NCBI GenBank assembly: GCA_039683575.1
Contig: JBDKRC010000039.1
Location: 1-57,016 of the forward strand
DNA length: 57,016 nt
Direction of reading: 5' to 3'
Source of the DNA: Armatimonadia bacterium
Lineage (GTDB): Bacteria > Armatimonadota > Zipacnadia > Zipacnadales > UBA11051
This document shows, one piece after another, positions 1 through 57,016 of the stretch. Position 1 is the stretch's first letter. The number at the start of each line of letters is the position of its first letter. Position numbers and translations under genes: made by a program. The notes under the pieces were generated by a model. It was given only the letters and a program-made list of their open reading frames with translations. It did no database searches and had not been told where the DNA came from.

Positions 1-165
1 ACGCCCTCCCTCCGGGCCAGCCGCGCCCGAGGCGAAGGTGGCCCCCCAGCCAAGGGTGCACAAGCCGACAGGCCACCAACCCGCCTCCGACCACCCCTGG
101 CGCAAGTCCTACAAAGGGACATTTCTATCTGGCAGATAGAGGGACATTTCTACTTTGCGTTGACA
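1..165 (+). mobile_element. Right end of an ISNCY/IS1202-like insertion sequence (transposase C-terminus plus terminal repeat), truncated by the window edge
   Basis: Frame 2 reads ...HKPTGHQPASDHPWRKSYKGTFLSGR* (stop 137-139); P..DHPWR is a typical C-terminus of these transposases. The subterminal motif AGGGACATTTCTA occurs twice (115-127, 140-152) and the element ends in ...TTGACA (165). Confidence 0.7.
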
Positions 166-192
166 GGTGGAACGGGGAACGGCGGTGTCTGG

Positions 193-275
193 CGCGTGGT
201 AGGTGTGCTCCGCATGCGGGAAGCAATAGAGACCATGTCCCCATGTTCCGGCATGCGGAGCATGCCTACCACGCG
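193..275. repeat. Imperfect inverted repeat (REP/REPIN-like), 30-bp arms
   Basis: Arms 193-222 and 246-275 are reverse complements at 27/30 positions. Confidence 0.7.
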
Positions 276-286
276 TCTGAGAGTTC

Positions 287-967
287 TCAGTAGGCGCCCA
301 TGATGGTAGAGGACGAGAGCCACTTCGCGTGGCCGTCGAAGAAGGCTACGTTGCTGCCGCCGTTGTGGGCGGTGAGATCCTTGGTGGGATTGGCGGCCAT
401 GTAGGTATCATAGTGGCAGGCGTCGGGATATCTCAGGCGCGGATAGGCGAAGCAGTGGTCAGAGCCGAGGCTGGTGGGGTAGGGGGTGTCCGCCCAGGCC
501 GGGGTCTCGGCGGGGCGATCTATGGCTTCGATGTTGACTGAGGGAGTGGCGACCTGGGAGGGACCGTACCCGATGGACATGCCTGCGAAGGAGTCCGGGT
601 AGGCACATGAGCCCCACATGGGATGGCCGCCGCTGGTGTAGTTCACAATATCCGTCCGCGAGGGGCAGGCGAATATCTGAATGTTTTTGACGTAGGGCAT
701 GATTTGCTGCTGGGGGGCGAGGGCAGCGAGTTCGGGGCTCCAGCCGACGACGTCCGCCCGCACAGTGGGAGCGGGACACCAGCGGCCGTCATAGTCCTGG
801 GTGTACATCAGGGTGCCGTTGCCGATCTGCCGGAGGTTGGAGAGACAACTGGTCTGCCGGGCCTTTTCACGGGCTTTGGCGAAGACGGGGAAGAGAATGG
901 CGGCGAGGATCGCGATGATGGCAATCACGACGAGCAATTCGATGAGGGTAAAACCGCGCCGGGTCAT
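287..967 (-). CDS. DUF1559-family prepilin-type N-terminal cleavage/methylation protein with H-X9-DG motif
   Basis: [43 protein letters not shown]-terminal [17 protein letters not shown]. Start moved to ATG 967 behind a GGAGG RBS. Confidence 0.9.
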
Positions 968-1173
968 GGGGGTCACCTCCGCTGAATTGTACATATGCCG
1001 GACACACATTCCACAGAGAAGTGGCCTTCACCTGCCTGTGGTATTCGCTCACAGGAGCAAAGGCGGAGGTTTGGGTGTCTATCGGGGGAAATGGTCTGCA
1101 TATCAGGCGGGGCCGTCGCGCTCAGGGGAGCGCTCCTACCGTCCGACCTACTATGTTTCTGGAGGCCGTTCCG

Positions 1174-4100
1174 ATGATACGACCGCTGCCTATCCTCTTT
1201 GCGCTGATGCTCTTGGCTGTGCCCGTGTTGGCGCAAGGTCTGGATACTGACAATGACGGGCTGACGGATGCGATGGAGCGGGTACTGGGAACCGATTCGT
1301 CCTATGCCGAGAAGCTCGAGCAGATCGGGACCGACAAGACCAAGGACCAGGGCGATGCCGTCGGCAAGGACAACTATGCGCCGGGGCTGGACCTCGTGGC
1401 AGTGCATCTGGCGCATGTGGCGGCGGACCGGTATCTGTGGCGGATTGACTTCGCGGGCGACTATGACCCGTCGAATTCCGGCGTGATCATCTATCTGTAT
1501 GCGGATGATGACCCCAAGACCGGGCGGTCGGACATGGGCTGCGAGTATATGCTCGTGTGCGCCAAGGGCACGGGTACGGTCCGGGCGTTCGCGACCGATG
1601 GGAAAGAGACGCCGGGAGTGTGCCGGGCGGCGTGGGCGGGGCGGAGCCTGTACCTGTGCGCTGATCTGAACCTGCGGCAGGTCGAGGGCAAGATCGTGGG
1701 GACGTACACAACGCTGCACGAGACGCAGGAGCCCCACACGATGGTGGACGGCATCTCGCCCACCAAATTCGCGCTGGGCAGTATCTCAACGCGGCAGAAG
1801 GTGATTATGCCCGAGGACGAGACGCAGTCGCGGGGTATGCAGGTGACGTGGGGCTTCCGGGCGCTGGAGAATATCAAGCAGGACAAGGCGAACATCCTGC
1901 TGCCATCGTGGGAAGGAGAGTTGCAGGGGTATGAACTGAACATCCAGACCGAGTATGTGAACCGGCACGTGAAACAGACCGGCCGGCCGCCGTACACTGT
2001 TACCGTTACGGTTCCGAAGACCGGGAAGTACCATGTGGGGTTCTTCACCTACCAGGCCGGTGGGCGGCAGAACATGGTGGTGCGGCTCAATGGCAAGGAG
2101 ATCGGGCTGGCGGCGTCGACCGAGGGCAACAAGCGGCAGTGTTTGTTTTTCACGGAGCGGCCGCAGGTGCTGAAGGCGGGGGACAAGATTCAGCTTGAGA
2201 ATGTGTGTGGCCGAGAGCTTGTGGAGGAAGTCATCTTGCTGCCGCAGGCCCCGGCGCTGGTGAAGCTGGAGCGGAAACTGACTGATCTGGCGGCGCGGCC
2301 GGCTTTGACGACGGATGGGAGGCTCGTGGGTGAAGTGACCTTCATCACGACGTGGCCGGCGCTGTGCACAGTGACGGCGGAGGGGCAGACGCCGCAGACA
2401 GATCAGGAGCCGGTAGCGAACCACAGGTTCTGGCTTACTGATGTGAAGGCCGGGCAGACTTGTAAGGTTACGGTAGAGACGAAGACGCCGGAGGGGGAGG
2501 CGATCAGGCAGCAGACGAGCTTCACAGCGGCGATACAGCCGCCGCAGGGGAAGGTGGCGCGGGCAGAGCTGCCGCTGACTTGCGAAAATCAGTACCCGAA
2601 TGACCTGAAGGGTTGGCCGGTGACGCAGGGGTTGCCGTTCCCGCAGGGGGCGCTGGTGTCGGCAGATAATCTGCGTCTGCTCAACTCGGCGGGGCAGGAG
2701 CTCCCGCTGCAGGTGACAGTGCTCGGCTATTGGCCTGACTACTCGATCAAGTGGGCGCTGCTGGACTTCCAGACGGATTTGGCGGCGAAGCAGACTGCGA
2801 CTTTCATGCTGCAATACGGGACGGCGGTGAAGCGGCAGGCGGTGGCGCGGCCGCTCGTCATTAACGAGAGCGAGCAGGCGGTGACGGTGGATGCGGGGGC
2901 GATCAAGGTGGAGCTGTCGCGGACGCAACCGAACTTCATGGGCCGCATCTGGCTGGACGGGACCGGGGACGGGACGTTTGAGGCCAGCGAGCTTGTCAGC
3001 GGTCAGGGGCTGGGGACGAGCAAGGTGGCGATGGGGGGGAAGGCAAGCGTGGCGCAGGCGCCGACGGTTAGAGTGATGCGCCGGGGGCCGCTGCACTGCA
3101 TTGTGCGGGTGGACGGCGGCAACACTGTGGATAAGGCCAACTTCGGGGACCAGGTAGACCTGCACTTCTATGCGGGCAAGGCGTATGTCGCGACCAACCA
3201 CACGTTCGTCAATGCGAACACCACGCAGACGTTCACAAATCTGGATTCGTTGTACCTGTCGCGAGACCTGAACCTGGGCGGGAACGTGAAGGCGCGGTTC
3301 GGTGCTGAAGGGGCGGCTGCTGCCCCGGAGGCGGGCGGGGCGACGCTTTGGCAGGGGTTTGACGACCAGTATAAGGTTACGGGTCTGGGTGCGGAGCGGA
3401 CGGGGAAGCGCGCGGCGAACTGGGCGGACGCGTCGGGCGACAAGGCGGGCGTGACGGTGGCGGTGCGGTACTTGTGGCAGCTTTACCCGAAGTCCGTGAC
3501 GGTGCGGCCGGATGGGATTGACATCGGCATCATGCCGAAGTTCGCGCCGGGTACCTATAAGATATCGAAAGAGGGGCAGCTTGAGGACAAGCTCTACTAC
3601 TACCTGAAGGACGATGCATACCGAGTGAAGCTGGGGTTGAGCAAGCGGCACGAACTGCTGTGGGCCTTCCACGCTCCGGGCGCGGCTCCGGCGATTGCCG
3701 AGGCGACGGCTTTTGATGAGCCGCCGGTGTTGAAGGCGGACAAGGACTGGTATTGCGACTCGAAGGCGTTTGGGGACGTTCTCGCGGCGAGTCCGGAACT
3801 GGGCGGGATCTTTGCGGCCTATGAGAAGGCGACGGCGCAGGCAGTCTCGGACTTCCTGAACTCCCGTGAGAAAGGCCGCGAGTACGGGATGCTGAACTTC
3901 GGGGACTGGTGGGGCGAGCGCGGGCGCAACTGGGGCAACATCGAGTATGACAGCCAGTACGCGTTCTACCTGCAGTTCGTGCGCAGTGGCGATGAGCGGT
4001 ACTTCCGGCTGGGCGAGCAGGCGTCGCGACATAACCATGATGTGGACATGATCTGGGCGGGGGACCCGCACCAGATGGGCAAAGTTTATGCTCATTGCAT

Positions 4101-6192
4101 CGGACACACGGGGAACTACTATAGCCACGATATCAACGGCCAGGGCTCGCCGGGCGGCGGCTGCTCAGTGACCCATAGCTGGTGCGAGGGGTATCTGGCG
4201 GATTACTTCCTCAGTGGCGATGTGCGCGGGCTCGAGGGGGCATCTCTTTTGACCGACAACTACGATACGTACTACACGACCAACTACGATTGGGACATCG
4301 GCCGCACGAATGGGTGGCATTTGGTCATGACGATGGGGATGTACAGGGCGACGAGCGACCCGTTCTACTTGAACACGGCGAAGATCATCCTGGCGCGAAC
4401 GAGGGAGCGCGAGGACCCGGGCGGCGGGTGGATTCGCGAGATGATGCCGGGGCACTGTCTGTGTTTGCCGCGGCACCGGGGCGAGGCGGGGTTCATGCTG
4501 GGCATCCTGCTGTCGGGGCTGCGTGACTACAACGAGGTGGCCCACGATCCCACCGTGGACACGATGATCACGCGCGCTTCGCACTACATGATCCGGGAGA
4601 TGTGGGTGCCCGAAAAGAAGACGATGCGGTACACGAGTTGCCCGGTGAGTCCCTCAGGTGGAGGCCTCAGCGAGCTTGAGACCGAGGGCCTGATGCATGG
4701 GTACATGCACCAGCCGGACAAGATCCTGGGCGAGGTGTGCAAGCTCGGGACCGTCATATCCATCAAGGCTGTGAGCGGGTTCGGGAAGTCCTTCACCCAG
4801 CAAATTCGCCGCACTCCGGCGATCCTGTACCAGTTTGCGCAGCAGGATCTGGACAACTTCAACTTCAGCCCCGGCCAGAGCGTGCGGATGCTGCTGAAGC
4901 AGACGAACGACCGGGGGCTGACAGTGACAGTAAGGCCCCGGGGCGAGGGGCAGATTGGTGGCAAGGCGACGCTGCTGAGTGGCGACAAGGTGCTGGCCGA
5001 GGTCGCGCTCGACCAGCGGCCCTCAGTGATGATGCAACTGCCCGCCGGGACGCCGGTGGGCCTGTATACGCTCAAGATCGAGCCGACCGGGCAGGTGCCT
5101 TGGGATGTGGACTCGGATGTCGAAAAGCAGATCGTAGACTGCAGCCAGCCGGTGCGGTTCGGGCCGGGGGTGAAGATCCCGTCGTACATGGTGTTCCTGC
5201 CGGCGGCGGGGAAGACGACGTTTGCGCTCAAGGGGCTGGGCAAGGGCGGCTATGCGGCGCGGCTGCGGCCGCTGTATGGGAAGGTGCAGCCGGTGCAGGT
5301 GAGCTTCAAGGGCAGCGGGGAGCTTGTCGCGGACGCGGCGAAGGGGCAGACGGGGCTGTATGAGCTGACGCTGACGCAATGTCCGGGAGCGTTCGAGTTG
5401 CAGATCAAGGGGGCTCTCCCGTATCTGGGGTACTGGCCGAGCAACGTCTTCTCGCCCGGCGAGCCGGTGGCGAATATGACGACACAGGGGAGCCTGGGGC
5501 CCGGCAGCAATGGTGAGGTGACGTTTGACGCGACCTCGACCACTGACGCTGACGATGACATCACTCAATACCAGTGGGACTTTGGCGACGGACAGAAGGC
5601 AACGGGGCCGGTCGTGAAGCACCGCTGGGCGAAGTCCGGCGGGTATGTGGTGGCGCTGACGGTGAGCGACAAGCGCGGGACGTCGGCGCTGCTCAAGCGG
5701 CCGGTGCATGTGCCTCCACAGTGGGTGATGGCCCTCGACCCGACGCAGGCGGTGGTGCTGGAAGCGGAGGCGTTCACAGGGCAGGGGAAGGGCGAAGTGG
5801 GCGTCACGCAGCGTGTGGGATGCAACGGGAGCATGGTGACAAGGTGGGAATCTACGCTTGGGCACTGGCTGGAGTGGAAGTTCGCGCTGCCGCAGGCCGG
5901 GAAGTACAACGTGGTGCTGCGCTATTGCACGCAGTCTGAGGACACGAGGCGGGAGTTGACGGTTGATGGGCAAGCGGCGGGACCGGGGTTCGAGGAGGTG
6001 CGGCTGGCGAGCACCGGCGGGTACTCGACTGATGTGGACCAGTGGCAATACTACCGCGTTCCGGCTACTCCAGGTGGCTCGACGGACACTCCGGCGGTGC
6101 TGAACCTGACGGCGGGGACGCACACCTTGCGGCTGAGCAACCTGGGGGGCGGGTTGGGGCTGGATCAGGTTCTGATTGTGCCGGCGCAGTAG
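1174..6192 (+). CDS. Large secreted multidomain carbohydrate-active protein (PcRGLX/YetA-like exo-rhamnogalacturonan lyase-like core, PKD domain, C-terminal CBM6/35-like module)
   Basis: Signal peptide MIRPLPILFALMLLAVPVLA; DTDNDGLTD Ca-binding-like motif; GLPFPQG...YWPDYSIKWALLDF and YGMLNFGDW...WGNIEYD motifs; PKD YQWDFGDG; C-terminal LEAE...LTAGTHTLRL. Confidence 0.7.
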   Translation: MIRPLPILFALMLLAVPVLAQGLDTDNDGLTDAMERVLGTDSSYAEKLEQIGTDKTKDQGDAVGKDNYAPGLDLVAVHLAHVAADRYLWRIDFAGDYDPSNSGVIIYLYADDDPKTGRSDMGCEYMLVCAKGTGTVRAFATDGKETPGVCRAAWAGRSLYLCADLNLRQVEGKIVGTYTTLHETQEPHTMVDGISPTKFALGSISTRQKVIMPEDETQSRGMQVTWGFRALENIKQDKANILLPSWEGELQGYELNIQTEYVNRHVKQTGRPPYTVTVTVPKTGKYHVGFFTYQAGGRQNMVVRLNGKEIGLAASTEGNKRQCLFFTERPQVLKAGDKIQLENVCGRELVEEVILLPQAPALVKLERKLTDLAARPALTTDGRLVGEVTFITTWPALCTVTAEGQTPQTDQEPVANHRFWLTDVKAGQTCKVTVETKTPEGEAIRQQTSFTAAIQPPQGKVARAELPLTCENQYPNDLKGWPVTQGLPFPQGALVSADNLRLLNSAGQELPLQVTVLGYWPDYSIKWALLDFQTDLAAKQTATFMLQYGTAVKRQAVARPLVINESEQAVTVDAGAIKVELSRTQPNFMGRIWLDGTGDGTFEASELVSGQGLGTSKVAMGGKASVAQAPTVRVMRRGPLHCIVRVDGGNTVDKANFGDQVDLHFYAGKAYVATNHTFVNANTTQTFTNLDSLYLSRDLNLGGNVKARFGAEGAAAAPEAGGATLWQGFDDQYKVTGLGAERTGKRAANWADASGDKAGVTVAVRYLWQLYPKSVTVRPDGIDIGIMPKFAPGTYKISKEGQLEDKLYYYLKDDAYRVKLGLSKRHELLWAFHAPGAAPAIAEATAFDEPPVLKADKDWYCDSKAFGDVLAASPELGGIFAAYEKATAQAVSDFLNSREKGREYGMLNFGDWWGERGRNWGNIEYDSQYAFYLQFVRSGDERYFRLGEQASRHNHDVDMIWAGDPHQMGKVYAHCIGHTGNYYSHDINGQGSPGGGCSVTHSWCEGYLADYFLSGDVRGLEGASLLTDNYDTYYTTNYDWDIGRTNGWHLVMTMGMYRATSDPFYLNTAKIILARTREREDPGGGWIREMMPGHCLCLPRHRGEAGFMLGILLSGLRDYNEVAHDPTVDTMITRASHYMIREMWVPEKKTMRYTSCPVSPSGGGLSELETEGLMHGYMHQPDKILGEVCKLGTVISIKAVSGFGKSFTQQIRRTPAILYQFAQQDLDNFNFSPGQSVRMLLKQTNDRGLTVTVRPRGEGQIGGKATLLSGDKVLAEVALDQRPSVMMQLPAGTPVGLYTLKIEPTGQVPWDVDSDVEKQIVDCSQPVRFGPGVKIPSYMVFLPAAGKTTFALKGLGKGGYAARLRPLYGKVQPVQVSFKGSGELVADAAKGQTGLYELTLTQCPGAFELQIKGALPYLGYWPSNVFSPGEPVANMTTQGSLGPGSNGEVTFDATSTTDADDDITQYQWDFGDGQKATGPVVKHRWAKSGGYVVALTVSDKRGTSALLKRPVHVPPQWVMALDPTQAVVLEAEAFTGQGKGEVGVTQRVGCNGSMVTRWESTLGHWLEWKFALPQAGKYNVVLRYCTQSEDTRRELTVDGQAAGPGFEEVRLASTGGYSTDVDQWQYYRVPATPGGSTDTPAVLNLTAGTHTLRLSNLGGGLGLDQVLIVPAQ

Positions 6193-6210
6193 CCGGCAGA
6201 AGGCAATACC

Positions 6211-6244
6211 AAAGGCCCTGCGACATTTGCCGCAGGGCCTTTCT
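6211..6244. terminator. Probable bidirectional intrinsic terminator
   Basis: AAAGGCCCTGCG-ACATTTGC-CGCAGGGCCTTT hairpin between convergent genes. Confidence 0.75.
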
Positions 6245-6281
6245 GTTTGAAGCGTTCCGGTGTGCGGACCACGGTCCGCCC

Positions 6282-8993
6282 CTACTTGACTTCGAGACCT
6301 GCTACTCCTGTGGCTTTGAACAGATTGGACGCCATCAGCTTGCCGGCGTAGGGGAATTTCTGGTCCAGTACGGACAGGAGACGGTACATCGCCGACTTCA
6401 CGTCCGGGCCGGTCTTGCCGCTGACGGTCAGTACCCGGCCAGTCTGGTCGAGGGTGATGCTCTCTGGCCGCGCCTGCTTCGGGTCCACCTGCACCCGCAC
6501 GACGAAGGTGCCGGGAGCCACGCCGCGCTGGCGCACTACCGGCGTCGCCACAGGCTCCTTCACGTTCATTGCGTTCTGCAGGTAGTACGGGAAGTACCCC
6601 GCGAGGCGCTGGACGGCGTACTCTTCCTCCGGGACGGTCTGTGGTGAGGCGACGACTGTGAGGCCGGGCTTGTCGTTCTCGATCCAGGGAAGGCCCAGGA
6701 GCTTGCTCTGCAGGACTTCGAAGACCTGCGACTGGAATAGGACCTCGACGCGCGCTTTGGCTCCGGGGGCCACTGTCAGAGCGCATTCGGCCTGGGGGCC
6801 CTGAGTGATCAGCGCGAGTTTCTGGCCGTTGATGGTCGCCGAGGCTACTCGCATGTCGTCGGGGACAGGGAGAACGAGGCGGGTCTTGAGGCCCTTCGGG
6901 GCGTCAATCTCCAGTGACCAGCGCTGCTGGTCGGCGGTCTTGTCGGCCCGTGCGGTGACCGTGGCGTCCCCGCCACCGATGATCTCACCGGCTGCCTGCC
7001 AGACGGCTGGCTCGCGCGGGGACAGCGTGAACGGCACGAGGCTCTGCTCGCCGCGCAGTTCTGTGACGGTCGGCTTGCCATCGTGACTCATCAGGAAGAA
7101 CGAGCCGCTGCCGAGGTACTTGTTCTCAAGCTCCAGTCGCGTCTCGACCTTATCCGCGGTCATGTTGCCGGAACAGAGGTAGGTGCCGAGCCCCTCGCCG
7201 GCGCGCGTGACGAACAGGCGGCTGTCGGCCCTGGCCGCGGGGATGGGCTGCCAGCCCGCCACGGCGATGTCGGCGAGCAGCGGAATCCAGGCGGTGAGCC
7301 TGCGGTTGCCGATGGCTACGCGCGGGGTCGGCATGGCTGCCATCTGCAGCGAAGCCAGCAGTGCATGGTCGCCGAGACCCTTGAGCGCGTCGAGCATCTG
7401 CTCAGGCTTCAGGGTGGGGCTGAGCAGGTCCTCGTACTCGTAGGTCTCCCAGTACACCATGGACTTGTGGCCGAGGAAAGCGCGAAGCGACTGGGCGGTC
7501 CAGGTACTGGTGGAAGTGGGGTCGGCCTCGATCATGGCTGAGTCACAAGCGAACGCTGTCAGGTAGGTTGAGACAGCGGGGTTGGCCACGACGGCGAGCT
7601 TGTGGCCGTAGCGCTGCGGCAGAGTATGCACGTAGTGCATCAGGTCGGCGATGGCTACGCCCTCGTCCACGTAGACGCCAGCCTCGTCCCAGGCGCGGCC
7701 CGGTAGCGTGGGGACGGCCGGGCCGTAGTACCGCGCGCCACCGTTGGCGGTGTCGAAGGCGAATCCGGCTATCTCAAGCTCTTTCGCTACGTCGGCCATG
7801 TCCAGGCGCGACTGCTTGCCGAAGCTGGTGTTCATCGGGAAGACGCGCAGCTCATTGTCATGCCCGGTGACCCACGGGGTGTCGAAGTAGATCTTCGACT
7901 TCTTGTCGGTGATCAGACTGTCGGGATAGACCTCCTTCGCCAGCCGCTCCTCCGCCCAGATCTGGGAGGGGATGTAGAACATCATGCCCACGTCACAGTC
8001 ACGCTGCCCGGCAGCGAAGCGCTCCTGGCGCGTCTTGTGGTACTCCTCCAGCGAGACCTTGCGGTCATTTCCCATGGGGCGCACAGGCTCGTAGTCCCAG
8101 AACTGCGGTCGTCCGACGATGTCTCCAGTGCGCTTGAAGGGGGCGTAGGCCCACTCCCAGCCCACGCGCATGCGGCGGGCGAGCTCGCAGTCGTTACGGG
8201 TGGTCCAGGCGAGGTAGCTGCCACCGTTGAGGTTGGCGCGGGGGTCAACTCCCGGCGCGGGCACGAACAGCGAGGGATAGCGGGCGTAGAAGTGGTGCAG
8301 CGGCTCGTAGTAGCCCCATTTCGTCTGGAAGTTAGCAAGCAGGAACTGCACACTCTCCGTCCCGCCGGGATCAACCACGATGCGGTTGACGTGTTCCCAG
8401 ACTATGCCGCCGTCCACGGGCCTGGTGGTGCGGCGGAAGTAGGACAGGGTTTGCTCTGGTGAGACGCCCATGGCGAGGCAGTTCTGGTCGTCATAGAGGG
8501 CTGCCACCGGGAACTGGCCGGGGAAGCGCTCGGCGATGGTCTCCCGGTTGGTCGGAATCGGGTTGAAGCCCCACCAGAGGGTCATGTCGGTGCGGGGAAC
8601 CTGGACTTGCCAGCCCAGCTCCAGCAGGCGCTGTTCGGCGCCGGTGTTGCGGACACGAACCGTGACATCGGCCCACGGGCCAGAGGCGGCGAGGTTGTAT
8701 TCGAGCTCCAGGCCCGGCAGGGAAGCCGTAGCCTTGCCCTGTCCCTTGGCGGCTGTCATGCCCTCGAGGGTTATCGGTGGCAGGTCCACTTCCGGATCCT
8801 TGCCATCGCGCATGACGAACTGGCCCGTGGCGGCCAGTCCGGGGCCGGAGGTCTGGAATCTGGCCGCACCGGCCTCGAAAGAGAAGTCTCCCGCCGAGGT
8901 GTGCACCGGCAGGCGCGCGTCTTTCGCAACGGGTTGCGCCCACAGCGGGGCGGCGGCAACGATGAGTAGAGTTAGTAGATATGCGCGTTTCAT
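6282..8993 (-). CDS. Secreted hypothetical protein, possibly glycoside hydrolase-like
   Basis: Long ORF with signal peptide MKRAYLLTLLIVAAAPLWA; co-oriented with sugar-related genes. Function is inferred from context only. Confidence 0.7.
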   Translation of the reverse strand: MKRAYLLTLLIVAAAPLWAQPVAKDARLPVHTSAGDFSFEAGAARFQTSGPGLAATGQFVMRDGKDPEVDLPPITLEGMTAAKGQGKATASLPGLELEYNLAASGPWADVTVRVRNTGAEQRLLELGWQVQVPRTDMTLWWGFNPIPTNRETIAERFPGQFPVAALYDDQNCLAMGVSPEQTLSYFRRTTRPVDGGIVWEHVNRIVVDPGGTESVQFLLANFQTKWGYYEPLHHFYARYPSLFVPAPGVDPRANLNGGSYLAWTTRNDCELARRMRVGWEWAYAPFKRTGDIVGRPQFWDYEPVRPMGNDRKVSLEEYHKTRQERFAAGQRDCDVGMMFYIPSQIWAEERLAKEVYPDSLITDKKSKIYFDTPWVTGHDNELRVFPMNTSFGKQSRLDMADVAKELEIAGFAFDTANGGARYYGPAVPTLPGRAWDEAGVYVDEGVAIADLMHYVHTLPQRYGHKLAVVANPAVSTYLTAFACDSAMIEADPTSTSTWTAQSLRAFLGHKSMVYWETYEYEDLLSPTLKPEQMLDALKGLGDHALLASLQMAAMPTPRVAIGNRRLTAWIPLLADIAVAGWQPIPAARADSRLFVTRAGEGLGTYLCSGNMTADKVETRLELENKYLGSGSFFLMSHDGKPTVTELRGEQSLVPFTLSPREPAVWQAAGEIIGGGDATVTARADKTADQQRWSLEIDAPKGLKTRLVLPVPDDMRVASATINGQKLALITQGPQAECALTVAPGAKARVEVLFQSQVFEVLQSKLLGLPWIENDKPGLTVVASPQTVPEEEYAVQRLAGYFPYYLQNAMNVKEPVATPVVRQRGVAPGTFVVRVQVDPKQARPESITLDQTGRVLTVSGKTGPDVKSAMYRLLSVLDQKFPYAGKLMASNLFKATGVAGLEVK

Positions 8994-8994
8994 G

Positions 8995-9834
8995 TTACTT
9001 GGCCACCTCTGGGTACTGCACCGTCCGCACGTTGCCGCCGGGCTCGGTAACCTCGATCTTGTAGAGGCCATCCGCCGGCACGCCCGGCAGAGTCTTGTCC
9101 AGCCCCTGATCCGACTTGCCGCTCTCGAAGACTGCTTTGTCCTGCTCATCGAGCACCCGCAGCTTCTCTATCGGGCCCTTCACGCGCACGGTCAGGTCGG
9201 TCTTGGCCTCGGTGACCGAGGCGTCGTCGAACCAGGCCTCGCCGCCGGAGAAGAAGATGCCGAGGCTGATGGAGATCCATTCCATGTTCGGGAGGGTTTT
9301 GAAGGGCAGGCGGCACAGACGCCACTGGTTGGCGTCGCCGCCCTTCATGTACTCGGGCTTGAGGAAGGCCGGCACCAGGAAGTGACTGCGCATCGAGGAG
9401 TCCCAGAAGCGCTGGTCCACGGTCTTGCCGTCAGGAGTGCCGCCGTGGGCATAGATGAGCATCTTGCCGCCGCCAAGCCGATACCACACGCGCAGTACGT
9501 ACTCGGTATCCGGCTTCACGGGCACTGACTGGTTCCAGTAACCTGACATGATGCCGGTGCGGGCCATCACGCGCAGGCTTCCGGGGCCTGAGCGGCCCTG
9601 TGGCAGCCAGTTCTGCTCAAAATTCTCAGGGTTGGCAGTGCCGAACGTCCACTGCGCCGGCTGCCCCTGGGCGTCCACGGCCTCAAAGCCGGGGTTCTTC
9701 ACCAGGTTGGGTAGCGGCAGCGGAGGATTCGCCGAAACCTGCACCTCCGCTGCCCAGCCAGCCCCAAGCGCCAGTATCATCACAACTAACATCACTTGTC
9801 TGATCATCAGTAGCCTCACGTTCCTGCCTTTCAC
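8995..9834 (-). CDS. Secreted protein with CBM4/9-like carbohydrate-binding domain
   Basis: Signal peptide; NLVKNPGFE, QSVPVKPDTEYVL and AWFDDASV galactose-binding-fold signatures. Confidence 0.7.
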   Translation of the reverse strand: MKGRNVRLLMIRQVMLVVMILALGAGWAAEVQVSANPPLPLPNLVKNPGFEAVDAQGQPAQWTFGTANPENFEQNWLPQGRSGPGSLRVMARTGIMSGYWNQSVPVKPDTEYVLRVWYRLGGGKMLIYAHGGTPDGKTVDQRFWDSSMRSHFLVPAFLKPEYMKGGDANQWRLCRLPFKTLPNMEWISISLGIFFSGGEAWFDDASVTEAKTDLTVRVKGPIEKLRVLDEQDKAVFESGKSDQGLDKTLPGVPADGLYKIEVTEPGGNVRTVQYPEVAK

Positions 9835-10727
9835 TCTGTTGCCTGCTGTCTCTTCGCAAACAGCTCCTGCATGTATTTCAGACTGCGGCCCAGGGCCGCG
9901 GGCTTTTGCTCAAGCGGCACGTGCTCGAGGGTGATCATGTGGGTGTACTGGCCGCCATTCTCCGGAATGACCTCCACATAGCGCTCGAAGGGCGAGTCGC
10001 CTGTCCCCAGTTCAACGGAGTAGACGGCGTGCTTGTGCTCCGGCGGGGGCTGGAGTAGATGATCCTTCCACGCCACCACATGCACCCGCTCGGGGTAGTT
10101 TTCCAGGAGCTTCCAGCCCTCTTGCCTCAACGTTGTCATGTGCCCGATGTTCAGCGTGATGCCCGCCCGCTGGTCAGGAATGAGCTCGAAGTAGCGGCAA
10201 CAGTCGGCCACGGTTTCGAGCACTCCCTGATAGTGAATGTCGGGCGCGATCTTGATGTCCGCGGGCGCGGTCTCAAGGACTTGCCGCACCACTTCGACCA
10301 GGCGCTGCAGGTCTGCTTCTTTGTCGCAGCAGTCCATCAGGGGCGCGGGCATCGCACCGGCGTTGGGCAGCACGATGTCTGTGCCCAATTCCACGGCCAG
10401 ATCCACCAGCCTCGACAGCGCCGCCGCGGTCTGCTGCGCCTGTGCCTCGTCGGCCACCCGCATGAGGCCCTGGTACAGACAGGCGATCTGGAGCCCCGCC
10501 TCGCGGACCGCCGCTTGCACCGCTGAGAGGTCCGACTGCTCCATGTCTATCATCGCCGAGTGCGGGTCGGTATCGGCGGTGAGGCCCTCCTGCCCAGGCA
10601 GATGCATGAGCATGATGCCGCCATAGCCCAGCCCGGCCGCCTCCCGCAGCACCTCGCGGAAACTCTTCACCGGCTGGCTCCACTCCGTCAAGGCATGCAC
10701 GCTGGTAGAAAACACCATCTCGATCAC
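9831..10727 (-). CDS. Sugar phosphate isomerase/epimerase-like TIM barrel (AP endonuclease 2 family)
   Basis: LREAAGLGYGGI, LNIGH, HVVAWKD, ELGTGD and LEH motifs. Confidence 0.8.
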   Translation of the reverse strand: MIEMVFSTSVHALTEWSQPVKSFREVLREAAGLGYGGIMLMHLPGQEGLTADTDPHSAMIDMEQSDLSAVQAAVREAGLQIACLYQGLMRVADEAQAQQTAAALSRLVDLAVELGTDIVLPNAGAMPAPLMDCCDKEADLQRLVEVVRQVLETAPADIKIAPDIHYQGVLETVADCCRYFELIPDQRAGITLNIGHMTTLRQEGWKLLENYPERVHVVAWKDHLLQPPPEHKHAVYSVELGTGDSPFERYVEVIPENGGQYTHMITLEHVPLEQKPAALGRSLKYMQELFAKRQQATE

Positions 10728-10747
10728 CTCAGTCAGGTTCGGGGTGT

Positions 10748-11701
10748 TCAGTCGAACGAGCTTACGGCTGCATACGCCTGCTCGCAGAGCTTCATTGTCG
10801 CCACCGCGTCCGAGCCGGGCGAGGGGTCAGGGGCGTCTCCGCGAACCGCCGCCAGGAACCCCGCCACGTCGTCTACATAGCCCAGCCAGCGCAGGCAGGC
10901 TGCCGCCCCGGCAAAGTTCCCGAGCCGGTGGACCTCGTCGGGCCCGCCTCTTTGGCTGTAGGTCAGGTCGAAGTCGTGGCTGGTGATCATGTGCCCGTTG
11001 GTGCCAGTGACCTCGAAGTAGAAGAACTCGCGGTCGATGATCTGCCCCGGCGTAAAGCCGATCGTCCCGACGGCACCACTCTCGAAGGTTACCACGCCCG
11101 CATAGCCCCGGTGGCCCGCCACTTGCAGCGGCCGTATGACCATGTCTGTCACTTCGCCCCCAAGCCGCCTTAGTGTGTCGAAACCATGGCAGTGCTGGTC
11201 CAGCACGGCGTCGCGCATCGTGGCACCGTTTACCAGTCCGTACCGCAGGCTCACGAGCGTCGTGGGACCGAATTCCTCGCCCGCGACGATCTCCTGAGTG
11301 CGGCTGACGGCCCGTGACCGGCGGAGGTTGAAGCCAACGTGGAAGACGACGCCCTTCCCGGCGGCGATGTCGGCCATCTCCTGGGTCTGAGCGGCCGAAG
11401 GGGCCGGGGACTTCTGGACATAGAGCGGGAATCCGGCCAGGAGTACCTCCTTGCCCACTGCGTAGTGGACTTTGGGGCCGCCGACGCAGATAACCGCCTC
11501 CGGTTGCGTCTCTTCCAGCATCTGGAAGAAGTCGGTATACACGCGCTCGAACCCGTACTGACGGGCCGCCAGTTGGGCCTTCTCCTCCACGAGGTCGCAC
11601 ACCGCGACAAGCTCAATGTCGTGGAGCTTGAGCTGCGGGTACATGTAGGCGTTGGTAAAGCCACCGGCGCCGATATATGCCAGCCGCACGGGTTTGGGCA
11701 T
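10748..11701 (-). CDS. Gfo/Idh/MocA family oxidoreductase
   Basis: IGAGG Rossmann motif, VAVCD, YVQKSP, VGFNLR, DQHCHGFD. Confidence 0.85.
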   Translation of the reverse strand: MPKPVRLAYIGAGGFTNAYMYPQLKLHDIELVAVCDLVEEKAQLAARQYGFERVYTDFFQMLEETQPEAVICVGGPKVHYAVGKEVLLAGFPLYVQKSPAPSAAQTQEMADIAAGKGVVFHVGFNLRRSRAVSRTQEIVAGEEFGPTTLVSLRYGLVNGATMRDAVLDQHCHGFDTLRRLGGEVTDMVIRPLQVAGHRGYAGVVTFESGAVGTIGFTPGQIIDREFFYFEVTGTNGHMITSHDFDLTYSQRGGPDEVHRLGNFAGAAACLRWLGYVDDVAGFLAAVRGDAPDPSPGSDAVATMKLCEQAYAAVSSFD

Positions 11702-11823
11702 GGGGGGCCTCCGTAGTCGCGGGCGCCGCGTCTGCGCCCGCTGATGGTAGCAACGCTACTTCGGCGCAAGCGTTGCTCAGCCCTCTCGCTACCGGCGACA
11801 TTTCCTGCTACAATAGTACCATC

Positions 11824-12498
11824 ATGGCTGTTGCAGGTAAGGAACGCAATCTGGGGCAGACTCTGCGTATTCTGCGGGAAGGGCGCGGCTCGCGGCCGGA
11901 GGTCCGGCTCGTGCAGAACGAGCACGGCCTGGCGGTCATCAAAGACTACTCGTCCGGCAACTGGGTCCTGCGCGTGCTGGGCCTCGTGCTGATCTCGCGC
12001 GAGCGCCGCGCATATCGCCGCCTGGAGAAGCTGAAGGGCATTCCACGCTGGTTTGAGCAGCCGGACCCCTACATCATGTGCATCCAGTATGTCGAGTCCA
12101 AAACCGGGTCAGGAGCGCCGGTTGACCTGCTCACGCCGGCGTTCTTCGACAGACTGGCCCACCTGATAGGCGAAATGCACCGCCTGGGCGTCGCTCACGG
12201 CGACCTCAAGCGCCTGGATAACATCCTTGTGACCCCAGAGGGCGAGCCGTACCTGATAGATTTCTCCGCGGCCTTCTGGAATGGCTCCAACCCCCTCTCG
12301 GCCTTCGTCATGCCCTATCTGATCGATGATGACAATCGCGCGATCTATAAACTCAAGTACCGGCGGGTCAAGGACCTGCTGACACCTGAAGAAGAAGCCT
12401 TCATGAACGCCCGGGGGCCGCTTGAGCGGGTCTGGCGGATCGTTCGCGAATGGCTGCGAAAGCCTGTACAGCATCTGGCCGAAACCGAACCAGAATAG
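11824..12498 (+). CDS. RIO1/Kdo-like kinase family protein
   Basis: AVIKDY, HRLGVAHGDLKRLDNIL and LIDF kinase motifs. Confidence 0.75.
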   Translation: MAVAGKERNLGQTLRILREGRGSRPEVRLVQNEHGLAVIKDYSSGNWVLRVLGLVLISRERRAYRRLEKLKGIPRWFEQPDPYIMCIQYVESKTGSGAPVDLLTPAFFDRLAHLIGEMHRLGVAHGDLKRLDNILVTPEGEPYLIDFSAAFWNGSNPLSAFVMPYLIDDDNRAIYKLKYRRVKDLLTPEEEAFMNARGPLERVWRIVREWLRKPVQHLAETEPE

Positions 12499-12550
12499 GC
12501 AAAATAACGTCTAAACTATAGACAAATCGTTACGCGCGGGCCTGGGAGAG

Positions 12551-12579
12551 GACTGGCGGCAGCAGCTGCCGGTCTTTTT
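12551..12579 (+). terminator. Probable intrinsic terminator
   Basis: GACTGGCGGC-AGCA-GCTGCCGGTC stem (with G-U pairs) followed by a T run, downstream of the kinase. Confidence 0.55.
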
Positions 12580-12808
12580 GTTGGGCCTGTAGGCAGGCAT
12601 GACATGCAAGGTTTGATCAAGCCGCAAAGCGGGAAGGAATCGGGGGAACAGGCGCGCTCTGGTAGTAGATCTGGAAGGATGGGGTAAGAAAGGTGACACG
12701 GGAACAACTCGCGCTTCGACAGGTGTTATCTGCCTTGACAGAACACCGAGCCTGAAGCGAAATCGAAAGCAGGGGTTCGGTGTGATACAAACTGAGGCCC
12801 ATGTGCAA

Positions 12809-13354
12809 ATGAGGCGCAAGGAATTCGAGAGTTTGGCCCGCAAGTATCAGCGCGACATCTTTTCAGCCGCGCTGCGCCTGACGGGTAACTACAGCGATGC
12901 CGAGGATCTGGCGCAGGAAGCGTTCCTGAAGGCCTATATGGCCTTTGACCAGTTCCAGCTCGGCACCAACTTCCGGGCGTGGTTGCTGAGGATTCTCACC
13001 AACACGCACATTAACCGCTATCGGCGCACCAAGCGCACTCCGGACACGATTGCGTGGGAAGACTTCACTCTCCAGGGCGAGCGCCAGGACGAGATCGAGA
13101 GCCCCGCGCCTCCGCTGCCGGAGCACGAAGTCCTGACCTACGTGCCGGATGAGGTCGTCGGGCCCGCTCTGCATGAGTTGCCCGAGGAATTCCGTGAAGC
13201 CGTTATCCTGTCTGACATACACGAACTGTCGTACAAGGAAATCGCACAGGCACTGAATATTCCGCTCGGAACGGTGCGGTCTCGAATATTCCGTGGAAGG
13301 AAGCTGTTGAGGGAGTCCCTCGCCGACTATGCAAAGGCGCGGAGAATGATATGA
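12809..13354 (+). CDS. ECF RNA polymerase sigma factor
   Basis: DAEDLAQEAFLKAY and FRAWLLRI (region 2); LSYKEIAQALNIPLGTVRSRIFRGR (region 4.2). Alternative start at 12782. Confidence 0.92.
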   Translation: MRRKEFESLARKYQRDIFSAALRLTGNYSDAEDLAQEAFLKAYMAFDQFQLGTNFRAWLLRILTNTHINRYRRTKRTPDTIAWEDFTLQGERQDEIESPAPPLPEHEVLTYVPDEVVGPALHELPEEFREAVILSDIHELSYKEIAQALNIPLGTVRSRIFRGRKLLRESLADYAKARRMI

Positions 13355-14106
13355 GAGACGAATCTAGCTGCTCTGACGAGCTACTGTGCGGTCTGGTGGA
13401 TGATGAACTGGATGCGAGCGAAAAGCGTATGGCGGCGTTGCACGCCTCCGTATGCCCGCGCTGCGCGCAGAGCCTCGGGCAGCTTTTCGCCACCCGGGCG
13501 GTGCTGAGTCTGCCTGCCCCCGGGAAAGTTGCTGTGCCGCGCGCCTTCTGGCGTAACGTGCGGGAGCGACTTGATAATGTGGATGGCATCATCCGCGCCA
13601 CGGAAGTGATGCCGCGCCGCCGTCCGCTCGTGGCACGCTGGGTGCCAATCGCCGGTCTCGCGGTCGTTGCGCTGGCCTTTGGGGCGCGCGCCTTTCTCGT
13701 TCAGCCGCCTGAAATCCCCACTCAGCTTTCTCGCTATCACCTTCAGGCCAGCTATATGCCCGGAGATCCGGGCCTGCATCAGGCGGTGGGCTACGGCGTC
13801 CACAACACCTGGCGCCCGGTTTCGCGTAGCCTTATCAACATGAACGGCGCTATGGTCCTGCAGACCATCTACTCAGTCGGTGGGCTCCCCGTCTCGGTCT
13901 TCCGCGTGCCGGAGGGCAGCTTCGACACCCGGCACCTTGCCCCTGAGCGGCTTGGCAATCAGACGGTCTATCTCGCGGTCTCTAACCACAGCACCATGGT
14001 CGCCATTCCCAATGAAGGCGCCTGGGATATCGTAGTCACCCGAAGTCCCCTAGACGAGACCATGGCCATGGCACGAAGCTATCCCCGCGTTTGGCCGGTC
14101 GAATAG
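13351..14106 (+). CDS. Zinc-binding (zf-HC2) transmembrane anti-sigma factor
   Basis: H-x3-CPRC motif, one TM segment, overlaps the sigma stop codon. Confidence 0.85.
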   Translation: MRDESSCSDELLCGLVDDELDASEKRMAALHASVCPRCAQSLGQLFATRAVLSLPAPGKVAVPRAFWRNVRERLDNVDGIIRATEVMPRRRPLVARWVPIAGLAVVALAFGARAFLVQPPEIPTQLSRYHLQASYMPGDPGLHQAVGYGVHNTWRPVSRSLINMNGAMVLQTIYSVGGLPVSVFRVPEGSFDTRHLAPERLGNQTVYLAVSNHSTMVAIPNEGAWDIVVTRSPLDETMAMARSYPRVWPVE

Positions 14107-14232
14107 CCAGCAGCCAGTTGTGCTGTCTTATTGGTATCAGCAGGGCAGGCATGCGCCTGCCCTGCTGTGATATTAGGCAGATCCGCCTCCAGCAAGGTCC
14201 CTCGGCCCTCCTCGTCGAACCGTCTCCCCATC

Positions 14233-15249
14233 ATGATTGATTTTGCCCCCCTTGCCACTGTTTCTCGTGACGGACTGGTCGAGAGCACCCATCTTGGCGA
14301 CGTAGCGCTTTGCGATGTCTCCGGCGCCCTGCGCGCCTCAATAGGCGACCCCTCCCGGCACTGCTACTACCGCTCCTCCGGCAAGCCCCTGCAGGCTCTG
14401 GGGGTGGTGCAGTCGGGTGCTGCAGACAAGTATGCCTTCACGCAGACCGAGCTCTCGATCTGCTGCGCCTCACATAGCGGCTCCGCGATGCATGTCGCTA
14501 CTGTGCAGGGAATCCTCGAGAAGCTCGATCTGGACGGGTCCGCCCTTGCCTGCGGTTGCCACCAGCCTGGCGACGAGGCCGAGCGCAACCGGCTGATCCG
14601 CGAGGGGCTCAGCCCGACGCCCCTGCACAACAACTGCTCTGGTAAGCATACCGGCATGCTGGCCACCGCCCGCGCCCTCGGAGTTCCGGTTGAGGGCTAC
14701 CTCGATCCAGACCACCCGGTGCAGAAGCTCATCAACCACAACCTCGAACTCGCCACTGGTGTCCCCCAGGAGCGGTTCATCGTCGGCGCCGATGGCTGCG
14801 GCGCCCCCACCGTTGGGCTGCCGCTGCAGGCTATCGCGCTGTCTTTCGCCCGTCTGGGCAATCCGGAAGACATGCCGCAGGATTTCAGGGATGCTGCGCG
14901 CCGTATCTGCGCCGCCATGGCCGCCGCGCCCGACATGGTGTCGGCTCCAGGGGCATTCAACAGCGAACTGCTGGGGGCCGCGAATGGCCATCTCGTGGCC
15001 AAGGCGGGGGCTGAGGGGTTATTTGCACTCGGCATCATTGATCCGCGCCACCTCGGCCTCGCCGCCAAGATCGCGGACGGTTCGTCTCGCGCGCAGAGCG
15101 CCATCGTCATGCATCTGCTGACCCAACTGGGCGCCCTTTCCGAAAGTGCCCACGAGACTCTGGCCCGCTTTGCGAATCCTGATGTCTGCAACTGCCACGG
15201 GCGCATTGTCGGGCAGATCGAGCCGATATTTGAGCTGGAGGCGCAATAG
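14233..15249 (+). CDS. L-asparaginase II family protein (Rhizobium AnsA type)
   Basis: RSSGKPLQA, CASHSG, NNCSGKH, DGCGAP, AKAGAEG and KIADG motifs. Confidence 0.88.
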   Translation: MIDFAPLATVSRDGLVESTHLGDVALCDVSGALRASIGDPSRHCYYRSSGKPLQALGVVQSGAADKYAFTQTELSICCASHSGSAMHVATVQGILEKLDLDGSALACGCHQPGDEAERNRLIREGLSPTPLHNNCSGKHTGMLATARALGVPVEGYLDPDHPVQKLINHNLELATGVPQERFIVGADGCGAPTVGLPLQAIALSFARLGNPEDMPQDFRDAARRICAAMAAAPDMVSAPGAFNSELLGAANGHLVAKAGAEGLFALGIIDPRHLGLAAKIADGSSRAQSAIVMHLLTQLGALSESAHETLARFANPDVCNCHGRIVGQIEPIFELEAQ

Positions 15250-16176
15250 ATGCCTGCAACGATAGCCGTCATGGGGGCGGGGCCCGCCGCTCGCCATCAC
15301 CTGCTCGGCCTCGTCCGCAGTCCCCACTGCGACCGGGTGGTGCTGGCGGCACCTGACAGCCCGGCCCGCGCTGAGCTCTACCGGCGCTTTGGGATCATCA
15401 AGGCACTCCATGACGAGTACAGCGCCGCTCTCGCCGACCCTGATGTGAACATCGTGGATGTCTGCGCACCCATTACCGAGCGCGAGGCGATCATTCGAGA
15501 GGCCCTCAAAGCGGGCAAGCACGTCGTGACGGCCGCGCCCTTTGCCACTACCGCCGAGGCTTCCGAAGCCCTGGCGCAGCAGGCGGCCAGCAGCAAGCTC
15601 CGCCTCCTCCCGGTCCTGTACCAGCGCTTCATCCCGGCAAACGCCCGCGTGAAGCAGCTCCTGTCAGAGTCCGCCATTGGCGCGCCCATCTTCGGCGGTA
15701 TTACCCGCATTGCACCCCAGAGCGATGAGCCCGAGACGCCGGCCATCCTGCAGGATGGCTTCCACGCCGTCGAACTCCTGCAGCACTTCTTCGGCCCCGC
15801 ACAAGCAGGCTCGGCCACTACGAACCCGACGGGCTCGCTGGCATTGCTGACGCTGCAACTGCCGGAGGGGGTGCTGGCGCAGGTGAACGTCGTCGCGGCG
15901 GCGACGGGCGACCATCCTGCGACGGAGCGGCGGTTGGTGGGGACTGAGGGGTCACTACTGGTGAGGGACAATCCGGAGGATGAACTGCCGCTGATTGCCT
16001 TCCAGGGCGAGGAAGCGTTTCCCATTCGAGTGAAGAATCACCCGGACGTTGTCGAGTACGCGGTTATGGAGAACCTCGGCCACCTGCTGCAGTGCCTGGC
16101 GACCTCCACGCCTGAGGATACAACGGCTGCACAGGCAACCGCGGCGCTCGTGACAATTCGGAAGGCGACCCGCTAG
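15250..16176 (+). CDS. Gfo/Idh/MocA family oxidoreductase (divergent)
   Basis: MGAG, ALADPDVNIVDVC, ALKAGKHV. Confidence 0.75.
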   Translation: MPATIAVMGAGPAARHHLLGLVRSPHCDRVVLAAPDSPARAELYRRFGIIKALHDEYSAALADPDVNIVDVCAPITEREAIIREALKAGKHVVTAAPFATTAEASEALAQQAASSKLRLLPVLYQRFIPANARVKQLLSESAIGAPIFGGITRIAPQSDEPETPAILQDGFHAVELLQHFFGPAQAGSATTNPTGSLALLTLQLPEGVLAQVNVVAAATGDHPATERRLVGTEGSLLVRDNPEDELPLIAFQGEEAFPIRVKNHPDVVEYAVMENLGHLLQCLATSTPEDTTAAQATAALVTIRKATR

Positions 16177-17174
16177 GGTCGCCAGTCCTCCGGCAAATCC
16201 AGCACCCACACGTCATTCACGAGCGGCCACGCGTTCCCCGCCGCGATCCATAGCTTGTCGTCGAACACGTAGGCCGAGTGCTCGTGGCGCTCTGACCAGA
16301 TCGTCGGCGTCCTGAGCTCGTGCCACGTCTCCCCGTCGGCCGTGTACCACACATCATTCCAGTTCTTCGACGGATTGTTGGACCACCCGCCAAGCACCCA
16401 CATGCAGCCCCGCCACACCACGGCCGAGAACCAGATACGCTCCGCCCACGGCGCGTGCTCGGTTACCCGCGTCCAGTTGGCGCCATCGGCCGAGGACCAG
16501 ACATCGTTGTAGCCGTGATACGTGGGGAGGTAGTTGCCGCCGCCGAAGACCCACAGCTTGCCCTTGAACGATAGCGCGTTGTGGAAGGTGCGAGGGGCCC
16601 AGGGCGCCGCGGCGGTCACCTGGGTCCACTCCTTGCCGTCTTTGGTTGCCCAGACGTCGTTGCGCAGGTGGCTGTCGTTGCCGAAGAAGTACTGCTCGCT
16701 GCCGCCCAGTACCCACAGTCGGCCATCATGCTCAACTCCCGCCGCCCCGAGCCTTGGGCTCCAGCCGGGCGTTGCAGTCGCAAGGTCCCACTGCACTCCG
16801 TCGGCCGAAGACCAGACCTCGCTCGTGGCGCCGCCCTCCGGCAGACGCCCTGCGTACCACCCGCCCATGAACCACATGCGACCGTTGAAGGTAACAGTAG
16901 TGGGGATATCGCCGCTCTTCCACGCGGCCTTTTCGGTGACCAAGTCCCACTGCACGCCGTCGGTGGAACTCCACACATCGCGCGGCCCGATGATGTTGGA
17001 GTCAAACCACCCGCCGAGCAGCCACATGCGGCCGTTGTGGACGACTTCGCCGCAGGAGTCACGTGGCGCCCACGCGGCATGCTCCACTACGCGTACCCAA
17101 TCGGGCTGCTGTACCTGTGCCATAGGCACCTCTGCGAGGGCAATACTGATGAGCAAAACGCTCGTACGGAGCAT
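16173..17174 (-). CDS. Secreted Kelch-like beta-propeller protein
   Basis: Repeated APWxPR...GRMWLLGG...NDVWSSADG..W units; signal peptide. Confidence 0.85.
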   Translation of the reverse strand: MLRTSVLLISIALAEVPMAQVQQPDWVRVVEHAAWAPRDSCGEVVHNGRMWLLGGWFDSNIIGPRDVWSSTDGVQWDLVTEKAAWKSGDIPTTVTFNGRMWFMGGWYAGRLPEGGATSEVWSSADGVQWDLATATPGWSPRLGAAGVEHDGRLWVLGGSEQYFFGNDSHLRNDVWATKDGKEWTQVTAAAPWAPRTFHNALSFKGKLWVFGGGNYLPTYHGYNDVWSSADGANWTRVTEHAPWAERIWFSAVVWRGCMWVLGGWSNNPSKNWNDVWYTADGETWHELRTPTIWSERHEHSAYVFDDKLWIAAGNAWPLVNDVWVLDLPEDWRP

Positions 17175-17269
17175 GAGGATGGCTCCTGAGGGCGAAAGGG
17201 CTCCAGTATGGTGCGGAACCCGTCCGGAGCCGGGCGCGTGCGTCAAAGGTATGGTGCCGGGACCGGACC

Positions 17270-18022
17270 TCAGGCGATCTTGATCACCACGGCGTGACCG
17301 TTCAGGTTGTACAGTACCACCCGGTCCGGAAGGCAACGTTGCTCATCTACAAGCTTAGTAATACCGGCCGTGTTGATGTTCCCATAGTCGTCATAGACGG
17401 TAATCCCTCCGACCGCCATACGCGAATGGATCCATTCGGCGACATCTTTGGCCGACTCGTACACGTCAACGTCGATGTGACACATGCTGAAGCACAGGTC
17501 CTCGACCGAGGCACCAGTTTCGTCCGGAAATATGCCCTCAAGTATCTGCACGTTGTCCACGTTGAGGCTCTTCAGGAGTGCTTCGACACGGGCACTTGAG
17601 GTGTCGCTGTGCTCACCGCCGGTGTAGACGGGGTCATTGGGTCCGGTCTTCACGACCCCATAGAAGGTGTCGCAGAGGTATACGGGGTCGGCTATGCCGC
17701 ATTGCTGTGCCCTCAGGGCGATCAGGGCGCCGCTGCCCCCTCTGTACGTGCCGACCTCGATGATACTGCCCTTCAGCTTCGCCGCCTGCTCCGTCAGCGT
17801 CCACAGTTCCCAGCAGCGGTACAGGTCGATGAGGGTTGAGGCCTTGATGGCCCCATACGCTCTGATGAACTCTTCGTCCAGGTTCCAGGGGGAGTACGTC
17901 GAGCCGGGGAGGATCGGCCCGTGTGCCTGCCTGCCAGCAAGGAGCTTGAACAGTCCGGAGCCAGCCCTGCACATGGCTTTGAGCACTGTTCGCTTGACGG
18001 ACCGGAGTCTTACCTTCTGCAT
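17270..18022 (-). CDS. TylF/MycF family SAM-dependent methyltransferase
   Basis: IIEVGTYRGGS, LCDTF, CHIDVDVYES, GGITVYDDYG. Confidence 0.85.
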   Translation of the reverse strand: MQKVRLRSVKRTVLKAMCRAGSGLFKLLAGRQAHGPILPGSTYSPWNLDEEFIRAYGAIKASTLIDLYRCWELWTLTEQAAKLKGSIIEVGTYRGGSGALIALRAQQCGIADPVYLCDTFYGVVKTGPNDPVYTGGEHSDTSSARVEALLKSLNVDNVQILEGIFPDETGASVEDLCFSMCHIDVDVYESAKDVAEWIHSRMAVGGITVYDDYGNINTAGITKLVDEQRCLPDRVVLYNLNGHAVVIKIA

Positions 18023-18092
18023 CAAGTTCTCCGTGTGGGCAGTCTGGGGTCAATGGGCCGGAAATGGGCTGGGGGGCACTGCGATGCCGCGC

Positions 18093-18115
18093 CCGGCCCA
18101 AACTGCATGGGCCGG
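18093..18115 (-). terminator. Hairpin downstream of the displaced tRNA 3' end (likely the original tRNA-Leu terminator)
   Basis: CCGGCCCA-AACTGCA-TGGGCCGG stem about 20 bp beyond the CCA of the displaced copy; no clear U tail. Confidence 0.4.
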
Positions 18116-18134
18116 CGCCGCGTGATTTGATAAG

Positions 18135-18192
18135 TGGTGCCCGAGGAGGGATTCGAACCCACACGCTGCTTGCGCAACAAGGGATTTTAAGT
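18135..18192 (-). repeat. att site: 58-bp duplicate of the tRNA-Leu 3' half
   Basis: Identical to 50983-51040; identity covers CCA through the anticodon loop and ends just past it. Confidence 0.95.
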
Positions 18193-18692
18193 AAGCCTTG
18201 CTTCGCCTCGCCTCACGGCCCCAACGTCGTCTTCTGCAGTTCGTGAAGAGCCATTCCGGTCGCAGCCGCCCTCCGGTGCCCTCAGCGGGCAACTCGGATT
18301 GTGCCCACAACCCCGTCTGCGGCCCTCTCGGGGCATTCACTACCACGAATGCGACGCCGAGTCAAGGTGAAGTGCGGAAGACTACCCTCGCGCTTCACGA
18401 CGACTGACCGACTGGGTCCCCCGCACTTCGCCTCTCCTGCCGGACAATGATTGACGGTTTGGGGCGCCCGACTTTATGTGGCGGTCTCCCACAGCCAGCC
18501 TGACTGCCAAAGCGCATTCACACGAATAAACCCCCGTACCCCCATGTGGCCTTAGGAGGTCCATAGACAGCGCGAGGGGAAGCATCCCAGGCTGTCGGAC
18601 TATGCCTGCATCGCGACGCACCGAGACCGGGGGAAGTGGTGTCGTTTCCTCTGAGGCCGTGCCCCCGTCTCCCCTGCTGGCCGGGAGACCCT

Positions 18693-21600
18693 ATGCCCAA
18701 CATCTACGACAACCTCGAAGCTCAACTCCTCCCTGCTCTGAGGGAGGCGATGGCTGACGCCCAATCGGCTGACTTCTGCGTGGGCTACTTCAACCTGCGC
18801 GGGTGGCAGCATTTGGCGGACCTGGCGGAGCGCTTCAGCGGGGCTGACGATGGCTGCTGTCGCATCCTTGTGGGCATGCAGAAACCGCCCGAAGACCAAA
18901 TGCGGGAGGCGTACCGCGCCATCCGTAAAGAACAGCCCCTGGACGCCCCGACCATCGCTCATCTGCGGAAGCAGGCCAGTGAGAGCTTCCGCATGCAGTT
19001 GGCCTTTGGGATACCGACCAACCAGGCTGAAGCCGCGCTGAAGCGATTGGCCGAGCACCTACGGGCCGGAAAGGTGCGGGTGAAGCTGTTCCTGGAGCAC
19101 GCATTGCATGCCAAGCTCTACCTCGTGCATCGCCCCGACACCATTGCTCATCTGCTTGGCTTCGTTGGGAGCAGCAACCTGACGCAGTCCGGGCTTCTGG
19201 AGAATGGCGAGCTTAACGTGGACGTACTGGAGCAGGATGCGGCGCACAAGCTGCACGCCTGGTTCCACAAGCACTGGGATAACAGGTACAGCTTCGACAT
19301 CAGCGAGGAACTGGCGCAGCTTATTGAGGAGAGCTGGGCAGCGGCAGAGATGGTCAGGCCGTACCTGGTATACCTGAAGATGGTCTACCATCTGTCGCAG
19401 GACGCTCGTGTCGGGGAGAAGGAGTTCAAGCTGCCCCGCGACCTCCAGGGAACGCTGCTCACGTTCCAGACTGCAGCCGTGTCGCTGGCGGCACGGCACC
19501 TGCACGCACGCGGCGGGGTGCTTCTGGGTGATGTGGTCGGCCTGGGCAAGACCTTCATGGCTGTGGCGGTCGCCCGCATCCTCCAGGAGGACGAGGGTGG
19601 CGACACGCTCATCATCTGTCCCCCGAACCTGCAGCAGATGTGGCAGGAGTACGTGCACGACTACAAGCTGATAGCTCGGGTGCTTCCCATCAGCAAGGTT
19701 CAAGATGAGTTGCCCGAGATGCGACGTTACCGCCTGCTGGTCATTGATGAGAGCCACAACTTGCGCAACCGTGATGGCGCTCGCTACGCCGCCATCCGCG
19801 ACTACATCGAGCGCAATGAGCCGCGCTGCCTGCTCGTGACCGCTACGCCCTACAACAAGGCCTACCTGGACCTGAGCAACCAACTCCGCCTGTTCATCGA
19901 GGAGCGCCGCGACTTGGGGGTCAGGCCCGAGAAGTACTTCCAGGAGTACGACGAAGCGGATTTCGCGGCGGAGTACCAGGCGTCGCCCCGCTCACTGCGA
20001 GCCTTTGAGGAAAGCGAGCATGCGGACGACTGGCGCGACCTCATGCGCCTGTACATGGTTCGCCGGACCCGCCGGTTCATCATCGACAACTACGCGGAGT
20101 TCGATGCGGAGCGGGACCGCTACTTTGTCCTGTTCCCGGATGGCTCCAAGTCATACTTCCCCAAGCGCAATCCGCACAACCTGAAGTTCAAGCTCAACGA
20201 TGATGACCCGTCCGACCAGTACGCTCGCCTGTACCGGCAGGACGTTGTGGACATCATCAACTGGTTGGACCTGCCCAGGTACGGACTGGCGCAGTATCTC
20301 GACCTCAACGAGTGTCAACGGGCGACGGCGGCTGAGGCCAAAATCATCCAGGACTTGGGCCGCGCTGGACGGCGGCTGATGGGCTTCTGCCGCACCAACC
20401 TGTTCAAGCGGCTGGAGAGCAGCGGCGATTCGTTCCTGCTATCACTTAGGCGCCACGTGCTGCGCAACATGATTGTGCTGCACGCGCTTCAGAACGGTCT
20501 TCCCGTTCCCATTGGCACTCAGGACGTGGCACTCCTGGATACGGCCACGACGGACGCCGACCAGGTGGCGGAGCAGGAAGTCCTGGACCTGATGGACGAT
20601 GACGAGGCGGCGCTCGAAGCTCCCAGCGGTCCGTGTGATGGCCTGGAGTGGTATGGGCGCCGCGCAGCCGAACTCTACGACATCTACCGTACCGAACTGA
20701 AGCGGCGCTTCCGCTGGCTTCCCACCAAGTACTTCGGCAAGGCCCTTGCCGACCATCTGCACGGTGACGCCAAGGCCATCTGTGGCATCCTCAAGGATGC
20801 CGGCGAGTGGGACCCGCAACGTGACGCCAAGCTGGAGGCACTGGAGGAGTTGCTGTCCCGCCGGCACGGTATGGACAAGGTGCTCATCTTCACGCAGTTC
20901 GCCGACACTGCCGTCTACCTGGCGCGCCAACTCAGGGAGCGCGGGTTCGATGACTTGGCCGCCGTCACGGGTGCGAGCGACAACCCGACGCTGCTGGCCC
21001 GGCGCTTTAGCCCGCGCAGCAACAACTACACCATCAAGCCCCACGAGGCTGAACTGCGCGCTCTGATTGCCACAGATGTCCTGAGCGAGGGTCAGAACCT
21101 GCAAGATTGCCATGTCGTGGTCAACTACGACCTGCCCTGGGCCATCATCCGCCTGGTCCAGCGGGCGGGCCGTGTGGACCGCATTGGCCAGGAGCACGAT
21201 ACCATCCAGGTGTACTCGTTCCTGCCGGCAGACGGGGTGGAGCGCATCATACGCCTGCACACACGGCTGCGCCAGCGGCTGATGGAGAACAACGAGGTGG
21301 TTGGCTCGGACGAGCAGTTCTTTGACGAGCAGTATGAGAACAAGCTGAAGGACCTGTACACAGAGCGGTCGGGCGTGCTGGATGACCTCGATGACGATAA
21401 CGAGGTCGACCTGGCTTCGATGGCGCTGCAGGTCTGGAACAGCGCGTCCGAGAGCGACCAGAAGGCTGCGCTCGTGCTGCCGCATATGGTGAACGCAACG
21501 CGGGCGCATGAGCCGACCGACGAAAGCCCGGCGGGTGTGCTGGTCTACCTGCGTACGCCCGAGCAGAACGACGCGCTCGTGCGCGTCAACACTGCGGGCG

Positions 21601-22076
21601 AGGTCGTTAGCCAGTCGTTGTCGGGCATCCTCCGGCAGGCAGCCTGCTCGCCAGAGACCCCGCCACAGGAACGCGACGCCCACCACCACGAATGGGTCCA
21701 GAAAGCCGTAGAAGCCGCTCTGACGGACGAGAACCTAACGGGCGGGGCATTGGGTCCCCCGCGGAGCATTCGGCGCCGTACGTATGAACGGATGAAAGCG
21801 TATTTCGACCGTTCGCGAGGCACCCTATTCGCCACCGAAGCGCTAGAGCGTGCCATCAGCGCCATCTACGCCTATCAGTTGACGCCGAGGGCCCGAGAGA
21901 CACTCGGACGCCAACTCCGCCTCGGCGTGAGTGATGAGACGCTGGGCGACATCGCCACTTCGTTGCACGAGGACGAGCGGCTGGTGTTCGTGGAGGAAGC
22001 GCAGGAAGTGCAAGAGCCGGACATTGTCTGCTCGATTGGACTGAAGGAAGTGCAGGGGGACAGCGATGCCCATTGA
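18693..22076 (+). CDS. PLD nuclease-SNF2-like helicase fusion (restriction subunit-like)
   Basis: HAKLY...GSSNLT (PLD); DVVGLGKT, VIDESH, TATP, SEGQNLQ and QRAGRVDRIGQ (SF2/SNF2). Confidence 0.88.
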   Translation: MPNIYDNLEAQLLPALREAMADAQSADFCVGYFNLRGWQHLADLAERFSGADDGCCRILVGMQKPPEDQMREAYRAIRKEQPLDAPTIAHLRKQASESFRMQLAFGIPTNQAEAALKRLAEHLRAGKVRVKLFLEHALHAKLYLVHRPDTIAHLLGFVGSSNLTQSGLLENGELNVDVLEQDAAHKLHAWFHKHWDNRYSFDISEELAQLIEESWAAAEMVRPYLVYLKMVYHLSQDARVGEKEFKLPRDLQGTLLTFQTAAVSLAARHLHARGGVLLGDVVGLGKTFMAVAVARILQEDEGGDTLIICPPNLQQMWQEYVHDYKLIARVLPISKVQDELPEMRRYRLLVIDESHNLRNRDGARYAAIRDYIERNEPRCLLVTATPYNKAYLDLSNQLRLFIEERRDLGVRPEKYFQEYDEADFAAEYQASPRSLRAFEESEHADDWRDLMRLYMVRRTRRFIIDNYAEFDAERDRYFVLFPDGSKSYFPKRNPHNLKFKLNDDDPSDQYARLYRQDVVDIINWLDLPRYGLAQYLDLNECQRATAAEAKIIQDLGRAGRRLMGFCRTNLFKRLESSGDSFLLSLRRHVLRNMIVLHALQNGLPVPIGTQDVALLDTATTDADQVAEQEVLDLMDDDEAALEAPSGPCDGLEWYGRRAAELYDIYRTELKRRFRWLPTKYFGKALADHLHGDAKAICGILKDAGEWDPQRDAKLEALEELLSRRHGMDKVLIFTQFADTAVYLARQLRERGFDDLAAVTGASDNPTLLARRFSPRSNNYTIKPHEAELRALIATDVLSEGQNLQDCHVVVNYDLPWAIIRLVQRAGRVDRIGQEHDTIQVYSFLPADGVERIIRLHTRLRQRLMENNEVVGSDEQFFDEQYENKLKDLYTERSGVLDDLDDDNEVDLASMALQVWNSASESDQKAALVLPHMVNATRAHEPTDESPAGVLVYLRTPEQNDALVRVNTAGEVVSQSLSGILRQAACSPETPPQERDAHHHEWVQKAVEAALTDENLTGGALGPPRSIRRRTYERMKAYFDRSRGTLFATEALERAISAIYAYQLTPRARETLGRQLRLGVSDETLGDIATSLHEDERLVFVEEAQEVQEPDIVCSIGLKEVQGDSDAH

Positions 22077-25000
22077 CACCCAACATGCCCGCACGCTGCT
22101 CAAGCAGTTCGACCTCCAGCGCTTGTTCGTTGAGGAGTTGAACTGGGCCAACCCACAGCGGGCGCCGATGACGGTCCAGCACGACGGCCAGCGCTACCAT
22201 CTCACCCCCCAAGCGGAGCAGGGCGGCTTCGTGCTGTTCACGGTAGACAAGTGCCCCGGCGACGGGCTTCCCGACCGCAACACCCGCCTCGCCATCCACA
22301 AGCAGCTTCTGGACCGCGCTCAGGAGCACATACTCGTTTTCATCAACGAGCCGCGCAAGGCATCGGTCTGGATGTGGGTCGAGCGGGAAGGCGGCAGGCG
22401 CAAGGCCGTCTATGAGCACCGCTACCACGTCGAGCAGCCGGGCGACAGTCTCCTGCAGAAGCTCACCGGCCTTGCCTTCGAGTGGTCAGAGCTGGACGAG
22501 GAGGGCAAGGCCTCCATCATCCAGGTGACCGACCGGGTGCGGGCCAACCTCGCAACGGAGCGCGTCACCAAGCGCTTCTACGACGAGTTCCAGAAGCAGC
22601 ATGGCAGCTTCCTGAAGTTCATCAAGGGCATCGAGACCATCCGCGACCGCGAGTGGTATGCCTCCATCATGCTCAACCGGCTCATGTTCGTCTACTTCGT
22701 CCAGAAGAAGGGCTTCCTGGGCGGAGATACCGGGTACCTGCGAACCCGACTGGCCGACTGCCAGATGCAGCGCATCCCGTACTATGATGGCTTCCTGAAG
22801 ACGCTGTTCTTTCAGGGCTTTGCCTGCAAGCCGGAGGAGCGGACGGCTGACGAGCGGGAGCTACTGGGCGAGGTGCCCTACCTGAACGGCGGCCTGTTCC
22901 TCAAGCACCAGATTGAGGAAGCCAACGAGGGAATCGACATCCCCGACAAGGCCTTCGAGAGCATCTTCCAGTTCTTTGACCGCTACCAGTGGCACCTGGA
23001 TGATAGACCCCTGCGCGCCGACAACGAAATCAACCCGGACGTGCTGGGCTACATCTTCGAGAAGTACATCAACCAGAAGCAGATGGGGGCGTACTACACC
23101 AAGGAAGACATCACCGAATACATCACCAAGAACACGGTGCTGCCTTTCCTGTTCGACAAGGTCAAGAGCTTCTGCCACGACGCTGTCGTCCCTCTGCCCG
23201 TCGCTGACACCGAGCCCTACATCCACGATGCAGTCAAGCAGGGCGTGGACCTGGAGCTTCCGCCCAGCATCGCTGCCGGCCTGGATGATGTCTCCCAGCG
23301 CGGCGACTGGAACCGGCGCGCCGATGACGACTATGCTCTACCGACTGAAACCTGGCGCGAGCACATCGCCCGGCGCAAGCGCTACCAGCAGATATTCGAT
23401 GACTTCGCCGGCGGTCGCATCACCACCGTCAACGACTTCATCACCTACAACCTCGACATCATCAAGTTCACCGATGACTTCATCAGCGAGACTCAGGACC
23501 CGCTGGTCGTCAACGCTTTCTACTTCAACTGCCTGAAGACGGTTACGGTGCTCGACCCCACCTGCGGCTCGGGCGCCTTCCTGTTCGCGGCGCTCAACAT
23601 CCTGGAGCCGCTCTACGAGCGCTGCCTGCAGCGCATGGAGGAGTTCCTGGCCCGCAAGCAGCGCCACCCTCAATGGGCGCAACCGTTCGAGCAGGAACTC
23701 AAGCGCGTGGACGCCCACCCCTCGCGCCGGTACTTCATCTACAAGTCCATCATCGTCAGCAATCTCTATGGCGTGGACATCATGGAGGAAGCGGTCGAAA
23801 TTTGCAAACTGCGGCTCTTCCTGAAGCTGGTGGCGCAGGTCGAGGACGTGGCGCAGATTGAGCCGTTGCCGGACATTGACTTCAACATCCGCGCCGGCAA
23901 CACGTTGGTGGGCTACGCCTCGCTGGAGGAGATTGAGCAGGCGAAGGCCCAGACCATGGATTTCAGCGGTGGAAACATCAAACAGCGTGCGCTGGCCTTG
24001 TCGAGCATGCTGAGGGAGTTTCGCGAATCTCAGCTAATGACGGAGGCCAGCGCCCAGCTACTTCGCGATTCAAAAGCGGTCATTCGACGCGAGCAGCGGG
24101 CTCTGGAGGATGAACTGAACGAGGACCTTCGTGCACAGTACGGCGCCAGGAACGCGGCGAGGTTCGTTGCATCACACCGTCCCTTCCACTGGTTCGTCGA
24201 GTTTACGACCATCATGGTCGGCGGAGGGTTCGATGTCATCATTGGCAACCCGCCTTACGTGGAATACGCCAAAGTCAAGACAGAATACGCAGTGCGCGGA
24301 TATGCAACAGAGGCATGCGGCAACCTCTATGCCTTCGTCGCTGAACGCTGCCTCAGACTGGTCCAGGCGGAGGGAAGACTGGGCCTAATAGTGCCTCTCA
24401 GTTCGTTCGCAACCGAAAGAATGCAGCCGATGACGAGCGTACTCCGTTCGAGCGCCGACAGCATCTGGCTCTCGAACTACGGCATACGCCCCTCCAAGCT
24501 ATTCGACGGTGTCGAGTTCCGGTTGGCCATCGTAATCACGGACATAGGTCGGCGCCCTGAGACGGAGCAGTTCTCTACTCGTTTCATCCGATGGCACTCG
24601 GAGGAGCGACAGCACTTGCTTGAGGCGCAGAGCTATTGCTCAGTGCGATTTCTGCCACCTGGTCTACCCAGCATCCCAAAGGCGTCGTCCGCCGTGGCGA
24701 TGGGCGTCCTCGAGTCGCTCTTTGCCGCGCCCGAGTGCTACGTGGCAGATGTGGTTCAACGCAACCAGTCGGACTTCCCGGTCTTCTACCAAGAGGCCAC
24801 CAACTACTGGGTAAAGAGCACCAGTCGCGTGCCACTCTATGAGAGGAATGGCGAGCGGCAGGTCGCCGCCCACTCACGTATGCTCTACCCGAGGAAAGCA
24901 CGCACCGCAGAGGCCATCACGGCCATCATGAACAGCTCGACATTCTACGCGTACTTCAACATGCTCACCGACTGCTATCACCTAAGCGACACGGTCGTCC

Positions 25001-25284
25001 GCGCCTTCCCGGTCCCCCAGGGCTTGCTCGACGATGCCAGGTTGTCCTCGTTGGGCGCTGAGCTGATGGACGAACTGGAGGGCGAAGCTGAAGTCGTGAG
25101 CATCACAACGAAGGCTGGTGACAGCATTCGTTACGCGAGCTTCCGTTACGCTTCGGCCAAGCCGACCATGGATGCGATAGACCGGGTGCTGGCGGAGCAC
25201 TACGGCTTCACGGACGAGGAACTGGACTTCATCATCAACTACGACATCAAGTACCGCCTGGGGGCGGATGAGGCCGATGAGTAG
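22066..25284 (+). CDS. Eco57I-like N6-adenine DNA methyltransferase with C-terminal target recognition region
   Basis: YLNGGLF, GAYYT, VLDPTCGSGAF, LYGVDI and FDVIIGNPPY motifs; overlaps the helicase stop. Confidence 0.9.
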   Translation: MPIDTQHARTLLKQFDLQRLFVEELNWANPQRAPMTVQHDGQRYHLTPQAEQGGFVLFTVDKCPGDGLPDRNTRLAIHKQLLDRAQEHILVFINEPRKASVWMWVEREGGRRKAVYEHRYHVEQPGDSLLQKLTGLAFEWSELDEEGKASIIQVTDRVRANLATERVTKRFYDEFQKQHGSFLKFIKGIETIRDREWYASIMLNRLMFVYFVQKKGFLGGDTGYLRTRLADCQMQRIPYYDGFLKTLFFQGFACKPEERTADERELLGEVPYLNGGLFLKHQIEEANEGIDIPDKAFESIFQFFDRYQWHLDDRPLRADNEINPDVLGYIFEKYINQKQMGAYYTKEDITEYITKNTVLPFLFDKVKSFCHDAVVPLPVADTEPYIHDAVKQGVDLELPPSIAAGLDDVSQRGDWNRRADDDYALPTETWREHIARRKRYQQIFDDFAGGRITTVNDFITYNLDIIKFTDDFISETQDPLVVNAFYFNCLKTVTVLDPTCGSGAFLFAALNILEPLYERCLQRMEEFLARKQRHPQWAQPFEQELKRVDAHPSRRYFIYKSIIVSNLYGVDIMEEAVEICKLRLFLKLVAQVEDVAQIEPLPDIDFNIRAGNTLVGYASLEEIEQAKAQTMDFSGGNIKQRALALSSMLREFRESQLMTEASAQLLRDSKAVIRREQRALEDELNEDLRAQYGARNAARFVASHRPFHWFVEFTTIMVGGGFDVIIGNPPYVEYAKVKTEYAVRGYATEACGNLYAFVAERCLRLVQAEGRLGLIVPLSSFATERMQPMTSVLRSSADSIWLSNYGIRPSKLFDGVEFRLAIVITDIGRRPETEQFSTRFIRWHSEERQHLLEAQSYCSVRFLPPGLPSIPKASSAVAMGVLESLFAAPECYVADVVQRNQSDFPVFYQEATNYWVKSTSRVPLYERNGERQVAAHSRMLYPRKARTAEAITAIMNSSTFYAYFNMLTDCYHLSDTVVRAFPVPQGLLDDARLSSLGAELMDELEGEAEVVSITTKAGDSIRYASFRYASAKPTMDAIDRVLAEHYGFTDEELDFIINYDIKYRLGADEADE
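25213..25273 (+). repeat. Methyltransferase 3'-end segment, copy 1 (native)
   Basis: 61 bp identical to 28116-28176; encodes DEELDFIINYDIKYRLGADE. Confidence 0.95.
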
Positions 25285-25337
25285 GCGGTCTCCGTCCTGC
25301 CATAGCACGTTCGAGATGAAGGTGCCGGGTTGAGCCC

Positions 25338-26156
25338 ATGACTACGGCACCGCGGACCGACTCTGAGCTGGCCTATGACCTCTTCATCTCGTACGCAGGC
25401 GAGGACCGGCAATTCGTTGACAGCTTGGCCAGAGAGCTGCAGGACAGGGGGCTGCACGTCTGGTACGACAGGTTCTGTCTGAAGCTCGGTGACAGCATTG
25501 CAGGCGCCATCGACGACGGCCTTGCGCGCTCACGGTACGGCCTGGTGGTGGTCAGCCCAGCATCCCTCGGCAAAGCGTGGCCGCTTCGGGAGTTCCGAGC
25601 AATTCTGCAGCAACACGAGGGGCATCTGCTACCGGTTCTACACTGCATCACTCCCGAGGAAGTGCGCGAACACAGCCCGCTACTGGCCGACAGATTCGCT
25701 GTGAGCACGGTCGAGGGGCTTGAGCGAGTCGTGCAACGAGTCTTGGAGGCCGTACATCCCGAACTCTACGGCGTAAGGGGTCTGGCTCTGGAGATGTTAG
25801 GGAAGCTCGCCGCGTTGGGGGAGTACGTCATTTCGGCTCAACTTGGTCTTGGAAACGATGCCGATGATGAACCGCCGGGCACCATGGAAGACGCTCACGA
25901 AATCATGGGTGCCATTGGAGAAGCGTGCGAGCACATCGCGCGAGCGCACAGTCCCGACGAGGTTATGCGTCTGCTGCGTCGCTGTCAGGTTCGCGTCTTC
26001 AGGGCTGTGGGGTTCCGCCCCCACTGCGTCAAGTGCAGGCGTATCGTGGAAATGCAGAACGCTCGTCAGGTAACCTTCGAAGACGGCACGCCGGGGATGG
26101 AAGGCGTATGTCCGGCGTGTGGAGACGGCGTCATTGTCGTAGGGAAGGCTTGCTGA
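25338..26156 (+). CDS. TIR-domain protein with C-terminal DUF5679-like zinc ribbon
   Basis: YDLFISYAGEDR...VWYD...WPLRE (putative catalytic Glu); C-terminal CVKC...EMQNARQVT...GVCPACG. Confidence 0.85.
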   Translation: MTTAPRTDSELAYDLFISYAGEDRQFVDSLARELQDRGLHVWYDRFCLKLGDSIAGAIDDGLARSRYGLVVVSPASLGKAWPLREFRAILQQHEGHLLPVLHCITPEEVREHSPLLADRFAVSTVEGLERVVQRVLEAVHPELYGVRGLALEMLGKLAALGEYVISAQLGLGNDADDEPPGTMEDAHEIMGAIGEACEHIARAHSPDEVMRLLRRCQVRVFRAVGFRPHCVKCRRIVEMQNARQVTFEDGTPGMEGVCPACGDGVIVVGKAC

Positions 26157-26200
26157 GCGCGCGCAACGGATGCGCGTCGCCGGACCATTGCGTCCACACG

Positions 26201-26247
26201 GAGTTGGGCTCCATTCTCAACTGCAACATCAAGTACCACTTGAGGGC
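26201..26247 (+). repeat. Methyltransferase 3'-end segment, degenerate copy 2
   Basis: 36/47 nt match to the native tail; translates ELGSILNCNIKYHLR versus ELDFIINYDIKYRLG. Confidence 0.75.
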
Positions 26248-26327
26248 CACATTGGCGGGGTGGCGACTACGAACCTCTATCCGCGAATAGCATCGATGGG
26301 AGTACCACAGATTTGAGAGGCGGAGCG

Positions 26328-27173
26328 ATGGGCGCAAGTCCCCATGAACGAAGTGTGCCGACCTATGACCTGTTCATCTCCTACGCAGGAGAGGACCGGG
26401 AGTTTGCCCACCGTCTTGCCTCCGAGCTTACAGACCGTGGACTCCACATTTGGTACGACAAGTTCCGCTTGACTCTCGGCCAAAGCATTGAGGGGGCCAT
26501 CGCCGAAGGGCTAATGCTGTCCAGATATGGTCTGGTGGTCCTCAGTCCACACTCGCTCCGCAAGCCGTGGCCTCTCCGAGAACTCCGGGCTCTCCTCCAC
26601 CAACGCGAGGGCGCGCTACTTCCTGTCTTCCATGGCCTTACGCCTGAGCAGGTAGCCGAGAAAGACCCACTGTTGGCAGACATCTGGGGGGTGAGCACTG
26701 GAGAGGGGTTGGAGTTCGTCGTTGCCCAAGTCCTGGAGCGGATTCGTCCTGGACTTCGGGGGGCCAGGGCGGTGGCGCTACAGGTCATGGCACAGTTGGC
26801 GCAGGAGGGAGAGAGCCTCATCGACGAAGCACTCGACCACTGCGACCTGAAGGGCTATGGGCAACTGAAGTGCACTCTGGAGCAGACAGAAGAGCTGATG
26901 GCGGCGATGGCAGAGGCTGCCGACTGCGTTGCGCGCGCCGAATCACCTGAAGCAGTCACTGAACTGCTGCATGACGTTAATCAGCGCCTCTGGGAACTGG
27001 GGGGCGTGCCCTACTGTGAGCAGTGCGGCGAGCGCATGGAGATGCGCAACCCTCAGCAGTTGACGTTGAAGAGCGGTCTACCTGCGACGCGAGGGACCTG
27101 CCCGCGGTGCGGCACGAGACTTGTCAGAAGGGGCTGGTCCCCTAGCTGCCGGAGACGCTGCGAGCGATTGTGA
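26328..27173 (+). CDS. TIR-domain protein with C-terminal DUF5679-like zinc ribbon (paralogue)
   Basis: YDLFISYAGEDR...WPLRE; YCEQC...EMRNPQQLTLKSGLPATRGTCPRCG. Confidence 0.85.
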   Translation: MGASPHERSVPTYDLFISYAGEDREFAHRLASELTDRGLHIWYDKFRLTLGQSIEGAIAEGLMLSRYGLVVLSPHSLRKPWPLRELRALLHQREGALLPVFHGLTPEQVAEKDPLLADIWGVSTGEGLEFVVAQVLERIRPGLRGARAVALQVMAQLAQEGESLIDEALDHCDLKGYGQLKCTLEQTEELMAAMAEAADCVARAESPEAVTELLHDVNQRLWELGGVPYCEQCGERMEMRNPQQLTLKSGLPATRGTCPRCGTRLVRRGWSPSCRRRCERL

Positions 27174-27317
27174 GTCACAGACATCACGGTCGCCCCCGCG
27201 CGACTTGCGCGGCATCAGGCGCGCGTGGGTCGAGGAGGCGCCGGGCTGGGTAGTACGTGGGACGACCGGTGCTGCCAATGGCTGATTTGCCCAACTACGA
27301 ACGAAGGAGATGACTTC

Positions 27318-28058
27318 ATGCACCGAGTCGCGCACGTTCGTGTCGCAGCCCTAACCGCAGAAGCGATGCCGCCGAAGTATGCGGCCTTCATCGGGCAGCT
27401 ACTGGACGGCATAGATACCGGAGCCACGCTTCCTGACGAGATTGGCATCATGTGGGACACTGATGAGCAAGTCGGGGTCATCAACCGCGTGCTGATGCAC
27501 CGCTGCTACATGGACAGCGACAAGCCACGAGACAGGGGCTGCGCCATCCAGATAGCCCGCTATGCCACGGGCATACCGGGCTTCTTCGAGTTGTGGGCCA
27601 ACGGCGAACTGGAAGGCGCCTATGACGAGGAGGAGTTCCTGCTCAATGCAGGCTCATACTTCGGGGTGGTCGCCCATCACATCGCGGACCTACACACGCC
27701 GGTTCATGTCGGTCGGAAGGTGGACCTCTCGAAGACGACGTTTCGCAGGTCCAGCGATTTCCACAACCGTGTTGATGCAGACATGGACCGAGCCGCCGAG
27801 ACAGTCCAGACCATCCGGCCCTACAAGCCACGGCCGGTTGAGTTGACGAGCGCACACTTCGAACAAGTGGCCCAGCACACGTACGACGACTTCTTCCTCA
27901 AGCTACCAGCCCTCTACGCGGGACAACCAATTCCGTCGGCGCGAGCTGCTTTCCTGGCTCCGTGCGTGGTGAACGCCGCGAAGGTCACAGTTGACACTTG
28001 GGTTGCGATACTTCGGAGTATGAGCCCAGCAGCCAAGGCGAGCATGAACCTGAAGTAG
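27318..28058 (+). CDS. Zinc-dependent phospholipase C / S1-P1 nuclease-like hydrolase
   Basis: N-terminal HRVAH, PD, H, then HHIADLHTPVH and FHNRVD metal-ligand pattern; AAGGAG RBS; no signal peptide. Confidence 0.65.
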   Translation: MHRVAHVRVAALTAEAMPPKYAAFIGQLLDGIDTGATLPDEIGIMWDTDEQVGVINRVLMHRCYMDSDKPRDRGCAIQIARYATGIPGFFELWANGELEGAYDEEEFLLNAGSYFGVVAHHIADLHTPVHVGRKVDLSKTTFRRSSDFHNRVDADMDRAAETVQTIRPYKPRPVELTSAHFEQVAQHTYDDFFLKLPALYAGQPIPSARAAFLAPCVVNAAKVTVDTWVAILRSMSPAAKASMNLK

Positions 28059-28076
28059 GCCAGAGCGCCAGCCACC

Positions 28077-28187
28077 AGCCCACCATCGACGAGACACACC
28101 GGGTGCTGGGGGAGCGACGAGGAACTGGACTTCATCATCAACTACGACATCAAGTACCGCCTGGGGGCGGATGAGGGGGAGGAGTAG
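28077..28187 (+). repeat. Methyltransferase 3'-end segment, copy 3 (non-coding relic)
   Basis: Aligns to 25160-25284 with a 14-nt deletion; exact 61-bp core at 28116-28176; keeps the TAG. Confidence 0.92.
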
Positions 28188-28268
28188 CCGGGGCTTCTGG
28201 GCATATCAGCACCGCTGTCGGTGTATCCTGTGGCACTAGCTGATACTCGTCAATCAGGGAGGATTACT

Positions 28269-29159
28269 ATGGTCGTGCGACTGATTCTGGACACCTGCGC
28301 GGTCCGTAACCACGTGCATCAAGGCACACTGCCAATCGCGGCTCTGAGACAAAACCGTGGCTCAGTCACTGCTTCGCTATATGAGACTACTGCCGTGGAA
28401 CTGATGGATGACCTGTATAACGGGAGCGTAACGTGGCCTGACTGGCGTCAGCGGGTAGAGGAGTTTGATTCCATACTGGACCCCAAGCTCCCGATTCTGT
28501 TGGGCGGCCCAGACTTGGTGTATTTGGCAGGGCTGTCCGCTACGGCTCCCGCCGAGGTGTTCGACGCGACACAGATATCGACAATGCTCTGGCGCATGCT
28601 GCGGCAATCGGCATCAGCGAGCGATTTGGATGCAGGAATAAGGGTCAGCAGCCGTGGCCGACGCTTCCACCTGTCGAATTCAGCCAGCAACACCAAGACT
28701 CTCGTGGATACCGGCAGAGCCTACTGGGTGAACTACCTTACTCATGTAGGGTCGCCTGTGAGCACTCTGAATGCCGAGCGTATTGCGCAGCAGAAGAAGC
28801 CTCTGAAACCTGCCGAGATTCGCAGACTGGTAGAAACGGAGTTGGGTGTAGCATTCCCACCTCTTGCGGGCGACACACAGCGATTGACGCCAGTACTGGA
28901 CGCGTTGACGCGCTTCCTGCATCTCGCTGGCACACCAAACAGCAAGTTCAACCCGCTCTCACCCAAGCGAACGGGCGACTATTTCGATTGGAATCTTCTG
29001 TTCGCACTCGCGCTGGAAAACACCATCATCGTCACGGCTGATAAGCGCATCGCCAAAGCGCTGGACGAGATGAAATCCCCGTCCATGCCTCGCATCGTGG
29101 AGCTAGACAGCTTGGAGAATCATCTGACAAACGGGACGTTGGCATCGCTCATCCAATAG
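28269..29159 (+). CDS. PIN-like domain protein
   Basis: LILDTCAV at the N-terminus, E in TAVEL, and DYFD...IIVTADKR near the C-terminus. Confidence 0.6.
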   Translation: MVVRLILDTCAVRNHVHQGTLPIAALRQNRGSVTASLYETTAVELMDDLYNGSVTWPDWRQRVEEFDSILDPKLPILLGGPDLVYLAGLSATAPAEVFDATQISTMLWRMLRQSASASDLDAGIRVSSRGRRFHLSNSASNTKTLVDTGRAYWVNYLTHVGSPVSTLNAERIAQQKKPLKPAEIRRLVETELGVAFPPLAGDTQRLTPVLDALTRFLHLAGTPNSKFNPLSPKRTGDYFDWNLLFALALENTIIVTADKRIAKALDEMKSPSMPRIVELDSLENHLTNGTLASLIQ

Positions 29160-29381
29160 GGAGCGCAAGCGGGCAAGAGGAGGGCAAGCGTTGGTCTGCG
29201 ACCCCGTCTGCATCCTCACTCAGCCGATGCTAGGAAATCACCAGGCCGAGCATGATGGCCCAGCGTCTGGACGGCACGACAGCAGCCTCGCGAACCTCAG
29301 CGTCGTCGCCGAACGCGGCCTTTTGATGCGCTGTTTGAGGATGGAGAAGATGGAGACCACAGGCGAGAAAGGTGAGATAGC

Positions 29382-30557
29382 ATGGCATCGTTCGCATGGG
29401 AGGACCTGTGCATTCGTCTCAACGATGAAGGACAGAAGGCACGCATGTCCCAGTTGGTGAAGATGCCCGTGAACACACCACCTGCCGTGCAGGTTGCATT
29501 TGTCCATGAGTATGTCCACTATCTTCAATTCACGGCCAGTCTGCCCGCATCACGAGCTCTCATAGGTGTTCTCGGAGTGGCTATCGACTGCGCTGCGCAG
29601 ACCAAGTTCCCTGGGGCGGAGGAAGCAGCGCCCGGCTCCCTTCCCGTCGGCGAGACACTGAGGTTGGCCGCAACTGGTTCGGGAGCCGCCTTCGGTGAAC
29701 TGCCGGCAACCTATGCCATGTTCGACGGGCAGTTGACCGCCCACCTACAGTTGACGCCACAGTGCTACGGCGGCGATGCGATGCCGGGAGAGTTCGTCAA
29801 GTGTTCCGCACCTAGCGCGAACTCTGAACACTGGTTGTGGGCCATAGTGACCCCATGTACGGGCGGCGGCAAGGCGCTCTGGCCCCTGAATGTGGCATTC
29901 TTCACTGAGAGCATGGCTCGCACCATCGACAGATGGTTCGCGCACACGAACAAGCATCCATACAAGAGGCCGGCACACGTCTGGGAGAAGTATGGCTACA
30001 ACGGTGTCCCATGGATATTGGCGCGAGCGTGTCCGCAGTTAGCGAAGGACACAGAGCGCCGAAGACGTGTAGGCGTTGTGATGTCGGAACTGGCGGTGTT
30101 GTCGAGCACCCCGGACCAGAGCTTCAAGTCCATGGTTGACTATCTGGGCGCCATCAAGACCATTCCGCGGCTGAATCGGCTCGCATGTGACCTCAAAGAG
30201 CTCCTCGAATACAAGGGTTTGCTTGACTTCAGTCTGTACCAGACGGAGATACTCGGGTTTCACCAGACGAACGCCGCTCTGTTGATGGACGATGATGAGA
30301 GGAAAGCAGTGTTCGGGCACATCAACCGAGTGTGCGAGGGTGTAACCAAAACGCGTCATGACCCAACATGGTTGGCGAAGAGCAAAGTGGAGTGGACGAG
30401 CGTTGAGGGATGGATGGATGAGTTCTCTCTGCCGGCTGTACTCGCGACCGACGCTTGCCAAGGCGTGCAGCAGGTTGCAGGCAGGACCTGTTCGCCAGAG
30501 TTGTTCAGACTGCTCAAGCACCTCCGCCGAGTGATGACGGGCGTCGAAGCCTGCTGA
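29382..30557 (+). CDS. Hypothetical protein with HExxH metallopeptidase-like motif
   Basis: FVHEYVHYLQ plus a downstream FTESMA candidate third-ligand Glu. Confidence 0.6.
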   Translation: MASFAWEDLCIRLNDEGQKARMSQLVKMPVNTPPAVQVAFVHEYVHYLQFTASLPASRALIGVLGVAIDCAAQTKFPGAEEAAPGSLPVGETLRLAATGSGAAFGELPATYAMFDGQLTAHLQLTPQCYGGDAMPGEFVKCSAPSANSEHWLWAIVTPCTGGGKALWPLNVAFFTESMARTIDRWFAHTNKHPYKRPAHVWEKYGYNGVPWILARACPQLAKDTERRRRVGVVMSELAVLSSTPDQSFKSMVDYLGAIKTIPRLNRLACDLKELLEYKGLLDFSLYQTEILGFHQTNAALLMDDDERKAVFGHINRVCEGVTKTRHDPTWLAKSKVEWTSVEGWMDEFSLPAVLATDACQGVQQVAGRTCSPELFRLLKHLRRVMTGVEAC

Positions 30558-30580
30558 CAGAAGGGATACCGAGGTCGAAT

Positions 30581-31360
30581 ATGGTCTGTGAGAATGAAAA
30601 CCACCGGACTGGTTACGGCGACCGCTACGTTGCCTACCTCGACATAATGGGTTACAGCGAACTGGTTCGCGAAGCCGGGCGAAGCGCAAACCCGATGGCG
30701 ACAATTGACAGGGTTAGGGAAGCGGTCAGCAAGGTTCAGCTCGACCATGGGCGCTTCCACGACTGGGGTGCCCTGGAAGGGGTGACCACAAAGGTCTTCT
30801 CCGACAGCATCATCATTTCCAGCCCCGGCGACCAGAGAGGGTGCTTTGACGCAATCAGGTGGACCATGAACGTCGTGGCTCGCCTAGCGCACAGAGACCT
30901 CTGGCTGAGAGGTGCCATCACGTTTGGCGCCCATTACGACGAAGGTGGTGTTCTGTTCAGTCCGGCGCTGGTGAAGGCCTACGAGATGGAACAGAAGGAT
31001 GCGTTCTACCCACGCGTGTTGGTGACGCAGTCAGTCATTCAGACTTGTCGCGCCGAGCCCGACACCGACCGCCGGGAATGGCTCTTGAGCGCAATCCAAC
31101 GGGACCACGACCGAGCATACTTCCTGAACTACCTCGCCCTAATCATGCCGGGAGCCATCCGGCAATCGGATGAACACCAGTTGCTCTGGACGCACAAGGC
31201 ACACATCGAGGACCGCCTTAAGAAGCACCGCAATCAGCCACGCATCGCAGCGAAATATGGATGGCTGGCGGACTACCATAACCGATTCTGCGAACGTGCG
31301 CTGGATGATGAGGGCGCCCGGACGTACCTCATCAAGGAGAGCCTCAAGTGGGAGAAGTAG
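30581..31360 (+). CDS. Class III nucleotide cyclase-like protein
   Basis: VAYLDIMGYSEL, FSDSII, LRGAITFG, ALVKAYEME, YPRVLV. Confidence 0.6.
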   Translation: MVCENENHRTGYGDRYVAYLDIMGYSELVREAGRSANPMATIDRVREAVSKVQLDHGRFHDWGALEGVTTKVFSDSIIISSPGDQRGCFDAIRWTMNVVARLAHRDLWLRGAITFGAHYDEGGVLFSPALVKAYEMEQKDAFYPRVLVTQSVIQTCRAEPDTDRREWLLSAIQRDHDRAYFLNYLALIMPGAIRQSDEHQLLWTHKAHIEDRLKKHRNQPRIAAKYGWLADYHNRFCERALDDEGARTYLIKESLKWEK

Positions 31361-31441
31361 GGGCGCGTTCGCGATGACTGGCCATTGGTGCTTTGGTTCG
31401 GTAGACGAATGGGACGGCGCCGACAGACACGGGAGGAAAGC

Positions 31442-32842
31442 ATGTTCAGTCCGCAGCCGAAATACGTGACGCTGTTTGACAAGATTCAGATTCGCGACTT
31501 CTACGAGTACGCCGACGACTTCGTGGTGCGCCCTCCGTACCAGCGGAAGAATGTGTGGACTACCAAGAAGCAGCAGGCCCTGCTCGACAGCCTTATCAGA
31601 CGCTACTACGTTCCACGCATCGTTATCCGCGAGGTGCGACTGGGGGAGCAGGATGTCAAGAAGGAAATCATTGACGGTCAGCAGCGCATCCACACCGTCC
31701 AGAGGTTCTTCCGCGATGAGCTTCCGCTGCCTGGTACACTGAAGGATGTATCAAAGGAGCTTCCGCACAAGCGCTACAGCGAACTGCCATCTCCGGTCAG
31801 GAAGTTCATCGACAAGGAGTTGTCGTTTGACGTGGACATCGTCAAGAGCATCGACAACCCGAAGGACCGGGACCATCAGAGCACAGCAGCCACCATCTTT
31901 TGGCGGCTTCAACAGGGCGAGTCTCTGAATTTCATGGAGATTGCCCACTCGCTGCTCTCTAGCCTTACACGCAACTTCGTGGTGAAGTACGCCGACGACA
32001 TCTCGTTCGACTATGTCTCGTACCAGCCTCTGGATGGCAATCCGACAAGACATCCGTTCTTTGCGCTGCTAAACCGCAGCAATGACCGGATGCAGCATCT
32101 GTCTTTGCTGGCGCGTCTTCTGATGCTTGAGTTCGAGGATGGACCGGCTGACATCAGAGATGTGAACCTCAGCGAGTTCATCGAGAAGTACCAGCGCGAG
32201 GACGGCATCGGCAACGTCGAGCTTGAGAGTGACGTGCGTGCGCAGCAAGTGCTCTCGTGCCTTACGGACTTCTGCAACATATTCAAAGGCGACCCTATGG
32301 TCGAGAAGGGGGAGCCGGTCCGGGAGCTTCGCATCGAGTACTTCATCCTGTCATTTGTCTTCTTGCTCCGCCACATGCGCAAGTACTACGCGCTTGAGCC
32401 AAGCCACCGTGCCGCGTTCAGGGAGTTCTTGTACCAGTTCCATCAGGACTGGAGCGACAACAACAGTCAGGACCCGGCAATGCTACTGTTCCAGAAGAGC
32501 CGTCAGCAGGGGAAGCAGAACGTCGAGGTCAGGCACCGCGTCCTGCGGGAGAAGTTCTTCAGATACCTGGAAGACCGGGGCCTACCCATACGAGTGAAAG
32601 ACCAACAGCGGACGTTCAGTGAAGCGCAACGTCTCTTCATCTATCGGCGCGACGAGGGGCTCTGCCAGCAGTGCTTGGCGGAGGGCAAGAATCGCCAGGA
32701 GGCGCGGGTGGCTTGGGCTGACTATGAGGCCGACCATGTGCTTCCACACTCAAAGGGCGGACCGACGGAGGAGGCAAATGGCCAGGTGTTGTGTTCGCTG
32801 CACAACAGCCTCAAGGGTGCGTGCATGCCCGCCGGTGACTGA
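31442..32842 (+). CDS. DUF262 (GmrS-like) plus HNH endonuclease; GmrSD-like
   Basis: PYQRKNVW and IIDGQQR; C-terminal CQQC...ADHVLPHSKGG...NGQVLCSLHN. Confidence 0.85.
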   Translation: MFSPQPKYVTLFDKIQIRDFYEYADDFVVRPPYQRKNVWTTKKQQALLDSLIRRYYVPRIVIREVRLGEQDVKKEIIDGQQRIHTVQRFFRDELPLPGTLKDVSKELPHKRYSELPSPVRKFIDKELSFDVDIVKSIDNPKDRDHQSTAATIFWRLQQGESLNFMEIAHSLLSSLTRNFVVKYADDISFDYVSYQPLDGNPTRHPFFALLNRSNDRMQHLSLLARLLMLEFEDGPADIRDVNLSEFIEKYQREDGIGNVELESDVRAQQVLSCLTDFCNIFKGDPMVEKGEPVRELRIEYFILSFVFLLRHMRKYYALEPSHRAAFREFLYQFHQDWSDNNSQDPAMLLFQKSRQQGKQNVEVRHRVLREKFFRYLEDRGLPIRVKDQQRTFSEAQRLFIYRRDEGLCQQCLAEGKNRQEARVAWADYEADHVLPHSKGGPTEEANGQVLCSLHNSLKGACMPAGD

Positions 32843-32860
32843 GAGTTGGCGCGGACACCG

Positions 32861-34363
32861 CTATATGTAGTACTTGAAGTTTGGCCGTCCCTTCGCGTTG
32901 GCGTCGTTAGTGACGAGTATCTCGCCAACCGCATCCGAGAAACGGATTGTGACGGGTTCCCCGGCGCCCAGCTTGCAGGCGTTGTAGTCCAGCTTGGTGA
33001 GAGCCAGCACGTCAGAGGCTACGGTGTCGAGGTCTGCCTCCCCGTGCTGGATGTCTATGCGAAGCGGGTTCGGGACCTCGAATCCGTCGTAGGTCCCCAG
33101 CCGCGGCTTGAATCCAGATGCCCATAGTAGACAACTCCGGTCGCTAGTGCGCCAGCACGTGCCACGCACGACGGGGTGAGTTCCTTGGCGGTACAGCTTC
33201 AACCCGCCGTGCTCGCCTTGAACTCTCACAGCGACTACTTTGACGCCTGGAGGGCACGCGGATAGGAAGCCGTTCCATTCCTCGTCATCGATACCTGAGC
33301 GAGCGTGGATGAACACCTCGTCAATGGGGCTACCATGCATCTCCTGGTGTGTCTTCAGCGTTCCTGCCAGGAGACTGGCTGCAGCGCTGCCGCTGACGTG
33401 GAACTGCCTCGTCTCGGCAGACCACCAAGGCCCGGTCTCCCCGATGAAAACAATGCCATCACCGTTGTCAACGAACATCAGAGCCGCACAGCATGCTGTC
33501 TTGTCGTCGGCGGCCCTGCCAGTGCGCCGGTATGACATGCCGAGATAGCAGACGCCTGGCCTGGGCGCAGCCAAACGCCACGGCTTGCCGCCGCACTTGT
33601 AGTACAGCGTGGTAGACAGATTCCACATCCTGTCGCACATAGGCGTGAGCCCACGACTGGTGTCCTCATCCGTGAGAGCCAGAGTTGACTGTCGCACTAT
33701 CTGGATTGGCATGCCATAGTCCATAGCCCGGAGCTTGAGTTGCCGCCGAAAGTCACGCGACCGCTTGTACCAGACGGCATCGTAGTCCTCGAACAGATTC
33801 AGAGCACCGGCACGTCTCTGCGATAGGTCACGCCGAGATACCGCTGTCCCCACGGCGTCGGCAACTCCTGACTCAGGGCGACAGTAGAGCCAGACATCGT
33901 CCGGCACGACACAGACTGCGACCCCAAACGACTCGTCACGCCGCCGTGCCACCTCAAGGCCTCCCAGATAGAGTTGCACAGTATCGTTGGCGCGCTTGTG
34001 GGGGTCGGCCTGATGGCAAGCGGCATCCAGGGATGCCGAATCCACTGTGTATGTCCACCCAGCGGCCCCAGGCCACTGTGCCTGGAAGGCTGCCTCAAAG
34101 CCCGGCCAGGGCTGCCACAGTCGTTGGTTGTACTTGGCCGCATCGGCCACCACAGGTCTGGACACCATTGCGGCCCATCTAGAGTATGCCTCCTGACCAT
34201 CTGGTGTGCCGATGACCGCGTAAGTGATGCCGGATGGCCGCGCCGGCGAATCCGCGTCGTACGGTCCAAAGAGCGCCAGGCCGTCGCGAGGATGCTCTGT
34301 CTGCTGCAGATACCTGAACTGAAGATGGGGCTCGGACAATGCGGAGAGCGAAGACTTGGACAT
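32861..34363 (-). CDS. Short prokaryotic Argonaute (MID-PIWI), SPARTA type
   Basis: 500 aa with no N/PAZ domains; HPRDGLALFGP, WNLSTTLYYKCGGKPW, CYLG, GETGPWW, LTKLDYNAC, PVTIRFSDAVGEIL and C-terminal FKYYI. Confidence 0.92.
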   Translation of the reverse strand: MSKSSLSALSEPHLQFRYLQQTEHPRDGLALFGPYDADSPARPSGITYAVIGTPDGQEAYSRWAAMVSRPVVADAAKYNQRLWQPWPGFEAAFQAQWPGAAGWTYTVDSASLDAACHQADPHKRANDTVQLYLGGLEVARRRDESFGVAVCVVPDDVWLYCRPESGVADAVGTAVSRRDLSQRRAGALNLFEDYDAVWYKRSRDFRRQLKLRAMDYGMPIQIVRQSTLALTDEDTSRGLTPMCDRMWNLSTTLYYKCGGKPWRLAAPRPGVCYLGMSYRRTGRAADDKTACCAALMFVDNGDGIVFIGETGPWWSAETRQFHVSGSAAASLLAGTLKTHQEMHGSPIDEVFIHARSGIDDEEWNGFLSACPPGVKVVAVRVQGEHGGLKLYRQGTHPVVRGTCWRTSDRSCLLWASGFKPRLGTYDGFEVPNPLRIDIQHGEADLDTVASDVLALTKLDYNACKLGAGEPVTIRFSDAVGEILVTNDANAKGRPNFKYYI

Positions 34364-34366
34364 GGC

Positions 34367-35722
34367 CTATTCACCCCCATTCGGGTCGTCATTGGCCCCC
34401 GCAGGCAGCCAACTAAGCTCCGACAAGCTCCGCTTGGGTGGCGTCCCCCAACCTAACGGGGCCTGTAGAGCTTCCCCGCAAGTGCTCAGTATGACCTGAC
34501 TGCCGTCACTTGGCCCGAGAGCTATCTGGTCTTGCCCGTCGGCCAGTAGAGACATAACGGCCAGTTGGCGCATCAACCACTGGTGGTTCCACCAATTCTT
34601 GCATATGGACTTCCTGCGGGCGTTCGCGCTGTGATGGGACAGAGGCTGACCGCCCGCATCCGCAATACGCAGTCCGACTTTGAGCAGGGCGGCGGGTGCA
34701 TCCAATATGTCGCGCCGAATGCGGAAGTTGAAACCAAGGTTGTAAGTGAACTGGCCGTTGCCGAAACGGCGCTGGCCTTTTGTGTCGATGTACGTTTTCC
34801 GACCGTCGTGCCTCGCAAAACGGATTCTGTTGTCTGGCAACAGCCCATCTGGAACGTAGTAAAGCTCCGCCTCTCTATCCCATCTGAGGTGCCGCCGGAG
34901 GCAGACACTTCGCAGGACCAGCCAAAGCAGCCTCGCAACCGCATGCTGGGCGTCTACGCCGCCCAACAGCTTGCCCTCCTGCCATGGCACGGCGCCCTCG
35001 ACCTTCCACGACAGTCCCATCTCCTCAGGTGGCGGCCAGAATGCGAGACGGACAACGTTGCTGAGCTTGCGGCTTGGCCAGAGTGCCGTCACTCTCAACT
35101 CATCGTTCTCGTCTATCGGGTCAATGCGGTACTGATTGAGCCACGGGGGAACCGTGACGAAGCGATAGCAGTTCGAGTAGAGCACTTCAGGCTGAACGGT
35201 TGCGGGATGTGCCGGCAGGAACGCGCTTGCGGCTATGGTGCGGCCATTCTGAGCGTAAGGGCGAGGAGCTTCTATCTTGGCAAGTTTCGAGAGCAATTGC
35301 GCGAGCCCCCCGCTCCAGCTTTCATGGAACGGGATGAACGTTAGGTCGGAGGTCATCCAGTCAAGCTCCGTGGGTTTGAGACCTTCGGCATTCAGCGGGA
35401 TGAGGAAATCCTCCTTCCTCTCCTTCGCGAGGTTCAGCGCTGTTGTACGCTCTTTCTTGGGGTTCTCCTTGCTGAGCGAGACGTGGGACATCACAGCCAG
35501 AACGCGGAACGTCCGGTTCTTGATGGCGTAGTCGATATCGCTCGGGTAGCTCTCTCCTCCGAGCAACTTGAGGTGGTCTATCCATACTGCATAGCCCTCA
35601 GAGACGAGCTTCAGGGCGAGCCAGTGTGCGAGGGGCGCATCTTCCCACGCGTAACTGATGAACAAGTGGTCGCGGGTCACCGTTGGTTCCACAAGCACGT
35701 ACCCCCAATGGAGAGCTGTCAA
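34367..35722 (-). CDS. TIR-APAZ effector of a SPARTA system
   Basis: RDHLFISYA...WLALKLVSEGYAVWID TIR domain; C-terminal ARRKSICKNWWNHQW; directly upstream of the short pAgo. The true start may be a few codons downstream. Confidence 0.9.
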   Translation of the reverse strand: MTALHWGYVLVEPTVTRDHLFISYAWEDAPLAHWLALKLVSEGYAVWIDHLKLLGGESYPSDIDYAIKNRTFRVLAVMSHVSLSKENPKKERTTALNLAKERKEDFLIPLNAEGLKPTELDWMTSDLTFIPFHESWSGGLAQLLSKLAKIEAPRPYAQNGRTIAASAFLPAHPATVQPEVLYSNCYRFVTVPPWLNQYRIDPIDENDELRVTALWPSRKLSNVVRLAFWPPPEEMGLSWKVEGAVPWQEGKLLGGVDAQHAVARLLWLVLRSVCLRRHLRWDREAELYYVPDGLLPDNRIRFARHDGRKTYIDTKGQRRFGNGQFTYNLGFNFRIRRDILDAPAALLKVGLRIADAGGQPLSHHSANARRKSICKNWWNHQWLMRQLAVMSLLADGQDQIALGPSDGSQVILSTCGEALQAPLGWGTPPKRSLSELSWLPAGANDDPNGGE

Positions 35723-36042
35723 GCCGCACCGTTCCCTGGTGCAGCCTGCACATGATACACCTTCAGTTCCGAACTTTCCAACAGGACGGCATCATCCTGG
35801 TGGACAGGTGGCCCATGAGCATTCGGGTCTTGTTCTTCACCCCTCAAGTATGGCATTCTCCCGCTCGACGACAGGAGTCACCTGGGTCCGACCTCGCCCC
35901 GGCGCATTCAGTGCCCCCAGGGTGAAGGTGCAGGCGCCCAAGAGCCAAGCTCCAGGTTCGTCACCAGAACCGTAGAGCCAGCCGGCGGTGGACGCCCTTG
36001 CCCCTGCCAACAAGGTAACGGGAACGAAGGGAGAATGAGAAG

Positions 36043-37548
36043 GTGGAAAGGCTAACTGGGAAGGACGCGGAGCAGATGCTCCAAGCAGTACGTGAACACG
36101 ACGGGGCCAGACTGCAGAGCCTCGTGGCGGGTGGGCTATCGCCCAACGTCTGTAGCGAGATGGGTGAGACGCCATTGGGATTGGCCGTCTACGCTGACGA
36201 CGCGGAGATGGTCAGTCTGCTGCTGGCTTCAGGCGCCTCGCCTGGGCAGGAGCACATGGACATGGGGCTGCCGCTGGACATCGCGGCCTCACGGGGGCGC
36301 CTGCCGGTTCTCAAGGCACTCTTGGATGCGGGCCTGAACCCCAATGACGGGACGTTGGGCCACCCGCTGCTGACAGCCGTCAGGAACGGACAGAGCGGCG
36401 CCTCCTGGTTGCTTCTGGCCTATGGCGCCGACCCCAACGCCGCCGGCGCGGATGGGCTAGCGCCGCTTCACTACGCGGCGATGCGCGACGCGCGAGAGAC
36501 GGTGGCCGTACTGCTGCAGAACGGGGCGTCGCCTGACGCCCGCACGACAGGGGGAGCTCCCCCCCTGCATGTCGGCGCGATGGCCAATGCTATCCGTGTG
36601 CTCGCGCTACTGAAGGACGGTGGCGCGAATCTGAACGCGCTTGCGGTCACACTGGACGAGGGTGTCATGCAGCAGTGCGCATCGCTCGGATGCTCTACGC
36701 TTTGCAGTCATCCGTTGACGGCGTCCTGCATCACGGGCGGTGCCGCCAACGCTGACAGGTGGCAGGAGCACGGGCTCGGGTTCAGTGCCCTACACTACGC
36801 TGCTGCGTCTGGGGCGACCGACGCCATCGAGTACCTCTGCGCAGCCGGCGCGGACAGGACGGCGGGAACGTTCGCTTCGCCGGTGGCGGGCAGTCTGGCC
36901 GAATATCCGGGGCTTGCCCTGCCGACGCCGCTGCATCTGGCGGTTGCGGCCGGAGAACTGCCTGCAGTTGCTGCCCTCGTGTCACACGGCGCTGACATGA
37001 ACGCGAGAAGCCATCCGCGTCTCGCCCTGGCACCGCCCTGCCGCGACTGTGGCTTCCCTGTATCCAGCCCGCTGCAATGGGCAGTGAAGCTCGGGCAGCA
37101 CAAGATTGCCTGGTTCTTGCTGGAGCGCGGAGCCCCCGCCAGCCCGCTTGGCTCGGATGCCTGGGGTGCTGCGCCGGTCAGGCCGCTGTACTCGGCAGTC
37201 ATGGCCGGCGATGACGACATGGCGCGGCTGCTCATCCGGCACGGTGCAAACCCGAATGACTGGCGGGATAAGGGGGACGCCGAGGCCAGCAAAGCCCCTG
37301 AGACGCTCACACCGCTTCACTGGGCTGCTGCCAAGGGTGACCTGAGCTTCGCCCTGACACTCCTGGCGCATGGAGCGGACATCAACGCTGGTGCCGCTCA
37401 TCGCTCTACGCCCACACCGCTGGATTGTGCCTTGGCACAAGGGCACGAGGAGATGGCTGAGGTTCTCAGGGAGCATGGTGCATCCGCGTCGCTGGGCCTG
37501 GATGACTGCCCGGCTGGCGAGACGACCAAAGGGGGCTCATCATGTTGA
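36043..37548 (+). CDS. Ankyrin repeat protein with Cys-containing inserts
   Basis: Multiple TPLHxA...GADxN repeats. Confidence 0.88.
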   Translation: MERLTGKDAEQMLQAVREHDGARLQSLVAGGLSPNVCSEMGETPLGLAVYADDAEMVSLLLASGASPGQEHMDMGLPLDIAASRGRLPVLKALLDAGLNPNDGTLGHPLLTAVRNGQSGASWLLLAYGADPNAAGADGLAPLHYAAMRDARETVAVLLQNGASPDARTTGGAPPLHVGAMANAIRVLALLKDGGANLNALAVTLDEGVMQQCASLGCSTLCSHPLTASCITGGAANADRWQEHGLGFSALHYAAASGATDAIEYLCAAGADRTAGTFASPVAGSLAEYPGLALPTPLHLAVAAGELPAVAALVSHGADMNARSHPRLALAPPCRDCGFPVSSPLQWAVKLGQHKIAWFLLERGAPASPLGSDAWGAAPVRPLYSAVMAGDDDMARLLIRHGANPNDWRDKGDAEASKAPETLTPLHWAAAKGDLSFALTLLAHGADINAGAAHRSTPTPLDCALAQGHEEMAEVLREHGASASLGLDDCPAGETTKGGSSC

Positions 37549-37655
37549 ATCGCGGACATGGAACCGACAATACCGGCGCCGTGAGGATGCCGAACAGCCA
37601 GCGCGCTGGCGCGGTGTGCCGGTGCCTTCAAACACAACTCAAGGGTGGGATGGAA

Positions 37656-38756
37656 ATGCGTATGATGCGAATGTGGATGCTGTTGCTGGTCGGTGTAGCA
37701 GGCCAGTGTCTGACTTTGCCTGCCGTGGCTGACGGCGAAGCCTATATGTTCGTGCGCCTGTTCGGGCTCCCCAACACCGGGCGACTCCCGACCAAAGGAT
37801 ACTTCTACCATCCCGAGACCATCGCCGTCGATGTGGATGGCAATGTGTATGTGGGAGACGGCCCGGACCCGGCGACGCGCAGCCTCCAGAAGTTCACGAG
37901 CGAGGGCAGGCCGGTCTGGATGGTCACGACTTACTACGACCCCGGCACTCAGACGAAGGAATCACTGGACTGGCCGTCGGGCATCGCAGTGACCAAGGAG
38001 GGCGACATCTATGCGTGCACGGGGAAGGCATTCGTTCGATTCAGCAAGGACGGTCAATGCACGGGAGCTACCAAATGCATTGGCATGGACGTGGCAATCG
38101 ACGACGCGGGCAACCTGTATACGCTCTACCCCCGGCTCGTGACGAAGTACGCGGCGTCGGGTGGCCAGAGCAGGTACCAGGGCGACTTCGTCAATGGCGA
38201 TGGCGACCGAGGCCTACGTGGGGCACGGGGGATAGCAGCGGCCCCGGACGGGTGTGTCTACATCGCCGATGCCGACAACCCCAACCCGGAAGGTCTCGGT
38301 GCCAACCGCATCATCAAGCTTGCACCGGACGGACAGGTGATGGGTTGGCTCGGAAAGAGCATATGGGTTGAGCAGTATGCTGTAGATTCCGGCTTGGTAA
38401 TGGGCGACCGACGGCCTGGGACCATTGGTTGGCACAAGGCAACAGGGTCCTACCATGCGCGCATGTCGTGGCCGGAACTGAGTTGCGCCGGAACCGAGGA
38501 GGGCGCTTTTCGTGGCCCACGAGGTCTGGCCGTGGATGCTGAAGGGAACCTGTTCGTCGCCGACACCCGCAATTCTCGCATCCAGAAGTTCGACCGCAAC
38601 GGCCAGTTCGTCACGGCTTGGGGCGAAAGAGGTGCCGGGGACGGCGAGTTCGTCGCACCAGTGGACATTGCTGTTGACGCGGCTGGCAGTGTCTACGTAG
38701 TGGATGCGGAGCGGGCCTGCGTGCAGGTCTTCGCCAAGGGCAAACAGCAGGAGTAG
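37656..38756 (+). CDS. Secreted NHL-repeat beta-propeller protein
   Basis: Signal peptide; PRGLAVDAEGNLFVADTRNSRIQKFD-type repeats. Start uncertain (37542-37665). Confidence 0.85.
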   Translation: MRMMRMWMLLLVGVAGQCLTLPAVADGEAYMFVRLFGLPNTGRLPTKGYFYHPETIAVDVDGNVYVGDGPDPATRSLQKFTSEGRPVWMVTTYYDPGTQTKESLDWPSGIAVTKEGDIYACTGKAFVRFSKDGQCTGATKCIGMDVAIDDAGNLYTLYPRLVTKYAASGGQSRYQGDFVNGDGDRGLRGARGIAAAPDGCVYIADADNPNPEGLGANRIIKLAPDGQVMGWLGKSIWVEQYAVDSGLVMGDRRPGTIGWHKATGSYHARMSWPELSCAGTEEGAFRGPRGLAVDAEGNLFVADTRNSRIQKFDRNGQFVTAWGERGAGDGEFVAPVDIAVDAAGSVYVVDAERACVQVFAKGKQQE

Positions 38757-38948
38757 CAGCGAGTGGTGGTTGGTTGCCGGTCCCGCCCGGCAGGCGGTTG
38801 GGGTCTGCGGCCCCAGACCCCGCGCAGCACAGCCCGGCTCTTTGCCGGGCTGTGCTGTCCACGGCGTACAACTGTGATGAGGTTGTCAAGGTTCACGGAA
38901 CGCTCGGCTACCCCGCAGCGGGAGGACCGAGTTGATGGCTGCTCAAGC

Positions 38949-39746
38949 TCATGGCATCGGTGCCTGCCCAGGCATTTCGCTGCCCTGGTTCGCCAACGGG
39001 ATTCCGAACAAGACCGGCGGAGCAGGAGTGGCCAGCACACGTAGAGCGTTGACAGCGTTGTCCTTGTTCTTCCAGGCGACAACGTAGCCAGCCTGGGACA
39101 GTTCACGTTCGATGCTCTCCGGGCCGCCAGTGACGCGGGCCCACTCTCTCGCCCCCTTCGGCCTTTCTGGCCTTGCCGGACGCAGTGAGATGTTCTGGCT
39201 GCATCCGATGCGTCGACCTACTTGGTCATCGAGCTTGCTCGCCGCGTTACCGGCGAAGTACTTCCAGGCGGCCATCTCCTTTCGGACGGCGCTTGGCCTG
39301 ACGCTGCCTCCGAGGTCGCTGCTCTTGGCCCACAACGCTCGCAGGTGCGACACCGGGAGGAAGTGGCCCCCGACTGTCATCACGTGAGCATGCGGGTAGC
39401 CGTTCCGGTGTTTGCCAATGACCCAGGCATACGCCACAACCTGCGAGCTCTTCTGGTGCTTGAGCCGGCGGCAGAAGGCCTGCACGGCAGGGCCTATCTG
39501 AGCCCAGGCTGTCTCGCGGTCCACGTGCTTCTGCGCGAAGGTGCAGGAAAGGAAGCGGACCCTGTGACTTGCGCCCACCTCTCGGGTCAGCGCCGCTGCA
39601 GTCGTGGCAAGTGAGATGGCTGTCTCATGGGCCTTCTTCTGGCCACACCTGGGGCACGTCCACTTCTGGCAATACCGGGGTCGGACTTTGACGGCCAAGC
39701 CGTCGTTGCTGAACTTCACCTCGTAGTACTTGGGACATCTTGACAT
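38949..39746 (-). CDS. HUH-endonuclease rolling-circle replication initiator / relaxase-like protein
   Basis: N-terminal C-x4-CPRC, motif I FLSCTF, motif II YPHAHVM, motif III WKYF; GAGGT RBS. Confidence 0.75.
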   Translation of the reverse strand: MSRCPKYYEVKFSNDGLAVKVRPRYCQKWTCPRCGQKKAHETAISLATTAAALTREVGASHRVRFLSCTFAQKHVDRETAWAQIGPAVQAFCRRLKHQKSSQVVAYAWVIGKHRNGYPHAHVMTVGGHFLPVSHLRALWAKSSDLGGSVRPSAVRKEMAAWKYFAGNAASKLDDQVGRRIGCSQNISLRPARPERPKGAREWARVTGGPESIERELSQAGYVVAWKNKDNAVNALRVLATPAPPVLFGIPLANQGSEMPGQAPMP

Positions 39747-40164
39747 GGCTGACCTCACTGAATACTTAGCCGTGTATTACGGCGTCAAGCTAAGAGAGCC
39801 GCGTTGCCCGTGGCATCCTCGGGAGGAGGACTGGGCGGCATTTCTCTTCCAATCTTGCCTATAGCATCAGTTCTTCCGATTCTTCGTCTCGCGCCAAAAA
39901 TAGTCTGACGGCGCGCCACGGAGACAGGAGCTTTCGTTCGGGTGCGGAAACTGCAATGCACCAGCAGTGGTCACCTGGCGCTGTGGCCCCCAGTCAAGTG
40001 AGGCAGGTAGAGGCCGCACCAGCAGATAGTCTTCTGCGGGTTGCCCTACCGTGAAGCCTGCCTTGCCCACGACAGTCTTGGGGCCGAAGTTGGCACTGGA
40101 GGACATCGTCGGGGTGACTGGACAACTGAAGCTGTTCGGAGCACAGTCTTGAAGGGGGCGCACC

Positions 40165-42807
40165 GTGAGCGACAGGCTTGTGCAGGCCGTGCAGAAGGGC
40201 GACATAGACGAGGTACGTCAGGCCCTCCGCGAAGGCGCTGACCCCAGGCATCGTGACGTAAGCTACTCATCCCCTCCGTTCCTACATGTTGCGATATCCG
40301 GTGGGCACACCGATGTCGCGAAGCTCCTGCTGAAACATGGCGTCTCCCCCTCGCTGCAAGACGCCACTGGCAAACCCCCGCTCACATTGGCTGCGGAGAT
40401 GGGTAACGCTGAGGCAACGCAGGCCCTGCTCGAAGCCGGCGCCAGCCCTGCGTACTGCGAGCGCTACGGGAGGTTCTCGGCTCTGCACATCGCTGCCGAG
40501 AAGGGCTATCTCGATGTGCTTCAGCTACTACTAGCGAACGGTGCCAACCCGGTATCGGAGGCGTCGTCGGGTAAGGTACTCGACGGCGCCACATGCACAC
40601 CGTTGCACATTGCCGCCTGGTATGGTCATGTCGAGATAGTCAAGCTGCTGCTGAGCATCGGCGTTGATGCCGACGTGACCGTGTCACATGACGCGTGGAC
40701 GCCGTGCCATGCCGCCAGTCAGAATGGGCAGTGGCCAGTAGTCCGGGTTCTCTGCGATGAGGGCGCTGATGCCGATGCCCCTGGCAGGGCAGGACGGCGC
40801 CCGTTACAGATAGCCGCCGCTGCGGGGCATCTGACTGCAGCAGAAGTGCTGGCGGAGAATGGCGCAGATGTGAACGGGACGGCGGAGAACGGCGATACCC
40901 CCCTGCACGCGGCGGCCAAGAGCGGGCGGGCGAAGATGTGCCAGCGCCTACTGGAGCTTGGGGCTGACCCTACCCTGAGGAACAAAGCCGGCAAGACACC
41001 GGCGCAGCGCGTGCCAGCGAAGCGATGCCCTGCTCTGGCCGAGGCGCTTACCAGGGCAGAGGGCGCTACCGCGCCACAGGAGATTCCAGAGACGGACCCC
41101 GATGCTACGCGGGCCAAGCGACGCCGTTCTCACGCGACAGCCCCGCCAGTTCCGGCGGAGCCGGACAGCGAGCAGCCATCGCCCCCCGCAACTGCCGCGC
41201 AACATGATGCCGAGTTGCTCCTGGACGCAGTCGGGGCGGGCGACTTACCCAGGCTACGACGCCTGCTGGCAGAAGGTATTGCGCCCGACTGCTGCGGCAG
41301 CGATGAACGCACGCCCCTAATCCGTGCCGCTCAGCAGAACCATGTCGAGTTGATTGGCCTCCTGCTGTCTGCAGGAGCCAGGCCGGACTACAGGTACGGT
41401 CTCCGCAGACGTAGGACAGCTCTGGACGTTGCTGCGGCGTGGGGCAATGTCGATGCAGTTATGGCCTTTATGGAGGCAGGCATTGACCCGAACGATGGCA
41501 CGTGCGGCCAACCTCTCGTCGAAGCTGCTCGCGGCGGCAACGCTGCGGTGGTCCGCCTTCTGCTAACGTACGGCGCCGCCCCTGACAAGCCCGACGCCGA
41601 GGGGCTTGTGCCGCTGCACTACGCGGCCATGCAGTACGACTGTGAGATGGCAACCGTGCTGCTGGGGAGTGGTGCCTCCGTGCAGGCGAGAACGCCGCAG
41701 TTGGCGACCCCGCTGCACGCCGCCGCGTTGCAGGACAGGTCGGCTATTGTGGAGGTTCTCGCCACATCAGGGAGCAACCTGAATGCTTGCGCCTGCGGTC
41801 TGGATGCGGGCATCCTATGGCAGTTCGAAGCAGGTGAGAGACTAGGGGCCACAATGGGCCTCCCAGAGCGTCGAGTGCCGAACTACCCTGCCTGCATGAC
41901 CCTAAACCAGGACAAATGGCAGCAGTACAGCATCGGCTTCTCACCGTTGCACTACGCTGCTGCAGGTGGCTCTGTTGACGCCATCCATCGCCTGTGCGAG
42001 TTGGGGGCCGACATCGAGGCAGGAACACGCCCTGACCAGGATGCAACGCAGCACTACACGCTGGACGAGCTTGGTGAACTCTGCGTCGGCTGCCGCTACC
42101 CCACCCATCGTGCGTGCAACAGCCTCTGGATTGACCCCGACGAGCCCTTCTGCAGTCTCTCCCAGTGTGTTGAGTACCATGACGGGCCTGTGCTGCCGAC
42201 GCCTTTACACCTTGCGGTTGCCGGAGGGCATCTTGACGCAGTGGCAGCCCTGCTGGAGCACGGCGCCGACATCGGGGCTCGAAGCCATCCATCTCGCTCG
42301 CTGAGGCCCTGGCGCGACTGCGGTTGTCCGGTCTCGTCGCCACTGCACTGGGTGGTCAAGTTCCGCCAAAACCAGATTGCTGCGTATCTCCTGGAGCAGG
42401 GCGCTCCGCCCAACGCCGTTGGCTCCGACGAGTGGGACACGTGGCCGGCCAAGCCGCTTCAGGCGGCTATCACAGTTGGCGACGTGAACATGGCGCTGCT
42501 GCTACTCCAGTACGGTGCTGACCCGAGCCGCTGGTTTGAGCGCGAGTATGTCTTCGGTGAGAATGACGACGGTGGCTTCGCGTCCTGCACCGACGACTAC
42601 GGGATACTGTCGCCTCTGCACTGGGCGGCGATTAAGGGTGAGGAGCACTTGGCCCGGATGCTGTTGGAGCACGGAGCCGATGTGAACGTCACCGCTGATG
42701 ATTGGGGACCGACGCCGCTAGACTGCGCGCTTTGGAGGAAACAGCACGAAATGGCTACGCTCCTGCGGGAGAATGGCGGGGTCACATCGGAGTACGACGG
42801 CGACTGA
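40165..42807 (+). CDS. Large ankyrin repeat protein; C-terminal half paralogous to 36043-37548
   Basis: Two ankyrin blocks joined by a Pro/Ala-rich linker; shared PNDGT.G.PL, LPTPLHLAVA.G and ARSHP...RDCG.PVSSPL motifs. Confidence 0.88.
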   Translation: MSDRLVQAVQKGDIDEVRQALREGADPRHRDVSYSSPPFLHVAISGGHTDVAKLLLKHGVSPSLQDATGKPPLTLAAEMGNAEATQALLEAGASPAYCERYGRFSALHIAAEKGYLDVLQLLLANGANPVSEASSGKVLDGATCTPLHIAAWYGHVEIVKLLLSIGVDADVTVSHDAWTPCHAASQNGQWPVVRVLCDEGADADAPGRAGRRPLQIAAAAGHLTAAEVLAENGADVNGTAENGDTPLHAAAKSGRAKMCQRLLELGADPTLRNKAGKTPAQRVPAKRCPALAEALTRAEGATAPQEIPETDPDATRAKRRRSHATAPPVPAEPDSEQPSPPATAAQHDAELLLDAVGAGDLPRLRRLLAEGIAPDCCGSDERTPLIRAAQQNHVELIGLLLSAGARPDYRYGLRRRRTALDVAAAWGNVDAVMAFMEAGIDPNDGTCGQPLVEAARGGNAAVVRLLLTYGAAPDKPDAEGLVPLHYAAMQYDCEMATVLLGSGASVQARTPQLATPLHAAALQDRSAIVEVLATSGSNLNACACGLDAGILWQFEAGERLGATMGLPERRVPNYPACMTLNQDKWQQYSIGFSPLHYAAAGGSVDAIHRLCELGADIEAGTRPDQDATQHYTLDELGELCVGCRYPTHRACNSLWIDPDEPFCSLSQCVEYHDGPVLPTPLHLAVAGGHLDAVAALLEHGADIGARSHPSRSLRPWRDCGCPVSSPLHWVVKFRQNQIAAYLLEQGAPPNAVGSDEWDTWPAKPLQAAITVGDVNMALLLLQYGADPSRWFEREYVFGENDDGGFASCTDDYGILSPLHWAAIKGEEHLARMLLEHGADVNVTADDWGPTPLDCALWRKQHEMATLLRENGGVTSEYDGD

Positions 42808-43089
42808 GACGCTGCGCCCACAGCGCTTTCAGCGCCACTGTGGCGAACATAAACAGATAACAGAAAGAGACGTGCCGGGCTCGTGCGGCGCTGCATTGCG
42901 GCGCCGCTTCCGCTTTCGGAGAAACAATTACAAAGAAAACAAAAGACTACTTGACTCAAACAAACTAGAATGCTATCTAGATAACCAGGAAAGGGTCGTG
43001 CCAACAAGGGCAAGCAGGAGGAGTGAAGACATGGGTAGAATGACCCACCATGCGACCATGGGTCGCTCGCCACCATGAGGTGAACGAGC

Positions 43090-43290
43090 ATGAAGGAAGA
43101 CAGTATCGCACCAGAAGTACTGATGACGCCCCAGGAAGTGGCCGACATCCTCAGGTTGAACGTCCAGACGGTCTACGCGATGCTGCGAGACGGACGGATG
43201 CCGCACCATCTACTGGGACGCAACTACCGAGTGAGCCGGGCTCAGTTGGCCGAATACCTCAAGAGTACGGCCAAAGGGTCAAAGAAGTAG
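43090..43290 (+). CDS. Excisionase-like HTH_17 DNA-binding protein
   Basis: LMTPQEVADILRLNVQTVYAMLRDGRMP...YRVSR. Confidence 0.85.
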   Translation: MKEDSIAPEVLMTPQEVADILRLNVQTVYAMLRDGRMPHHLLGRNYRVSRAQLAEYLKSTAKGSKK

Positions 43291-43327
43291 GCCAGCGCCC
43301 GGCGGCGGAGAGGAAGGAGCAAGCCAG

Positions 43328-43627
43328 ATGCACATGACAGTACGAATTGAGGAGCCGGTACACTGCGGCTTCTGCAGGCACCGGATGAGCGCCAGCGATA
43401 TCGTCTCAGTGCTGTGCGACTATGATGAGCCGGCGGTCGTATGCCGGTTCCGTTGTCCGGGATGTGGCTCCGTCTTTACACAGGAGCCCTGCCACCGAGA
43501 CGAGGACCCGACAGATGCTCAGCCCGTGCCGGAAGTGAACGAGGAGGAGGGCCGTTTCAGGACGTTAATATCGAAACTCCGGGCGGACCCCAAGCGGCCT
43601 CCACCATCGCACGAGGAAGGGAAGTAG
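43328..43627 (+). CDS. Small zinc-ribbon protein
   Basis: CGFC...CPGC; AGGAG RBS; followed by a terminator hairpin. Confidence 0.6.
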   Translation: MHMTVRIEEPVHCGFCRHRMSASDIVSVLCDYDEPAVVCRFRCPGCGSVFTQEPCHRDEDPTDAQPVPEVNEEEGRFRTLISKLRADPKRPPPSHEEGK

Positions 43628-43665
43628 AATGACCAAGGGAGCCAATCCCCGAAAGCCACATCCAT

Positions 43666-43693
43666 AGCAGCCCCGGCGGTCGCCGGGGCTGCT
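43666..43693 (+). terminator. GC-rich hairpin, probable terminator
   Basis: AGCAGCCCCGGCG-GT-CGCCGGGGCTGCT. Confidence 0.7.
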
Positions 43694-44699
43694 CCGTTTC
43701 AGGCCAACTGCGCAATCATTGCTCAATCGGCTTCAATGGAGCCAATCATGTGTCTCAATCGGATTGCGGGCATTGCAGCAATGGTCGCATTTTCCCCGAA
43801 GGCGCATTCTCCCGTGCCGTCTGGGGGTCATTTTCCAACTAGCTGGCAATCATCCCCCTATCTCGCCCAGACTGGCATTCTCCGGGACCACGTAACTAGC
43901 CGGGCACGCGTGGCAATGGTCAATTGAGGTGGCTGAATCCTCAATCGCCGGACAATCGGGAGCAATCGCGGAGCAATTGTCGGGCCAATTGCTGCAATCG
44001 AGGTGGTCCAGTTGATGCAATGAGCGGAGCAGGCTTGGCGGGCGGTGAGTATCCCCCTACAGGGGAAGTTTGAGCGACTTGAATACCGAAAAGTGAGGGG
44101 GGCCGGTTAGGCATCCCCATACAATACCGAAAACCGCACTTAGCGGTACTTAGCCACCCTACTCTTAGCCGGCATGTTTGTTGTCGGGCCTGTTTGACTG
44201 CCAAAGCGCAATGGCATAGACTCTTCACAACTGGACCCGAATTCCCCACGCGGAAGTGCACTACTGTGACTCCCCGGCAGACCGCCCAGGCCAGACGGGC
44301 AGGAGTTCGCGAACTCATGGACGACTTGCTGACTGGGCATTGCAGAAGCGGCAATCAGGGAAGCTTCTCGACTGGCAGGGGAGAGCGGAGCACGCGGTCC
44401 GGAACCTCAGCCCAACGTGATAGGCGAAAGTCTACGAGTTGATGTAGAGCCAGGATGCCGAGGAGCAGCAAAAGCAGCAGTTCCGCGCGATGGGCCGAAA
44501 AGTGAACGACAGGCCCCCGAGAAGGATGTCAGCCGCCTGGCCGCATTAGACGCCCTGCCGCCGGCGGAGCAGGCGCGGTTGGAGAAAGAGGTTCGGGCAA
44601 GCCTGAAGGTTCGCGAATCTCAGAGGATATGCTGAGCCGGCCAATCCCCGGAATCATTGCATCGAGATTGGCTTCATCCTAAAGACAGGGGGAGTTGCC

Positions 44700-45113
44700 A
44701 TGGAGAGCCTCATCTACTGCCTTGTAGGAATAGCGTTCGGAGCATTGGCGAGTTGGTATTTCACGCGAAGCTACTACCTGCGAGCAAAGGCAGACGCGGA
44801 CGCTGCAAGTGCAGAAGGCTTGACCCAGGCGCGGCATATCCAGAATGCGCTGGAAACTCTGGGGGCAAAGTTCGTGTGGGACAGTGACGGCAAAGTCATC
44901 GCCGTTAGCGCCACGAAGGGTCTTCCGACAAGCCTCACGGTTGTAGGCGGCACTCCTCCTCCGCCTAACCCCATCAAAGAGCTACAGACAAGCGTTGAGC
45001 AACTGACTGAGACTCTCCAGGCTATGCAATCGAAGCCCAAGCCGTGGTGGGAGAGGCTAATGCACTGGCGTCGGCCAACGAAGCAGAGCTCGCTCGCTGT
45101 GAAGGGGGAATAG
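44700..45113 (+). CDS. Small membrane-anchored hypothetical protein
   Basis: GGGGAG RBS, N-terminal TM helix, coiled coil ending in KPWWERL. Confidence 0.6.
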   Translation: MESLIYCLVGIAFGALASWYFTRSYYLRAKADADAASAEGLTQARHIQNALETLGAKFVWDSDGKVIAVSATKGLPTSLTVVGGTPPPPNPIKELQTSVEQLTETLQAMQSKPKPWWERLMHWRRPTKQSSLAVKGE

Positions 45114-45115
45114 TC

Positions 45116-45565
45116 GTGATAGGCAACGTACGAACGTCAACGTTCTTTCTCATTTTCGGTTCGATATATGGCGTCGTGGTCGCGGTGGTGTTGCTCGGAA
45201 TGTGGTATAACCAAGGCCCAGGCTTCCCCTCGGAGCGGGCCCTGTATCATCGGGCCAAAGACTGGTGCGACAGTCGAGACAGGTGTCAGCAAGTGGGACA
45301 GGACGGCACCCGATACGATTCCCCCTGGGTAGTCAGTCCCGACAGCGCTGAGATTGTGAAAACGGACTCCATGGTCTACCCCTATCGGGGAAGCGTGGAA
45401 GTCGTGCGGACGTGGAGGACTAGGCCACCACAGGGAGAGGGGAAGTGGGGCATATCCATGTCTCAACCCTTGTTCTTTCGTTTCCACGGAGGGAGGAGTT
45501 GGGGGTATTGGCAGGTGGACGAGTCAGCCAACGGGGAGGCCTCACTTGAGCAGTTGCGGCGCTGA
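45116..45565 (+). CDS. Membrane-anchored exported protein, paralogue of 48536-48928
   Basis: N-terminal TM; KTDSMVYPYRGSVEV and FRFHGG motifs shared with the paralogue. Confidence 0.6.
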   Translation: MIGNVRTSTFFLIFGSIYGVVVAVVLLGMWYNQGPGFPSERALYHRAKDWCDSRDRCQQVGQDGTRYDSPWVVSPDSAEIVKTDSMVYPYRGSVEVVRTWRTRPPQGEGKWGISMSQPLFFRFHGGRSWGYWQVDESANGEASLEQLRR

Positions 45566-45961
45566 CCTGGCAATCGGTCGCCGGCGAAGCGCCGAATCTT
45601 ATGTGCTCGTCAGCCACTAGTCTCCGCGACGGTGACTCCAACCCGCACCACGAGACTCCCCAGGGGCTTCCTCGACACCCGCCGAAAACTGCACCGATTC
45701 CGCCAATCGAGGAACCGTTAGAACCGTGTGCCTGGCGCTGACCTTACTTCCCCCAAACCTCCGCCGTCCGGCGCCTATTCGTCACCTGATAGTGTGAATA
45801 GATAGCCCACCCAGTGAACTAGGCAGGCCCCAGAACGCCTCTGCTATGCCCGATTCTCCCGCACCGCCTGGGCACCGCGCTCCCCCTCAATCTACTATTG
45901 CATCCAGTCCTTCAGTCCAATCGGTCAGTGCATTCGTTCCTGGCCTCGTTCTATCTAAGGA

Positions 45962-45997
45962 AGCGAGAGAGGGACCCCAAGAGGTCCCTCTCTCGCT
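45962..45997. terminator. Perfect 15-bp stem hairpin, probable terminator of the minus-strand unit
   Basis: AGCGAGAGAGGGACC-CCAAGA-GGTCCCTCTCTCGCT. Confidence 0.7.
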
Positions 45998-46019
45998 GTA
46001 CGTCTCTACAGGGCACGTT

Positions 46020-46190
46020 TCACTTGCTGCCGTCGCTGTGCTTCGACAAAAGCTCAGCGGTGTTCGCCCGCTGTTCGTCGTTCAGCTTGTCACACAGCGG
46101 CAGAAGCATCGTAACCAAGCTCCTTAGGCTCTTTCTGCTCGCCTCAGGAAGGCTTCTCAGGTCAATCGTCATCTGCTCGTTGTGGTTCAT
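46020..46190 (-). CDS. Small hypothetical protein (56 aa, below the ORF track cutoff)
   Basis: [56 protein letters not shown], ending just before the hairpin. Confidence 0.4.
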
Positions 46191-46253
46191 AGTACCTGCT
46201 CTCTAGGTGATAGTTGTGCAAGCCCTCGGCAACAGCCAGCCTCGGGTGCTTCG

Positions 46254-47117
46254 TTACGCTGCCGCAATCCTGCGGCAATAGCCAGTCTTGGGTTTTGTTT
46301 CTCTGTTCATCGGTATTGGTTCGCCCGTGACGTTGTAGGTGCCCAGGTCCACCCAGGCATTGTCCATCGCCCGGAATGTACGCGCCAACCTCCTGGCGGT
46401 TGAAGAGGCGAACACGGGCACACTTGCGCAGAGCCGAGTTCGGCTTCTTGGGCTTTCCCTCATTGCTTCCACCCTTGCACACCAGCGGATGAGTCTCTGT
46501 CCATCCATGGGAAGGAGGCTATCGGCGTTCTCGATGTTAGCATTCCTCACGTGTGAGAGGGTAAGCAGGCTAAGCCTTTGGGCATACCACCCGAATGCGC
46601 GAGTGTGCACGATGAGAGTCTTGATGTACCGTTTGCTCCACCCTTGCGGACCAAGTGGGTGATTGTTGGCACCAACCGATACTTCTTGACGCTCTGGAAC
46701 CTTCGCCAAGCACCTCGCCAGCAAACGCCAAGTGCCCATTTCGCAGACATAGCGACTGTCGCCAATCATGGAGCTCCGCCTCTCTCTACGCTGACCTGAG
46801 TCTATGCTGAAGCAGTGACTCTTCCGTCTTACGTGGTCACTCCGGTCATTGTGGCTCAGAGGAGATAGCGCCGTCCTAACGGCAATGGCATTTCGAAGCT
46901 GCGCTATCACTGAATGACCTGTGCCTCCCAAACCAATGACTAGGATGGGGTGTGGCGAGACGGTTCTGACGGTCTGTCGAGTCTGCACCTGTGGCTTCTC
47001 AACCCCATCAGCGAGAGTATCTCTCATTGGTCTTAGGTAAATCACCGGCAAGTGTAGCCGCGACTCACTATCTATCGCTACCAATAGGTTCGGGTGTGGG
47101 CATGCCACCTTGAGCAT
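46254..47117 (-). CDS. Hypothetical mosaic ORF (tubulin-like GLGGTG segment; overlaps an out-of-frame S12 fragment)
   Basis: Strong RBS GGAGAGGAGGAG before ATG 47117; [19 protein letters not shown] motif. Confidence 0.45.
46363..46455 (-). pseudogene. rpsL: Internal fragment of a ribosomal protein S12 gene (31 codons)
   Basis: [31 protein letters not shown] matches the S12 core [24 protein letters not shown]; the flanks are unrelated. Confidence 0.8.
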
Positions 47118-47184
47118 AGGTTTCTCCTCCTCTCCACTCTGACCGTTAGGCCATGCAATCTGACAAGGAGTGGTATGGTCGATG

Positions 47185-47212
47185 CCTGGGGAGGCATACC
47201 CGCCTCCCCAGG
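47185..47212. terminator. 11-bp stem hairpin between the HTH gene and the mosaic ORF
   Basis: CCTGGGGAGGC-ATACCC-GCCTCCCCAGG. Confidence 0.55.
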
Positions 47213-47229
47213 ACATCTGGCCTACTCGC

Positions 47230-47457
47230 TTACGCCACGTACGCCTGCAGTTCATCGCGAAGGAACTTCTTGATACGCTTCAACCGCTTCGCAACCCAAG
47301 ACTGGCTATTGCCGAGGGCTTGCGCAACCACCGCTTGTGAGTAACCTTCACTCTCCACGAGGACAAAAATGACAATGTCCTCCGACTCAATCTTGCCTTC
47401 GCGAATCCCGCAGAGCATGGCGATGATGAGGTCGATAATGAAATCGACGTTTCTCAT
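47230..47457 (-). CDS. Small sigma-70 region 4-like HTH protein
   Basis: EGYSQAVVAQALGNSQSWVAKRLKRIKKFL; AAGGAG RBS. Confidence 0.65.
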   Translation of the reverse strand: MRNVDFIIDLIIAMLCGIREGKIESEDIVIFVLVESEGYSQAVVAQALGNSQSWVAKRLKRIKKFLRDELQAYVA

Positions 47458-47670
47458 CGGTAGCTCCTTGCAGATTGTCAAAGTTCGCCGGGAGCAATCT
47501 CCCGTTATGTCAGCAGACTGTGCTTCCCCCCCCTCGATGCCTGGAAGCTACCCTCCTCGTAGGCGTAGATTTGAGCTGGGAGCCCAGCTTGGTTCATCTT
47601 CATCCTACCACTTCTCCGCGACTATTATTCCACCTTAGCAACTAATTCTTACAGACGCCATAAGTCCATT

Positions 47671-47710
47671 GTTTTACGCTATTGACCGTATACGTAAAAC
47701 GTGATACGCT
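47671..47710 (+). promoter_or_regulatory. Resolvase promoter overlapped by an inverted repeat (candidate res/operator subsite)
   Basis: TTGACC (47682-87), 17 bp, TACGCT (47705-10); IR GTTTTACG (47671-78) / CGTAAAAC (47693-700). Confidence 0.55.
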
Positions 47711-47743
47711 TCGGGCGTTCACGAACTACAGGAGAACACTCAT

Positions 47744-48484
47744 ATGGCAAGGCCCAGAGGCACCCGAAAGGAGCGAGAGCGGCAGGCACGGCTACTGAAC
47801 GGCGAAAGCCGCTTCATTGGCTACATCCGGGTTTCGACAGCGGAGCAAGGCACCAGCGGACATTCGCTATTGGGTCAGGTGTCACGGCTCCAGGAAGCCG
47901 CCGGACGTGAGGGCTTGGAGCTGATAGACGTTGTGCGCGACGTGGAAAGCGGAGCGAAGCAGCGCGACGGTCTGGAGGAGGTCTGGCAGCGCGTGCTCGC
48001 CGGCGAGGCGGAGGGTATCCTGTTCCCCAAGCTGGACCGCCTGGGGCGCTCACAGCTTCACCTGGCGTCCCTGGTGGAGGAAGCCCGCGACCGGGGCATT
48101 AGCCTGCTGAGCAGTGATGAGGGTTGGCAGGTCTTTCGCGGGGAGCTTCGCAACGAGACCCTGCCTTTCCTGATTGCCCTGGCCCAGGTGGAGCGGGAGC
48201 GTATCAGCCGGCGGACCAAAGAGGGACTTGCGGCGGCGCGGTCGAAAGGAGTTAGCCTGGGGCGGCCCCCGTTGAATGTGGACCTGCAGGAGCGAGCCAC
48301 AAACCTTCGCCGGCGGGGTGATTCTCTGCAGGCTATCGTCGATGTTTTCAACGCAGAGGGCCATCGGACAGCAACCGGGGCAGAGTTCAAGCCCACGACC
48401 GTCTGGCGGATGGTGAACCGAATTGACCCCACGGCTAACCCCGAAGGGGGGCACCGGGGAAAAGACCTGGCCGCCGTCGTGTAG
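47744..48484 (+). CDS. Serine recombinase (resolvase/invertase family)
   Basis: GYIRVSTAEQ (catalytic Ser), KLDRLGRS, ERERISRRTKEGLAAAR...GRPP. Confidence 0.92.
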   Translation: MARPRGTRKERERQARLLNGESRFIGYIRVSTAEQGTSGHSLLGQVSRLQEAAGREGLELIDVVRDVESGAKQRDGLEEVWQRVLAGEAEGILFPKLDRLGRSQLHLASLVEEARDRGISLLSSDEGWQVFRGELRNETLPFLIALAQVERERISRRTKEGLAAARSKGVSLGRPPLNVDLQERATNLRRRGDSLQAIVDVFNAEGHRTATGAEFKPTTVWRMVNRIDPTANPEGGHRGKDLAAVV

Positions 48485-48535
48485 CAGGGCGCAGTAAGCA
48501 CGACGCGGCGGAAATTGATAGGGGGTAAAGTCAGG

Positions 48536-48928
48536 ATGAAATCGGCTCGCGGTGTCGCAATCACCATCCTGTGCATTCAGCTCCTACTGATTGTTGCTGC
48601 CGGGTGTGGTGAGCAGGCTACAGAATCATCGCTATTCCGAGCTGCCGAGAAGTATTGCCGCGACAAGAATGAGCAGGCCAAGCCGACGCTTTCATCGAGT
48701 GGGACGAAACTGCAGTCTTTCTGGCAGGTGCTCTATGACAAAGAGCGTGACGTGAGAAAGACCGACTCGGTTGTGTATCCCTATGAGGGCGCTGTCCAGG
48801 TGCTGGAAATCTGCCGGGAGTGGGACACCAAGTCTCAGACCTGGGTGGAAGCCTATCGCTTTGCCGAGACCATTCTCACATTCAGGTTCCACGAGGGACA
48901 TTGGGAGTTGTACTCAGAAGGCCATTAG
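48536..48928 (+). CDS. Putative lipoprotein, paralogue of 45116-45565
   Basis: Lipobox-like IVAAGC; KTDSVVYPYEGAVQV and FRFHEG. Confidence 0.65.
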   Translation: MKSARGVAITILCIQLLLIVAAGCGEQATESSLFRAAEKYCRDKNEQAKPTLSSSGTKLQSFWQVLYDKERDVRKTDSVVYPYEGAVQVLEICREWDTKSQTWVEAYRFAETILTFRFHEGHWELYSEGH

Positions 48929-49095
48929 TGGTCTCAGACAGACGTGCCTACGACTTCAGGGGGCACGCCTACCGGCATAGCAGCAAACGTCATAGAGGCG
49001 AGTTGCCGCCCGCCGCGGCCCTTCCAAAGCTACGGACCTTAGGCGCTGGAACGCGCTGCGCTGGTTTCGCAAAGGGTCACGGCTGTTTTGAGCCG

Positions 49096-49344
49096 GGCGA
49101 GGCCCTGGATGCCCGCTACGTGCGACAGTTGGTCAAGCGGTTGGCTGACAAAGCCGGCATTGAGCGCCGCGTCCATCCGCACATGTTGCGCCACACAGCG
49201 TTGACGGCTCTCCATGACAAGACGCACGACTTGCGCCTGGTCCAGCACGTGGCAGGCCACACGACCTCGCGGATGACCGAGCGGTACACGCACGTTCACC
49301 CGATTGCCGTCGCGGAGGCGATGGGGGCCATAGACAGCCAGTGA
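49096..49344 (+). pseudogene. C-terminal fragment of a second tyrosine recombinase
   Basis: VHPHMLRH...VAGH...TERYTHV are present, but the first catalytic Arg region and the N-terminus are absent. Confidence 0.75.
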
Positions 49345-49471
49345 TGTGCCTACTGCAAGCCCGACTGGTTCATGGTGCCCTAGTGGAGGGCGCCCGGCAC
49401 CATGTCCCGGATGGGCCCGCTGCGCCAACGACCACAACTGCTGTCGATGGCCCTGCGCGGACCTGCTGCGG

Positions 49472-57016: not shown

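Follow-up and report, generated by a model that had tools for sequence, protein, structure and literature searches.

The window, the whole 57,016-nt stretch of DNA analyzed here, contains a 33-kb island (18135-51040) that carries a tyrosine integrase and is bounded by a 58-nt perfect direct repeat of the 3' part of tRNA-Leu(TAA), at 18135-18192 and 50983-51040. The cargo of the island consists of an SNF2/PLD helicase and an Eco57I-type methylase, TIR proteins, a GmrSD-like nuclease, a Rep-like gene, ankyrin proteins, and a short pAgo with TIR-APAZ. A chimeric open reading frame (ORF) lies 11 kb from the pAgo pair, between a small HTH gene and a set of inverted-repeat copies, and a small serine recombinase and a truncated integrase (48820-49344) are found nearby. 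The features of the locus are as follows.

46045-46073, (-) strand: terminator-like hairpin that ends in a T-rich tail and lies past both alternative stop codons, from a consensus scan only
46213-46247, (-) strand: inverted-repeat arm, copy 1, forming 31 Watson-Crick plus 3 G.U pairs of 35 on the HTH-sense strand
46254-47117, (-) strand: chimeric ORF of 287 codons, within an open frame of 341 codons that reaches up to 47279
46263-46294, (-) strand: inverted-repeat arm, copy 2, with 29 of 32 Watson-Crick pairs to arm 1
46281-47288, strandless: single 1008-nt contig of run X1, 0 differences, a contig without strand information
46353-46456, (-) strand: rpsL piece B, codons ~55-88, coding for the S12 PNSA-loop core and read in frame +2 with respect to the ORF
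46457-46489, (-) strand: possible indel-ridden extension of piece B, codons ~44-54 (CARVEA vs CTRVWA), weak
46490-46637, (-) strand: spacer of 148 nt, not recognizably rpsL by shuffle test
46638-46690, (-) strand: rpsL piece A, with the RBS region, the GTG start and codons 1-11/12, read in frame +1 with respect to the ORF
46872-46943, (-) strand: Tubulin_2-like N-terminal motif, Pfam E 0.0058, below cut-off
47118-47140, (-) strand: Shine-Dalgarno region GGAGAGGAGGAG, 6 nt before the ATG by inspection
47180-47212, (-) strand: GC-rich hairpin that directly follows the HTH stop codon and recurs in the homologue in genome G017
47230-47457, (-) strand: small HTH gene, 75 aa from Met9, resembling sigma-70 region 4, Pfam E 7e-4, below cut-off
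47293-47328, (-) strand: inverted-repeat arm 1, within the HTH coding sequence (ALGNSQSWV), from a repeat search
47744-48484, (+) strand: small serine recombinase, Pfam Resolvase E 9.6e-29

The ORF had been described from the letters alone as a 287-aa frame with a strong RBS on the (-) strand, and its coordinates are confirmed, with GGAGGAG positioned 6 nt 5' of the ATG. A 7-mer Shine-Dalgarno site of this type precedes only 79 of 1619 long ORFs genome-wide. The 341-codon open frame was reached in 0 of 2000 dinucleotide shuffles, where the longest frame had a mean of 132 and a maximum of 297, and each of the remaining five frames at the locus is interrupted by 10-17 stops. The codon score of the ORF is -0.18, where long host ORFs have 0.37±0.16 and intact genes of the island 0.08-0.28, and the GC3 of the ORF, 0.61, is the lowest of the island genes tested. 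No homologues were found among 1.84 billion representative proteins, in the 157-503-aa set out of 5.8 billion proteins, or in metagenome contigs. There were likewise none in 66 other genomes of the order, the two matches being rpsL read out of frame. Because the homologue searches were empty, there is no evolutionary evidence of coding for the ORF. An AlphaFold single-sequence model gave a mean pLDDT of 30.2 and is uninformative.

A sigma-70 promoter scan at the locus returned 0 sites, and the Rfam 15 covariance models returned chance-level microRNA and snoRNA rows only over 45800-47800. RNA folding gave z-scores of -2.46 and -2.51 on the two strands, both somewhat better than shuffles, so that the strands are not separated. 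The PADLOC defence models assigned 0 families to the ORF, the HTH protein and the recombinase; the pAgo and TIR-APAZ genes alone match. Nothing ties the locus to this short pAgo/TIR-APAZ pair, and the link to Argonaute guides that had been speculated upon is not supported.

The 5' part of the ORF contains the tubulin-like segment that had been noticed before, as a weak match to Tubulin_2 (PF13809; 16.3 bits vs a cut-off of 27) that covers positions 1-24 of 356. Membership in this family takes a cut-off score across the GTPase domain, which the ORF does not reach. For ORF residues 1-130 the nearest ESM Atlas clusters carry Tubulin_2, with a score of 0.88 (<0.9; 188 of 256 features), a resemblance that ranks as a lead and not as proof. 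Further along, the AWVDLGTYN stretch is present with the GC-rich third positions ascribed to it (G or C at 13 of 16, by inspection). Its proposed origin in a further gene did not find support, as no donor was found in the host genome, the representative proteins or the rpsL comparison. A third S12 piece beneath this stretch, resembling VKDL..YHV, was considered and rejected, with 70 of 300 and 83 of 200 shuffles scoring as well.

The original prediction placed an out-of-frame S12 core at 46363-46455. In another frame of the same strand this interval matches PF00164 positions 25-56 of 110 with E 1.6e-11 and 44.3 bits (cut-off 22.3), and the match is therefore significant; the idea of a single 93-nt capture did not hold, as a second piece, at 46638-46690, had been overlooked. 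When real S12 proteins were compared by tblastn against 1.3 kb, piece B was recovered at E 1.6e-17 and the residues of piece A at E 0.006-0.016 (4 of 13 S12 queries listed), with no other match below 0.01. Piece A is colinear with piece B, on the same strand and 184 nt upstream. By blastn, 46641-46690 aligns with the RBS region, GTG and first codons of the host rpsL at 76% over 50 nt, and the nucleotide alignment score of piece A, 39, exceeds the maximum of 34 in 300 shuffles (300/300 beaten). The extension of piece B around CARVEA is weak, with a tblastn E of 0.029 and 64% identity with gaps. The ORF, piece A and piece B occupy three different frames.

The genome carries two S12 matches in all, a full rpsL on contig C190 (125.1 bits, positions 2-107), which is the genome's own S12 gene, and the relic (43.8 bits), which is the one copy outside the full gene. 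The relic scores above the PF00164 cut-off, but the whole 110-position domain is absent from any single open frame. It is thus a fragment and not a uS12 member gene, because it covers PF00164 positions 25-56 only, its eleven N-terminal residues lie in a different frame, and the spacer and tail are unrelated. The comparison with host rpsL that had been called for gave 83% identity for piece B over 101 nt, with differences biased toward third positions. One run of 24 nt is identical between relic and host gene, and the two start regions are identical at 39 of 58 nt. Antisense duplexes of the relic pieces with host rpsL are predicted at -67 and -163 kcal/mol, vs -27 and -61 for shuffles.

The borders of the pieces are sharp. 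Against codons 13-43 of 13 rpsL genes, 37 of 200 shuffles score as well as the spacer, and over the 100 nt past the core 83 of 200 shuffles score as well as the real sequence, i.e., this tail is not rpsL-like. The S12 proteins of 13 same-order genomes are conserved along their entire length. The sharp borders are therefore real breakpoints, since S12 is conserved over its full length while the spacer and tail are not rpsL-like.

The source of the pieces was sought in rpsL from the 13 genomes of the same order, aligned over a 90-nt core. The relic core is 80-84% identical to these genes, which are 78-90% identical among themselves, and only two residues are unique to it (T to G, E to D). The 14 differences between relic and host rpsL fall at codon positions 1, 2 and 3 as 1, 1 and 12; codon positions 1 and 2 together differ at 2 of 60 sites and position 3 at 12 of 30. 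An old pseudogene of the host's own rpsL was rejected, as positions 1 and 2 would then be expected to show about half of the position-3 drift. Since the differences are mostly at third positions, the pieces come from a working rpsL elsewhere and not from a slowly decayed host copy. These substitutions show that the relic still belonged to a functional rpsL in the fairly recent past, either in another lineage or as a long-lived paralogue.

A scan of 401 genomes of the phylum found matches to the rpsL core in 242, the best at 85% and those of same-order genomes at 75-85%, and no better donor than same-order rpsL was found in it. No split or duplicated rpsL was seen among the listed phylum genomes, each of which, except the source genome, has a single core match. 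In a search by DNA, 40 relatives matched the segment through their own rpsL only, plus one 35-nt match upstream of the recombinase. A plasmid search gave 4 records, all across the rpsL-core part (2 annotated as rpsL, 2 without an annotated feature), and searches of phage sequences and of viral contigs gave no match. Mutagenesis of the DGR type was rejected, as the differences between relic and rpsL are not limited to adenines. A reverse transcriptase inside the island was also rejected, the genome's only RVT_1 match being on contig C320.

The mosaic could be observed independently in contigs of four runs, X1-X4, all labelled metatranscriptomic and coming from one wastewater study with two samples, which were compared over 44500-49000. 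The 1008-nt contig of run X1 bridges every internal join of the mosaic. The contig of run X2 covers 46281-47249 and then runs into adapter sequence, and the segment is present in two pieces in run X3 and in three pieces in run X4. The run with the segment contig also contains 327 nt of the recombinase gene without any difference, and because neighboring recombinase pieces and sequence beyond match without differences, the island occurs in these RNA samples. RNA libraries can contain DNA, the contigs are strandless, and contig depth cannot rank genes; the depths in X1 of 43 for the segment and 3.2 for the recombinase piece are mere hints, as are the contig ends. The contigs stop at 46281, short of both stop codons (46254 and 46162). 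The flanks at 44500-46280 and 47369-48123 have no contig cover, and uncovered parts were not counted as evidence.

These contigs bear on a question raised by the quality of the genome, a metagenome-assembled one in 352 contigs with 2% contamination, in which a mosaic might be an assembly chimera. In addition, no contig in the four runs joins the segment to its flanks across 46281 or 47288. The internal joins, however, are not a genome-assembly artefact, because independent contigs span them with 0 differences, including the full-length one in X1 and partial copies in three more runs. Also, the first 14 nt of the segment fall in a repeat arm whose partner sits in the flanking HTH gene, which ties the segment to its place. 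An assembly chimera is therefore largely refuted for the internal joins, and as an explanation of the locus as a whole it is scarcely credible. The prediction of a true mosaic, inside a mobile island as the tRNA-Leu repeat shows, was borne out: sharp-bordered rpsL pieces, a non-rpsL spacer, a tubulin-like 5' end and a joined frame far longer than expected by chance are all present. No homologue of full length turned up in the protein, genome and metagenome searches, the match to S12 reaches significance, and the joins are confirmed by independent contigs.

The RNA libraries also revealed a second allele. The X2 contig (depth 30) is 2 nt shorter in the GTGTG run at 46478. Computed on the window, the shorter allele leaves residues 1-213 unchanged, after which the S12 core is read in frame; the product has 317 aa, and its stop codon is at 46162. 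A duplication of 165 nt is also possible at 46435-46599. The coexistence of two frame alleles in one sample argues against constraint on the C-terminal quarter of the product, or for a switch.

The HTH gene provides the link to a second locus. Its protein is held in the database as a 75-aa protein and has one homologue only, in genome G017. Among the 401 phylum genomes, 8 have a match at E <= 0.001, the source genome included; G017 matches at E 5e-13 in an 81-aa frame, and in the other 6 the matches lie inside longer open frames of 132-354 aa, which are taken to be sigma-factor-like region 4. A protein search within the class matched 2 of 79 genomes, and a search of 5.8 billion proteins gave 2 matches, one being the window's own. 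There were no homologues in metagenome contigs, and no TubR family match for the gene in Pfam.

The G017 locus has the same layout at 38% HTH protein identity. The DNA for GKSQSWV is repeated in inverse 360 nt downstream, and a GC-rich hairpin follows the HTH stop codon. Short upstream motifs are common to both HTH loci, and one such motif is repeated in G017. Between the arms G017 has a tRNA gene on the HTH strand (47.5 bits, 8-nt anticodon loop). No recombinase was found beside this module within the 3.2 kb examined.

In the window the repeat arms are 32-35 nt long with a 22-nt identical core and flank 998 bp. The two downstream copies are tandem partners of arm 1, and the motif is absent elsewhere in the genome. 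Pairing of the arms is stronger on the HTH-sense strand than on the opposite one both here (-80.2 vs -69.6 kcal/mol) and in G017 (-46.1 vs -29.5 kcal/mol). Over the three arm pairings, the sense strand has 8 G.U positions, or 7 once the outermost position in G017 is dropped, vs 2 on the opposite strand. The repeats are favored as an RNA stem because of the stronger sense-strand pairing in both loci and this G.U asymmetry; the pattern of arm mismatches is a modest sign, read from the sequences, for a long-range RNA stem over recombination sites. Several hints point to the (-) strand, namely the sense-strand arm pairing, the position of the G017 tRNA on the HTH strand, and the terminator-like site on the (-) strand.

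Together, the rpsL pieces, their foreign origin, the joins, the unusually long frame, the presence in RNA libraries and the layout common to G017 are the observed basis on which we infer the strand, the translation, the role of the stem and the history of the locus. The best explanation, held at somewhat under even odds (roughly 45%), is a young chimeric and lineage-restricted transcription unit that is transcribed from the (-) strand, bracketed by a stem, and probably translated in its long frame, its S12 pieces having no S12 function. A two-gene cassette, composed of the small HTH gene followed by a tubulin-like gene with its own strong RBS, would have lost most of its second gene. The surviving tubulin-like 5' end would then have been fused to unrelated DNA, which includes two pieces of a functional rpsL from another bacterium of the same order. 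The S12 pieces would be passive building material, out of frame in the assembled genome, whereas the co-occurring allele that is 2 nt shorter would read the S12 core in frame and yield the 317-aa product. Transcription would proceed on the HTH-sense (-) strand, with translation of the chimeric frame starting from the Shine-Dalgarno site. The 32-35-nt HTH coding stretch would pair with the inverted copies behind the ORF to form a long-range RNA stem, and this stem would bracket an RNA of ~1 kb, probably governing its processing.

Other explanations were weighed against this one. The locus might be inert debris, a decaying junction of nested mobile elements that is transcribed by incidental read-through from the HTH promoter and whose frame is functionless. 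The failure of all searches to find a homologue, the poor codon usage, the tolerance of a frameshift allele and the truncated integrase at 48820-49344 would be expected of debris, as would the unconfident single-sequence fold, though that is not informative. But debris does not readily account for a 341-codon frame that none of 2000 shuffles reached, for a strong Shine-Dalgarno site at the correct spacing, or for a 2-nt allele that still has a long frame of 317 aa, and the inverted-repeat and hairpin layout was kept in the sole homologous locus at 38% protein identity. Debris is on balance an unlikely account. The repeats raise a different prospect, since a small serine recombinase is adjacent to 998 bp flanked by 32-35-nt inverted repeats, one arm of which falls within a gene, as in an invertible switch of the Hin/Gin type, where a flip of the ~1-kb segment would recode the HTH C-terminus or reverse the RNA. 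In G017, however, the repeats occur without a recombinase in the 3.2 kb examined, so that the two do not travel together. The close relatives of the recombinase (76-79%) are three copies within a single public Armatimonadia assembly; what they have in common with the locus is limited to the gene and ~75 nt upstream, and all three are without the segment. The contigs of the four runs, none of which bridges the arms, contain no inverted joint, and the arm mismatches favor RNA pairing. An invertible switch is therefore very unlikely.

Two further accounts concern the rpsL sequence itself. In one, the locus makes a regulatory RNA that works through its rpsL parts, either from the (+) strand as an antisense to the rpsL start and core, or from the (-) strand, in which case it would imitate the rpsL 5' region and so titrate a factor. 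What was retained is the RBS with the start, plus the rpsL stretch of highest conservation; the relic agrees with the host gene exactly over one run of 24 nt, the predicted duplexes are stronger than those of shuffles, the segment is present in RNA libraries, and both strands fold somewhat better than shuffles. Yet the strand hints favor the sense strand, no Rfam family matches and no relatives are available for covariation, the long open frame and Shine-Dalgarno site are left unexplained, and we know of no factor that binds the rpsL 5' region. This role is quite unlikely. In the other account the relic is a displaced head of rpsL, brought from an earlier host by an element that integrated into the rpsL core. 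The relic does span only the 5' UTR to ~codon 88, its end falling in the DNA stretch of highest conservation, and a site-specific serine recombinase lies 1.3 kb away. Against this, no split or duplicated rpsL occurs among the listed genomes of the phylum scan (401 genomes, 242 matching), an unrelated 148-nt spacer inside the relic is unexpected, and the relatives of the recombinase occupy other contexts. Such an event is improbable; it bears on the origin alone and can stand together with the main reading of a young chimeric transcription unit.

In a bolder reading, this defence-island locus would make a stem-bracketed RNA of ~1 kb with the start and decoding-loop segment of rpsL. It might act on the translation of the host or of an invader, as an rpsL mimic or antisense, or, by a 2-nt slippage-type switch, through a chimeric protein in which the S12 decoding loop comes into frame. 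In the same reading, the locus may belong to a small, undescribed class of HTH-linked modules that enclose translation-related cargo, the S12 pieces here and the tRNA in G017. This is quite unlikely, a long shot; what bears on function comes from one genome and one relative. If the frame is translated, the locus would be a rare datable bacterial gene put together out of parts of unrelated genes, among them an essential ribosomal gene used out of frame, with natural alleles that differ in the frame used. If it acts as RNA, a mobile island would carry an essential host gene's start region. In both cases, foreign rpsL pieces travel in integrated islands, which bears on how mobile DNA samples conserved genes. 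Were the locus debris only, it would be a well-documented case of long open frames and expression arising without function.

In the titles and abstract openings of the literature surveyed, nothing describes rpsL fragments carried by mobile elements or an HTH-repeat module of this sort. Set beside described systems, the separate ingredients are of known kinds: conserved-gene fragments in islands, orphan chimeric ORFs, invertible segments and processing stems. Integrative and conjugative elements (ICEs) target ribosomal-protein genes such as rplL or rpsI, and gene ends left over in integrated elements resemble the relic in being short, foreign and non-functional pieces of a conserved gene in an island with recombinases. 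The relic, however, is a 5' part and not a 3' end, is split by unrelated DNA, and lies away from the island's own attachment site at tRNA-Leu, and no rpsL-targeting element was seen in the listed genomes of the phylum scan. DicF is a prophage antisense RNA against ftsZ, and here too a mobile element has a sequence that either complements the translation start of an essential gene of the host or is identical with it. The RNA at this locus would be ~1 kb as opposed to ~50 nt, and the start-region identity is 39 of 58 nt.

The Din-family invertible segments, such as the H segment of Salmonella and the G segment of Mu, share with the locus a ~1-kb segment, inverted repeats of ~34 bp, an adjacent small serine recombinase and one repeat in coding sequence, but the association is absent in one related module (G017) and the arm mismatches fit RNA pairing. 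Long-range stems that bracket a processed RNA are known from the RNase III stalks of rRNA precursors and the sib retroregulation of lambda. As in these, two distant complementary stretches of 32-35 nt would lie on one transcript and enclose the RNA found in the libraries, with one arm in the mRNA of the upstream gene; the contig ends (46281 and 47288), in contrast, do not match a symmetric cut of the stem. TubR-TubZ systems are type III partition cassettes, which likewise have a small HTH gene followed by a tubulin-like GTPase start, and the upstream motif common with G017 adds to the likeness. Here the match is limited to 24 of 356 profile positions and stays below the cut-off, the remainder of the ORF is unrelated, and there is no TubR match.

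Also comparable are the chimeric transcripts of plant Pack-MULEs and the overprinted or de novo ORFs, which are chimeric or orphan genes. Pack-MULE transcripts are similar in that fragments of unrelated genes lie between inverted repeats as one unit with a long frame and with donors out of frame, whereas the present locus is bacterial, its repeats copy part of the neighboring gene, it exists as one copy in the genome, and no transposase is present. What is unusual is the combination: recently cut pieces of a foreign rpsL, the start region among them, a long open frame across them, presence in RNA libraries, natural frame variants, and a layout like that of a tRNA-bearing module.

Contigs assembled from the metatranscriptomic runs showed two sequence variants inside the segment that holds the 287-codon chimeric ORF (46254-47117, minus strand). 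The GTGTG run at 46476-46480 has a 2-nt length variant in a contig of run X2, at a depth of 30, and run X1, made from that sample too, shows the reference form. By computation, the 2-nt variant moves the ORF into the S12 frame. The second variant is a 195-nt contig of run X4 that maps to 46435-46599 and then continues with its own first 30 letters again, the pattern expected from a 165-nt cycle or a tandem duplication at k = 31. The sequence CGAGT is present at either edge of this unit, whose length, 165 nt, is a multiple of 3. Run X3, from the same sample as X4, is linear across 46435-46599. The repeat in X4 could be a duplication variant or a cDNA artefact.

The segment, the small HTH gene and the serine recombinase gene form a block with paralogous small ORFs on either side, for both of which no Pfam family was found. 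A palindrome lies in the ORF-poor stretch left of the segment.
45044-45565 and 48515-48928, plus strand: two paralogous small ORFs with a motif in common, KTDSMVYPYRGSVEVV and KTDSVVYPYEGAVQVL
45962-45997: palindrome, 36 nt, 89%

The DNA upstream of the HTH gene carries two motifs that are common to the window and to the locus of the gene's only homologue, in genome G017; GAACYTTGACAA is repeated in G017. One more motif copy lies behind the Rep-like gene, at 38894 on the minus strand of the window.
47475-47503, minus strand: motifs GGGAGATTGCTC and GAACYTTGACAA, upstream of the HTH gene
1838-1915 of locus L031 (G017 contig C401): tRNA gene, Rfam 47.5 bits
The tRNA gene has an anticodon loop with one extra base, and ARAGORN was unable to name its anticodon. 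It is enclosed by the inverted repeats of the HTH homologue and belongs to a 1.3-kb insert that is flanked by host genes and looks AT-rich by eye.

About 75 nt 5' of the serine recombinase gene (47666-47743) are kept along with the gene in its relatives. One public Armatimonadia assembly has three copies of gene and upstream DNA together (L026, L027 and L028), two of them adjoined by a primase-like ORF, and a contig of another genome has a 35-nt match to the upstream DNA at 97% (G038:C85:15501-15535). The conserved stretch may be a promoter or the site of the recombinase itself.

A 58-nt perfect direct repeat (18135-18192 and 50983-51040) corresponds to the 3' part of tRNA-Leu(TAA), and these repeats are the borders of a 33-kb integrated island.
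49472-50428: tyrosine integrase of the island
48820-49344, plus strand: truncated tyrosine integrase that matches only positions 101-169 of its profile
The truncated integrase adjoins the intact one, which suggests that this site had already received an older element.

Among the genes carried by the island are those for an SNF2/PLD helicase with an Eco57I-type methylase, for two TIR-DUF5679 proteins, for a GmrSD/HNH protein and for a further pair of proteins.
32861-35722, minus strand: short pAgo (PADLOC pAgo_I, E = 8e-167) and neighbouring TIR-APAZ protein (E = 5e-61)
These two neighbours form a pair resembling the SPARTA system.
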